Shown: piece after piece, positions 1 through 64,000 of the stretch
How the letters are laid out: the number at the start of each line of letters is the position of its first letter
Position numbering within the stretch: the stretch's first letter is position 1
Assembly: GCA_030167865.1 (NCBI GenBank)
Contig: JALAGF010006097.1
Coordinates: forward strand, 1 to 64,000
DNA length: 64,000 nt
DNA from: Craspedostauros australis
Lineage: Eukaryota
Direction of reading: 5' to 3'
Made by a program: the position numbers and the translations under genes
Notes under the pieces: model-generated
What the model was told of the DNA's origin: nothing
Seen by the model: the letters and a program-made list of their open reading frames with translations, nothing else
Database searches by the model: none

Positions 1-801
1 AAACGGCGAACGGCGACGGCGGCGGCAACGGCAACAGCAAGCGTCCGGGAACGATCAGTGAGTCGAAGGTCCTGATAAACTATTAGAATCTGGGCTGATG
101 GTAACGACTGTGGATGATCAGTGTGTGTGCTAACTGTGTTGTGTAGGGAATTATGAGGCATACCTCGCTACTTTTGTTGTGTTTCGCTTTGTTCTGTTCC
201 ATCAGCGTTCGTGCACGTATTTCGATGTTTGCCTTCTCGTTTCTCTTTGCTGTTGCGTCTTGATCGCTGCTGTGTGGTCGTCGTATCTTTTGTGCTTCCG
301 ATTCATGCGATCGTAGCTCCATGTCTCCGGTTCGTGCGGTCGTGGCTCCAATATTCCGTACCAGCTGTGTCCGTCACCATGTGCGAAGCCAGCGGCGACG
401 TCTGGGCAACGAAGGCCAGAAAGGCGAGCCAGTCTCAAACGTGCTCCTCTCCGCTCTACCACACATGTCACCGCGACGACCTATACGACCTACTATGCTC
501 GTATCAATTGTAGCAGCAACTTTACGGACACATCTGCGCACACGAACGCAGAGTGGCTTGCAGAGAACGATCTATAGTAAAGTGGCACTCGGCAACAATT
601 GTGTTGCAATCTTTTGCCAACGGCAAGACTTAGATTTACGTATGAGTCAGGATGACGAAGATTTGGTGCGCACATGTTCTAAAATGATGCACGGTTTTCC
701 GCATTTTATTTCCGCCCGGAAGTGTCTGCAAAGTGGCTCACCATGGCCCTCCAGGCAGGCGGTTGATACGACTTTCCTCCGACTGCCTATTTTGTGTCGC
801 A

Positions 802-1770
802 TCATGGCAGATCTTTGTCCTTCTCCACGATCTCCGCATCGATAATGTCGGGACTGTCCTTTGTGTATCGGCTGCTGCTCTTCGCACCATTGCTGCTGCC
901 ACTAACTCTGCCATTGCCACGGGCAGTACGGCCGGGTTGCACAGTGATCACTCGGCCACCCGTCTGCACTTGAATGTTCGCAACTTCTCCATTAGTCGCT
1001 CGGACGCGCGCAACCCCCGCCGCTCTGCTGCCACGCACTGGTAGCATCAGATCCATGACGGAGGAAGTTCTGCCGTTGATGCTCGATGATGAGAAGGCTT
1101 GCGAGCTGGGAGCTCCAACACGGATCGGTTCTCCCATCGACGCTGTCACATCCGCATCCGAGATCAGGATCTGTTCGACTTGCTGCAGCACGGAGATCAA
1201 CGAATCCTGCTCGGTCTGCGCTATGTCGATCATCTTCGACGCGAGGCCCGACAAGAGCGGTGCGATGGTGCGGCCCATCATGCGGATGCCGAACGGTGCG
1301 CTGGCCAGCGCGTCGTTGATGTTAGCCTTCAATTTGGCCTTGGTTTCGGCCCGGCGTTGTGCCACGCGCTGTTCCTCCTCCGACATGAACCACTTGTTGG
1401 GGAGGAAGCGCTTGGCGACGCCCTTCACGGCGTCCTTGACGCGATCGCGCTTCCTCCTTGTGCCGCCGTCATCGTCGCCCGATGATGACCAGAATTGCCT
1501 CTTGGGCGCCCTCTGGAGATGGGAGTTCCGATCGAAAGCAGGCGCCAACCTAGAGCCGCCATGCAGTCGCCTTCTCCATTGTTCATCGTGCGCCGAACTT
1601 CGCTGAACTGCCTGAGTTTGTTGCTGCTGGCTGCTGCTCCACGATCGCAGTCCCGATGATGGGAAAGAAGGAAGCACAACGAAAGCCGCGCACCAGTGAG
1701 GCTGTGATGTCGCCAAAGCGCTCAGCAGCAGGGGTTTCGTCAAGCGATTCAGAGGTCTCATGGGGAACAT
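802..1770 (-). CDS. Probable plastid-targeted protein with a C-terminal Coa1-like (DUF1783-like) region
   Basis: In-frame ATG at 1770 within ORF 802..2163. Hydrophobic leader ending WCAAF resembles a diatom bipartite presequence. The C-terminal segment 'VTASMGEPIRVG..FSSSSINGRT...MLPVRGSRAAG' resembles Coa1-type domains. Family assignment is by eye. Confidence 0.6.
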   Translation of the reverse strand: MFPMRPLNRLTKPLLLSALATSQPHWCAAFVVLPSFPSSGLRSWSSSQQQQTQAVQRSSAHDEQWRRRLHGGSRLAPAFDRNSHLQRAPKRQFWSSSGDDDGGTRRKRDRVKDAVKGVAKRFLPNKWFMSEEEQRVAQRRAETKAKLKANINDALASAPFGIRMMGRTIAPLLSGLASKMIDIAQTEQDSLISVLQQVEQILISDADVTASMGEPIRVGAPSSQAFSSSSINGRTSSVMDLMLPVRGSRAAGVARVRATNGEVANIQVQTGGRVITVQPGRTARGNGRVSGSSNGAKSSSRYTKDSPDIIDAEIVEKDKDLP

Positions 1771-2310
1771 GAAGCTGTGCTTTGCTTTGGGGTGGGTCGG
1801 ATTGAATTGGATTGGAATAAGTTGCTTGAGTTCAGTTGAGTTGTGCTGCGATGTGCTGCGATGTGTTCGTATTGCACGGGTATTGCCTTCTCTCTCCTCT
1901 GGGATCGTTTCCTCGTTGCGAATGCTGGTTGAGTGTTGCCGGTGATGTGGGTGGATTGTTGTCATCGTGGGGTCGTCAAAGAAAAGATCACAAAAGAAAA
2001 AATCTGACAAGAATGCGGTCGATTCCACTGCAGTCGTATTCCACGTGGAACTTCGTGAGAGCAACGACCATGTTGTGACACTTGTTCTCAATTTTTTTGT
2101 TTCGCGATCCGCAACAAAACCCACCTGCGCCAACCAACAAGGAACAGCCACAGACACAGACACTGTTCATGTTCGTGCTTCTGCATCGTCAGGATCACAG
2201 CTTCGGACAGGAGGATCGTCATCACCATCATTGCCATTGTTGCCAACGTCGCTACCACCATCAATATTACCACAGCTATCGCCAACGCCGCCATCATCAA
2301 CAACAGTGCC

Positions 2311-4071
2311 ATGATATCACGGCACATCATCTTCATGGCTGCGTGCGTGTCAGTCGCGTTGCTCATCACAAGCACACCATCTGCCGCCTTTTGTGCGCGA
2401 TGGAAGTCCACACGTGATTGTTGGGGATTGGCACGGTGGGGACAACCGCACCAGGGCAACTGCGCTCCAGCTTCAACCCTGCTGCTGGCATCGTCTTCAT
2501 CTCCATCTCCATCATCGGCGAGCGCGAAATCAAGTGCGCAACCAAAGTCAACAGCAAAGCCAAGAACAACACAAACACAAACAGAGAGAAGGACACCAGC
2601 AATATCAACTCCAAACAAAGATACATCGACAAGTGCTGCTCCAATACGAAGAAAACCAAACACGCATGTGCGCAGTTTGATGCACACTATTCGATCACAT
2701 TTCGAGGATACGAACAACCGTGGTGTCTCGTCCACCAAAGCCTGGGCAGGAACAAGGACATACGTGCACTTCGCAGCGGATACCTTATCCCTCAAGCAAG
2801 CGCAAGAAGTCCTTGACTTCCTTTCATCCATTTGTCCTGCATCGACCGCAAAGAAAGTCGTTCAGTTAGCACCCACAGTTCTAACAAAGGATGTGTCCAA
2901 GTTCCTTGCACCAGCATCGGAACATTTCATCAATGTATTAGGAAATGAGGCATTCCAGAAAGAGATCGATGATGATCCTCAGCGCTGGCTGTCGAATGTG
3001 AAATCCTACAACTCCGAGTTGGCTTGGAACAAACTGGTGAGACATCTCTCCGATGACTGGGGCATATCTTCGAGAGCCATCAACAAGATCAAAGCTTCGA
3101 GGGTGGTCATGTCAACCGAATCGACAGCTAGAGTCAACGCATCTATGACCTACTTGGATTCAGTGATGGATACAGAATGGTTGGAGAAACGAAAGAAGAC
3201 GACATCCACTATCGCCGAACAGATGGTCATGCGTTGGCCAGCTGCACTCTTGTTGGACACCAATACAGTGTTGAAGCCACGCGCTGAGTATCTGATGCGA
3301 CGACTGAACATGACTGAAACAGATTTCACGGTGTTCATGAACCGACGTGGTGGAGGGACATTGGCTTGTTCGTCGGAAGACAAGATCAGACCAATGTTAG
3401 AATACCTGCAAACCATGTTGAATGAGCAGGAACTGAAGAACTGTGTGATGAGAATGCCACTCTTACTGAATATGGCTATGGAGACTTTGCAATCCAGGGT
3501 TGAGTTCTTCGATGACATCGAACGACGCCACTTCACACGTTGGTCTTCTCACACGCTGAACGTACAACAAGGAGTGGAAGAGCGATCGCTAGCAGTGTGC
3601 ATACTCACCGCTGGACCACCTGTCTTTGGTCTCGACTTCTCAACAAATGTTCAGCCCAAAATCGATTTCATCAGCAAAGTGTGGGGTGAAGCCTCATTGG
3701 TTCAGAACTTGCGCCAGCGGCCCACGCTTATGTCGATGAATGTAGAAAGCAACCTCAAACCATCGCTCGACTTTTACAATCGAACTGGCTACGTGCTCCT
3801 GTCGGACGATTGGGAAATATGCCAACAAGAGACGGCACTGTCGGTTGCGTATGTGGCTACATCGCTGAAAAGTCGATTATTGCCACGATGGTACTTCGTT
3901 CGATCGCAGAACCCTTCGTATCGCCCATCACTGAGTTCCATTTCCACGAACACAGATGCTGACTTTTGTAAGCGCGCAGGTCTTGATCTGGAACAGTATT
4001 TGGAGTTCAAGAAGGAACATGGACCAGCCCTTGAACTCCCAGATCCGTCAGATCTTCAACTCGACGAGTAG
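2311..4071 (+). CDS. mTERF-family organellar nucleic-acid-binding protein
   Basis: 586-aa ORF with a signal-like leader ending PSAAF. Repeated mTERF-like helices: RWPAALLLDTNTVLKPRAEYL, RMPLLLNMAMETLQSRVEFF, PPVFGLDFSTNVQPKIDFI, RPTLMSMNVESNLKPSLDFY and SLKSRLLPR. Confidence 0.8.
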   Translation: MISRHIIFMAACVSVALLITSTPSAAFCARWKSTRDCWGLARWGQPHQGNCAPASTLLLASSSSPSPSSASAKSSAQPKSTAKPRTTQTQTERRTPAISTPNKDTSTSAAPIRRKPNTHVRSLMHTIRSHFEDTNNRGVSSTKAWAGTRTYVHFAADTLSLKQAQEVLDFLSSICPASTAKKVVQLAPTVLTKDVSKFLAPASEHFINVLGNEAFQKEIDDDPQRWLSNVKSYNSELAWNKLVRHLSDDWGISSRAINKIKASRVVMSTESTARVNASMTYLDSVMDTEWLEKRKKTTSTIAEQMVMRWPAALLLDTNTVLKPRAEYLMRRLNMTETDFTVFMNRRGGGTLACSSEDKIRPMLEYLQTMLNEQELKNCVMRMPLLLNMAMETLQSRVEFFDDIERRHFTRWSSHTLNVQQGVEERSLAVCILTAGPPVFGLDFSTNVQPKIDFISKVWGEASLVQNLRQRPTLMSMNVESNLKPSLDFYNRTGYVLLSDDWEICQQETALSVAYVATSLKSRLLPRWYFVRSQNPSYRPSLSSISTNTDADFCKRAGLDLEQYLEFKKEHGPALELPDPSDLQLDE

Positions 4072-4374
4072 AAAGAGCATTCACTGCGATGCCTCTCCCT
4101 ACCAATATGAAGGCTATATCTCATAATGTAACGCCATTCGACGAGTGCGAGTACGAGAATGACAACCATCCGAGTGCTGTGCTGCATGAGGAGACTGCGG
4201 AGTGCACCGCTTCGTCCAACGTTTCGTCACTCTCTGACTATCAGATGCACACTCTATTGTTTGTTACTACGTGCTACTTCACTGTAGAGAGCAATGGTGC
4301 TCATATGTACGAGTACATGGTATGGTATGTACTTGTATGGCGCCACACATAAGTATTATTGCCCCCATCACCAA

Positions 4375-4968
4375 TTAGTAGAATTTGCTGGCCTTGTTGG
4401 TCAAGACTGTGAGTGCCAGCAGACGGAACACCACGAACAGCGCGATAAGCACCAGCCAGTACCAGTACGATTCATCGTCGTCGGCCTCAAGCTGGTCGAT
4501 GGTGTTCTTGCAGTTCTCGAACTCATCCTCGCAACCCTCGAACTCTTCGATCACCAACAGCCGAAGTGCGTATGTCAAGGAACAAAGGTACTGCGCCCAT
4601 CGCAACCAGGATGGGATGAGCTCTGTGGCAACGAAGAAGCCTGCGAACAGCATCTGCGGGACGAAGAGGATTGGGAGCATCTCGGTGGCCATCTCGGGAT
4701 CCTCGACTGCGCTACCGAGCGTGACTACGAATGCCGTGGATGCCATGGACAGAGCGTAGGTGATGATCAAGTACTGACCATAATCCATCTGGAAGTCGAT
4801 GAGGAAGTAGGTGATGATTGTGAGCACGAGGGTCTGGGCCAAGGTCACCATCGCCTCCATGGTGAGCCGGGACAGGAAGTAGGAAAAGACGGAGTAGTGA
4901 TTGGTCGAGTACTCGTGGAGGAAGACAGGACGCTCTGATGGGAACTGCAGCAGCACACGAAAACCCAC
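4375..4968 (-). CDS. ABCG/White-type transporter, C-terminal ABC2 membrane portion only (fragment)
   Basis: Motifs 'FPSERPVFLHEYSTNHYSVFSYFLSR' and 'PQMLFAGFFVATELIPSWLRWAQYL' plus several TM helices are typical of ABCG. No ATG start and no nucleotide-binding domain are found upstream. Confidence 0.75.
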   Translation of the reverse strand: MGFRVLLQFPSERPVFLHEYSTNHYSVFSYFLSRLTMEAMVTLAQTLVLTIITYFLIDFQMDYGQYLIITYALSMASTAFVVTLGSAVEDPEMATEMLPILFVPQMLFAGFFVATELIPSWLRWAQYLCSLTYALRLLVIEEFEGCEDEFENCKNTIDQLEADDDESYWYWLVLIALFVVFRLLALTVLTNKASKFY

Positions 4969-5632
4969 CTATTGGACTGGTGGCTTGTCTCCGGAACTCA
5001 AGCATGCGAAGTTGTGTCAAGAACAAGAGAGAGAGAGAGAGAGCGCGCGCAGGGACCAGGAGATTGAAGATTGGTGGTGATTCGATTGGAGAAGGGAGAG
5101 CGAGGCGATCGCGTTGCCATGTCAAGACAGATTGCGCAGTTGCGCATAGATATGTTTTCTCTCATGGAGGTGTGCATTCGTATTCGTCCTCCTCCTCCTC
5201 CTGCTTCATGTCAGTTTGTTGGATGAGGGAGCAACTCTTCTGGCCTTTCTTGACGTTCGCGCCATTCTTGCTTTCTGCTATGATGTCTCTTCGCATCAAG
5301 CTTGTGCTATTTTTCAGTTTGGTCGTTGGGTTCTTCGTTGCTACGCCTGGTACTCGGCGGGGGTGAATGGATTTCTCCACGACCTCTGTCTTTGTCTCTC
5401 TCTGGACACAAATAGGATATGTACGATTTTCGACACATACGACTAACTTTGGATCTTGTCGAATGGTGCCAAAATGGCGAAGTTCGTGACGCCGCAACGA
5501 AACGAATGAAGAGAACACAACAGAGATCGCAACAAAGACATGAGCACACAATCTCACACGCGCTGCGATACAAGCGAGGCTCCTCACATGGCACGCATAT
5601 CCGGCCGTTTCATCATGCCGCAGACGACCACA

Positions 5633-7249
5633 ATGAAGCTTCAGGTCCTGTTATGCACACTCGCGTTGCTGATCCTCCAACGGAGACCAGACTGCGTGTC
5701 CGCAGTATCCCGCAACGGTGACAACGATGACGCTTGCGACGCATCATCCGCCCGACCGAATCCGTACAAGACCATCCGAGATGAAGCGTCAGCCTACTCG
5801 CGGACGTTCGCGTCCACGGCATCGCGTCCCACGCAACCGAAGCAATCTGATGTCGTGCAACCCCGTAGAACGTACCCCGAAACGAATCCACACATCTGCT
5901 TGGCCTTCCTGAGCTGTTGCGGACGCACGGATCTGTTGAATCACACCATCGCCGGTGCGATACGGCACATGGAGGAGGACGAGCCGACGTCGGCGGACGG
6001 CTTGCGATACGAAATCGCGTGGGTGGACAACGGCAGCGGCGCGGACAAGACGCAGAGCATCGTTGATTCGTACCAGATCGAGCACGCGTTGACGCTGAGA
6101 GAGAACCACGGGCTGGCGTACGGGATGAACCTGCTCATCTTCGATCTGTGCACGGCACCGTACATCCTGCTGCTCGAGGAGGATTGGCTGTATCTGGATG
6201 ACATCGTGGCGATCCAGACACCGCAGCGCAAGCGTATCATATCCACGTCGGTGGCGCTGCTCGAGACCTTGCGCAAGGAGGGACGCACGGCATTCGATGG
6301 ACGCGATATCATGGGCATCTTCCTTCGGTTGGAATCCTACGAGAGCTTCCTCCATTTCCCCTTTGCGGACGTTTGGGAAGAGCAGGAGGTCGACCTTGCC
6401 AATTCATTGCCGTCGCTACCAGGGACGGGATCATGCGCGGCAGGTTCCTGCGACGATGATGCGAAAACTAAAGGTTCTGGTTCTTCTATGAAGACCTCCG
6501 TCGATTACAGAGTGTTCTGTGCTGACACGAGCCTGGGAACCAAAAACGTTTGGGGATCCTATACCAACGGGGCAGGCTTGTACCGTCGGCAGAACCTCAT
6601 GGACATCGGGCGCATGTACGGCGAACCGGGCGATCCGTTCCATGATCGGTACGTGGAGGGTAACTACGCCTACCGAGCCGCACTGCACAACTGCCATGCG
6701 ACCATCCGCGTCACCGACGACAAGTCCTGCAGCCGCGCAGACAACAAGGACTGCGTCGGCGCCTTCCATCACATCGGAGGCGGTCGCAGCACGCGGCCCA
6801 TGACGGCGGAAGGCACGCAATGCGAAGGTGAGACGTGGAACTTCTTCGACACGCCCATGTTCGACAAGTACAACAAGGTGTCCGCTCAGATGGGGCAGCC
6901 AATCCACCTGTGCTCGCCTCATGAACTCAAGGCTCTGAAGGAACGCAAATTCCGCGAGACGGACTCGCAGGCCTACCGCGACGAGGTTGCCCGTCTCAAC
7001 CGCGAAGTCTTCGAACGAGAACGTCAAGAGCGTGACAAGATCCGCACGCAGGCGGCTTTCATTCGGGAATTGTTGCGCATCGATGGCGCGCAGCTGCGGG
7101 TCAAGGTCACTTGGATGGCGAGCATGTCCGACGAAGAGATATTGCAAGCTGCCCATCGCATGGAGCGCTTGGCAGACAGCGCTCATCCCATCCCTGGATT
7201 CTGGGATAGTCACGGTCGCATCATCGGTGGCGCTTCAGGCAATCGGTGA
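5633..7249 (+). CDS. Secretory-pathway GT-A fold (GT2-like) glycosyltransferase
   Basis: Signal/anchor MKLQVLLCTLALLIL (alternative ATGs at 5588 and 5615). GT2-like motifs: LAFLSCCGRTDLL, YEIAWVDNGS, NHGLAYGMN, and APYILLLEEDW (DxD-like). Confidence 0.7.
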   Translation: MKLQVLLCTLALLILQRRPDCVSAVSRNGDNDDACDASSARPNPYKTIRDEASAYSRTFASTASRPTQPKQSDVVQPRRTYPETNPHICLAFLSCCGRTDLLNHTIAGAIRHMEEDEPTSADGLRYEIAWVDNGSGADKTQSIVDSYQIEHALTLRENHGLAYGMNLLIFDLCTAPYILLLEEDWLYLDDIVAIQTPQRKRIISTSVALLETLRKEGRTAFDGRDIMGIFLRLESYESFLHFPFADVWEEQEVDLANSLPSLPGTGSCAAGSCDDDAKTKGSGSSMKTSVDYRVFCADTSLGTKNVWGSYTNGAGLYRRQNLMDIGRMYGEPGDPFHDRYVEGNYAYRAALHNCHATIRVTDDKSCSRADNKDCVGAFHHIGGGRSTRPMTAEGTQCEGETWNFFDTPMFDKYNKVSAQMGQPIHLCSPHELKALKERKFRETDSQAYRDEVARLNREVFERERQERDKIRTQAAFIRELLRIDGAQLRVKVTWMASMSDEEILQAAHRMERLADSAHPIPGFWDSHGRIIGGASGNR

Positions 7250-8356
7250 ATGTGGGAGAGAAGAGTGGTAGATGTGATACATTGCGAGTATTATAATGAG
7301 TGAATGAATGAATGAATGAATGCGTGGATTGATTGCCCTCAATGTACTCCTTCTCTCTCTCTCTCTCTAGTCTCCGTAGGCAACACTGTTCTCGCTGTAC
7401 TGACGATGGGCAGACTGAATGGTTGATCATGGATCGTTTCCTTGGAATCTTGGGGGCAGAGTTGGTGACATTCGTTACGGTATTCTTGTCCCTACAGTGC
7501 ATTGTGCTTACCCCCTATTTGGTCGAGCTTTTCGCATCGATCACGACCATGTCTGAATTGTACCTGAATGACATCTTACTGAACGTTGAGTGTTGCTTGG
7601 TCTGTGGACTCTGTTGTTAATGAACACTCTTCGCATAATTGTGCTCATTTCGCCTCTATGTGATTGCGTTCGTACGAATGGTCACAAGGGGGCCTAAAAC
7701 GCGTTTGACGAGTAGCATTGTTGTGTGTCGAATCACTTGCTTTTCTTCTCCATTGAAATGTGTACTTAATGAAGGGGGTTCAATGGGACGTGGCTCATCG
7801 TCCCAATAGGAAGTCTAGCAATGTAATCGCGTCTTTCTTCCGCCGACGAACCATGAACGACAGAACTCCAAGTTCCAAATCGCAATGTGTCTCAGTGAAA
7901 CAGTGATCGGGTTGTTGCATTCGTTCCCGGGGCGAACTCCCACTCCTATCACAGTTCCAGACCTTGTACAGAAATGAGCGAAGAGAAAGTGTGCTCTTCC
8001 CCTTGTCATCTGCAGATTGTTCGTGCATGGCTTGGCACGGAGCCGCGAGAGGTCTCGACTCCATGGTACTCTGCTCTACCCGCCATAGGTACTCCGCTCC
8101 ACTCTTCTCGATTACCGAGAGGCAACACTGACAAGATGTGAACATCCTCATGGCCGAGCAGCTGTACCAGCCCCTCATCCGTCTTCTCTCCTCTCACAAC
8201 TCGAAATCCAAAGCATTTCAACAAACAAAAGCAATCAGAGCAATCAGAGCAATACCCGTACTCAAAGCAAATCCCTCAGCACATACTCCATCATATTATC
8301 TTGTAGAATAGAATACTATTCTATATTCTATTATTCACACCAATACGAACGAAAGC

Positions 8357-9163
8357 ATGCCGCTCAACCTCAAAGTCAAGCGCAACCCCTTCAAGGGATT
8401 GTCCACCGGAAGCAAGGCAATCAAAGAGCTGACAAAAAGGTCTGGCGAATCCATTTGCACCGAAGGAGAAAGCGATCACTCGGTGCAAAACGTCACAGTC
8501 ACAAGGAAGACAAGAGCAGCGGTCGCACGATGCGGTTGCCGTGATGTGTGCCTCGAGATCTCGGTGCCACACACAGACTACAACAACAAGGAGCAAGAGA
8601 GCTTCGTCTGCCATTGCAAGAGTTGTATGCGATTCGTCGACGCACTGCACGAGTCCCTCCAGCGCAAGGAGCACGCCACCTTCCGCAACGTGGTGGATAG
8701 ATCGACCAACTCCATCCATTACGTCAACTTTGACGACTCACACATCAGATTCAAGCGCGGGGCCGAACTGCTGGCGTTCCACAGGATCCGCGAGTCCAGC
8801 GAGACCATCCGCATGTACGCCACGTGCTGCCGATCTCCCATTGGGTACTGCAGGCTCGGTTCGTCCACCATCACGCTGTGCGGAAGCATGCTGCGTCCCA
8901 AGGTGAAGCCATCCAGTAACGAAGTTTTCTTCGTCCCGCCGACACAGTACGGAATCCATCGAACGAACGCACCGGTGGAAAGCGCATCGCATGAGGGCGA
9001 CATCCCCATGTACCCCAACTCCAAGCCCAACCGCACCAAGCAACCTGGCTTGATGACTATGTTCAAGTCGAAGCCCGACAAGAACAAGCAGCGGCGCAAT
9101 GTGCCCGTCCCGGAGGAGGATCGCATTCGCTCAGGATACACGCTCCTTAGGCGTCGCTGCTGA
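8357..9163 (+). CDS. GFA/CENP-V (Mss4-like, DUF6151-like) zinc-binding protein
   Basis: Cys pattern RCGC ... VCHCKSC ... RMYATCCRSPIG in a 268-aa ORF. Confidence 0.75.
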   Translation: MPLNLKVKRNPFKGLSTGSKAIKELTKRSGESICTEGESDHSVQNVTVTRKTRAAVARCGCRDVCLEISVPHTDYNNKEQESFVCHCKSCMRFVDALHESLQRKEHATFRNVVDRSTNSIHYVNFDDSHIRFKRGAELLAFHRIRESSETIRMYATCCRSPIGYCRLGSSTITLCGSMLRPKVKPSSNEVFFVPPTQYGIHRTNAPVESASHEGDIPMYPNSKPNRTKQPGLMTMFKSKPDKNKQRRNVPVPEEDRIRSGYTLLRRRC

Positions 9164-9602
9164 TGCACACCACCGAACGCAACAGGGGGCGTCGTGGCTC
9201 CCTTTCGTGTGATGTGGATTCACATGGTGCGTGTGGGCACACAACGATTTTGGCGCACATGTGTCATGAATACCAAGCACGTAGTACATGAACGAAATTC
9301 GTAGATTTGTAGTCTCATTAGAATAGGTACTTGTATAATCCTTACAGACACATGCACGATAAAAACGCTGAGCAACACTCTGTTTCAACCAAAGCGGCTT
9401 GTTTGATAAATGCTACGTTATGAGCGCTACTCTAGTGCGAGTTCTATCACGAAAGCACTACTCTGTTTGGCTATTTCCACTCATTCCTTGTCTTCGCCAA
9501 GTACAGCCATGAGTCCCTTACTTCAGGCGATATGTGGACTCTGTCATCGTGCGTGCGTGCTTGCGTGCATTGGGCATTCGCAGTCCATCTCGTGGTTCAA
9601 GC

Positions 9603-11063
9603 TCACCACTCCGCTGCCCTTTTCTTGGGCTTTTTCATGTCCTTACGCACCTTCGCCAACAACTTCGTACGATCATGATGCTGCTTCAACCAAGTGCCAT
9701 CTTTGTCGAGCCAGTCGTAGATCTCCATCGTCGACATCTTGCTGGCCTTGTCGTCGATGCCGCCGTTCGGTCCGTCTCTGTTGTAGTATGTGAGAAATTC
9801 CTGCAACAGCTTGGAATTCTTGGCCAGATCATGGAACCCTGGTTCGGCCAACAACTTGCGGGGGTCTTCGGACGCAAACCGGAAACATGCATCCTTCAGC
9901 GCCTCGCAACCGTTTGCATCACCAAAGAGAATCAATTCGACAACGGTGGCCTTCGACAAATGCTGCTCGATCATTTCTGCCTCGATGATGACGCGGAGTC
10001 TCCAGCAATCGAAATGATTTGCTGCCACCAGCAAACTTTTAAGATGCTTGCGATCCTTCATGTCGGGAGCGGTAACAAATGAAAAGTCTCCTGAGTAGAT
10101 GTACCGGAGGACGTACTTGACATCGATGGGATGAAAGTTTGAAAGGAGGATCGTTGTCTTCGCTGCATTCGCGGCAGGCAGCGTCGTGTCCATGTGGATG
10201 AGAACGCCGCTGTCGTCGCCGCTCTCGTCGTCCTTGTTTTCATCGGCGTCAGCTTCACTGTCACTTCCATGGAAGCTGCTGATGGTATCATCGATGCTGC
10301 TCACACCGAGAGAAGCCCTGGTCCGCGTTTCGTGCTTGATCCCAGCATGCAGCATGGTCTTGAGGGATGGTACAGTTGCAACCAAAATGGAGCTGTTGGC
10401 CTTGATTTTTTCTTGTATCGTGCCGTATCCCACGACGAACGTGACATCTGCCAGCGTGTCGTCTTCGAGAGCTTGCATTCGATCAATGTTGACATTGTTG
10501 GGAGTCGTACCGGAGAACATGCCTGCGGTGTCAAAGAGGCTCTTGTTGAGAGGCATGTCATTGAGCAAGCGTTGGAAGATGTAGTCGGTGACCTCCCCGC
10601 AACGGAACCCGCCCACCAGGTGGCGTGGTTTCAGCCCGGCGTAATCTTCAATGTGAATGTCAGCATCACACGACTCGGTGAGGTACTTGACGATCTCTAA
10701 GCGGGCGTATCTGCACGCATAGTGGAGCGGGGTCCTGCCTTTCTTGGTTTGGGTGTTGACGTGAGCCTCGCAGAATTCCACCAAATGCACCACGATGTCA
10801 AGCCAGCCATAGATGCATGCGTTGTGAAGTGGTGCAAGCAAGCGCTTGTTGAGGATGTTGCTGTTCGCCTTGCACTCTTCCGTCAAGTACGTCACGATGT
10901 CCAGATGTCCGTGGACGCACGCCCAATGCAGCGCGGTTTCGTTTCCGCCGTTAGTGATTGTGTTGACGTCAGCTTCTGGATGCTCCTCCCACCACAGCTT
11001 GACGGTGTCTAGGTTGCCGTTTTGGGCTCCTTCCAGCAACTTGCAGTGGCAAGTACTCGCCAT
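9603..11063 (-). CDS. Ankyrin-repeat BTB/POZ protein
   Basis: Ankyrin repeats (ETALHWACVHGHLDIV, APLHNACIYGWLDIV, TPLHYACRYARLEIV) precede a BTB domain (LADVTFVVG ... VLRYIYSG ... LLVAANHFDCWRLR) and BACK-like helices (ILFGDANGCEALKDAC). Confidence 0.9.
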   Translation of the reverse strand: MASTCHCKLLEGAQNGNLDTVKLWWEEHPEADVNTITNGGNETALHWACVHGHLDIVTYLTEECKANSNILNKRLLAPLHNACIYGWLDIVVHLVEFCEAHVNTQTKKGRTPLHYACRYARLEIVKYLTESCDADIHIEDYAGLKPRHLVGGFRCGEVTDYIFQRLLNDMPLNKSLFDTAGMFSGTTPNNVNIDRMQALEDDTLADVTFVVGYGTIQEKIKANSSILVATVPSLKTMLHAGIKHETRTRASLGVSSIDDTISSFHGSDSEADADENKDDESGDDSGVLIHMDTTLPAANAAKTTILLSNFHPIDVKYVLRYIYSGDFSFVTAPDMKDRKHLKSLLVAANHFDCWRLRVIIEAEMIEQHLSKATVVELILFGDANGCEALKDACFRFASEDPRKLLAEPGFHDLAKNSKLLQEFLTYYNRDGPNGGIDDKASKMSTMEIYDWLDKDGTWLKQHHDRTKLLAKVRKDMKKPKKRAAEW

Positions 11064-12332
11064 ATTCGCTTGCGGATGATGTTCTGTGCAAATTGGTTAG
11101 TTGGTTGGTTATTGGTAGCTTGGTTTGGTTGGATGGATGTTTGACTAAACGAGAACATTTGCAGAAGGAGGGAACGGGCAATGGTGAGAAGAGAAGGGCA
11201 TTGAAGAGATGTCATCAGAGCTTCATAGACAGCAAAGTGATGGATGTACGAGTGCTCGATGGGATCAGTCGCCATGATCGTTTCTCAAGGCAGAAAGGCG
11301 ACGATGGGATAAGCCAAGGACTTCGTCATAGGTATGGTACGTACATGCTCGATGCAATTGCGCGTGATGAAGTCTGCGTCGATGTTTGAGTTGGAGTATT
11401 TTGGATTTTGTGAGGTGTGCGATTCTCTCCAGTTTTGTTGCGGACTCTTCGGTCTCCGCCCATCAATCTTTGGTTGAATTGCGCATCGCGCATTGCTTGC
11501 TGCGCATGATGCATACTGATTGTCATGCGATTCCACACGATCCCTCACGCTTCTCACGCATTCATTCTACAGCGCTCCGCAACCTTCCGCGATGGTGTTT
11601 CGATTTCATCTCACGATCGTTGTGTCCCACGATCCCCATCTCCGCATTCAAAGTTTCATTGAACGGCATCGCAGTACTGGGACCATTGCCGTGGTCATTC
11701 CGCTTGTTGCTGGATTCGGGAACGTCGCTTTCGTTGCCAACTGAATCGTTTTCTTCACCACCATCTTCGCTTGCTCTCGTTTCGATTGATGTGTGTCATG
11801 TCTTGACCATCATCGTGGGAAACCGTTTCTCCAGTTTTGTTCGTCAAACAAGACTAAAAGTATCTATTTATTCACGAACCACACAAAAAGAACGCGGCTG
11901 GCCCTTTCGCAAACGCCAATCTCATGTTTGACTTGATGCTGGCGTCTGTCGCCGCTGCAGAAACAAGACATGCAGCAGAGAGCAACGAGGGCGGAAGTGG
12001 ATCAGGGACCCGTAGAGTAAATGTGAGTATGAATGAGACGGCGTTTGAAATGTAACCAGTGGTCTTTGTGGTGAGGCGCCCGAGACAGCACTGTTGCGAA
12101 CGGACAGCAGAGCTGATAGCGTGGCACACGGGAAGAATTGAATGTCGTCGTCGCTCGACGACGTTGCGGACGTTTGCTGAACGCGTGATGGACACTTACA
12201 GCAAGGAAACTCAATACAGTAGTCGCATAGTCTTATTCAGAGGGCGGTGAATGGTGGTGACTGGTGGTGACTTCGAGAGGATGTGAAAGCAGATTGAAAC
12301 TCCTACTTTTGTGGTAGCGCTGATGATCGTGG

Positions 12333-13250
12333 TCAGATGAGATTGTGATTTTCCATGCCTTCATTCTGTCTTTTGTTGTTGGCTGACATTTTCTTTCGAA
12401 CCAAATGGAGCAGGGACGGGCGATGCATGTCAGAATCCAAATACACACACTCGCAATCATGGAAACAGCCATACATCTCCATCACTGACATGTTGTCGAA
12501 CCCATCAACTCCGGCGCTGCTTACCTTGCTCTGTTGGCTCGCAAGACGAAGCTCCTTCATCAGGCCAGCACATCCTGCCAGTCTGAAAATTGTGGATTGT
12601 TATGTAGCACGTTCGTGGTGTCAGTTGCCATTCGAATGGCCGCGTCCTTCAGCATCATGCAATCATGTTGATCCGCAAAGAGGAACAGCTCAATCCGGGC
12701 ATTCGGGAGCAGATACGTGTGGATCAACTTGGCTTCGATGTGGATGATCTTGAGTTGCTAGCAATGGAAGTGCCCAGCAACGATCAACAGCTGTTGCAGG
12801 TTGTCCAGGCCAGAGGCTTGTCATCGCCATCGATGAATGATGTACCGCCTGAGTAGATGTGCCGTTTCGGACATACGCGGGGTCGAAGTCTGGAAATGGG
12901 ATTCTGCGCTTGTGCCTTGTGACTGATGGAACCAGGATGCTATCTTCGCAATCGATGCTTTGATCGAGCACCGCCTTGATGGATGGCACCGCAACCAACA
13001 TGATTGCGCTGCGTGCGTTGTTTGTTTGTTGTTGATCGCCTCGGCCAACGATGAAGACAGTGTCCGCCATGGTGCCGTTTTCGAAAGCATTGGACTTGTC
13101 CATGGCAATGCTGTTGCGACAAGTTTGCAGGAATTTGTCGGTTGTCTCGGCAGTTCTCTGTTGCTTCAGGTATACTCTCGTGAAGTACGTTGAGAGATAG
13201 CTTGAATTCTGAAGGAATCTGCTGCTGCTGGCGATCTGCAAAGGCGTTTG
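12333..13250 (-). pseudogene. Degraded ankyrin-BTB paralog
   Basis: Pieces in different frames match the gene at 16006-17214: TPLQIA, AFENGTMADTVFIVGRGDQQQ, LLIVAGHFHC*QLK (TAG at 12758-12760 where the paralog has Trp), and MSVMEMYGC...MHRPSLLHLVRK. Frameshifts are present and most ankyrin repeats are missing. Confidence 0.85.
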
Positions 13251-13435
13251 GCACTGATCAGTCAATCACAGGTGTCTATTGTTCCATGTCTACGTACTTA
13301 TCTGTTTTGTCTCCATCAGTCTATTGTATGTATTGGTGTGGGATTGCGATCGCGTTTTCTTTGCGCATGACGCCGCGTAGTTTCCCGGCGCTGCTGGCCG
13401 CTCCTCGTGTGAACGCATGCGCATCATCCTGACGA

Positions 13436-15268
13436 TCACGCCACCTTCTTCTTTTTGCTGTCGTCATCATCCGACATGCCCAGCAGCTCCCGGATCGGAC
13501 GGAATCCCCAGAAGGTCGGATACTGGCGCTTGTCGTTGAAGTTGTTGAGCAGCGTGGCCAGGACCACGGCCACCGCGTTGGCCATGAGCATGATCCACAC
13601 CTGATTCCACGTGAACCGTCCCGTGCTGAAGAGCAGAGCCGCCGCTCCAGCCGGCGGATGCGTGATGCCGAGCTTGACCATGACGCCGACTGCCAGGGCC
13701 GTCGCCAGCGACTGCCGCAGCCATGGTTCCACCGAATCGAGCTGCGCGATCGATTGCGAGATGACGAGCGAGAGGAATTGGCCGACCAACGCATTTCTGG
13801 GTTGCGATGCGGGGGCGGCCGTCAGACCGTACTGCAGCGTCATGAGTGCTCCGAAGGGTCTGTGATGTGCAGGAGTTGCGCACAACAGTGCAATGCAATT
13901 TGTTTGCGTGAGTTGATGTGTCATCGTATTTGGACAGTTCATACGTACTTGCAGCCACACCGAACATTCATTCCACCATCCTCATTTCCATTCCAAGTCG
14001 CCGCCACCACACAATGAAAGAAACAAAACACAACAAAAAGTATATTGTATGCACCGCACTCACCCCAGTACAACCGCAAAATCCTTGCCATGCTCGTCGA
14101 CGAGCGCCTTGCTGATGTTGGTGATGACGAGCAACGAGATGAATGCGGAAATGAAGGACCATATCGCCTGATCCCACATGAAGAATGGCGGACCGCGCAC
14201 GTTGGCGCCGAAGAATTTCTGGTAGGACGATTTGGCCTTGTGGATGACGAGATTGGTCACGTCCGTGCAGGCATCGTCCGTGCTGCCATCGAGCTTGGTA
14301 CCGAGATGCATCGACGGATGCTTGTCGGGATTCGTGGCATCGAAGCGAGTTGATTCGCTCTCTACGAGAGCTTCGAGCGCCTTGGCTCCGAACTTCATGA
14401 CGGCGCGCAGCTTGGCCTTGACGCGCTTCAGCGTGCTGCGCAATTCGGCCTTGCGCGCGTCGACCGATGCCTGGCGCGGGCCTCGCAGACCGTAGGCGGC
14501 GCCGATGAGCAAGGTCGCGTGCATGAGGTAGGATTCGTTGGTGGGGCTGCTGAGACGCGAGAAGTCGATCGTGTCACGCGCCATGTAGACGACGATGCCC
14601 TCGTTGCCGCCCATCTGGAAGGGAACGCCGGCGGCCCAACCGAGGCGGCAGTTGGCCATGTGGATCATGCGCGGGTTGTAGGGCTGGTCGGGATCGTCGG
14701 CCAGCGGTCGCACCTCCCTCCACAGAATGCGCGTCGCCATGTTGGACGTGTCGAACTGGGCGTTGCCGGGCGTCTCGGCCGTGCCCGCATTCGACCTCTC
14801 GCTCAAGTTGGTGACGGCTCTCTGGCTCTGTCCGCCGAACCTGACCGTGCTGCCCCTCTGCGCCCCGGCCCACAAGGCGCCTGGCAGCCCGCATCCCGGC
14901 GCCAGCGGATGGGCCGCGATGTAGTCGGGATGTTCCGGATCCACGAGCTTCGTGAGAAGATGCTCATCGTCGGAGGCTTGGTAGACGGGGTCGACCCACC
15001 AGCCGTTCTGCGGACGGTACAGGTGCGTCTTGCTGTCGTTGAGGACCCACACTTCGACGAACACCGTTCCGAATGCCCAGCGCCCCGCATCCTTCACTGC
15101 GCGCAGCAGGAGATCGTTGTCGAAGTCATCATGCTCTTCGCCTGCAGTGGCGAACCGGGTGATGGGTTGTGGGGGAGTCTCGATGTCTCGCGGAGGCTCC
15201 ACTCCTCTTCCCGAGTCCGTAACTGTAGCTGAAGCTGAAGCTGTGGATGCGGATGGTAGTAGCGCCAT
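13436..15268 (-). CDS. HPP-family membrane protein with an N-terminal GAF-like domain
   Basis: Exons 15268-14064 and 13859-13436. The GT..AG intron 14063-13860 joins in frame to give VVLGPFGALMTLQYGLTAAPASQPRN. Signature THPPAGAAAL is present. The N-terminal region has VEVW, PGCGLPGALW and AAGVPF...GIVVY, as in GAF domains. Confidence 0.85.
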
Positions 15269-16005
15269 GTTGATGGTGGTTCGGTTGATAGCTCGTTGTG
15301 GTGCTTGGTATGACCTATTATACAATACTGTACGACGACCACGACGACAACGACGAGGAGGATGAGGATGAATGAGGCATCAAACGGTTCAGGCACAATG
15401 TTGTGGTGCGTCTTTTGCGGTCGATGGATTCTCTTCTTTCCAGACCGGAGGTGTCGATGCGAGATGGGGTTGCGGAGTGTGTCCAACACCCGTTGCCCGT
15501 GGCAGCGGAGAACAATCTGTTGGTGGTTCGTCTGTCTTGCCATGGAGTCGTGTTGACACGGAACATCCTTGAAGGTGCTCGCGTGCAGCGTAGCGCAGCC
15601 AGTCGGTCATCGTGTCTTGTTGGAGTGAAGTCGCGCAGATGGTTCACTGAGAACACACCGTTGCCCCTCGACGAAACGAATCGGTGATCTTTGCTTCATG
15701 CGTTGGGCATGCAGTTTCATCACCCTTGGTGATCCGTGAATGTCAACATGTTCCACATCAATGGAGAACTCAAAATGCCGGACTTTCAGCTCCTTCATGT
15801 GAAGCTCGCGGAGTATCCGATGAGACACTCCACGTCACAACAGTCGTGGGAGTGAGTTTGCAACGTGGAGAGACGGACGGACGGAATCTCTCGTTGAATA
15901 AACAAGAAGAACAAAGAAAACTTTCTTGATTTATTGGTGCTATTACCGTGCCTTCCATTTCGTTTCTCGAATTCTGCGCTCATTTCACAATCACAACCAT
16001 CTGCT

Positions 16006-17214
16006 CTACTCGGTCTTGGCGGATATGGACTTCCGCACGAGCTCAAGCAAGGACGGACGGTCCATGTAAGACTCAAGACGCACGTCCTTGCAATCATTCA
16101 AACAGCCATACAGCTCCACCATCGACTTCTTCTCATACTCGTCGTCGCTGCTGTTGTCCTTGCTGTCCTTGTGAGCAAGATGGATCGCCTTCATCAGATC
16201 GACGCATCCACCCAGTTTGTGGAACTGCGGATCAGAAAGTAGCGCGCTCGCATCCTTCGCCGCAAGTCGGACGGCCGAATCCTTCAACACTTCGCACTCA
16301 TGCTCATTGGCGAAGAGCAACAGGTCTATCAACGTTGGTTGCATGAGATGCTCAGCAACCAACTTGGCTTCGATGGCGACTTTGAGTTGCCAACAACCGA
16401 AATGAGCCGCAACGATCAGCAGTTGCTGTAGATTGCCCATGTTGGCCATGTCGTCGTCATCCAAGAATGATGTATCAGCTGAGTAGATGTACTGGAGAAT
16501 GTAACGAACATGTTCGGGATGGAAGTCCGGTAGAGGGATGATGCCATCGCTTGTGCTGTCTGCCGAAGCCTCGGTCTCAACTTGATCGCCAATGCTCTGA
16601 TCGATTATCGCCTGGATGGATGGTATGGTGACAAGAAGAATACCGCTGTACGCCTTGATTTGTTGCTGTTGATCATCACGGCCGACGAGGAAGGTGATGT
16701 CCGCCATCCTGTTGTTTTGGAAAGCATCGAGTCTCTGCTGATTAATGTTGTTGTGGTTCGTCCGGAAAAGTGCATGAGTCACCTTGGCGCTGTGCACGAA
16801 CTCCGAAGCAACTGGTTTGAGTGGGTTTGATAGGTACTTCACGATAGCAGCATTGTTGGAGTTCTCAGCAACCTGCAACGCTGTTTGTTGCTTGTTGTTT
16901 ACGATTGTGATATCTGCTTGGCAGGATTCCACGAGGTACTTGACGACTTCCAAATGGTTGGCAGAACATGCGTAGTCGAGTGCTGTTCGTCCTGGAGTAC
17001 CTTTGGCATCGACTGTTGCGTCGCAGGATTCCACCAAGTACTTCGCAATGTTTAGTTTGCCACTCACGCATGCATAGTGAAGTGGCGTCTCGTGACGAGA
17101 AGTCTTTTCTGCGTCGATAGATACATGTGGGTTCGCTTGCTTCCATTTCTTGAAGATCTCTAAATTGCCCACGTGCGCAGCGTTGGTCAGCTGATCGATG
17201 CTGAAGGTCGCCAT
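16006..17214 (-). CDS. Ankyrin-repeat BTB/POZ protein
   Basis: ATG at 17214 (MATFSID). Ankyrin repeats ETPLHYACVSGKLNIA and TALDYACSANHLEVV. BTB MADITFLVG...ILQYIYSA...LLIVAAHFGCWQLK. Paralog of 9603-11063. Confidence 0.9.
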   Translation of the reverse strand: MATFSIDQLTNAAHVGNLEIFKKWKQANPHVSIDAEKTSRHETPLHYACVSGKLNIAKYLVESCDATVDAKGTPGRTALDYACSANHLEVVKYLVESCQADITIVNNKQQTALQVAENSNNAAIVKYLSNPLKPVASEFVHSAKVTHALFRTNHNNINQQRLDAFQNNRMADITFLVGRDDQQQQIKAYSGILLVTIPSIQAIIDQSIGDQVETEASADSTSDGIIPLPDFHPEHVRYILQYIYSADTSFLDDDDMANMGNLQQLLIVAAHFGCWQLKVAIEAKLVAEHLMQPTLIDLLLFANEHECEVLKDSAVRLAAKDASALLSDPQFHKLGGCVDLMKAIHLAHKDSKDNSSDDEYEKKSMVELYGCLNDCKDVRLESYMDRPSLLELVRKSISAKTE

Positions 17215-18540
17215 GGTCTGAGCCAGTATTGTGATTGGCGGATTGCTGTCAATGACGGAAATTATGGATCTTATCCGAAAGCGATCCCAAGGTCGGGTCG
17301 TCCTCGGTCCTTCCCGCGTTGTTGTTGGTTCGAGCCGAAGGCGGCATGGCGATTTCCTCGTGTGGAGCTGGCCGTGGCTTGAGTTCATCATTCTGGTTTC
17401 CTTGAGTTTTGTCGGTCGTGTCGGTTCCGTTTGTGTCAGGTCGCAACTGATGATATTCGTAATGCCATCGCCTGCTGGCGTGAGAGGCTCTGCCCACATA
17501 CTCGAGATCCTAGCAGCACCAGGATGACTGATGAAACGGAAGAGTCCCACGGTGGGCAGGAGTTGTCACGCGTGGCGCATTTCGATGCCTCTCGAGTTTT
17601 GCAAGCCAAGCGCCGTTCCGTCATGTCCACGCCGTCTTCGGAGCGTGCGCTTTGTTTGCGTCTTCGCTGTTGTATGATGCGATTTGCAGCTTCCACGCTG
17701 GATCTGTTCCACGAAGCACGATCGTACCCGCACATGCGTGAAGAATGTCGATGGTGCAATGACAAATCACACCCGTCCGATTCAACGCAGAGGGCCCACA
17801 CGATCGAGGTTGTATCTTGTCACGACCGCAAGCGCAATCGCAATCGCAACCACGATGGCCGAGTTGCAACTTGATGCTCGCCTCGCGAATCGGAGAAACC
17901 TCGTCAACATGGAAGATGTCGCAACGGACATGGACACGAACGGTTTGTCCGATAGACGTAGTTCGACGAGAGGAACAGCGTGCTTCAAACGTGCACATCC
18001 GGCACGATAAATCTGACGCAGAGGAAGAACAACTCACATCTGTCTTTCGCAAAGCCAACCAAACAGAGACAACGTTTTGTGTTCTTCTCAAATCGGCCAA
18101 CCATCAACAACAAGCAACACGATGGCAAGGAGTCCGCATCCCCATTCACATCCACATCGTCTCAGCCTTTCTCTCTGTGGTTGTGCACATGACACATGAC
18201 GCATGATACATCGCAAATGGCTATGATCAGCTCGTGAAACGAAGAGGAACAAAGGCACAATCATCGAAGAGGAACATTCATTCCAAGCGACACTTGCCAT
18301 CCGAGCCGCCATTCCGACCAAAGCAGGGGTTTTCCCGAAGAACAAAGGAGGGAAGATTGGAACAACAGAGAGAGGAGGGAAAGGATGTGAAAGACGCACC
18401 TCTCTGTTCACATCGGAGAGAACAAGGACGAGGATTGACTTGCATTGAGCAGCAGCAGCAGCAGTAGTATTGGCAGCAATCGCAGCCAGCCACAATCTGC
18501 ATACACGCGCACACACTCGTCAACGACAGAGGACGACGCC

Positions 18541-21500
18541 ATGGTGACTGCCCGATCGCAATCGAATCCCTTCCAAGATGCCTCCTTCCTCTCCAAGTGC
18601 TTCTTCCTGTGGGCCTGGCCGCTGCTGAATGCAGGACGGCGCAAGCCTCTGACGGAGGACGATCTATACGAAGTCTTGCACAGCGACAGCTCCGAGGAGG
18701 GATTGCGCCGCATGAAGAGCAACTACGAGAGCGGGAAATCCACCCGCTCTCTGTTCTCCATCCTCGCGATCGATTACTACAAGACCATGATCCTCGCGCA
18801 GGGCCTTCTCGTGTCCTCCATGACGGCACGCATCGTCCAAGCGATCGCGCTGGGAAATTTGCTGGATCAATTCCAGGATGATTCCACGGCCTCCCTGCAG
18901 GAAGGATGTCTGTGGACGGGCGTCATCATCGTGTGCGGCATGGTCATCTTCTTGTGCAAGCAGCGGCAGTTCTTCGAGACGTACCACAAAGGGATGCAAA
19001 TGAAGATCGGTCTCGTGGCCATGATCTTTGACAAATCATTGCGCCTTCCAGCCGATGTGCACGCGAGAGCCGTGGAAGATGATGCATCACAATCTACCGA
19101 TGGCGAAGCTCGTCCGAGATCGTTGGGCAACGCCGGCAATCTGGCCAGCAACGACGTGGAACGCTTCATCCATGCCTCCGTCATGGGAATCTATCTGCCG
19201 TGGGGACCTGTCGAGGCCATCGCCATCCTCATCATCGGTCTTCGCATCCTGGGCCCAGCATTTGCGTCGGGATACGTATTCCTTGCGGCATTTCTGTGCC
19301 TGCAAACGTACTTGAGCGGACGATTCGCCAAGGTCCGAGGCGAAGTTGCCGAGTGCACGGATTCCAGAGCAGCCATGATGGCGCAGGCGATTCATGGTGC
19401 CCGAGTCATGAAGATGAATGCCTGGGAGACCGAGTTCGAGCGGCGCATATCTCGCTTCCGATCCAACGAGTTGGACACGATTCATCGATCCAGCCGTCTC
19501 AAGGCGCTCAACGAGGCAGCGTACTTCGTCAGCAGTCTCGTGGTCTCGGCAATCGTCTTTGCCGTCCATGTCGCGATCGGAGGCACCTTGACGTCGCGCA
19601 ACGTCTTCTCATCCATGGCGCTCTTCAACATCCTCCAATTCACCATGACCAAGATCTTCGCCAATGCTGTCATGTCGGTGTCGGAATGTCACACATCCTG
19701 TGCGCGCATCGACACGTTCCTGCGCAAACCGGAAAAGGTGCAGGCAGAAGCCGCAGGCAACGGCAAATGCGATTGCGTTGGATCAGCCGAGATCATCACA
19801 GATGCTTCAGATGCAAAACATGCCGACGAACACTCCACGAGCGGGGACAATGACGCCAGTGACGAACACCCAACCATCTGCAAACTCAACAACGTCGCCA
19901 GCGTGTGGAGCAATACCAAGCTACCAGCAATACGCAACGTGGACATCGAGTTCACACGAGGCAGCGTGTACTGCGTGGTCGGCAGGGTCGGTGCTGGGAA
20001 GACGGGACTGCTGGATACCATTGCGGGAGAGAATGAAATCACCAAAGGCACCATGATCCAGTCCGGATCGCCAACGATGGCATTCGCGCCGCAGGATGCG
20101 TGGATCATGAACGGGACAGTCCGTGAGAACGTCCTGATGGGATGCGCCTACGACGAGACTTGGTACAATGAAATCATCCACGCGTGCAGCCTGCGAACGG
20201 ACCTGCAACAATTTGCAGATGGCGATGCCACAATGCTGGGCGACAAAGGGTTGCGCTGTAGCGGGGGGCAGCGATCGCGTATCAGTCTGGCGAGGGCGCT
20301 GTACCGTGACACCGACATCCTCGTGCTGGATGATCCGTTCAGCGCGGTCGATGCCAAGGTCGGGCGGTGGTTGAAGGAACATGCGATCGAATCGATCGCG
20401 TTGACACGCAACAAATGCATCATCATTGCGACCCATCAATATCACTTGTTTCCTTCCGCGACCTTCATCGTGATGCAGGACGGGGCCGTGGCAGCGAAGG
20501 GGACTCTGGTCGAGTGTGCCAATGCTGTTGATGGAGTGCTGGATCAGCACAATGGTACACGTAGCACGAGCGACAACACCTCCGAGGATCAGAGCGATTC
20601 ACAAGACACCCACAACGACGACGTTGACACAGCGTCAGCAGCCAACACTACTGCGACCACAGCCTTGGATGAGGACAAGGAAGGTCCGTCGAAGCTGGTG
20701 TCAGCACCAGCAACACCCACGGCAGCACCAGAAGCAGCGACACCGACACTGTCAAAACAAGACACAGCCACGGTGCTCAAGGAAGGTAGATCAACCGGCG
20801 TGTTGAAGTCAGAGACTTGGTCGCGATACGCCAACGCCATGGGCGGTGTCTGGGTCCCCATCCTGCTTGCGACAGTCTTTGCAGGCACACAAGTCTCCAG
20901 TCTGGTGAGCATTGTGCAGCTCGGGAAATGGGCGGACGCGTCGGAGGAGGCACAGGACTCCGACGAATGGCTCCGTTCCATCTTCCTCCTGGTACTGTCG
21001 ACGATCCTTCTCGCCATTGCGAGGGCAGTCATCTCATTCTATTTCTGCATTCGGGCATCATCCCACCTCCACCAATCCATGGTGCGGTCGGTGTTGAGAG
21101 CGGAGATCACGTTCTTCGATGTCAACCCGTCTGGTCGCATCATCAACCGTTTTGCTGCAGACACCGGCGTCGCCGACGAAGTCCTTCCGCTGACCATCTA
21201 CGATTTCTTGGTGGGCTGCTTCATGGCGCTGGGTGGCGTGGTGACCGCCATCACCGTGCTCCCGTTGATTTTCGTGGCGATGCCACCCATCGTCTGGTTC
21301 TTCCTACACATCCGAACCATTTTCGTCACCAACACACGAGAGATCAAGCGCATGGAGGGACTTGCTCGTTCCCCAATTTTCGAGATGCTCGCCGAGTCGG
21401 CACAGGGCATCAAGACAATCCAATGCAACGGATCCGTCGCCTACTTCGAGGATCGATTCCGCGAAGCCCAGGACGCACACACGAGAGCAGCCTTCGCATT

Positions 21501-23018
21501 TGTCGCCGCCTCCCGATGGTTTGCGACGAGGGTCGAGTACACGACTTGGTTCCTCCTCACGATGGGCACCTCGCTATCTGTGCTCTTCAACCATTACGGT
21601 AAGATGAATGGACCTTTGTCCCCTGTGCTCGTATTCGTACGTATGTGGCGTGCGAGCACTTGTGAATGTATCAATGGCATGCTGCAACCATCCCCTTGCA
21701 AAATCAATGTGACCTCACCAGTTCATCTCAATTGCTTGCGTCGTTATCTCGTTCGTCATCTTCCAATGCACATATGGTACGTGTACGTAACTTCTTGCAT
21801 CCATGGCACGAACAGGATGGTTCAACGTGAGTCCTGCCGTCTTGGGGCTCGCGCTAACGCTGCTGCTGCAACTCGCAGGTACCAATCTGCCCTGGATCGT
21901 GCGCCAATCAGCAGAAGTAGTTAACCAGATGATATCCGTGGAACGCATGGTCGAGTACACAGACATCCCATCGGAAGCGGAGCTGAAGACGGAGGTGGAC
22001 GATAAATTGCAAGATTGGCCGCAAAGACCAACCATCGTGGCGAGCAACCTGAGCGTGCGATACCGCCCGGACCTTCCTTTGGTGCTCAGCGATGTGGACT
22101 TCACATTGGAATCGGGCACGTGGTGTGGCGTCGTTGGACGGTAAGTGAGGTGCACCTGTGATTGTATTCGTCTGCTGCAGACACACAGAGTGTTGTGACG
22201 ATGCGATTGAAGTGTGATCATGTTGGTGCGTATCCATCCGCGTGCGCACCTCGCACCAGCAGATGCGATTGGTTTGCTGCTGCTACGCCCCCTCTCATGC
22301 ACTCACCTTTGTGTCTCGACGCCAACTTGATTCATTCTCTTCCGAATGCAGAACTGGATCCGGCAAAAGCACGGCGGTCCAATGCTTGCTTCGGCTGCTG
22401 GAGTGCTGCGATGGGCGCATCGAAATAGATGGCGTCGATATCCGCAGCTTGGGGCTGCACAAGCTCCGGCTCGCCACATCCGTGCTACCCCAAACGCCAA
22501 TCCTGTTCGATGGTGTTAGCATCCGCGAAAACTTGGATCCCATTGGGGCATGCGACGACGATCTGGTCTGGAGCGCGCTCGAAGATGTGCAGATGGCATC
22601 CGTCATCCGTGATCTGCCCGGACGCCTCTCCTGCACCTCCACCAGCTTCAGCACGGGCCAGAAGCAGCTTCTGTGCCTGGCGCGTGCCATCCTGCGCAAG
22701 AGCTCCATCTTGATCCTGGACGAGGCCACCGCCAACGTCGACCTTCACACGGAGGAGCTGCTGCGCGTTGCGCTCCAGAAACGTTTCCAGAACTCCACGA
22801 TCCTTGCGATCGCGCATCGTCTGGACACCGTGATCGACTACGATCAGATCATCGTTATCGACGCAGGCAAGATCCTTGAAACGGGTTCGCCCGAAGAGTT
22901 GCTGTCATCTGAGGATGGGGCGTTCACGTCCATGGTTGACCAGTGTGGAGAAGAGGCCGCGAAGATGCTGAAGGCGAAAGCACGAGAAAGAGCAACGACT
23001 GACAAAAGCGTACCATGA
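18541..23018 (+). CDS. ABCC/MRP-type full-size ABC transporter (no TMD0)
   Basis: Exons ~18541-21598, 21816-22140 and 22352-23018 with canonical GT-AG introns. NBD1: GRVGAGKT, CSGGQ, ILVLDD. NBD2: GRTGSGKS (formed by splicing), FSTGQ, ILILDEATANVD. Also FFDVNPSGRIINRF. Start codon uncertain. Confidence 0.95.
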
Positions 23019-23485
23019 AGTATCAGCCGATCTGCTCTACTCCACTGGTCCTTTGGGGAAGAAAGCAGAAGCGCTGCTCGACTACAATCGAAAGTCTCGA
23101 AAGCTAACTTAGATATCCATAGACTGGTTTAGTCAACACCTTCCCGCCAAAATTTTGAGACAGTTAAGCAGACGTTAACGCAATGTCCTCATTGTTTTCG
23201 TTCTCGCGAGAAACGACAAAACGCCCCAAACCACGACAAAACGCAACGCAAAATCGCGAGGATTGCTCTCGTGTGTGTTGCAAGCGTTGACGTTGATGTC
23301 GGTAGATGGATGGATGATGTTTGGATTGGAACTCATTCGGATCCACAAAAACACAATAGAGTACCAACACACACTGCCACACTGCCAAGTTGTTCACCGA
23401 CGAACGACACGAGTAGTACGCCACGACTAGCTCGTCCATTGACGATAGCGTGTGTGGGAATCGCGTTCATAGGGAAAGGAGGAAG

Positions 23486-26400
23486 ATGAACCAATCTGCG
23501 GCGACGTTCATGCAAGCAGCAGCAGGAGCAGCCAATGACACGATGGCAGCAGCGATGGCGATGGTGATGGGAGGTGGTACGCATGAAGGGGCTGCGTTGG
23601 GATCATTCGACAACGTCTCCTCGTTTGGAGATGCCATCCTGCACAATAGCAGCAGCAGCATAAGCAATGGCACATCCACGAACGTGACCGCCCCGGAATG
23701 GATGGTGAACTTTGTGGAGTTCCGACGGCGGCTCTTTTTGCAGACCGTGGAGCCGGTGATTGTTGCCATCTTGGGACCAGGGGAAGACGACAGCGCATCA
23801 ACGCATCGCTTCATTCCCTACGATATGGGCGATGGTGATGTTGAGGCTGGATTCGGCATGGATGCAACGTCGCTAACGGCTGGAGACGTCGACGAAGATC
23901 ATCGCAGGCTCTTCAGCCTCTCTTTCCCGGAATACGTCAAGGATGCATCTCTCGTCAAGGCGACCCCGATGACATTCTCGTCCCTCTTCACGCTCTTCCT
24001 CATCATGTCCTGCCTCATGCTCATCTTCCTCAGCTGCTTCTACCACAACCAAAAAACGAGTCCATTGTTCATATCGCCGAGACGCCATCGGTTGCCCAAG
24101 TTGGTGCCGCCACCGTTGCCTGTGGAAGGCTACTTTGATTGGGTAAGTCTCCATGTGTGCATGCAATACAAGCATGTATTATGTATATGTGTGGATGCGT
24201 GTGTGTTTGGGTGTGCGCCTCGATTGTGTCCGTATGCTTTGCGTCATTTCAGTTGCATTCACATTGCTGACATTCATCACTCTCTCTTTCGCAATGCTGT
24301 GACAAACTTGATGCGATACATGGCTGGTCCACACCATACATACTGACGATCGATGACTGACGACTGACGACCGATGATGCAGATCAGAGTATGCTTCTAC
24401 ATGTCGGACGAGGAGATTATTCAGAGGATTGGCTACGACGCCCTCATCTTCCTTCGCTTTCATAGATTGGCGTTGCGGTGCATCGTGAAGATGGCAGTGT
24501 TTTCATTCATCGTTCTGCTCCCGTTGAATTTCACAGGTGGCGGTGAAGCGAAGGCTGACGACCTGAGAGGGTACGTGGGATCCATCATCTCCACGGATTT
24601 CATGCGTTTCACGATGGCCAACGTCATGGGCGGATCGTCGCGGCTGTGGGTGCATTGCTTTGCTGCGTATCTTCTCACGGCCATAGTCGTGCGCGAATTG
24701 CTCATCGAGTACGAGACGTTCAACTCGATCCGGCATCTCTACTTGCTCAGCCGCGAACCGCACCTGCGCACGGTCCTCGTCACCAACATTCCGCGTCACC
24801 TGCGCTCGCCCAGCAAGATCAGCACCTACTTCCGTCACGTCTACCCCAACGCCGTGCGCAGCGTTGCCATGTGCCAGAACCTCCTCAACCTCGAACAGCT
24901 CGTGAGGCAACGCACCAAGGTGCTGTCCAAGATTGAGAAGCATTTGCTGATGCTGTGCCGATCCGAGAAACGCAAGCTGTTCGAACGATCCAAGATCTGG
25001 ACCGTGGGCCGGTTATTTCATTCGAAGCTGGAGGACTTTGGCATGGTCGAAGGATTCCAGGAGCGATTCTCAAAGCTCTACTCGCAATTGGAGATCCTCA
25101 ACGAGGAGGTCGAGAAGGAGCAGAAACGCCGACGGCGCGTGATGAAGAAGCTTGATCTCATGGAGTCGGGGGATGGTCGCAAGGATATTGACTACATTCT
25201 CGCCAGCCCATTCGTCATGGCGAACGATCCCAATCACCAGCGATTACTTGGCCTGCAGACGGATCCAAGAAAATACGCACCGCCGTCAGCCACTGGCGGC
25301 CGTGGCCAGCCACAAAGCGACGCTCAGAAGATGGGTTACATGGATGTCGGACATCAGAACAGCACTGCGTACCATCCACCGCCGATGAACGCGGAAGGAT
25401 TGCGAGCAAGGAGCCCGCCGCAGCCAAATGCCAAGCCACCGACAACAACAGGAGAGCGCCATGTTAATTTCGCCGCAGGAGCCAAGGACAACAGCAACAG
25501 CAAGCCATTCGTCAAGGCGAAGTCTGCGATTCGACGGTATTCCAAATTATCCCGCGACGTCTCATTGTTCGGTCGCCCCAACCGATCAACCGTCACCTTG
25601 GATTCGGACGGGCACATCGAGGATCACATCAACGAAGTGACGGACAAGGCATTCGTCGTCATGAGAACGTTCACGGCGGCCACCATCGCAATTCAGTCCA
25701 TGCACTCCTCCAAACCAGGTGCGATGCAGGTGTCGACGGCTCCGGAACCCAGAGATGTCCTGTGGGAGAATATCTACCTTAGCAAGGGAGCCATCAGGAC
25801 GCGATCTTTCCTCGGCGAACTGCTCGTGCTTCTGATCATCTCCTTCTACATCATCCCGGTGGCGACTCTTTCGTTGCTGCTGAGCGAATCCGCCCTCATC
25901 GGCATGTCGCCTCGGTTGGCGCAGCTCGATCAGGCAACCGTCTTCTTCTCTTCCGCCATCGCCATGGTGCAACCACTGTGCATCGTGACCCTGCAGCAGC
26001 TGCTCCCACCGCTGTTCATGGCGATCACGCGACTAGAAGGTCTGTCGTCCTTCAGCGAGGTCCAGATGAGGGCATTCTCACGGTACTTCCTCTTCCAGGT
26101 CCTCAACGTCTTTTTGGTGACCACGATCGCCGGATCCATCTTCGACACTGTCGCCACGATCGTCGACAATCCAGAATCTGCATTCGAAATGCTGGGCAAC
26201 TCGCTGCCGAAGATGTCGTCCTTCTTCATCACCTTCGTCACGATCAAGAGCTTCTTCGGTTTGGGGTTGGAATTGGTCCGGACGATGTCATTGGTGCAGG
26301 CGACCATCCGGTACATCTTTGTGCCCAACGCAACGCTTCGCACGGCCCGCAGCATCGTGATGGGCATGCGCGCCATCGACGATCCCGGCTGGTTCCCATT

Positions 26401-27367
26401 CCACAAGATTCTGGCCCAGGACATGCTCGTGGTGGTGATTTCGGTCGTCTTCGCGGTCGTGGCGCCGCTGGTGCTGCTCCCATGCGCGATGTTCTGCCTA
26501 TTTTCACGCATCATGTGGACCCATCACCACATGTACGTGTATGAAAGCGTCTTCGAGAGCGGAGGTCAGTTCTGGCCCAAGATCTTCCGTCGCTTCGTCT
26601 TTGGTCTGATCATCGCGCAGATGACGATCACGGGACAGTTCATCCTGAAGGAGGCCAGACACGAGGCCTACGCCACGATCGCGTTGATGTTCATGACGTA
26701 CCTGTTCCTTCGCAGAACGCGCGCGCGGTATGATCCCACCAGCTTCACGCTGCCGTTGGAGGTCGCCACGGTGATGGACATATCATTGACCCAAGAGCAG
26801 GAGACGAAGAAGCGATCACAACAACACGAGAATCAGAAACGAGCGAACGATGGACAGATTCCGGAGGCTGCCGGAGCAACAACTGGACAGGCCCCGTCCT
26901 TGGAGCCAACGTCGTCGACTGACGCGCATGACATGCGGAGCCAAACCACAGCATCCCTCCCCGACGCAGGTGTCGTCGACGTGGATTCCGATCTGGGCAT
27001 GCGCATTGGACGATACGATCCGTTCGAGAAGGCATACATGCAACCCGCCCTGCGTGCCAATCCACGCGCGAAGCCAGAGCAGCCATTCCCACCAGCTCAG
27101 CTCGGCCGTGAAGAGATATTTTTCGGCAACGGCGCATCCAACGCGGAGACGCTCTATGACACGGGTGCGACGCTGCGGCTGAAGTCCATGAATCAGCAGG
27201 ATCGGCGGATGGTCAATCGATGGTGGGATGATCAACTGCAGCGTTGCGGTGATCAGAACATCTTTGCCATTCTGGCAGGAGAAGAATGCGGCACCTTGAC
27301 GCTGGGTGGACGGCCGTACTTCAACGAACCCATGCCTGGCGATGACAGCAGCCACGTGTTCGTGTAG
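23486..27367 (+). CDS. OSCA/TMEM63 (CSC1/ERD4-like) Ca2+-permeable stress-gated channel
   Basis: Exons 23486-24142 and 24383-27367 splice to give YFDW|IRVCFYMSDEEIIQRIGYDALIFLRF. Other family motifs: RTVLVTNIP, APEPRDVLWENI, YFLFQVLNVFLVT and YVYESVFESGGQFWP. Confidence 0.93.
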
Positions 27368-27727
27368 ACCCCCTCTAGAGAAGCGACGAGAAGAGAAGAG
27401 CAGAAAGCTACGATCGTGACAGTGGCAGTTACAGATGGCTGGATGGCCCAACGGTTGGATACAAGTGTATTCTGCAATAATATAATAGTGAATATGCTTG
27501 TACCGTACCATACCACACCGTGCTACGTTGCACACGCCACTATACTCAAACCAACTGTTCACAACAAGACAATTTCATGAAACCGGATTGCGCGCACGTG
27601 GTCTCTCTCTCTACTCTCGTGTGTAGGTATGGTTATGTGCATGTCCATGTGCTTCATGTGGTTGTTACGACGCACGTGGCAGCGACGGAGTACAACCGAG
27701 ACCAACCCCTCGTGCCCATCGGTTAGG

Positions 27728-30700
27728 CTATCCAAAATCTGCTTCGAACGTCGAGTGAGACCCAGACCCAGACGAGGAACTTGATGCAGACCCGTAGCTC
27801 GAGTTCGATCCTTTGCGTGAACTTCGCGATGTTGAACCTGGCGCAGAACTTCCTGCAGAGCTTCCATAGGACTCGTTGCTGTAGCGAGATTGAGAGTCAC
27901 TTGTGGAGGTCGAATACGATTTGCGACTGGAGCGTGAAACCGAGTCTCCTGCAGAACTCGCGTGCGATCTCCTGCTTGAACGCGATGCTGAATCGCCTGC
28001 AGAGCTTGCATTTGATTTGCGGCTTGATCGTGATACGGAGCCCATGGCTGAACCTGCATCGGAATTGTCGTTGGAAAGCCACGCCGAATCTCCGGAAGAA
28101 CGGGCATACGACTTTTGACTCGAATGCGATGCTGAATCTGCAGCCGATCCTGAGCGCGAACTACGGCCCGATCGCGATACCACGTCGGCTTCGGCAGCCT
28201 TACCGGCACGGGAGCCGTTGCGTGAACTGTTTCCGGATTTCGACGATGCGACGGATCCAGCGACCGAGTTTTTCTGCGAACCGCTGCGAGATGTTCGGCT
28301 AGCCCTTGATGCAGAGTCCGCCACCGATCCCTTGCGAGAGCTCTTTGCCGAATTCGCGGCAGAAGCTGCGCCCGATCTTGCCGACGATCTGGACCCCACA
28401 CTTTCTTCGACGACTTCAACGTCATATTCCTCATCAATGAACTCTTCGATAACCTCCTCTTCTTCTACATCATCATCTTCCACCACTTCCTCCTCCTCGT
28501 AGGACCCTCCGTTTGATCCGTCAAAGGTCGTCTCGAAGGGTACATCCTCGAAGACCAATTCTTCAAATTCTTCTTCCACTTCTTCGACATCTTCAACTTG
28601 CAGATTTGCTCCTCCGAACACACCGTCGTCTGGTTTGATCGCCTTAGATTCTGCTGTTCCTCCAAATGCATCGTTTGAAAAGAAGTCATCATCCTCTTCA
28701 GCTTCTGCAGGTGTTTTGACATTCGCAAACGGATCCTCAAAATCCATCTGTGCCATTTGCTCTGTGATGTTCTCGGATTCGCTCTGGCTGTCAGAATCTT
28801 CTTCCTCCACCGTTTCGATTATTATTCCTCTTCGTGCTGACGATGATAGCGATGGGATCGATGCAGGTGATGGTGGTTCTGCTTTGCTCGGCTTGGACTG
28901 TTTTCGCACTGATGATGATGATGATGACGACGAAGATGCTGATGACGACGAAGATGCTGATGACGAAGATACTGATGACACCGACGCTGCCTTTGACGGA
29001 GACTTCAACGATGCCTTGGACGATGACGGTTTAGACGGAGCTGTTGATGACGCTCTCGATGATGCCTTCGACGGTGCTTTAGAAGAGGCTTTCGATGATG
29101 CCTTCGACGGCGCTTTAGAAGAGGCCTTGGATGACGCCTCGGATGGTGATTCTGAATCAGAAGACTTGACCGACGCCTTTGAGAGCGATTTGGATAACAC
29201 CTCCGGTCTTGAAGATGCTGATTTCGAAGATCCCTTCGATGATGCCGCAGATGGAGCTTTGGATGACGTCTGGGACCTTGCGGATGCAGGTTTGGGTGAG
29301 CCGTGCGATGACGCTTGTGATCTGGTGGATGCAGGCTTGGATGGTGCCTTCGATGATGTCTGAGATCGTACAGATGCAGGTTTTGATGATGCCTTTGACG
29401 AGGCCTTCGACAATGCCTTGGAAGACGCTTTCGACGACGCCTTCGACGACGCCTTCGAGAGAGCCTTTGACGATGCAGACGCAGATGATTTCGATCCCAA
29501 CGACGCTTCTTCGTTCAGCTCTGTTTCCGGTTCGGCTTTTGGTTCGGTCGGTTCTTGTTGATTGAAAAAGTCTGCGCTGCCCATGCCGCCTGCTTGATCT
29601 TCGCTGTCTTCGTTTCGCCCCCATTCATCGAAGTCGGTGTCTCCCGCTGATCCTTCTGTTTCTGTAAAATCCGGTTCCTTCTTTTCCTCCGCCCCCTGAG
29701 GGCTCCCTCCTCCTCTTTGTGCAGAGGGACTCGGAGACGGCGGCGGCGATTTCTTTGCACGCCGTTTCCTCGGATCCGGACCAATAAAGACTTGTTTCGA
29801 TAGCATGTTGTCCAGCACATCGATCGTCAGACCGCATGACACAAGATGATCAGCGAGACGATCCAACGGATCGACGATCTCAGTCATGTCCACCTCTGGC
29901 AGCGTATCTCGGCTGGCCTTGGGCACGAGAAGTTCGACTCTCGCTTCGGCAGATCGCAGGATACCATGCAGATACGTGCCCGACACGCGGCCATCCGTCA
30001 AACCGTCGGTTTCGCCAGAATTGAATCGCAACAGCGGTTCGAATTTGCGGCCGTCGTTGATGATGGTGGTGCTGCCGCAATGCAATTCGAAACCTTCCAC
30101 TCGCAGGTTGGAACGGATGAGCTTCGCTTTGCGCGGTCGCACGACCTTACTTTCGGCCGGCTCGATGGTGGTGATGAGCGGCAGGAGGTTCATGCCGTCC
30201 GTCTCGCCGACGCCCTCAACGCCATCTGGATCTTCCACTCTACGACCCAGTATTTGGAATCCTCCGCACAATCCCAAAATGTGACCGCCAGCAACGGCAT
30301 GCTCTTGCAAGAACTCGGCCCAACCGGAATTGCGCAGCCATCTCAAATCGAATCGCGTCAACCTAGATCCCGGCAGGATGACGGCGGTGGTGTGGGGATA
30401 CGGTTTGGGTATGTTCGTGCGTCTCCACTCCACGTTGAACCGAGTGTCTGCTTCCAACGGGACCAAATCGTCCGCGATCGCCGTGTGAGGATACGCAATG
30501 ACGACAACGTTCGCAGGTTTGCGAATGTTCGAGTTCGATGCCGTTGAGGACGTGTCCGTCGCATCATTTGTTGGTCGCTTGGAGATGACAGGTTTGCTCT
30601 CCTTGGCCAATCGCCGTTCGATGCCAAGACCATCCTCCTCGGGCAAGTTAAGATTGTACAGATACGGCACCACGAAGACTGGCTTTCCCACCATCGTCTG

Positions 30701-31852
30701 TGGGTATTAGTGTGAGTATGGAACGATTATCAGAAGAAATGGGGTGAGGAAGGCGAATGTGAGAAGTGCAGAAAGTATGTGATCCAGTAGTCGTTGGTCA
30801 CCGCAAGATCGAGAGTGGAAGATATCATGAAGATATGTTGCAGCCTTCAGAATCGCAGGATGCATTAATCAGGCAACGTGCAACGCTCGATCCACGCCAA
30901 CTATGAACTGCGGGCTTCATAAACAACCCACCCTGCACTCGTACCAAACTGGCGCAAAACCACGTACCTCAATCATTTTCGGACCAGGCTCAAAGTACTT
31001 GGCCTCTCCGCGCAGCATGTTGACGATGATTCCCGCGCACAGCTCCCAATCGCGTTCCGACACGCACGCCTTCGTGCCCACGATCTGCGCGAAGACACCG
31101 CCGACATCGATGTTCGCCACGAGCAGCCAGGGACAGTTCAAGGACCGCACCAACGGCAGATTGACGATATCGCGATCGATCAGGTTCAATTCCGTGCAAC
31201 TGCCGGCCCCTTCCAGCACGATGACATCGGCATCGGTCGCTTCCATCAAGGCCGTGTGCGATGCCAGGACCATGGCGCGCAACGTCGTCGTGCGCTGCTT
31301 CAAGTCGCCGTACGTTTCCTTGGCAATTTGCTTGCCCAGCACGACGACGGAGCACATGTATTCACCGTGCTCGTTCTTGCCGCCGCTCTTCAATAGGACT
31401 GGATTCATCTCGACGCGCGGAAGCAACCGGCAGGCCTCGGCCTGCAGGGCCTGCGCTGTGCCGATCTCGCCGTATCCGTGATCGGGTTTGTTGTGCTGGT
31501 TGCTGCGAGGTTTGGTTTGGATGGCACGTTGGAAGGCGGAGTAGAGAACTTCGCGGCGTTCATGGCTGGGCAGCAGCGCGGGTGCGGCGTTGTTGCTCAT
31601 GTTCTGCGCCTTGAAGGGTGCCACCTGACGTTTGGCGTTGGAGAAGATGCGGCAGATGCCTGCCGTGATGGTGGTTTTGCCAGCATCCGACATCGTTCCC
31701 ATGATGCCCAATGAACGGCATCGTCCGTCGTTCATGTTGCTGGCAGTACTCTTCCTGCCACTGCCGCCGCTTCTACCGCTCCTTCCGCTTCTGCCGCTTC
31801 TGCCGCTTCTGCTCCCGTTGCTGTGGACGCTGCCAGCCTTGCTTGTACCCAT
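27728..31852 (-). CDS. cobQ: Cobyric acid synthase (CobQ/CbiP) with a long low-complexity C-terminal extension
   Basis: Exons 31852-30968 and 30697-27728 (GT..ctaatac..AG intron, phase 0). Synthetase motifs: GTMSDAGKT, PFKAQNMSNNA, GEIGTAQALQA, MNPVLLK, LEGAGSCTELNL, NIDVGGVFA. GATase motifs: ILPGS, LGLCGGFQILG, GFELH, GTYLHG. Confidence 0.93.
29000..29480 (-). repeat. Coding tandem repeat (SSKA / SKAPSKASS, 12- and 24-nt units) in the cobQ tail
   Basis: Repeated + strand units such as gatgccttcgac and gacgccttcgac translate on minus to SKASSKAPSKASSKA. Boundaries are approximate. Confidence 0.8.
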
Positions 31853-31892
31853 CGTTCAACGAATCAATGAATGGCGATTGGATTGCTTGCTT

Positions 31893-31950
31893 GAATGAAT
31901 GAATGAATGAATGATTGAATGATTGAATGATTGAATGAATGAATGAATGA
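31893..31950. repeat. (TGAA/TGAT)n microsatellite just upstream of cobQ
   Basis: Direct reading: gaatgaatgaatgaatgaatgattgaatgattgaatgattgaatgaatgaatgaatga. A similar tract lies at about 7297-7322. Confidence 0.85.
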
Positions 31951-32276
31951 GGGTGGCAACAGTCACGGTGCGATGGCGTTGCGTCCACGATGACACCATG
32001 ATTGGTCGCGAAGGCGAACGCAAAAGGTGGTGAATCACGTGCCTGTCGCGTTCTTGTCAAAATTCAGTTTTCGGAAATCAGCCAATTATTTTATCGTTGG
32101 TTCGTCATCCGTATTTACCTCAAAGCTACGTACGGTTGTTTCCATCCAACGCGGAATGCAGACATCTCTTCCCACTCGTACCATACGACCTATCTTGCCA
32201 TCTTTCCAGATCCGCCAACCCCACTGCCACAACGCAAAACAACACAACTCCCATTTCCAACTTTCCAACGATCATA

Positions 32277-33170
32277 CTATACGGAAGTCTCCTCTGTGCG
32301 CTGATAGTTGAAAATCTTTCCATCCACCGGATCCCAGGTCGTCAGGAGGTGCCACACAGCGGAAGGCCAGGCACTTCGAGGATGCTGCACGAAGGGATGG
32401 GCGACTGCATCCCACACTTTCGATGTGAGATTGCTGGTAGTTGGATCAACGAAACCAACCATCTTGGAACCCTGCTGCAGTTGATCGCGCAGCTGTTTGC
32501 TGGGAGACTTCGTCAAGACGATGGTGCGTTGCAACGACGTCATCTGCTCTTGTCGCGTTCTCAGCTTGGCCCATGCATCTTCGACGCCGTTGTCTGCCGA
32601 AGGTGTGATCCAATAGTGGACCTGCGCAAGATCTGCTGCTGCAGCTGAGTCGTTATCATTCAGAACCTTGACTTTCTTGTTGCCCGTGGCATGCACAAGG
32701 GATTGTGCGAGTTCTTCTGTAGCCGCCGTGCTGTCATTGGTACTCTCGATCAAGACGTAATGGCCCAAACCAACGAGGAATCGGAGGAAATCTTCGTCGT
32801 AGTCGTCAGGAATGGTGACGCAAATCGTCTTGACGTACTGCCCCGCATCCGGCGCCTTCAATTGCGTCGCCAGGTGCTGCAGCAGATAATCGACGATGTC
32901 ATGTTGCCGCTCCTCCACAGCGACCTCGAGCGGCACGCTGTCCGTGAGGTCCTCCGAGATCTGCGCATCGGCGTTGCCATCCTCGATCAGCATGCGGACC
33001 AGCTCCACGTTGCCGCTGCCTCGGATTGCCTCGAAGATGGGGCATGACAGGTACTCGGCATGCTGAAAGTTGACGTCGGTGCCGTCCTTGAGATGACGTG
33101 CGACGAGGCCCACGTCGTTCTCACTCGTCACCTTCATCAGGTTCTTCCAGTCGGCGCCGGTCGTTGGCAT
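32277..33170 (-). CDS. Ankyrin-repeat protein with a possible degenerate Rossmann/SDR-like C-terminus
   Basis: N-terminal GADWK...GTDVNFQHAEYLSCPIFEAI...GNVELVRMLIE...PLEVAVEERQHDIVDYLL are ankyrin repeats. The C-terminal half is only weakly assignable. Confidence 0.7.
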   Translation of the reverse strand: MPTTGADWKNLMKVTSENDVGLVARHLKDGTDVNFQHAEYLSCPIFEAIRGSGNVELVRMLIEDGNADAQISEDLTDSVPLEVAVEERQHDIVDYLLQHLATQLKAPDAGQYVKTICVTIPDDYDEDFLRFLVGLGHYVLIESTNDSTAATEELAQSLVHATGNKKVKVLNDNDSAAAADLAQVHYWITPSADNGVEDAWAKLRTRQEQMTSLQRTIVLTKSPSKQLRDQLQQGSKMVGFVDPTTSNLTSKVWDAVAHPFVQHPRSAWPSAVWHLLTTWDPVDGKIFNYQRTEETSV

Positions 33171-33658
33171 GGTGGTAATAGTACAATATGTCGATGTTAT
33201 TGTAGAATGTAGAGAATAATAGAATAGAATACACTATTAGATAATATGTTGCTGTGTGGTTTGCATGATGGCATGGATTGTGGGAGGAGAAGCAGTTGCG
33301 GTAGCGATGGTGGTGGCGGCAGTGATGTTGGTGTGGATCGCGGCAGTTGCTTGTGGATTTTGGTTGGGGTGATGACGAGAGCAAAAGAAGCGAAATTCGT
33401 GTCAAATTGAATCGTGTTTTGTTGTGGACACTAGTCATGTATGACTCATACGAATAACACATCCGGCAGCGATGACGTCATGAATTCCGATTGTGTTTTC
33501 TTCTCAATTCGAACCGAAAAAATGAATGAAACATGCCAACAAACAAACACCTCCACGAATCATCTCACCAATGCGATCTTTCCTTTCCATCGAGTTCTTC
33601 GTTGCTTTGGATGCGTGGCGATTGGCGTTATGGTGTTTGTTCGTTGGATTGTGGTCGC

Positions 33659-36382
33659 ATGGTAGAAAGCGAGCCATTGTACGACCCACTACAGTCCACT
33701 ACCAATTGCCATCGAAAGCCACTTGACATCGACATCGACGGAAGCAAGGAGACGACTCATCAGTCTAATGCAGGACGCATAAGAGAAGAAGAGAGCGGAG
33801 CAGCAAAGATGACGGTGCATAACCCACGGGATGCCAAGCGCGCAAGGATCAGCGATGAGTTGGAGGTCAAGCGACCTCAAGTGGACGATGGTGATGCTGG
33901 GGCTGTTGCTGGTGGTTCGCGCCATGGCGATGGGTCTCACGATAGCGAAGACGACTCGACGACGATGAGGGCAGTACACGATCTCTGCCTTCAATCCGGG
34001 CTGCCGACAGCGATCATCCAAGATGGAACCGTCGGCAGTTCCGTTCACAAATTGCGCTCCATCTTCCAGCGTGTAGGCGTTCGGACGTCGCTGCTATGCT
34101 CGCCGAGACCTGCGGTGTCGATCTACAAGAAATCTATGGCCGACTGCATGTCCAACGGAACTGCGCAGGAGTCGTGCGACTTGGTACATACGAGCCGACT
34201 GTATCTCGTCACGATGATGGGTCTCCATCCGCAGCAGCAGCAGCTGGAACAGATCTTCCAACGAGACTGCAGAGCAGCGTACATCTGCATCGCATTCTGT
34301 CAACGCTTGCGGGAGGTGTGTTCGGAGGCTTTGAATATTGCACAAATCCGTTCGGAGGTTGAAACGCTTGAAGGGTCCTGCAAAATCAATTTGTCCTGCG
34401 CATCCACATCCAAAGTGAGTGTGACGGGAGCAGCAACAGCTGAAGCCATCGACACGAACGAACATGTCACGAGCTCCACCACCCCAGCAGATAAACAACA
34501 GCAACGGATGGACAAGCTCATTGATGTCATCTGCCATCAAAGCCGCAACAGCACCATCCAGTCTTCGCAGTTGCGACGAGAGTTGGAACTCGTCATGGCA
34601 CAGAGCAGTACGCTGTCAAATGTCCTCGTGAATCGCTTCCAACGTGATCTATCCTGCACCATCACCGGCATGATGTTTCGACCATCCAGCGATGCAAACT
34701 TTGACAGAATCACCGTGTACCTGTACGATCCAGCCATCGACACGACAAGACCATCCTCGCTCTTTCAGTTCCTCCCATCGCAATGGATCATTCTGCAGCA
34801 TGGCATCATCAAACTCGTCGATGAGATGATGACCACCTTCTGGGGAGCATTGGAACACAACGGGTACATTTGCTCATCAAACTTTCGTCAACAACTTCAC
34901 GGCGATTTGCGGAGATTCTTGCTTTGGGGCATCTGCGCAGCGCCGGAGGCATCTGCAACATCATCATCCGAATCTTCGACTTCCATCACCAACGACATAC
35001 TCGTATCACAACCAATCTACCTCCATGCGCACTTCGAACCGACATCGCCACTTGCACTGTACATTCACGGCAGAGCAGGTTGCGGCAAGTCATCCTTCGT
35101 GCGACACTTCCCGCCGGCACTATCCGAAGCCATCGCGGCGCATCTCGATTCCAACCTGATGGTCCGTTTCATCAAGCAAAACTTGAACAAACCACATGAT
35201 GTGCTCAATTCCGACTTCGAATTGCGTCCCAACAACAATGACATGTCCATCATGGGCATTATCCAGCAACGGCGCATGACACGCACTCAGAATAAACCGG
35301 GGCTGGTCGTGCTGGGCATGGAGGAAATGCCAAGCGACCCGGATCAGACCAACGTCACTCAGATGATCCATCAACGATTTTCAGGTCGGCACTACAGCAG
35401 CGAGGATGCGGCAGCAAACCTGGGCAGAGCTAACCAAAGCGTGCCGCGCAACTCTGACAAACGCGGAATCCACAAGGATCGTTCCATCGTCACCATCTAC
35501 ACGTCCAATTACAAGCTCGAAGAGGATTGCGGCAACATGCTGCGTCGTCTTCCCATGTTCCAAACGTTGTCCACAATCACGTTGCAAGCGATTTCCGGTC
35601 AAGATCAGAAACAATTCTACGAAATGTACCTGACGAGATTGGTGGAACAAACGGCCAAAGCATCCAACGTCTTCGTGCGATTGGATGGTGGCCACAATGA
35701 CGACGACAGCGACATCCGAACCATCGTCCAACAAATTCGAATGGTCGGATACTACGTGCGGAAGATGATGCAGACCTTACCGCACACTCCAACGTTGACC
35801 GTTCAGGTTCAATTTCGTCCCAACGACAACAACATCGCTCTCCTGGTGGGACATGACCGTCTGGAGCTTCGCAAGGACCCCTCGGGCATTCTGCATCTCC
35901 ACGAATCTGATTCTCATTCCCATTCCAACATGTCCGTTCCATTCAATTGCAGGACTGTGCTGGACTATTGGAAGAATCACATACTGACCCCCACCGTCAT
36001 TGTCATCTGCAACAATCCAACCAAACACCAGAAACTCTGGAAGTCCATCCAAACCATGAGAGGTGCCGCTTGCCTGCCACAAACCATCCGTCCGTCGCAG
36101 CACAAAATGATGAAGAATCTTTACGATTCCACACAAACGACGAATTTGCGCGACGATCTGCTCGCGTTGCAACGCCACAACGATTGCATCGCCGTGGCCA
36201 TGGAATGTGACGACGCATCGGAGCAATGGATGATTCGCGAGATGGTGGAGGATACTCCATCCATGACGGCATTCTCATCAGCGTCATCGGCGTTGCAGAA
36301 GCATGGATTGCTGTTTGTGATTCACATCGTGGGAGAATTGACGCCGGAAATCCAATCGCGAGCATCGTTGGTGATGTCGTGA
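33659..36382 (+). CDS. P-loop AAA+ ATPase-like protein (Lon-type AAA module, no protease domain)
   Basis: Long uninterrupted ORF (33533..36382; start uncertain). Walker A LYIHGRAGCGKSS, Walker B-like LVVLGMEE, and sensor-1-like IYTSN. Confidence 0.65.
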   Translation: MVESEPLYDPLQSTTNCHRKPLDIDIDGSKETTHQSNAGRIREEESGAAKMTVHNPRDAKRARISDELEVKRPQVDDGDAGAVAGGSRHGDGSHDSEDDSTTMRAVHDLCLQSGLPTAIIQDGTVGSSVHKLRSIFQRVGVRTSLLCSPRPAVSIYKKSMADCMSNGTAQESCDLVHTSRLYLVTMMGLHPQQQQLEQIFQRDCRAAYICIAFCQRLREVCSEALNIAQIRSEVETLEGSCKINLSCASTSKVSVTGAATAEAIDTNEHVTSSTTPADKQQQRMDKLIDVICHQSRNSTIQSSQLRRELELVMAQSSTLSNVLVNRFQRDLSCTITGMMFRPSSDANFDRITVYLYDPAIDTTRPSSLFQFLPSQWIILQHGIIKLVDEMMTTFWGALEHNGYICSSNFRQQLHGDLRRFLLWGICAAPEASATSSSESSTSITNDILVSQPIYLHAHFEPTSPLALYIHGRAGCGKSSFVRHFPPALSEAIAAHLDSNLMVRFIKQNLNKPHDVLNSDFELRPNNNDMSIMGIIQQRRMTRTQNKPGLVVLGMEEMPSDPDQTNVTQMIHQRFSGRHYSSEDAAANLGRANQSVPRNSDKRGIHKDRSIVTIYTSNYKLEEDCGNMLRRLPMFQTLSTITLQAISGQDQKQFYEMYLTRLVEQTAKASNVFVRLDGGHNDDDSDIRTIVQQIRMVGYYVRKMMQTLPHTPTLTVQVQFRPNDNNIALLVGHDRLELRKDPSGILHLHESDSHSHSNMSVPFNCRTVLDYWKNHILTPTVIVICNNPTKHQKLWKSIQTMRGAACLPQTIRPSQHKMMKNLYDSTQTTNLRDDLLALQRHNDCIAVAMECDDASEQWMIREMVEDTPSMTAFSSASSALQKHGLLFVIHIVGELTPEIQSRASLVMS

Positions 36383-36638
36383 TTGTCCACGGTGCGAATG
36401 TCTAGGATGCGATGTGCTTTCCTCACCAGATCCAACCCCAACACCCAAAAGCCCGAATCTGCGTGACAGCTCAGCAAATGGCAAGGCATCACGTCGGCCA
36501 CAATCCAGACCAACCAGTTTCGTGTGCAAAGATGGTGGTCATCAACGCTCTGAGGAGAACCTACGACTAACCATTTCGAAGTTGCTTTACTAAGATTAAC
36601 ACTCTAATTATCATCAACATCAGTTCTAATCGCTAAGT

Positions 36639-39600
36639 TCACGCTCTAACAAGGATGCCCTTCTTGTCCTCTTCGAAGTCATCTAACAGGCCTTCGTTGT
36701 GGACGGCTTCAAAGGCCGCTGTGCCGTCTGTTCCGGCCAGCTTGATGATGGACTCGGCGCCAGCGGGATGCTCATCGGCAAAGTCCGTGAAGTCGTAGAT
36801 GGTGCCATGGACCGCCACCCACAGATCATCCACCGTGTTGTGCGTTGCCAGCTCTGCGGCCGTGATGGATGGAAGCTGTTTGACCGCCTTGGATTGCGTG
36901 GTCGCCGCTTTTGATCCCACATTGTGCGAGGACCGGTCCGTGGTGGCCTTCACTGGCAGTTTCATGCCCACGATGGTGCCGTAGACGGTGCATTCGAGCA
37001 GGGAGTTGCCGCCCAACCGGTTGTTGCCGTGCACGCCGCCAGTCACTTCACCGGCAGCATGGAGACCCTCGATGTAAGTGCCATCATCACGCAGCACATT
37101 GCCATCGTGGTCGATCTTGATGCCACCCATGCAGTAATGCAGGACCGGCGTCACTCTTCCGGCATAGAAAGTCTCCTTCGACAGATTTTTGCCGGCCACA
37201 CCACGGAACGACGTCTTGCCGTACTCGTCGCTGCCTGATAGCGCGGCGAATTGATACTCTTTGATGGTGGAGACGAGCTTGCTCTTCTTGATCCCAGTGT
37301 GCTTGGCCAGTGCATCGATGCCTTCGAGCTTGGTCAGCAAACCCTTGTGGGTGTACAGATCGACGTGCTTCTTGCCATCCGCCGCTGCTTCGGAAGCGAG
37401 GATGAGATTGAAGGTTGGGACTTCGGAGCTCGGGTCCCACTTGCCGGTCTTGGTGTAATTGGCATTGTGGGACAACATCTTGTCCGTGACGTACGCTCTC
37501 GTTCCCAGCTCGTTGCAAAAGCGTTGGCCATCATCGTTGATGAGCATGCCGCCGACGCCACGCATCAGTTCGGCTGCCAGGATCTTGCTGGGGTTGTGCG
37601 GATCTTTGGGATCGATCCAGCCGGTTGGATGGATCTGGACCTTGTCCATGTCACGCGTCGCCGCGCCCAGTGTTGTAGCTAGTGTGATGCCGTCTCCGGT
37701 GGAGAACGCACCGGCCGTAGCAGGCATGGACATGAACTCGGGTCTGTGCCGTTCGAGGTAGGAACCGTTGGATCTGTCCGCGGCGAACCCGCCCGTGGCG
37801 AGGACAACATTGTCGGCGAGAATATCGGTGGGCCCGTTCGGCGTTTCGCACGAGACACCAATGACGCGATCACCCTGCGTCACGAGCTTCATGACTTTCG
37901 TGTCGACCATGATCTTGACTTGACCCGTCTTTTCGTAGGCGCGCACTGCCTTTTGGATGTGGTAGATGATCTCGGCGCCCGCCATGCCGTTGCTGGGACG
38001 GTGCGTGCGCTTGTAGGAGTGACCACCGAGCTGCGCGAGGAGGGACAGATCCACGCCGACGCGGTTCTTCAACCATTGCACGGCGTCGCCGCTGTTCGTG
38101 ACGAGCGTCTCGATCAAGTCGAGATCGGCGACTTCACCGGCGGATTTGATGGTGTCGTTGCGGAAGCTGTCGATAAAGTCTCCATAGGTTTGGTTTTGCG
38201 GACAGCAGGCGTTGATGCCGGAGCTGGCCTTGTTGGAGTTGCCGCCAAGAAGATGCTCCTTCTCGACGATCACGACGGAACCGCCACGGTCCAGGATGTT
38301 GAGGGCGGCGGACAATCCCGCCAACCCGCTGCCGACGATGACGGCATCTGGCTGAGGCGGTTCAGTAGCTTCCTGATCGGGGAGCGATCCGATCGACCGT
38401 GCCAGGAGCAGGAAACGATCGGTGTCCTCGCTGTAGTGCTTGGCCAGCACGAGAAGCTCTGGATGTCGCTGCAGCGCGAGGTCGATGAGTTCCGTCTCTC
38501 GATCCACCGAGATGCGGCCTTCCCGGCCCAGGGAGGAGATCAATCCCACGACGATGTCGAGCAAATCGAAGGAATCCACCGTGAGAGCACCCGATTTGGA
38601 CGTGTCCGGCGGTGTGACGGCCTCCAGTGCCTGCACCTTCTTGTGCTGCGTCTCCCAGTACAGCGATGTCAATTCCCGCACCTCGACGATACTCTCGGAG
38701 AGGCGCGCGATGGTGTTGATCAGGGCGACGACCTCGTTGCGTTCCAACGTGAGGAGGTCCTGCGGTACGAATAGAATCTTCAATGCAGTGCCGTATCCCA
38801 GCATGGCCATCTTGCCGTGCAGCTTGCATTGCTGACACTGGACGCAGTCCAAGATGCTGGAGATGTTGTGGAAGACGCCCTTGAAGTTCTGCTGCAGGCT
38901 GACGACGTCGCCCGACGATTCGTGGAACATGACCGATTCATCGAAGGCGGAGAAGACGCTGCTGCAGGAGCGCAGGATGGCTGAGTCCAGCAACCGCTTG
39001 AGGAGGATCGATGCGGCGTCATCCTCCACGCTGTTGCCCGTGTGGATTGGGTAGTCGTAGAGGTGGCTGGACGCCTTTCGGACGGCACGCAGCATGACGA
39101 CGTAGGCGAAGTGGAGATTGCGAATGTACTCTGGATGGTCCTGGAACTTGTCCATGAAGTACTCCGGGTTGGCCTCGTAGGAGGTGCGGTTCTTCTTCTT
39201 GGACGGCGGGTAGTAGTTCTTGGCGATGCTGAGCGTGGTGGAGGTGTGCAGACCACTGATGAGACGGTAGAGGATGCGTTCTTCGAGACACATCTCCTGC
39301 TGTGAGTTCTGCGCGATGCAATTCTCCTCGTAAATGGCGTCCCAGATATGCTTGCCGTCGTAGGCCGTGTTGCGCTCTGGATTCTTTGCGAGGTCGACGA
39401 CCTTGGTGGTGTCGCCGGCGTTGATGTTGGAGCAGATGTCCATCCAGAAATGCTCCGGCAACGGATCGTCGTCATCCCCATCGCATGGTTCTGCCTCGCC
39501 GACGACCATGTCGGTCTGCTTCTTCCATGCGAAGGCATCCTGCTGTTGCTGCGAGTGGAATCCCTCCCGCTGAATTGAGTTCAGTGCGTTGGATTCCAGA

Positions 39601-40268
39601 TCATCGTATGCTGCCGAAGACTTCGATTTGGACGAGGATGTTGCTGGTGTTGCGGAACTCGATCCCATACCGCCGCCAAAGCCTGACGAGGCTCCAAAAC
39701 CAAATCCGAAATCTCCCATGGCATCATCGCTTCCCGTATCAACGGTGCAGAGCGGTTCGGCATCGTCATCGAGCTCATCCGCTCCACCAGAACACTCGAA
39801 TTCGTCCTCCTCTGGTTCTGTACTTCCCAAAGGTGGTGTTGCCTCCGTTGTGCTAGTGCTAGTGCTAGTGCTCGTGCTGCTGCTGCTAGTGCTACTGCTG
39901 CTGCTGGACACACCACCCTTGGTATCGGCATGCACTTTCGTCGATTGCAGCGGACAGTTGTGTTCCAAGTCCACAACGAAGTTTCGGAAGAATGCCTGGT
40001 GCTTCAATTCGTTGAGAATGGAATGCAACTGCGAATCGTTGGCCTTCTCCAGATCCTCCATCTGGCACAGCGTATCATCGATCTGTCCTGTTGGGAACAC
40101 CGTGTCGGGCATCCAGGTCGGCGATGCGGATCTGCGCCATTCATTATTGGTGTTGGGAGAAGTCTCCTTGGCCAAGCGCGTGGGAGAATCCAGAGCACGG
40201 ATGAGGCAAGGTGCCATCAATGCGAGCAGCATGGTTGCCGCATGCTGCGCTCTGTGTCGTCTACTCAT
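36639..40268 (-). CDS. ERO1: ERO1 oxidoreductin - soluble fumarate reductase - cytochrome b5 fusion protein
   Basis: Single ORF 36639..40436; likely ATG at 40268 before the signal peptide MLLALMAPCLIRA, although upstream ATGs exist. Ero1: VDLAKNPERNTAY, IWDAIYEENC, CLEERILYRLISGLHTS, ISSILDCVQCQQCKLHGK, LERNEVVALIN. FRD: VIVGSGLAG, GGNSNKASSGINA, VQIHPTG, LHYCMGG, GNNRLGGNSLLEC. b5: WVAVHGTIYDFTDFADEHPAG...AFEAVH. Confidence 0.95.
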   Translation of the reverse strand: MSRRHRAQHAATMLLALMAPCLIRALDSPTRLAKETSPNTNNEWRRSASPTWMPDTVFPTGQIDDTLCQMEDLEKANDSQLHSILNELKHQAFFRNFVVDLEHNCPLQSTKVHADTKGGVSSSSSSTSSSSTSTSTSTSTTEATPPLGSTEPEEDEFECSGGADELDDDAEPLCTVDTGSDDAMGDFGFGFGASSGFGGGMGSSSATPATSSSKSKSSAAYDDLESNALNSIQREGFHSQQQQDAFAWKKQTDMVVGEAEPCDGDDDDPLPEHFWMDICSNINAGDTTKVVDLAKNPERNTAYDGKHIWDAIYEENCIAQNSQQEMCLEERILYRLISGLHTSTTLSIAKNYYPPSKKKNRTSYEANPEYFMDKFQDHPEYIRNLHFAYVVMLRAVRKASSHLYDYPIHTGNSVEDDAASILLKRLLDSAILRSCSSVFSAFDESVMFHESSGDVVSLQQNFKGVFHNISSILDCVQCQQCKLHGKMAMLGYGTALKILFVPQDLLTLERNEVVALINTIARLSESIVEVRELTSLYWETQHKKVQALEAVTPPDTSKSGALTVDSFDLLDIVVGLISSLGREGRISVDRETELIDLALQRHPELLVLAKHYSEDTDRFLLLARSIGSLPDQEATEPPQPDAVIVGSGLAGLSAALNILDRGGSVVIVEKEHLLGGNSNKASSGINACCPQNQTYGDFIDSFRNDTIKSAGEVADLDLIETLVTNSGDAVQWLKNRVGVDLSLLAQLGGHSYKRTHRPSNGMAGAEIIYHIQKAVRAYEKTGQVKIMVDTKVMKLVTQGDRVIGVSCETPNGPTDILADNVVLATGGFAADRSNGSYLERHRPEFMSMPATAGAFSTGDGITLATTLGAATRDMDKVQIHPTGWIDPKDPHNPSKILAAELMRGVGGMLINDDGQRFCNELGTRAYVTDKMLSHNANYTKTGKWDPSSEVPTFNLILASEAAADGKKHVDLYTHKGLLTKLEGIDALAKHTGIKKSKLVSTIKEYQFAALSGSDEYGKTSFRGVAGKNLSKETFYAGRVTPVLHYCMGGIKIDHDGNVLRDDGTYIEGLHAAGEVTGGVHGNNRLGGNSLLECTVYGTIVGMKLPVKATTDRSSHNVGSKAATTQSKAVKQLPSITAAELATHNTVDDLWVAVHGTIYDFTDFADEHPAGAESIIKLAGTDGTAAFEAVHNEGLLDDFEEDKKGILVRA

Positions 40269-41183
40269 CGATGTGCTCGCATGGGTGGTGGAGGTCTTGA
40301 GCGAACCGTCATCCATGCTGTTCGCGATAGTGGTGGCTGCGTCATTTCTCATTCCGTCGGATGTCTGCCCCTCCAGTGCTTGGCGAGCACAAGCTGAGGT
40401 GCTTGTCATCGTTTGCTTGGGGGCAGGCCTCTGCAAGAATGCGAGGTGTGAAGTGAGGAGATAGAGTACTCGTACTGTATTGTTACGTTGATGACTGTGT
40501 TTGCGATTGTGTTTGTGTCTGTTGTGGTTTTGTGGCTATGCAATCATTCCTCCATCGTCATCACATTCGTTGCGTCATGATTTTTCGCATTGGTGTGGGA
40601 GGATTCGCTGTTGAACCATCCTCACTCTCCAGTTTCGCACTCTCCCTGTGCAGTTTTGAGCGGTATCAACGTCTCTTCTTTTTGGATCGGTGCGCGAAGG
40701 TGACAGCTCAGCCGTGTTTAGACTTCGATTTGGTTCCTTCTTGCAAACGTGTCCCGTAGACGTGCGACTCAACTCAAAATGTTACGTGGAAGACAACAAG
40801 GATAGGGAATGGTATGTTCGTGATTGGATACGCTGTTTTGGATCCATTTGGAGATAATAATAAATTACCATCACGACTCCCAACACAGCACGAACAAAAA
40901 CAAAACACGAAGCAAAACCAAACGGCAAAGCAGAAGACAAATTCGCCGCGTCCAAAGTCACACAAACAGAGAGCAACGGTCGACAACTTCGTGAAGAGTC
41001 CAAAGAGAGACAGAGAGAGGAGGCTGTTACAGGCATCACAACAACCGCATCATCCTCGTTGGCGTGGACATGCATCGTAATCGAAGATAGATATTATACC
41101 TACAATAACGACACAGCAACAGACACATCAATCGCATATTGACAAGCAGCAACAGACGCACAGACAGACAAACAATCTCCACA

Positions 41184-42230
41184 ATGACAAGAACAATGAT
41201 GAAATGCCTCGCCGTCTCCCTCCTCCTGGCCTGCTTCGGCACGACCCGGGCGCAGGGTCAGGACGACATCATAGGCGCGCCATTGGGGACATGGGAAGGA
41301 TGCGGCACGGGTGGCATCACCATCGGAAAGTCCACCACAGTCTGCCTGGTCATTTCCAACGGTCCCAATTGGCAGGAAGGGCAACGCAAGTACATGAGGC
41401 TCAATTTCAACCCCACCGCAGATGAATATACACGATTCCATGTGCCACAATGTGAGTGATTGGGTGTCGTGCTGGATAACGCCTTTGGCAGCGGTGTTGT
41501 TGCTGCTGTTCGTGCCAAAACCATGCTGTTTCTGCTGTTGTTGCGAACTGGCAGATGCACGATCCACGCAAATTCGTCTTCCCTTCCTCACCCTCATCTT
41601 TCACGGACTCGTACTCGTGCATATAATGCGTACGCGCATGTGGCACATTTGGATGATACACCTCCCAACCATTTCCACTTCGTTTTCGCATGACCTTCTG
41701 CTGCAGCATTCCAACACTTGGCGGTGGACACAAACAATGCACTCACGGACACATTCTCGGGACGCAATGTCACTGTCCATGTGGCATCGCAACGAGCAAT
41801 CTCCATGCAACGCATCTACTACGACAACGGCAACGAGATCTTCCCTCACCTCACCGCGGTCATTGACGTCAAGGACGGCGTCGCCCGCGGCATCGCCTGG
41901 GATGATGCCTGCGTCTTCTGCACCAAGAAGGAATGCAAGGAGAACACCTACGACTTCAGCGGCAATCGGGGCACCTCCTCGGACCTCAGACAACCCACCA
42001 AGGGCTGCCTCATCGAGAAGTCGGAGTGCGTCACGTTCGATGCCGCAGGCCGCACGGACTGCGACCTCATCCTCTACGTTGTGTGGACGGGCACCGACTC
42101 CAAGGGCGAAGCCTTCCAGAGCTCGGCCTACCGATTCTCCGCCTTCCCCGCGCAGGAGCTGTCGGATCGATTCAGCCAGAACCTGCCGGATATTCCAACT
42201 CTTCCGGGCACCGGCGGCGACGACAATTAG
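41184..42230 (+). CDS. Secreted cysteine-rich protein of unknown function
   Basis: Signal peptide MKCLAVSLLLACFGTTRA. Exons 41184-41451 and 41707-42230 splice in frame (VPQ-S-FQHL). Cys-rich region WDDACVFC...C...C...C...CDLILYVVWTGTD. Confidence 0.8.
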
Positions 42231-42379
42231 GTTGGGACGCTGTTACTGTAGTTAGTGTAATTCTGTTATACTCTTCTATTTTGCCGCAATTGTACCACAT
42301 CGCAATCGTGGACGTCCACGTCCGACGGTGTCGAATGATTGCAATCGCCGTGTGCGTCCGCACCATGGCCACCCACCGA

Positions 42380-43614
42380 TCACGTCGCCACCAACTCTTT
42401 GGGATCATAAATGTGAACCTCACCACGTTGCGATGCCAGTTCGATCTGCCGTTGCCGCGATTCGAACCGCTCCTTCTGCTTCTCCGTCAATTCATCAACA
42501 CAGTATCGACATTGCAACCCCTTAAGATAATCCTCACGTTTCAAATCCTGCGTCGACAATGGATGCCGACACGCATAACAGCTCGACGTGTACGTCGTTG
42601 ATGGATGCAGCCCATGCGTCACGGCGATGCGCTGATCAAAGACGTAGCATTCGCCGTCAAAGAGTGACGATTCTTGTGGAATCTCGTCCAAATAGGCCAG
42701 GATCCCACCTTCCAAATGATAGACGGGGGTGTCCTTGTGATTGGACACCAGTTGCATGCAGGCGCTCGTCGCCTTTTCGCAACGAATTCCGCCCGTGCCT
42801 GATATCATGGAATATAATATTATAGAATGCAATCATGTGAGACGACGACGCAAACGCAACAATTTGAACAATCGCCATGCACACGCCATTGCACAACTTC
42901 CGAACACTCACAAAACATGGCAATCTTCTGCGGACTGGCATCGCCTTGTAATCGCTGCTGCATCCATTCTGGAAATTCTGTGAAACTGTACGTGTTGGGA
43001 TTCACGGCATTGCGGAAGGTCCCGACCTGCACTTCGTAGTCGTTGCGTGTGTCGATGACCAAGCAATCGGGGTCCAGCAGCAGATCGTTCCATCGCGATG
43101 GTGGCACGTAAGTGCCGACGCGTGTGGTGGGACAGCACAGATCTTGGCGATGCATCGAGACGATTTCTTGCTTGACCTTGATCTTGAGTCTCGTGAAGAC
43201 CGGATACGGGGCGATCGAGATGCGGATGCGGAGGCCGCCGTTGACGATGGATTGGATGTATCGCAACACGTCGTCGTGATCTTCGTTGCTGTTATTGCTG
43301 TGACCATCATCAACAGCGTCGTGCGGATAACAGATGGTTCCGTTGATGCCTTCTTCGGCAAGCAACAAGGTACCTCGACATTTGTGTGATCGGCACTTGG
43401 CGTCCAAAGCAGCCTGAATCGTTTTCAGTTGATCCTTCGGTAGCGGTGGTGTCACGAACTTGTACAGTGCCAGGACTCGATAGGATTGGCTCGATGATGG
43501 CGATTGTGGCTGCGTCTGTTGCTCGCCAGCGTCTGCCGTCGCAGTCGACATCGTGGCTGCTGTCATCGTTACTTCTTGTGGGCACAGGGAGGAAGGAAAG
43601 CAACCATCAACCAT
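42380..43614 (-). CDS. trhO: TrhO/YceA (UPF0176) rhodanese-domain tRNA U34 hydroxylase
   Basis: Exons ~43614-42912 and 42798-42380; splicing restores the active-site loop MFCTGGIRCEK. Other motifs: GTLLLAEEGINGT, IDTRNDYE, VYHLEGGILAYL, GECYVFDQR and the Cys motif CYAC...CRYC. Start uncertain. Confidence 0.92.
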
Positions 43615-43970
43615 TGCGCCCGTTGTGCATTGCAGGTTGTCGTGACCAAAAGAGGGAGTTCGGATCTCCGTTTGTTGGTGGTTTGCTTGGCACAGAAACG
43701 CACAGGCGAACAGACAGATGTGGTGGCACTCTGACTGACACAAAAACTGCGCCGACATTCGTGACGGAGGTATCGCCCTCCGGCTGTTGTTGTTTGAATC
43801 GCGACAGTGCTCGGAGTTATCCTACTATAATCTGATGTTACTAGAGTGGTCCTCGCTTGGCGCATCATGGCAAAGCGAGCGGTTGCAGCTTGAGCCAATT
43901 CACTTCATTTCGTAGCGTGGTTTTGTTCGATCTCGTCGTCTTAGTATTCCTAGCATTTTGACATCGATGA

Positions 43971-44915
43971 TTATTCCTGCTTGGTTTTGCAATAGAACCC
44001 GTCGTACAATCCAGTGACCTCCTCCTCGATGATGCCTTCCACCGTGGCGGTCTGGCTCAATCCAACGTTGCCTCGTTCGCACCATCGGATGAATCCCTCC
44101 ACCATTTTCCGCTTTCCCTGTTGTGCGTTGTTGATGGCCGTGTTCAATATTTCGTCATTCATGTCAAAGGGTGAGCGCATGTGTACATTATCGAGTATTT
44201 CAACACTTTCACAACAAGTGGCAGCGAGCACTGTCCTTTACCCCAGAGCGTTCACGCCAGTGTCGTCGCTCCTTCATCACATCATCTGATCAATTCATTT
44301 TCACTTTTCACTACTTTCGCGTTCCATGTCGGACTCACCTCGACCAATATCTCGGCTGTATCGGTGTCGTCCGGTGGCGTCATGGTGCCCAACAGTCTTC
44401 GGAACTTGCCGGCCTGAAGGAATGTTCGGCAGGAGCAGATTCGAACAGAATAGACATGATTGTTGGAACGATGGGCAGAGAATGATTGGGAAAAGAGACG
44501 ATCGTGGTGCAGAAGCAAAAGCAAATGTTAGCTCAACTCATGAATGCATTCACTCCAATTGCAATCATCGCATGGTCCGTCCATGCAAACACTTCAAAAA
44601 ACATTGCGGTTCTGCAGATGCCACTTCACGCAGTTTTGCGGTGGCCCACGCTTTTCCATTCCGTACCTCGTTCAGAACGCATGCGCGGTAGTATCCACCG
44701 TTGACATCCCCCTTCAGGATGATTCGTCTTGCGATCAATTCCGGTTGCTGGCTCCCGTTCTTGTCTGCTTCAGCGAACAGCGACGACGATGGTGCCGCCG
44801 TTTGTCTTGCTGCGATGCTCGTTGTGGATGGGGCGACGCCGAATGCTTGCACACTGGTCACGCCGATCAGGAGGCAAAGCGCGACGCTTGCGAAATAGGA
44901 GTATCTTGGCATCAT
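43971..44915 (-). CDS. Plastid-targeted acylphosphatase-fold protein
   Basis: Exons 44915-44667, 44413-44339 and 44117-43971, all phase-0 GT-AG. Bipartite leader ...TSVQAF. Spliced product reads RRIILKGDVNGGYYR...AEILVEGKRKMVEGFIRWCERG. Confidence 0.8.
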
Positions 44916-45544
44916 CTTGGTGCGATCGTTGCTTGTGATTTCTCGTGGGTGCTCGTACTTCCTTTGCTTGTCTTCGATGCGTCTCAGGGTGTTGATGGCG
45001 AGCGCGTATGCTACGATGCTTTGTCAAACCTGCTGATGTGTTGATGTTCGTATCTTCGTATCTTCCCGTTGGCAACTGACAGCCTTCTCGTCTTCGTCTC
45101 TCTTTTGTGATTGTTGTGTGTTTGTGATGATTGCAGTTGCACCAAACCAGATGTCGCCGCCATCTTTGCGATGACTGACGACAAAAGGATTCGATCGGTG
45201 TTCGCCATTGTCGTTCCTCAACAGCATCCACAAGAAAACTGACGCACAACAAAAACGGACCGAAAACAACGAACACTGTTTAGTCCTACGAGTCATCGAT
45301 GGAGGATCTGTCGACTCAGATGACCCATCAACAATCGACAGATTTTCTGAATTTATCTTTGTTCGCGACGCGTTCGATCTTCCACCCACAACAACCAGGT
45401 TGGGCAGCAGTCGCAGACGGCAGGAGAGGAGAGTGCTGACAGGGAGGTCTCATTCAAAACCAAGGTTCATTTGCCGTCGATCTATCATCAGGCATCAACA
45501 TCAACATCAACGTCAACAGCAGCAGCGCTGCCATTGCCGCCGAC

Positions 45545-47365
45545 ATGGTCCATGCTCAATCGATGAGGCGGATCGCCTGCTGCCCACGCATCGCATGCCG
45601 TGCGAGACGAGGAGCACGGAGATGGATCTCCTCCTCCACTGCCTTACCATCGCCAGCCGCGGCATCCGCTACTGCGTGGACGGCCGATCCTGACACCGGC
45701 GTCATCTCATCCAAACACAGCGACATGCCACAGTTCCAAACGGTCATCGGATTGGAGATCCACGCGCAGCTCAAGATCGCGACGAAGCTCTTTTCCGATT
45801 CGCGCATTCCCGCCAAGTCCTCCTTGACGCAGGCTCCCAACTCGTCCATCTCGCCCTTCGATCTGGGCGTGCCTGGATACTTGCCGAGGCTGTCGCAGGA
45901 GGCGGTCCAAAAAGCGGTTCTCACGGCGGCGGCGACGAAGTGCGACATCCCGCATGTCTCCAGATTTGAGCGCAAACATTACTTCTACGCGGATCTGCCG
46001 CTGGGGTATCAGGTGACGCAGCAAAGATGGCCGCTGGCCAAGGATGGCGAATTGGTCTGTCAGATGAAGCAAGCGGGCGGAAAGAACAAGAACAACAAAC
46101 AGAAGAACAACAACAATCAGCAGGACAGCTTCCGCGTCGGAATCGAACGGATACAGATCGAGCAGGATACGGGCAAGACCACATCATCAACATCTGCGAG
46201 CCAAGGTCAGACAGAATCGCTTGTGGATTTCAATCGAGCAGGATCGGCGTTGATCGAAATCGTCTTCCGACCAGATCTGCGATCGGCCAACGCGGCTGCC
46301 GCGACGGTCGAAACCTTGCGAGATCTGCTCGTGCACATCGGAACGTGCGATGGCAAGATGGAGGAAGGATCGTTGCGATGTGATCTCAACGTTTCCATCG
46401 CGCCGGTACATGACGATGATACCGAGATTCTGCTGCAACGCACGGGCAATCGTGTCGAAGTCAAGAATCTCAATTCCTTGCGACAGATCGTGCAGGCCGC
46501 GCAGTTTGAAGGCAAGCGGCAGGCGCAGGCATATGTCAACGACGAGCCGACGTCGCAAGAAACCAGGACGTTCGATGTGCGCAAGGCCGAGACGGTCGTG
46601 ATTCGCAGCAAGGAAGGTGCAAAGGATTATCGATTCATGCCGGAACCCGATATTCCGCCCATAGTGTTGGATGAGGACATGTTTGATGGTCTCCAGCTGC
46701 AAGACTATGTCAACACCACACTGCCAGAGCTACCGGAAGACGCCAGGAATAGACTCGTATCCACCTACGGTCTATCAGAGTATCTCGCAACTGTGATCAC
46801 CGGCGACCCACCGGCCATCGCGCTATTCGATGAGGCAGTTGCCAGGGCGGCCGACGCGTTGCCGGATGTGACGAGCAAGAAAGTTGCCAGCACCGTGGCA
46901 AATTTCCTGTGCAACGAGCTCTTCTCGTTGATCCGAGAAACGCAGATGCGGCAGATGCACGACGGCACGCAAGGCGTGGGTCCCTACTCCTTGGTCAGCG
47001 GCGAGCAGCTGGGACAGCTTTCCGTTCTCTTTCTGCAGAACTCCATCTCCAACACAATGGCGAAGCACATCATCCATCTCATGTACGAGAAGGAGCATGA
47101 TCAGATGCCATCAGCGGTCGCCGACAAGTACGGATACAGGCTCATCACGGATGAGGAGGAATTGCGAACATTCTGCCGCGCGGTAATTGATGCGAATCCA
47201 GATGAGCTGGATCGATACAAGATGGGCGGTAAGTTCGCACGGAAGATCACCAAGTTCTACCAGGGCAAGTCCATGGCGCTGAGTCGAGGCACCGCGCAGC
47301 CGGAGCGATTGAATGAGATTCTGCTGGAAGTTCTGGAAGAAGTCGCGCCTGGAGTGGAGCAGTAG
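45545..47365 (+). CDS. gatB: Organellar Glu/Asp-tRNA amidotransferase subunit B
   Basis: Motifs VIGLEIHAQL, TKLFS, FERKHYFYADLPLGYQVTQ, IQIEQDTGK, VDFNRAG, EEGSLRCDLNVS, RVEVKNLNS and DYRFMPEPD. Arg-rich transit peptide. Confidence 0.97.
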   Translation: MVHAQSMRRIACCPRIACRARRGARRWISSSTALPSPAAASATAWTADPDTGVISSKHSDMPQFQTVIGLEIHAQLKIATKLFSDSRIPAKSSLTQAPNSSISPFDLGVPGYLPRLSQEAVQKAVLTAAATKCDIPHVSRFERKHYFYADLPLGYQVTQQRWPLAKDGELVCQMKQAGGKNKNNKQKNNNNQQDSFRVGIERIQIEQDTGKTTSSTSASQGQTESLVDFNRAGSALIEIVFRPDLRSANAAAATVETLRDLLVHIGTCDGKMEEGSLRCDLNVSIAPVHDDDTEILLQRTGNRVEVKNLNSLRQIVQAAQFEGKRQAQAYVNDEPTSQETRTFDVRKAETVVIRSKEGAKDYRFMPEPDIPPIVLDEDMFDGLQLQDYVNTTLPELPEDARNRLVSTYGLSEYLATVITGDPPAIALFDEAVARAADALPDVTSKKVASTVANFLCNELFSLIRETQMRQMHDGTQGVGPYSLVSGEQLGQLSVLFLQNSISNTMAKHIIHLMYEKEHDQMPSAVADKYGYRLITDEEELRTFCRAVIDANPDELDRYKMGGKFARKITKFYQGKSMALSRGTAQPERLNEILLEVLEEVAPGVEQ

Positions 47366-47441
47366 GTATGGTATACAAACAATTCCGGTCTATGATGCGC
47401 ATTGTCATGTACACACTGTGCACCATGTACTAATGGATAAT

Positions 47442-50400
47442 CTAGATGTAATCACCATCCCGGACGGTGGACTGATCGCCGTCTTGGACTACCATGGCAG
47501 CCGACGACTCTGCATGCTGGCTCCCACTCAAGACTGCTTGCGGCTTTTTCTTCTTTTTCTTTTTCTTCTTCGTCGTCGTCGAACTGCGTTTCGAGGATAC
47601 CGATCGTGGGCTGGTGATGGCATCACTTTCGGCTGTGTTTGAGGGGACAGACGATTTGAGGCCGTGATACGGGCTCTTGTTGAAATGGGCATCCGCATCT
47701 GGTCGTGTTGCAGAGGCTCGTCGACCCTGTGGCGATGGCAGCAGTCGCAGGCTTTCATCATCTCCTCGTTCGCTGCCGTCATTGTTGCTGTGCGACGTTC
47801 GTCGTTGTCTTCGTTTGGACGATGCGCTGCTGCTGCGTCTGGAATGCTGCGACGTGCTCACTCTGCTTTTCTGGGACGGTGTTGGACTCCCCATCAGCAT
47901 GTTTGTGCTCACTCTACTTTTCTGAGACGGTGTTGGACTCCCCATCGGCACGCTTGCTCTACTTTTCTGAGATGGTGTCGGGCTTCCCATCAGCATGTTT
48001 GTGCTCACTCTGCTTTTCTGATACGGTGTTGGACTCCCCATCGGCACGCTTGCTCTACTTTTCTGAGATGGTGTCGGACTCCCCATCGGCACGCTTGCTC
48101 TGCTTTTGCGGGATGGCGTCGGACTCGCCATGTTTGCGCTCGCTGTGCTCTTGCGAGATGGTGTAGGGCTACCCATGGGCACGCTTGCTCTACTTTTGCG
48201 GGACGGCGTCGGACTGCCCATGTTGGCACTAACTCTGCTTTTGCGAGACGGTGTGGGGCTGCCCATCGGAACGCTTGCTCCTCGTTGCTGTGTGTAGCTC
48301 GTTCGTTGCGACTTGAAGCTGCCTGCGCGCGCAACGGTCGGTGGTCCCAAGATGTCGCCGAAATCGGTATCCTCGGGATTGACCGACGTGGCATCTCTCG
48401 ATTTGCTGTTCTTGCCCGACGGGATATTCACCAGATCCTGGAAGCAAAAGAAGTAGACGCAGCAGCAGCAACAGCACGTGCCCATGATGAGCGAGATGAT
48501 GTAGATGGCCTTGAAGGCATCCGGTGAATCGTCCCAGAACTCACGGACGGGGTTCTTCTCGGTCTCCTCCTTGACGTAGAATGGATCCATCAAGACTTTG
48601 AAGTTCAAGCCGGTCTGCGGCTTGCCAGCGAATGCCAGGTCCGTGACATTGCCTCCACTCTGCAACCTGCGTCGCATGGATCGTGTGATGGTGGTGGCCG
48701 CCTGTCGCGATGCCGTTCCGAATTGGAGTTCGACGTCGCCCAGGACACTGAGCGTTCCATTCGTCTTGAAGAGGTTGCGTTGCAGCTTGGCCTTGATGAT
48801 GCACATGGATGCACCTTGCGTGCAGGACGACAGCGCAAGAATTTCGTCTTCGCCGTCTTCAGGAAAGATCTGCATTCCGTCCTCGTCGATGAGCTGCTGC
48901 GTTTCGGTTTCGGCCTGATCTTTGCGTTCCAACCGAAAATTGGAGATGCCCTTGATGTAGACCGACTGATCTCTGGCCTGCTGGTTTGGTTCGATGCAAA
49001 TTCGAATGACGTCGCCAGTCTTGCGCACCGTGTTGGGGAACGGCGCCGGCAGATTGCGTCCATCGCACATGAAGGCTCTGGCACCGTACTCTTTGTCGGA
49101 CGGCTTGACCTTGATTGAGAATGCGAATGCCTTGGTTCCGGCAAACGATCCCGGCACGCGGAATTCATTGGATGGATTATCCTGCTGCAATTCCCGTGCC
49201 GTTTGTTGCAAGTGCCGATCGCGACGACTGCCGTATGAGTACTGCAGGTAGACGATGCCAATGACCTGCACCGTGCCTTCCGCAAAGAAGAATTCGTTGT
49301 CCAACGTGGTGGAAACCGCGCACGTGCGCTGTCCTGCCATGCATTCCACGCGCGTCAAGGCGAGATTGTTGATGCGGCTGATGGGAACGATGACGTTCTG
49401 CGTGTGGGCCTTGTCGCTGTGTCCGTCATCCGCGTTGCGTTCAATATCCATGGCGTAGATGCGGGCCATGCGCACGTCGTTGTTGAAGGTGTCGATGTCT
49501 GGTTGGATGCAGATGCGGACCTTGGAACCTTGCGTTTTGACGGTTTCAGTGATCGGGTTGTTGTTTTCGTCGCACTCGAATCCCTCCGAAGCAAACGACT
49601 CCGATTCATCGTTTTGTCGCAGATCGACGAGGCCGACGTCGGTGAGGACGTTGATGCCAAGGACCATGGGATAGATGAGGTTGCGTTGGATGTTGCCCAG
49701 CGCATCCTTGAGTCCGAAGTCAACGCAGAAGCTCAGCCGTCCTCTGTTCTTGTCCACCGACTTGTAAATGAACGAGTTGGGCACCTTGAGGTTGTCAACT
49801 GTGAGAATGACATTGAACTAAATACCATGGTAGAGTTGATCAGAGTGTTGAGTGCAGTGTATTGCATTGCCGTTGCCATATATTGTTGTGTGGTATTATA
49901 TAATAGAATACATGCAAAGAAGCGGTGGGAGAAGTGATGATGTGAGGCATTCAATTGCACTCAATTGCATTCAATAGAGGAATTTCCATGTGTTGTTTGC
50001 ACCTCGCGAGATGGTGAGGAAGGATGATGCGACGAAGGGCCATGGGAACCTGTTGTCTGCGCAATACCAACACAACTACTTCACGAGCACCACAGTTCTC
50101 GTCCGCCATCCATGTCATTCACGATCTCTCTCGCTGATACTACGGCACCCATTTTGCACCTCGTTGGGCCATTTCGTCCACCAACACGCATCTTGCACAG
50201 CGTACGCAATCCACAACACTCACCTCCCGCGTACCCGAGCCATCTCCTGCTGCGCCATCCGGCACCACATCCACCGTCATGTAATCATTGTCGGCATTCG
50301 TAATTGGAAACTCGCATTGGTTGCCGTACATCAATTTGACGACGATGTCCTCCTTCGTGATCTGATCGCGCACGAGGTACGCCATGGAGACTTGCAGCTG

Positions 50401-50589
50401 GTTGATCTCGAGTTCTGGAGCGCCAATGTCGTACAATCGTTCGGGGCTGACCTGCAGCGTGCGTTGCAGCATGTCGGAGGGCATCGCATCGTGGTTCGCC
50501 ATCGCGGACGGCAGCGAGCAGCAGACTGCCGCCCACAGCATCCATGCCGTTGAGATCATCATCGATGCGTGCGCTGAGATGAATCTCAT
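47442..50589 (-). CDS. Type I membrane protein with repeated Cys-containing luminal domains, RxL motifs and a repeat-rich cytosolic tail
   Basis: Exons 50589-50224 and 49817-47442 splice in phase 0 (GDGSGTRE|FNVILTVD). Signal peptide present. Two homologous domains (C..GS/DxxRICIxP...C..G...C...L...F...G.V/L...G...LQ(Y/F)G). RTLQ/RHLQ/RELQ/RRLQ motifs. TM helix AIYIISLIMGTCCCCCCVYFF. Confidence 0.85.
47860..48270 (-). repeat. Coding minisatellite, 9 copies of a 45/51-nt unit (MGSPTPS[RQ]KSR..)
   Basis: Translation shows nine M[GA]SPTP[SY][RQ]KS units with a period of 15 or 17 aa. Confidence 0.9.
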
Positions 50590-51347
50590 CGTTGTGTCTT
50601 AGTGTTGAGCCCGACCGCTCGCTTGTCTGTCGCTGGCTGGTGCTCGATTGTGTGCGAAGCATTCAAGCGATCGATGAATGCGAGATCTGCTCAAGTTTGT
50701 GTTCTGATTGACAGGTGAGGCAGCGGTGTGGGCTTGTATAATGAGTTTTGCCTGTGCGTTGTTACAATTTGTGATCGTAGTGTTGGTGTGAGTGTGAGTG
50801 CGAGTGCGAGCGTGCGTTGTGACAACATTGCTCTCTCATTTCTGCACGCAGTTTTCGGTTTTGGATCACTGTCTTCGTCGTCTTCTGTGTTTGTTTGTCA
50901 CGACACTCATTTTTTCAGTGACATTGCCGACTTAACGTGTTGAGTCACTAGCCTTTTCTGTTTGAGCTTCATTGGTCTCCATTCGCCACCGTCATCTTGA
51001 TTGATATGTCCGATCAATAATTGTTGATTCACATGCGACATGCGTGTGACAACCAAGCTCCGAAAGCGGGGAAACAGATCAATCAAGAAGAGCGGAAAAG
51101 AATGACAGGCTTCGAAACAACATCCGAACGCAAAACCAAACACTCGCTTCACAATGCGAGGTTTGTTCGACATGAGCACTGTTGCGGTTGCTGTGAATGA
51201 AGGCAACACGATTGTGCGGCAACAAGGAGCGCACACTCTCTCTCTCTCTCTCTCTCTCCATCCGTCGGTCATTGCCAATAATCATTGCCAATCATCATTG
51301 CCAATCACATCACATCACATCACATTCGCCATCTCCGCAGAACAATA

Positions 51348-52466
51348 ATGAGACCGACGTTGATTGCTCGTGCGGCTACCGCAGCCACAGCCATCATGGC
51401 ATGCGCCCCCCTTGCGGTCTCCCTCGATGTCAGCAGCAGCAACCACGATCATGGCGCCATCGCCAGCATTCAGCACGAATCGCACGATCAGCCGCACCCA
51501 CGCCACCTCCAATCCTCGTCGCTGGGCGTCGACGCCTTGCTGTACGAATGCGACGCGAACAACGAGAAGATCGATCCGATCACGCAAAAGTCCGTCGGCG
51601 ACTACATGAAGTTCTGCATCACGCCCAGCCTCCTCACGAAGAACCGCGACATCTTCGTGCGTTCCGTCGACACCATGACGCTCATTCGCAACAAGTCGAA
51701 CTCCAGCGAACGACAGACCCTCGTCGAATCGAAGCAGGAATCGGGCATGACGCTGCTGGCCTGCGTGCCGGGCAGCGAAGTGTGCACGGTGCAGACGCAG
51801 TTGCAAGGGTCGCTCTTTTACGATCCCGAAGATGGGGTCGTGCAGGTCGTTGCCGATATCGCCTTGCAGTACGGGACGCTCAATACGCTGTGGATCGACA
51901 ACAACAACGGCCGGAATTTGCAATTGGTCGGCGGCAATGGTCGCTATGCCGGCAGTTCCGAGATCGTTCTGTCCTTCGGTGTCAAAAGCGCCAAGGAACC
52001 TGCCAGCGAGACGGAGGAACCCGAAGAGGATAACTGGTGGAAGGATAGCCCGGCGTGGCAACGATTCCTGCTCATCTTCGCGTCGATCGTCGTGTTTTGC
52101 GTCTTCTGCTGTTGCTTCGCAGCCTGCGCATTTTGGTTCCGTGAGGAGGTTCTGTATAAGAATGAGCATGCCAACAAGCAGAAAGCCATGGACGACCACG
52201 ACAGCCACAAGGAGGAGGACAGCTTCTTGAATCCCGATCACGTCGATCAATTCGCCGAGGAGGAACCCTACGAAGCCGCATCGCAGCGCAATGACGATGA
52301 CGCGGCCAGCCGGAGCCGTGCAGCCGCTTCGTCGCATGCCTACTCTTGGGATCGACAAGCGCAGCATGCCGATGCCACGGCGTCTCATGCGTATACCTGG
52401 AATGGCAGTCGCGCCCACCACCACGACGATGAGGAGTATAGTCGAGATTCTCGCAGTCGACGATGA
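51348..52466 (+). CDS. Type I membrane protein, single-domain paralog of 47442-50589
   Basis: Signal peptide, then RHLQ. One domain YECD.NN...GDYMKFCITP...LLACVPGSEVCTVQTQL..SLF...LQYG. Then RNLQ, YAGS, WWKDSP and a TM helix ending VFCCCFAAC. Confidence 0.85.
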   Translation: MRPTLIARAATAATAIMACAPLAVSLDVSSSNHDHGAIASIQHESHDQPHPRHLQSSSLGVDALLYECDANNEKIDPITQKSVGDYMKFCITPSLLTKNRDIFVRSVDTMTLIRNKSNSSERQTLVESKQESGMTLLACVPGSEVCTVQTQLQGSLFYDPEDGVVQVVADIALQYGTLNTLWIDNNNGRNLQLVGGNGRYAGSSEIVLSFGVKSAKEPASETEEPEEDNWWKDSPAWQRFLLIFASIVVFCVFCCCFAACAFWFREEVLYKNEHANKQKAMDDHDSHKEEDSFLNPDHVDQFAEEEPYEAASQRNDDDAASRSRAAASSHAYSWDRQAQHADATASHAYTWNGSRAHHHDDEEYSRDSRSRR

Positions 52467-52665
52467 GAGCGGGACGCATGCTCGTAGTTTGGGTGAGAAT
52501 TGGTGTGAGTACGGTTACGTTAAATTCTGCACTATATGTGGGGTACGTGCTCTGTCTAGCATAACAGTATTTGTCTATCTCTAGCATTTTCGTTTTCTAT
52601 CCCTAGCGATTCTCCAGTAGCCACCATCACAAGTACGCATCCAGCGCGTTTCAGCATACCACTCC

Positions 52666-53562
52666 TTACGACTCCACCACTTGGAATTCAATTTTGGCTT
52701 CGCCTACATCCGGGTATCCATACGCATGGAGCATGTACACGTAATCCTCTTGCGACGTCCACTGGCATCCCTGCGCGCAATCCAACAGGAAGCATTCCAT
52801 CACATCGCACCCCATGTCGTCGTCGTCTTTGCGATACCGCATCACCGAAAGCCCGGACCGCGATTGTGTCGAGCGCAACGTGAATGCTTTGCCCGTTCCC
52901 TGCAGTCGATACCACATGCCGTGTGGCAACACGTCGAATTCGTGACAATCGTTCGTGCTGCCGACGTGCGCCTGTGCCAGATTTATGTTCACAGTTTGAC
53001 GCAGATGCAACGGCATGGCCGTGGCGCATTGCGCGCCCGATGCATGTCTTCGGATATAGTTGACGGGCAGGGTCAGATTTGGTGACATCTCCATCTCCAT
53101 TTGAAAGAGGGTGGAGATGACGAGGATGGCCGTCACCACGAGACACAGAGCGAAGTATTGCATTCGTCGGTGCAATGTGTCGTTCATCCTCTTGGCGTCT
53201 TCGATGTCCATCATCTGTGACATGGCGTCAGCACTGTCGATGGCTGATGGTAGCGTGGCCGTCTCCATGCTCGATGCGCAGTCCATGTTCATCGCTGCTG
53301 TGTCAGAATGATATGGGGTAGTAGCTTGCATTGACGAGGATTGCTGTTTTGTGATGCGATCTGAATCGTCTGAAGTGGAGTCGCTTCCTCCTGCGTTGTG
53401 CAAAGGGCGTTCACCTTGAGTCGCGATGTGTACAATCCGAGCGGACCTTGGATCGGTGGAGTTGCTCGTGCCATCCAAGTCAATGCGAACATCGACGCTT
53501 CTTGCATCATCGTCTGCGTGGAAGCAGTTGTCATGATCTTGTTGATGTTTCTTCATCGTCAT
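52666..53562 (-). CDS. Single-TM membrane protein with a Cys-containing C-terminal domain (GMWY..GTG type)
   Basis: ATG at 53562. TM segment YFALCLVVTAILVISTLF, followed by CATA...GSTNDC...GMWYRLQGTG, a motif common in diatom extracellular domains. Function unknown. Confidence 0.6.
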   Translation of the reverse strand: MTMKKHQQDHDNCFHADDDARSVDVRIDLDGTSNSTDPRSARIVHIATQGERPLHNAGGSDSTSDDSDRITKQQSSSMQATTPYHSDTAAMNMDCASSMETATLPSAIDSADAMSQMMDIEDAKRMNDTLHRRMQYFALCLVVTAILVISTLFQMEMEMSPNLTLPVNYIRRHASGAQCATAMPLHLRQTVNINLAQAHVGSTNDCHEFDVLPHGMWYRLQGTGKAFTLRSTQSRSGLSVMRYRKDDDDMGCDVMECFLLDCAQGCQWTSQEDYVYMLHAYGYPDVGEAKIEFQVVES

Positions 53563-54607
53563 CGCCTCAGATTTAGTTTGACTGGCGGTGTACGTACGAG
53601 TATGGTGCGCACAATAGCTGCTCGTGTGCGTGTTATAATATTGTATAAGATGACACTGACACGATGCTTGTATGCTTGTATGCTTGTACGATTCGAGTGA
53701 GTGTGGTTGCTCTCCTTGTATTGCTTTGTTCTCCCTTTGTTCTCCCTTCGGAATTGTGAGGTCTTGGCAAATTCGCACCTGCACCATCCCTTGTCGGCAT
53801 CGCACACCCAGCCGCCATCAACCATGTGGGCCACGATGCTTGTGCCATGCAAGTACGCGCATCTTTTCATGGGGGTGGATGCGCTGAAGCTTTCGTTTTC
53901 TCGTATCGCGTGAAGCCCCCTTCCTCGTGTGTCTGGCTGTTCATTGACATGTGAGATGCTGTGGAAGCCTTGTTGACACCAACTTCGGTTGCAACCAACG
54001 CGGATGACCGCCAGCCGAAAGCGTTTCTTTTACACTCAAGACTGGTGCCAGTTCCGTCGTATCAAGCCTATCTGTTTGGTGACTTCGGGCCCCATAGTTC
54101 ATCAGCTGCGGCAATACTTTGTACCTTTTCTCTCCTGTTGCCGTCCTCTCTCCACTTCTCCGCGAGGGCGTTTTCGGCGCCAATCGTGGCTGTGCGACAC
54201 AAAGAAGACTGTGTGGAAGCCGAATGTGTCCTCGCCCCCGAAAGTACGGAAAAGGTGTCAAGCGTGGCCGCACGCAACCCTCTTTTGGTATCTTTGGTTT
54301 CTGTTTCTCTGTTCGTTAAATGCCAATATTTATGTCTGTCAGCTGCACGTATGATCATCGGTTTACCAACACCAGACAAATCCACAAGAAAACAAAGAAC
54401 GAGTGAGGAAAAGAAAAGAAGACACATCAAACATCAAACATCACAAAAAAGGAACACACCCCACACCAACGCGGAACATCAAACTGCCAACAACTGCACA
54501 CTCGTATAGCAAGACAACATTCGACACTGGGGTAAAGGAGAGGAGAGTGCCATTCCATTCCATTCCATGCCATACCATACCAAACATACGATTAGCTCGT
54601 ACACTGC

Positions 54608-55630
54608 ATGATGATGACACTACGATTAAATCCGTCCGCCATCTGTATTGCGGTGCTTCAGATCTCAATACTCATACTACCAGTGTGGACATTCCAACCA
54701 ATCGCACGTACCGCGGCACCCTCTCTGCTGGGTAACACCGCACCATTCCAACGATGCGAGGCATATACATCGCGACTGCGGGCACAGCGAGACGATACCG
54801 ACAGCAAGAAACCGGCACAGCAAGCAGCCGGCAAACCGCGATTCGCGCAGCAATCGCCCAACCAAAAACGACGACGCCCGCGTCCGCGTCCCCAAACCAG
54901 CGATGGCCCCACCTACAGGGCCGACGGGGCACTCATCGAGCAGAACCTGCAGCGCGTCAAGACAGCCGGACGCATCGGTACGAAGCGCTACGTCGATCCA
55001 AACAAGGTCTTCATCGGCAACCTGCCGTACAGCATCGACGATGATGCGCTGTTCGCGTTCGTATTGGATACGATGGGCCAAAGTCGGCTGGTGCTGCAAT
55101 CGGCCAAGGTCATCCGCGAGTGGAAGACCGGAAAAAGCAAGGGGTACGGATTTTGCATGTTCACCGATCCCATGTACGCCACCGTGTGCATGGACATCAT
55201 GAACGGACAGATGCTGGAGGGGCGGCGCTTGACCGCGTCGCAAGGCAAGAAGAAGGACGCGGACAACGAGCTCTACATCAAAAAGCAGAAGGAGAAGAAG
55301 CAGGCGAAGAAGCTTTCTGAAGAAGAGATGGCCATTGCGAGCGGACTGCAGGCAGCAGAGGAGGATGCCGAGTTTTTCGAGGATGACGAAGATGTTCCGA
55401 TTTTCGGCGGCGAGAATGAGGAGGACTTCGAGCTGGATGCCAGGCTGTTTGGCATTGCGGCTGCCGATGAGGAGGACGACGAGGATGACGACGATATCGA
55501 TGGCATCTTCGTGGAACGCCACTTCAAGTACGAAGAAGTCGACGAAGATCTCAACCGCGAACAGCGCCGTGACGCACAACGACGCATGAAGCGCAAGAAG
55601 AAGCCCTCCAGAGGGTTTGGAGCGGATTAA
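54608..55630 (+). CDS. Plastid-targeted RRM RNA-binding protein
   Basis: Signal peptide ending VWTF. RNP2 KVFIGNLPY and RNP1 KGYGFCMF. Acidic region followed by a basic C-terminus. Confidence 0.9.
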   Translation: MMMTLRLNPSAICIAVLQISILILPVWTFQPIARTAAPSLLGNTAPFQRCEAYTSRLRAQRDDTDSKKPAQQAAGKPRFAQQSPNQKRRRPRPRPQTSDGPTYRADGALIEQNLQRVKTAGRIGTKRYVDPNKVFIGNLPYSIDDDALFAFVLDTMGQSRLVLQSAKVIREWKTGKSKGYGFCMFTDPMYATVCMDIMNGQMLEGRRLTASQGKKKDADNELYIKKQKEKKQAKKLSEEEMAIASGLQAAEEDAEFFEDDEDVPIFGGENEEDFELDARLFGIAAADEEDDEDDDDIDGIFVERHFKYEEVDEDLNREQRRDAQRRMKRKKKPSRGFGAD

Positions 55631-57175
55631 TTTGATGTCCGGAAGAGAATCAGAAATTATTTTCCGCGTCACATCCACGTACCACTGCCAGAGCAAGTCC
55701 GAGGATGAGCATGAAGATGGTTTTTGGTCCGGAGATTGACTCCATGTCGGCTCCTCCGCTCGTAACGATGGTCATGCCATACTGTACCATACCATTCACG
55801 CTTAACCTACGCTCATTCCTCACACAGAGCACTGCACTTTTGGCGTACCTGTGCACTTGCGAGCCTCCGCCCTGTCCGCTATTTTCATTTTGGTCAAGTT
55901 CATTCGACTGAATACTTCAGGTTGTATCCTCCGGAGCGCGGATGACATCAAACACTCCGTTTCGGACAGATTCACGGACAGTACGTTTGATACTGTGGAC
56001 TAATGGGACCATTTTGAAACAGAGTACGACTACAGTGCTACGTAGGTATGATTGTTTGGTGGTGCAACTGACGATTCACGGCCGCGCAACTTCTCACAAG
56101 AGTGCCCCTGCCTTGTGCTGCTCTGCTATACTCGTAATGGATGTTTCCTTTCACAAAAGCAAAGACGCGGTACCTACGCAGAGAGATGGACAGACAGAGA
56201 GTTGACATGTATGTATGATCATCCAAAGTAACGTCCGTACGTGTGTGCGTGTGCTCGCCAATGATCGAATCGCATCACGAAGAGACAAATCGCGCCAAAA
56301 TCAAGATCGTGAAGACAACTGGTGCCAATGCAATGTCTCTCTTGTTTTGCACACAACGCTTGCCCATGTGTCTTGACGACCACGCCAACCTCGAGGACCG
56401 GCCACAAAGGCGTTTGATCGCTCATGAACCCGCGCTTGCAAATGAGTAACAAGGGGGAATTGACGCCAGAGAGAGAGAGAGAGTCGCACACACAATCCAC
56501 ACACAACAAATACTTCAACAGGGAATTTTTCGGACACGAGACGGTGGCAGAAGGGCATTCCACTCTGCGATGCTTCGCATCCATGTCTGGTGGTCTTCGA
56601 ACAGATACGGTTCTTGTGGGATGCATGCCGCAAGGCTGCGCAGGTCCTGCACTATCCTGCGGCTGACTCAAATCGCATTCTCTTCCAGCTGAGATTGAGC
56701 GATATGCAGAGAGACACGCATCAGACATGGCACGCAGGCAGGCAGGCAGACACGATGGCACGATGGTGATCCGTCACACAAGAGCAATACATTGGTGGAG
56801 CAGTTCTCGCATCGCGATGCACTCTCGCATCAAATGCAACCAACATCCAAACAGTACTCATCAGTACTGGAGTGGCTCCGTGCTGTACGATCTACTCCAA
56901 TCCCTGCGTATGTCACGCACACCCTCTACGATCGTACAGATGAAAGAAGAATCGATGAAGCATTGCCAATACCTACGTCCCCCGCGCGAGTGCTGCCATT
57001 CTCCGCGATCACAGGCAAAGGCAAATGCAAATCATCAAATGCGATCATAAAATGCAGGCCACAGCAAACGAAAGCACTACTCGTAAGCGTGGCCGTCCAC
57101 ACGTTGCAGCTTCAACTTCATCAGTCGAACCAACCGGACGAACGCTTCAACTCATCATCCAGCGCAGCCTTCGAC

Positions 57176-58601
57176 ATGGAGAAGAACAGCTGTCAGAACA
57201 AGACGGGAGTCATGGCAGTCACCCAGACCATCCCCGTTCGGTCCGTGAGCGAGTACGTGACGTATCAGAGAGGATCGAACAAGATGTCTCTTCCTGATGT
57301 ACCCTGATACTGGGAGGAGGACACGGACACCGTGCAAATGCACGCGAAGGGAGTGAGATTGAAGTACACGAACTTTGTGTCGTATGGCAGGGACATATCA
57401 AAGTAAATCGAGTGCGCATTTCAGCAATACAAGCAGGATAGTACGGTGCATTCGTTCCCGCTGGATCTTACGAGAAAGGTGGTAAAGAAGCGGAACATTC
57501 ATACAGGGGCATCGCACAGGGTGAACTTCGCCCGCATGATCCAAACCAACCATTCGTCGCAGTACGACCGCAACATTCATCGTGAAGAGGTCAAGGTTGC
57601 CACTGACGTTGGATGCNNNNNNNNNNNNNNNNNNNNNNNNNNNNNNNNNNNNNNNNNNNNNNNNNNNNNNNNNNNNNNNNNNNNCGAAGTAACAAAGCAA
57701 CATCCCACAAACAACGAATGGGCGTACGGTGAGATACTCAATGACCCATTCAAATTGCGCTCAGGCACAATCAACGCCCTACCAACTTCATCTGCCTTTT
57801 GCACGCCAATCGAAACACTGTCGCAGGCATTGCAAAAATTGCGCCACCTCCGGTTGGTTTCCGATCACAGCAGTCAGCGCCCCCACCGTCGATATGATGG
57901 GCGATATCATCAAGGGCATGAAGGGAATGGCTGTCTCATCGGAAACACCACCTGCGTGGGAGAGATTCAGCAACGACAAGCAGAGCTTAAACGATGGACG
58001 ATTTCCACTGTGCCATCATTCCGAAGAATAGAAAGATGTGGTCAACTTCATTCAACACGCTCCGTGCAGCTCTTCAGGCCAAAGAATCAACATCGCCTCG
58101 ACCGAGCGCATTCAAAACCTGGCGCTATGGCAGACCTATGCAGCCAAAAAGCAATCGATGGAGATTGCCTTCGAAGAGCATCCTGAAACCGTTGTGAACA
58201 ACCACAGTCGGTCTGTGGAGCGCAAATGGCTCTTTCATGGCACGACAAGGGAGAACGCCACCAAGATCGAGAGACAGGGATTCAATCGATCATTTGCTGG
58301 GCGCAACGGAACACATCACGACAAAGGCGTATATAATACTTTGCAAGCGATCTATCCACCTCGACCAATCATGCATACTCCGTCGTCTGATGACGATAGC
58401 GTCCAACGAATGTTCATGTGCCGCGTAGCTATTGGAGACTTTTACCAAGGAACAAGCAACCAGCTGATCCCTGACATCAAACCGAATCAACAGGCGGAAC
58501 TCTTTGATTCCACGGTCGACAAAATGGACAATCCATCCACCTTTGTGGTGTGTCACGACGCCCAGGCCTACCCAGCGTACTTTGTCACATTTACTCGATA
58601 G
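57176..58601 (+). pseudogene. Disrupted WWE-PARP (PARP14/15-like mono-ADP-ribosyltransferase) gene
   Basis: WWE-like HRVNFARMIQTNHSSQYDRNIHR. PARP motifs ERIQNLALW, WLFHGT, GFNRSFAGRNG, MFMCRVAIG and FDSTVD..NPSTFVV..DAQAYPAY. Stops and frameshifts are present, and the locus spans an N gap. Confidence 0.75.
57617..57684. other. Assembly gap (68 N)
   Basis: Run of n characters. Confidence 1.
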
Positions 58602-60552
58602 GTGATGTCATAGACAGAGACAAATGTGAGTTGGGCAGCGTAGTTCATCCGTTCTATCGGAGGCGCACGATACAGTAATCCTGCTGCCCAAGACACAAAC
58701 GCACGCATGTAGCCTCGCAATGGAACGAGAAAACGCGTTCGTCTACTTCTTTGTACGAATATGCTGAATCAATGGCACTTGCCCACTTCACCCTATTGTT
58801 ATAGTTGGCTGACCTGCTGGAGCTGAGTGGTTGGAGCAAACTTGCTTCATGCGGTCGCATAGCTCGACAGAGAGGAATCGGAGACACCCTGGGCATGAAC
58901 AGTCAGATCATGAGATGGCATCACACATGGCCAATCGCAACTTTTCATTCCGCTCCAAATGGGAGCACAGTGGATGGCAGCCACGTTACAAGTTGTGTGT
59001 ATTCTACTTGTCATCGCTGTTGCGAAGGAACAACGAAGGTCTGGAGCGAGGTGAGCAAGAGCGTCACTCAAATGGATCACAACAGGGTGGCACGAACGCC
59101 GCTGCCAACACATCAGTCGTTGAAGTCGGCTTGTGTGATGACAGGCTCGACATCGATGCCGCGTGGCGAGATCCAACAATGAAACCAATAAACCAAAGAA
59201 AGCCAGAGAGCGAGAGGGTAGATTGGCGGTTCTGCCACCTCTGTTGAAGACATGTTGCTCGTTAGGCAATGCAATAGCTGACTGTGAACAATCTATTCTG
59301 TGGGTTCTCAGCGCCGCTGGGCGGGCTCACTCATCTTGACGCAGTATCTAGCAGATGATGCGGGAACAAAATGAGGGACATAACTCTTGCGCTGCATCCA
59401 ATGAACCTGCTTGAGCTGTATTGCGGACACAAGTGCAATGCGCTCCTCTCTCCAGCAAGAGAGAGAGAGAGAGACCAAGAGCTCACAGTGATGTTCAAAC
59501 CTGCTTGCGACAGAACATCTCGAGCAGAACTCCCATGAGCAACCTTGATTGATGTCCTGTTATCCGTGCCATCGGTGACCTGCTCTGCTCGTACTCGTAT
59601 CACAGTTCCATACTGCCTGCGTCGAAAGCACAGCACTCGTGTCAAATGAGCAACTCCTTCCGACGGCTGTGCAGCCTCCACCAGCTCTGCTTGAAGTCGA
59701 TTGGAGAGGAAAGGGTGAAGAGTTTTGTGCTGCTGCGTCTCTGTACGGAGCGAGGCACTTTGGGGAAGACACATCGACAGCGATGATGTCCCAATTGTGA
59801 TTCGTCTCTGGCTTTATCGTTATGTGTGACACAGATCATCCAAAACTCCATGCAACTCTCGCGGCCGACAGCCAGTCTGGGATTCCAAAGCTCTATCAGC
59901 CAGGTAGACTCTTCCAAGCATGTCAGCGCAAGCGTGGAAGAGTACAGAGAGGTAAGGGAGTCAGCGGTATCCGGTGTTCGTCGTCCACAGTATCATTTAT
60001 TCTGCTTTTGTGAATCACGGTTGTGCTTTGTCCAAACATGTCGAGCCTGCATGAATTTGTCACCAGCCAAACCTTGAATCAAGACGACTGTGAGCGATCC
60101 TCTTGGAATCGTACCAAAACTCCACTAAGTACTACGACCAAAGTAACCATATCTGGTTGATATTTGTACTTGTCGACGGGTTCTTCAACGAAGATCACGG
60201 AACACATACGTTGTGGCCGAATGCAGACTCAATAAATCAAGTTGACATTCCTTGCGTTCGGCGGAAATATCGTTTCCGACATGGCGCAACAAACGCTTAA
60301 GTGGAGCTCTGGCTGGATCCGCCTTTCGTTGGAACCGCGAGGTCGCATCAACATTCGGAACAATGGAGATTGGTTCGTCTGCGCATCTGCGTTGCTCCAA
60401 ACCCACCTTGAAGACTCAGCATATCGCACGCAAAGTCGTACAAACACCGTATCCAAACTCGCGCCCGGCGAAATGGTAGGGAGGCGACCAATTGCGTCTC
60501 TGTGTCATACTCGAAGCGTGCTGGAACCACTTCATACCAATACATCCACGCG

Positions 60553-60656
60553 CTCGTACATGTGTTCGTACCTTTGTTCGTACGTGTGGTGGTACATTTG
60601 TTCGTACGTGTGTTCGTACGTGTGTTCGTACGTGTGTTCGTACGTGTGTTCGTACG
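60553..60656. repeat. 12-bp tandem repeat (TTCGTACGTGTG), about 8.7 copies
   Basis: Units: ctcgtacatgtg, ttcgtacctttg, ttcgtacgtgtg, gtggtacatttg, four copies of ttcgtacgtgtg, and a partial ttcgtacg. Confidence 0.95.
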
Positions 60657-61038
60657 AGCCAAGCACCCTGTTTGCGATTACGACGCTCGGGCAGCAAACC
60701 TGTGCAAGTAGTCAATCAGCTAACAGAAACCACAGTGCAAGTACAGACAAGTACAGACACACAATTGATACGATCCGACAAAACGAGCAGCAGCAGCAGC
60801 AGGACCGACAACAACGATAACAACAGAGACGCATTCATCTTTTTCCGTCTCATGTCAGCCCTGATCAACTCACAATATTCCAACGCTCATAATCTTCAAG
60901 CTCAGTCTTCACGAAGCAAGTACCCAACAACCCCATCCATTCCGCCACTTGTAACAGCAACCAGCAACGGTATCCAAACAGCAACGCACACGCACAAGAG
61001 CAAACAGTAAACAACGAATACCATCTAGAACAGCCACC

Positions 61039-61956
61039 ATGATGCTCAACACTACAAGAGTCTTGCCAACGACCTACACTCCACTTCCGCACACAATCCT
61101 GATTGGCAAAGGCAAGCGGTGCATCTCCGCCACTGGCAACAAGCGCCTGGCTTGCGTCATCGAAATGTACCGCAATGCCTACCTATCCGCATCCAAGCAG
61201 CAAAAGACGGACATCGTCACCAACATCATCGAGATGGTGAAGGCGTCCAATGTCGGCCCTGCCCCTTTCGTCAAGTTCCACGACGGTCGGTGGCACGAGA
61301 TGAACGAAAGCGCGGCCAGGACCAAGGTCGGCTGCATGATCCGTGACGCTCTGTCTTCAAAGTACAAGTCCAGCACGCAGCTCCGCGTCAAGCGCCGACG
61401 GGAAATGCAACAGGCTTTCACAGAAGCGCAGCTGGCCCAAATCCGTTCGACTGCAATTCAACTCAGCGGGGTTTCCGGTGCGAGCGTGGACAGCCGAAGC
61501 GAGGCTGTTCACAGCATTCCGCCCCCGAAGACCCAATCAGCCCCCACGTTCTCCCAGACCCAGGACATCATCCCAGGATCTTCCGCACAGACAAGCCTTT
61601 CCAGGATAGTTTCGGATCATGACTACACATCCGATGATGGAAGTCATTCGACACAAACCGTGGCGGAAAGAGCACAATCTTTGCAAGACTCCACTTCGCC
61701 AGCAGGAAGAGCTGCACAGCTGTTGCAACCGTCAACGGCTCCACAACAAGTCTTCAGCTCTCAGAACAACACCATGGCGCAGTCACCAGCCAATGGCACG
61801 GACCACATTCCCAACTTGGAGCTTGATGTCGTAGAATGCGACATCGAAAAGGCAAAGACATGGGCATGCTTTGACGACGCCATGAACTTCCACCAAGTTG
61901 GTGATAGTGCACTTGCTATGGACATCAAGAACTTTGAACTCTTCAGCGTGATATGA
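61039..61956 (+). CDS. DUF6824-domain protein (diatom-expanded family, putative DNA-binding)
   Basis: ILIGKGK....TGNKRL.....YRNAY..ASKQQKTDIV..I....PFVK..GRW.E.....ARTKVG..IRDAL, followed by a low-complexity Ser/Gln-rich tail. Confidence 0.8.
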   Translation: MMLNTTRVLPTTYTPLPHTILIGKGKRCISATGNKRLACVIEMYRNAYLSASKQQKTDIVTNIIEMVKASNVGPAPFVKFHDGRWHEMNESAARTKVGCMIRDALSSKYKSSTQLRVKRRREMQQAFTEAQLAQIRSTAIQLSGVSGASVDSRSEAVHSIPPPKTQSAPTFSQTQDIIPGSSAQTSLSRIVSDHDYTSDDGSHSTQTVAERAQSLQDSTSPAGRAAQLLQPSTAPQQVFSSQNNTMAQSPANGTDHIPNLELDVVECDIEKAKTWACFDDAMNFHQVGDSALAMDIKNFELFSVI

Positions 61957-64000
61957 ACACGACGACTGCGGCCAAGGATGAATTGTACGAATGGAATGAA
62001 CGACATATGGCTGTACTTTTGCATATACACATATAATAGTATGAATTCTACACAGACCTCTATGCACTGTCATATGAATTTAGTACGATTCGACTGTCTG
62101 CTTGGAATGCTCCACTCGTACGAGTAGAGTGCTCTGCGCTGTTGTCTGTCACCAGATCTGTATGTGCCCGCTTGTGAAATATAGAAGTGTGGAGTACGGG
62201 GAATTGAGAGCGTTGGACGATCCGGAATGGGGAAACAGGATCACTATACACGCGATGACGACCACACCTACGTGTAATGCATCCAAAACAACGACCAAGG
62301 CCGCACATGATTGGAGACAGGCACTCGTACGGAAGCGTATCGTTTGGGAAACTTCAATGGGTATGTTTGCGCAAGTACACCGCTGCATTCTGTATTGACG
62401 AGGAACGATGCCGTATAGTCGTACTCGTAGAGAAATCAAGATATTAGTGCACATTCCAGGCAGCGTTAGGCGAGAGCCGACTCTCGTTTCTGAGCGCACA
62501 AAGCGTTGACAATGAAAATCCAGGATGCTCTGAGCTGCATGCAAAGATGCTACCATTATCTGTTATTCCCTGCTGCATGGCTAGTGACAAGCCTTCATTG
62601 CATTGGTTTCTTGCGTATGTCGCTCTGTCGATCCTCTTCGTTGTGGAGGAGCAAAAGCCCGATCGCCGAAGTGAAATACCTGTGTGGAGAATACGACATT
62701 TCTTTGAGCACTGTACGTCGTCACACTCTCTGGCTGTTGCAGCATGCTGCTTGTTGAGCCTCTCTTTCCTCGATTCGCACGAGCACGCGTCCGCCATGTT
62801 CACGACGTCATATTATTGGTTCAATGGCTGCCATAATTGTTTGGATCTGACTGCGTTCTTGCTTCTGATCATCAGCCGACATCATCGACGAGAACTGGAC
62901 CTGAACGAAGTTGTCATCTAGCATCGCATCAGACGTTCTGTAATCTGAGGTTGGCGATCGTTGGCATCGCTGCTCGCATCCCGCTCGCCTTCTGCAGCTG
63001 AGTCAGAGATGTTGCTTTGTTGCTCCTTGCTGCCTTTCGATCGCTTCGTGCTAGTGTCTATCTGCCTTCGGCTGGCTTCGACAGCTCGTTTGCATTCAAC
63101 CTCCTCCGGGCTTGACCCTCGGTTCCTAGGATCTATCCCGCTCGGTGCTTGCCGCCCTCGGCATGCCGCAGGGCACTCCGTACCGTATTGACACCCTGCT
63201 GTCGGCCATCGAGAGTTCATAGACTCCATCAGCAGACCCAATCTGGGCTCTGATTTGCCACGAATGCACTGCAACTCAGACCAAGCTGCTGATAGCAAAG
63301 CAAGATGTGGACGGCTTAGTCGATCCAAGATTCACAGCCTCTAACTCCCTACATTGCTTGCCTGCGTTTGCACGGCTCTACTCTTGATGACAGTCGCGCA
63401 GCTCAAGCACTTTCCATGTAACAGTCGGCGTTGATGTTCATGTTCATGCTGATGCTATTGCCATTCTTATTTGCCCGTATTATCATTACCAACATCCAAT
63501 AAATCAGCATAGGTGCATTCTCGCACATAGAGTAGATGGATAGACAACGACTGCTGTTCCTCACACGTCTGCTCTTTACACTCTCTCTCGAGCTATTGCT
63601 TCTACGACTCCGCGACCGGCGATATTGTCGCCTCCGCCAAGTCCTCTCCATCCCTACTATCTATCACACCTGAGGACCCTGCCGGTCTACTTGGTCGTCA
63701 GCTTCTCGATTCAATCCGACATGCAATTTCTTCCATTCACAATTCCGCAACGAATTGGGTCTGACTTTGTCCAAATTCGCACAGTCATTTTTGACAACCG
63801 TGAATGGCTTCAGTGCACAAATGATGACGAAGAGTTTTGTTGGGGAGGCATCGCAGTTATGAAAACCACACGAAGGAGAACGTTCGCATCCCTGCGCCCG
63901 TTGCCTGTGTTGGTAGCGGGTACGAATGTGCTGCCTTCTATCTCCAAGCAGGCTTCGATCTCTACGCGTACGACTACTCTGCTCCATGCTCCATTGGCAC

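Follow-up and report, generated by a model that had tools for sequence, protein, structure and literature searches.

Yeast provides the only worked case of how eukaryotes form disulfide bonds at low oxygen and without peroxide. There, as described in Kim 2018 (PMC6242907), Osm1 passes electrons from the FAD of Ero1 to fumarate and permits anaerobic disulfide formation, and ero1-1 is synthetically lethal with deletion of osm1, as cited by Neal 2017 (PMC5638582). The two yeast enzymes are separate proteins that bind weakly, with a Kd of ~150-200 uM according to Kim 2018 (PMC6242907), and the route between their flavins is disputed. The same source calls direct FAD-to-FAD transfer "controversial", the flavins lying >20 A apart in its docking model, in which Ero1 occupies the site of the haem domain of flavocytochrome c3 (Kim 2018, PMC6242907).

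Here we analyze a single polypeptide that joins the same enzyme families, with the same proposed net chemistry (dithiol to Ero1 FAD to the FAD of a fumarate reductase domain, FRD, to fumarate). It is encoded in a 64,000-nucleotide stretch of Craspedostauros australis DNA (contig JALAGF010006097.1, hereafter the window). Whereas yeast Osm1 is devoid of a haem domain and relies on a second flavin pocket, the fusion carries a four-helix linker and an obligatory cytochrome b5 domain, and its Ero1 falls in a clade distinct from canonical Ero1, unlike yeast Ero1p. With Shewanella flavocytochrome c3 (Fcc3), whose FAD is non-covalent, it shares a soluble FRD, the same catalytic residues and a covalently attached haem domain, which supplies the FRD with electrons in Fcc3 and would do so here; the FAD of the fusion may be non-covalent as well. 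Fcc3, however, is a periplasmic, respiratory protein with an N-terminal tetrahaem c-type domain and no Ero1, whereas the fusion is predicted to hold one b-type haem, in a b5 fold at its C-terminus, and has an Ero1 thiol oxidase attached. Fungal FRD-b5 clusters (named "fumarate reductase (NADH)" or "osmotic growth protein") have the same families in the same FRD-to-b5 order, but such stand-alone proteins have neither an Ero1 domain nor the linker module. Canonical Ero1 (human Ero1-alpha, yeast Ero1p, plant ERO1/2) resembles the fusion in fold, in the flavin-adjacent CxxCxxC and in conserved structural cysteines, but it has a C-x4-C shuttle pair, a Trp after the motif and O2 as acceptor, and is without linker or FRD-b5. 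No description of an Ero1-FRD-b5 fusion was found in the literature searched, and databases carry automatic names only, in keeping with the original prediction, which knew of no characterization. We regard the fusion as a variation on the route established for Ero1 and Osm1 in yeast.

Gene and domain architecture

A single uninterrupted frame of 3768 bases, or 1256 codons, contains no stop and requires no intron (Table 1). Judged by eye and by hydropathy, translation probably starts at Met48 (ATG ending at 40268) or Met60 (40232). The former is the start of the stop-free ORF originally predicted, and it precedes the sole hydrophobic core of the N-terminus (aa 60-70). That core, with a Kyte-Doolittle 11-aa mean of 2.55 at aa 60, is the only strongly hydrophobic stretch there, and a counterpart lies N-terminal of the Ero1 domain in 76 of 91 evaluable diatom homologues; hydropathy thus supports a signal-peptide-like start, where a signal peptide had been proposed. 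Scanning the protein for membrane-span-like stretches revealed none besides this core, and a search of the C-terminus, which ends ..GILVRA, revealed no ER-retention motif.

Table 1. Features of the Ero1-FRD-b5 fusion, with positions in the window.
Feature	Position	Strand	Remarks
Whole ORF	36639..40409	-	1256 aa from first ATG; stop codon 36639-36641
Signal-peptide-like N-terminus, aa 48-72	40194..40268	-	basic stretch, then hydrophobic core MLLALMAPCLI
Ero1 domain, aa 105-597	38619..40097	-	Pfam ERO1; interrupted by long disordered loop, aa 156-313
Putative outer (shuttle-type) pair C206...C221	39744..39809	-	conserved acidic block EFECSGG...DDDAEPLC
Inner active-site motif CVQCQQC, C522/C525/C528	38826..38846	-	aligns with CxxCxxC of yeast and human Ero1
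His531, three residues past CxxCxxC	38817..38819	-	Trp in canonical Ero1 (..KLHGK vs ..RLWGK)
Four-helix linker module, aa 609-670	38400..38585	-	conserved; no Pfam family covers the module
Osm1/flavocytochrome-c3-type soluble fumarate reductase, aa 686-1154	36948..38354	-	Pfam FAD_binding_2; Osm1 match
Tether FRD-b5, aa 1155-1178	36876..36947	-	disordered, poorly conserved (conservation 0.27)
Cytochrome b5 domain, aa 1179-1256	36642..36875	-	Pfam Cyt-b5; predicted axial ligands His1214 (EHPAG), His1237 (AVHNE)

Pfam detected ERO1 (PF04137) at aa 127-576 (E 8.6e-83, profile positions 1-353 of 354, scoring 278.8 bits where the curated cut-off is 27), FAD_binding_2 at aa 688-1137 (E 4.8e-82, profile positions 1-414 of 414) and Cyt-b5 (PF00173) at aa 1183-1240 (E 3.8e-18, scoring 65.7 bits where the cut-off is 23.7). 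Three full-length domain matches in one frame at such E-values are far beyond chance. They confirm the architecture read earlier from the sequence, with ranges that agree with the approximate coordinates given then, and all the motifs named at that time were found (CVQCQQC, QIHPTG, AELMRG, ELGTRA, LHYCMGG, NRLGGN, HPAG and the second His). The anticipated helical linker was likewise recovered as four predicted helices, with a pLDDT of ~88-94 in the full AF2 model and of 80.9 when folded by itself; it is conserved in diatoms and is present too in haptophyte "stand-alone" gene models. Conservation was scored in 121 diatom rows and in 26 divergent fusions that are 36-45% identical. Neither set shows any exchange at the six catalytic residues of the FRD, at the two haem His or at the CxxC of Ero1 (121/121 and 26/26).

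Fumarate reductase domain

The nearest solved relative of the FRD is yeast Osm1 (5glg, E 1.8e-77), which Foldseek matched with a TM of 0.90 (normalized to 5glg), an rmsd of 2.2 A and 36% identity. Alignment to 5glg places Osm1 H281, E301, R304, R326, H435 and R477 on H927, E947, R950, R971, H1091 and R1131 of the fusion, confirming that the FRD retains the flavocytochrome c3-type catalytic set proposed for it. The list of catalytic residues and its numbering were taken from Kim 2018 (PMC6242907), which reports that mutation shows all six to be necessary for Osm1 activity. One may ask whether the domain acts instead on another unsaturated carboxylate, or mainly as an oxidase, in which case the fusion would not be linked to fumarate. 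Urocanate reductase (6t85) is indeed a close relative (E 2.6e-59, TM 0.82-0.84), and the entry of fumarate into the ER lumen is unexplained even in yeast, as stated in Neal 2017 (PMC5638582). The best matches, however, are true fumarate reductases, namely Osm1 and the Shewanella flavocytochromes c3, and the six residues that serve the fumarate site and catalysis in Osm1/Fcc3 are all invariant, which leaves a different substrate or an oxidase role quite improbable.

In the alignment to Osm1, the flavin loop GGNSNKASSGINA agrees with that of Osm1, where FAD is non-covalent, and it contains no His. Membrane-bound SdhA/FrdA hold their FAD covalently through a flavinylated His. Residues of the second FAD pocket of Osm1 fare less uniformly: S78, L298 and Y363 are kept in the fusion and P162 aligns to a gap, while its hydrophobic contacts are exchanged, W295 for S/T/G, F297 for I/V/T and F362 for L/H, each being kept in 0/121 diatom rows. 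The 26 divergent fusions likewise have neither W295 nor F297, and two of them retain F362. The alignment thus indicates that the Osm1-type free-flavin pocket is not conserved in the fusion.

Ero1 domain

The Ero1 domain matches human Ero1-alpha (3ahq, E 2.9e-36) and yeast Ero1p (1rp4, E 5.2e-33), and its core is modeled by AF2 with a pLDDT of mostly 85-97. C522, C525 and C528 are Cys in 121/121 diatom rows, and C525 and C528 also in 26/26 divergent fusions. C206 and C221, each Cys in 120 of the 121 diatom rows, sit in the disordered loop and probably constitute the shuttle pair. Three positions past the inner motif, Trp is present in 53 of the 293 retrieved proteins bearing the motif, every one of them Ero1-only; His occupies the site in 203 proteins with linker and/or FRD and in 35 Ero1-only proteins, which are mostly short. 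In the phylogenetic tree, fused-type Ero1 domains are separated from canonical Ero1 by a branch with a support of 100/100.

Cytochrome b5 domain

Among solved structures, the b5 domain comes closest to the haem part of flavocytochrome b2 (3ks0, E 2.2e-13). In alignments with b2 and b5 chains, H1214 and H1237 fall on both haem-ligand positions, bearing out the prediction of a b5 domain with HPAG and a second His. Flavocytochrome b2, the yeast L-lactate dehydrogenase, differs in being an FMN dehydrogenase of the mitochondrial intermembrane space with cytochrome c as acceptor. Intramolecular electron transfer from its flavin to its b5 haem via a mobile domain is a precedent for the fusion. The b5 domains of other flavocytochromes are mobile as well, comparable to that of the fusion, whose disordered tether has an AF2 pLDDT of <50 at aa 1157-1176. 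We found at least 169 complete Ero1+FRD+b5 proteins and 26 Ero1+FRD proteins without b5, all of which end within the FRD domain or right at its end. Every complete Ero1-FRD protein among those retrieved therefore carries b5.

Distribution

With at least 169 complete proteins filed under automatic database names, the rarity implied by the original prediction finds no support. Named members come, besides diatoms, from a labyrinthulid, a diplonemid, Amoebophrya, Chromera, a chytrid fungus and an Ostreococcus cluster, and a haptophyte record carries the name of an Ero1-FRD-b5-type fusion. This spread, with planktonic diatoms among the bearers, lends no support to the role in hypoxic sediment or biofilm envisaged earlier.

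All three Pfam families occur in 120/120 near-length homologues among the matches listed; four of these are MMETSP transcripts marked "type:complete", and some others are transcriptome-derived EukProt entries. A Trinity transcript of Diplonema and a transcript of Aplanochytrium share this architecture. These transcripts, together with the uninterrupted frame and the conserved, structured linker between the parts, make it very improbable that two or three adjacent genes were read as one through an error of gene model or assembly, although a search for an RNA run of the locus found none and annotated genomes sometimes split the gene. Examples of the latter are the cryptophyte Baffinella, with Ero1 and FRD-b5 as two models on the same contig, and a 565-aa "Ero1" model of Nitzschia inconspicua. 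An Ostreococcus lucimarinus partial protein falls in a 90% cluster with full members of 1153-1293 aa. At least some "FRD-b5 only" records are thus pieces of the fusion.

Proposed mechanism and implications

From the architecture, the intact active sites, their conservation, the phyletic spread and the separate clade, we infer, with a probability of roughly 0.6, that the fusion is a disulfide-generating enzyme of the secretory pathway, most likely ER-lumenal, with a built-in terminal electron acceptor. Reduced PDI-type proteins would give two electrons to the outer pair C206/C221 on its long, flexible, acidic loop, from which they would pass through the inner C525-C528 pair to the Ero1 FAD. The tethered b5 haem would then reoxidize the reduced Ero1 flavin in single-electron steps, instead of or besides O2, and pass them on to the presumably non-covalent FAD of the FRD, where fumarate would be reduced to succinate. 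The net reaction would be dithiol + fumarate to disulfide + succinate, with no O2 used and no H2O2 produced, although O2 may remain an acceptor for the Ero1 flavin and the fumarate route may not be the dominant one. The fumarate/succinate couple has a potential of ~ +30 mV. Since the thiol environment of the ER lies at ~ -190 mV as given in Neal 2017 (PMC5638582), such a path is thermodynamically allowed. It is plausible because all domains are full length and the residues it needs are invariant in the 121 + 26 rows, and because the fusion has been kept across very distant eukaryotes, with its Ero1 on a strongly supported branch of its own.

The electron path originally predicted is consistent with these findings as far as the anatomy of the protein goes, in that b5 is constant in complete fusions and the Osm1 free-flavin pocket appears not to be kept. 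The parts might nevertheless be tethered rather than wired through b5, with the FRD reoxidizing free flavin that shuttles between the active sites and b5 either taking electrons from or giving them to a partner of its own, such as another cytochrome, a ferric substrate or O2, or acting in regulation. Osm1 can receive electrons by way of free FAD, FMN or riboflavin, as reported in Kim 2018 (PMC6242907), the full AF2 model does not confidently predict the relative placement of the domains (pTM 0.50), and stand-alone FRD-b5, common in fungi, implies a role for b5 without a fused Ero1. We nonetheless consider a free-flavin shuttle unlikely, given the poor conservation of the pocket, the retention of b5 in all complete fusions across very deep divergence and the lack of any evident alternative lumenal donor or acceptor for b5.

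A natural one-chain version gives independent evolutionary support to a physiological link from Ero1 to fumarate, and the presence of a haem domain in every complete fusion suggests a solution to the inter-flavin distance problem. The fusion also offers a self-contained protein in which the mechanism can be measured. Because it is spread over diatoms, an Ostreococcus-cluster prasinophyte, chromerids, Syndiniales parasites, diplonemids, labyrinthulids and an amphibian-pathogen chytrid, a variant of the textbook pathway may account for much of the oxidative protein folding of marine protists, which would bear on the peroxide load of the ER and on how these organisms survive darkness or anoxia. 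A more far-reaching and rather doubtful idea is that Ero1-linker-FRD-b5 is an ancient, possibly ancestral eukaryotic machine for anaerobic disulfide formation, and that many protist lineages have no other Ero1. The O2-dependent, Trp-type, C-x4-C Ero1 and the free-standing FRD or FRD-b5 proteins, yeast Osm1 among them, would then be split or derived forms, and the b5 haem an obligatory bridge over the >20 A flavin gap.

The outer pair differs from that of canonical Ero1 in spacing, which is C-x14-C here and C-x10-16-C in relatives, as against C-x4-C. Because this spacing is non-canonical, the partner of the pair need not be a classical PDI. At the same site, plants, oomycetes, one animal and one rust carry C-x4-C-x2-C.

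Domain architecture of the fusion protein

The ERO1, FAD_binding_2 and Cyt-b5 architecture of the original prediction was confirmed by Pfam, which matched all three domains at full length and in that order, and the predicted coordinates and every quoted motif proved correct. The start chosen there, 40268, corresponds to Met48 and lies directly before the sole N-terminal hydrophobic core (aa 60-70); hydropathy revealed no membrane-span-like stretch elsewhere in the protein, which carries eight N-x-S/T sequons. Further FAD/NAD matches in Pfam fall on the Rossmann portion of the FAD_binding_2 domain and are uninformative. The interval between the Ero1 and fumarate reductase (FRD) domains, aa 577-687, matched no Pfam family.

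Coordinates of the fusion gene and its features (window positions; residues of the encoded protein)
Feature	Position	Strand	Residues	Remarks
Fusion ORF	36639-40409	-		1256 codons from first ATG, single open frame
ERO1			127-576	Pfam E 8.6e-83, profile 1-353 of 354
Shuttle loop of Ero1	39471-39944	-	156-313	disordered in AF2 model
His531	38817-38819	-	531	three residues after CxxCxxC, at the Trp position of canonical Ero1
FAD_binding_2			688-1137	Pfam E 4.8e-82, profile 1-414 of 414
Cyt-b5			1183-1240	Pfam E 3.8e-18

The Ero1 part aligns with human Ero1-alpha (2.9e-36) and with yeast Ero1p (5.2e-33); its CxxCxxC motif consists of C522, C525 and C528. The outer cysteine pair is C206...C221 rather than the canonical C-x4-C and is embedded in a conserved acidic block, EFECxGG...D[ED]DAEPLC, at the position of which plant, oomycete, copepod and rust Ero1 proteins have C-x4-C-x2-C. 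This block is the only conserved part of the shuttle loop; the low-complexity inserts of the loop, a Ser/Thr run (aa 165-190) and Gly/Phe/Ser-rich stretches (aa 225-265), differ greatly in length between diatoms.

The nearest solved relative of the FRD domain is the yeast soluble fumarate reductase Osm1 (5glg/5zyn, E 1.8e-77), followed by the flavocytochromes c3 (Fcc3) of Shewanella. Superposition of the modelled FRD on 5glg gave a TM score of 0.90 (normalised to 5glg) and an rmsd of 2.2 A at 36% identity. Six residues common to Osm1 and Fcc3 are reported to be required for activity: H281, E301, R304, R326, H435 and R477 (Kim 2018, PMC6242907). Alignment to Osm1 places H927, E947, R950, R971, H1091 and R1131 of the fusion at these positions, and the FRD flavin loop agrees in sequence with that of Osm1, which binds flavin non-covalently. 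That this FRD-like domain acts on a substrate other than fumarate is accordingly a reading we hold to be improbable. Among solved structures, the b5 domain is nearest to the flavocytochrome b2 haem domain (2.2e-13), and it retains H1214 and H1237 as the two axial histidines.

Conservation in diatoms

A search for homologues of similar length gave 475 matches at E <= 0.001 among 7998 scored candidates. All of the 120 matches listed in detail contain the three Pfam families (54-73% identity, 909-1388 aa), and those that carry names are diatoms only: Nitzschia, Cylindrotheca, Pseudo-nitzschia, Thalassiosira, Skeletonema, Cyclotella, Stephanodiscus, Leptocylindrus, Asterionellopsis, Detonula and Mediolabrus. 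The 120 include four MMETSP transcripts labelled complete, and several more are transcriptome-derived, which shows that relatives express the fusion as one mRNA. For the Craspedostauros gene itself, a 1838-base contig from run X1, whose molecule type is a guess and may be DNA, is identical to 36400-37538; it spans the FRD/b5 junction, stops short of the Ero1/FRD junction and speaks neither for nor against the fusion. That the fusion is an artefact seems to us extremely improbable.

When the query and the 120 listed matches were aligned with MAFFT, all 121 rows proved identical at the six FRD residues, the two haem histidines and every cysteine of CxxCxxC; at C152, C206, C221, C326 and C482, 120 rows are identical. 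Three hydrophobic residues of the free-flavin pocket of Osm1 (W295, F297 and F362) are kept in none of the 121. In 26 divergent fusions, C525/C528, the two haem histidines and the six FRD residues are retained without exception (26/26), and the pocket residues W295 and F297 are kept in no case and F362 in two. On alignment grounds, the fusion is without the hydrophobic residues of Osm1's free-flavin pocket.

Distribution across eukaryotes

A library-wide HMMER search with aa 330-1256 returned 1351 representatives at E <= 1e-30, many of which span this entire query in one stretch at 39-49% identity. Pfam found all three domains in 21 of 22 such whole-query matches, the exception being P0296, a protein that ends shortly after an incomplete FRD match. 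Taxon names are attached to a minority of the matches or to their clusters. Among these, the fusion is named in the labyrinthulid Aplanochytrium, Diplonema ambulator, Chromera velia, two Amoebophrya strains and the chytrid fungus Batrachochytrium salamandrivorans, and a fusion cluster of 134 members includes a partial protein of Ostreococcus lucimarinus. A Chrysochromulina record is entitled 'ero1-like protein precursor fumarate reductase, partial', 'Ero1' models of Diacronema and Pavlovales run on into the linker, and the protein Atlas holds three ERO1+FAD_binding_2+Cyt-b5 clusters (58, 55 and 98 members). The original prediction had proposed an advantage in hypoxic sediment or biofilm, a rationale at odds with this distribution. 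With members in planktonic diatoms, an Ostreococcus cluster, parasites and a chytrid, the fusion resembles a generally used oxidative-folding oxidase more than an adaptation to one niche. Plastid or periplastid targeting was also considered and rejected, since the fusion is present in non-photosynthetic lineages too.

When 404 collected proteins were classed with HMMs built from the diatom alignment, 169 were complete three-domain proteins and none was a complete Ero1-FRD fusion without b5: the 26 Ero1+FRD proteins lacking b5 all end inside the FRD or, in one case, 8 residues beyond. FRD-b5-only records, our comparisons suggest, can be the 3' part of an Ero1-FRD-b5 fusion. Of 380 shorter Ero1 matches, 120 were listed, most of them with no taxon name; in this listing we saw no Trp-type Ero1 named as diatom, and the entries that do bear diatom names are fragments of the fusion.

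Several public gene models seem to cut the fusion. In Nitzschia inconspicua, a 565-aa 'Ero1' model (P0123) ends within the linker; in the cryptophyte Baffinella frigidus, a 264-aa Ero1 model and a 595-aa FRD-b5 model (P0136 and P0310) share one 303,863-base contig; and the partial protein of Ostreococcus lucimarinus (P0399) belongs to the same 90% identity cluster as fused proteins of 1153-1293 aa. The Amoebophrya (Syndiniales) fusions P0281 (1472 aa) and P0288 (1655 aa) have N-terminal extensions of ~230-330 aa, and inserts break up their FRD domain, which is matched in three to six stretches; no additional Pfam family was found in them.

Two types of Ero1

The residue three positions after CxxCxxC was tallied in 293 collected proteins carrying the motif. 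Trp occurs in 53, all of them canonical, Ero1-only proteins. His occurs in 203 with the linker and/or FRD downstream and in a further 35 that are Ero1-only and mostly short. One Ero1-only protein has Phe, and one Ero1+FRD protein has Tyr, the sole non-His residue among the fused proteins with the motif.

A tree of 66 non-redundant Ero1 cores (252 columns; IQ-TREE, LG+C20+F+G4, 1000 ultrafast bootstraps and SH-aLRT) contains one branch that splits a 15-row canonical clan from the 51 other rows with support of 100/100, present in 200 of the 200 bootstrap trees examined; the two groups were defined after inspection of a quick tree. In the canonical clan, 11 rows are Trp-type, one is Phe-type and three are Ero1-only with His; the rows with names are Achlya, a copepod and an entry labelled Rmarinus. 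In the other group, 44 rows have the linker or FRD, and the remaining 7 are short and Ero1-only. By record names, fused and canonical types both occur within fungi, stramenopiles and green lineages. The unrooted tree is compatible with one fusion and with one fission alike.

Proposed electron path

In the oxidation of PDI, Ero1 hands the electrons on to O2, yielding peroxide; yeast Osm1 has an ER form, and combining an osm1 deletion with ero1-1 is cited as synthetically lethal (Neal 2017, PMC5638582). Osm1 can carry electrons from the Ero1 FAD to fumarate and support anaerobic disulfide formation. The transfer is reported to use either free flavin held by a second pocket of Osm1 or a direct but weak contact (Kd about 150-200 uM), and the direct Ero1 site on Osm1 occupies the place of the Fcc3 haem domain (Kim 2018, PMC6242907). 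In contrast to yeast, the fusion holds both enzymes in one chain, always with a haem domain added.

We favour a wired chain, to which we assign a probability of roughly 0.6. Electrons would pass from a dithiol to C206/C221, C525/C528 and the Ero1 FAD, and from there through the b5 haem to the FRD FAD and fumarate, with the b5 domain swinging on its tether between the two flavins. We infer each transfer, as well as the localisation and the substrate. The tether, aa 1155-1178, is little conserved in the alignment and disordered in the AF2 model. The conserved Ero1-FRD module, aa 609-670, is a predicted four-helix bundle (pLDDT ~88-94 in the full AF2 model, 80.9 folded alone). A fold search with it gave 12 chains at Z >= 5, the best a ribosomal protein (Z 7.0); these were generic helical matches only, and such values are usual for small helical bundles, so the search identified no informative relative.

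Several points count against the wired chain or qualify it. The full-length AF2 model has confident individual domains and a pTM of 0.50, the protein has no ER retention signal, and Neal 2017 (PMC5638582) names no route by which fumarate enters the lumen. The Ero1 flavin of the fusion may also still react with O2. Complex prediction for a compact homologue, P0259 (aa 24-900, Ero1+linker+FRD, against b5 aa 930-1004 plus haem), gave a score of 0.01 against a mark of 0.34, no alignment being used, and speaks neither for nor against docking. The domains may instead be tethered and not wired through b5, in which case free flavin would act as the shuttle or b5 would serve some other partner; we think this unlikely, and the pocket that serves free flavin in Osm1 is the one altered here.

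An FRD-b5 module feeding electrons into Ero1 was rejected on redox potentials: the succinate/fumarate couple is far too oxidising for disulfide reduction.

The fusion sequences themselves are not new, because databases hold many copies under automatic names such as 'flavocytochrome c', 'fumarate reductase (NADH)' and 'Cytochrome b5 heme-binding domain-containing protein'. In line with the original prediction, which knew of no characterisation, we found no description of a natural Ero1-FRD fusion in the literature searched, with subscription journals mostly outside it. What is new is the recognition that the Ero1/Osm1 route has a conserved form in one chain, with haem as its proposed bridge.

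Neighbouring genes

The neighbours in the window encode an mTERF, two Ank-BTB proteins, an ABC transporter, an RSN1_7TM channel, a GATase_3 protein and GatB, and among them we saw no functional tie to the fusion. A convergent 949-aa ORF at 33533-36382 (+), whose stop lies 256 bases from that of the fusion gene, contains a P-loop-like GRAGCGKSS and matched no Pfam family at E <= 1e-5; the X1 contig continues beyond 36400 toward it. A 988-aa ORF at 27728-30694 (-) has as its sole domain an N-terminal CobB/CobQ-like glutamine amidotransferase (aa 62-249), with ~700 other residues lacking assignment. The two ankyrin-repeat and BTB ORFs, at 9603-11063 (-) and 16006-17499 (-), are paralogues of 486 and 497 aa on the same strand, with 5 kb between them.
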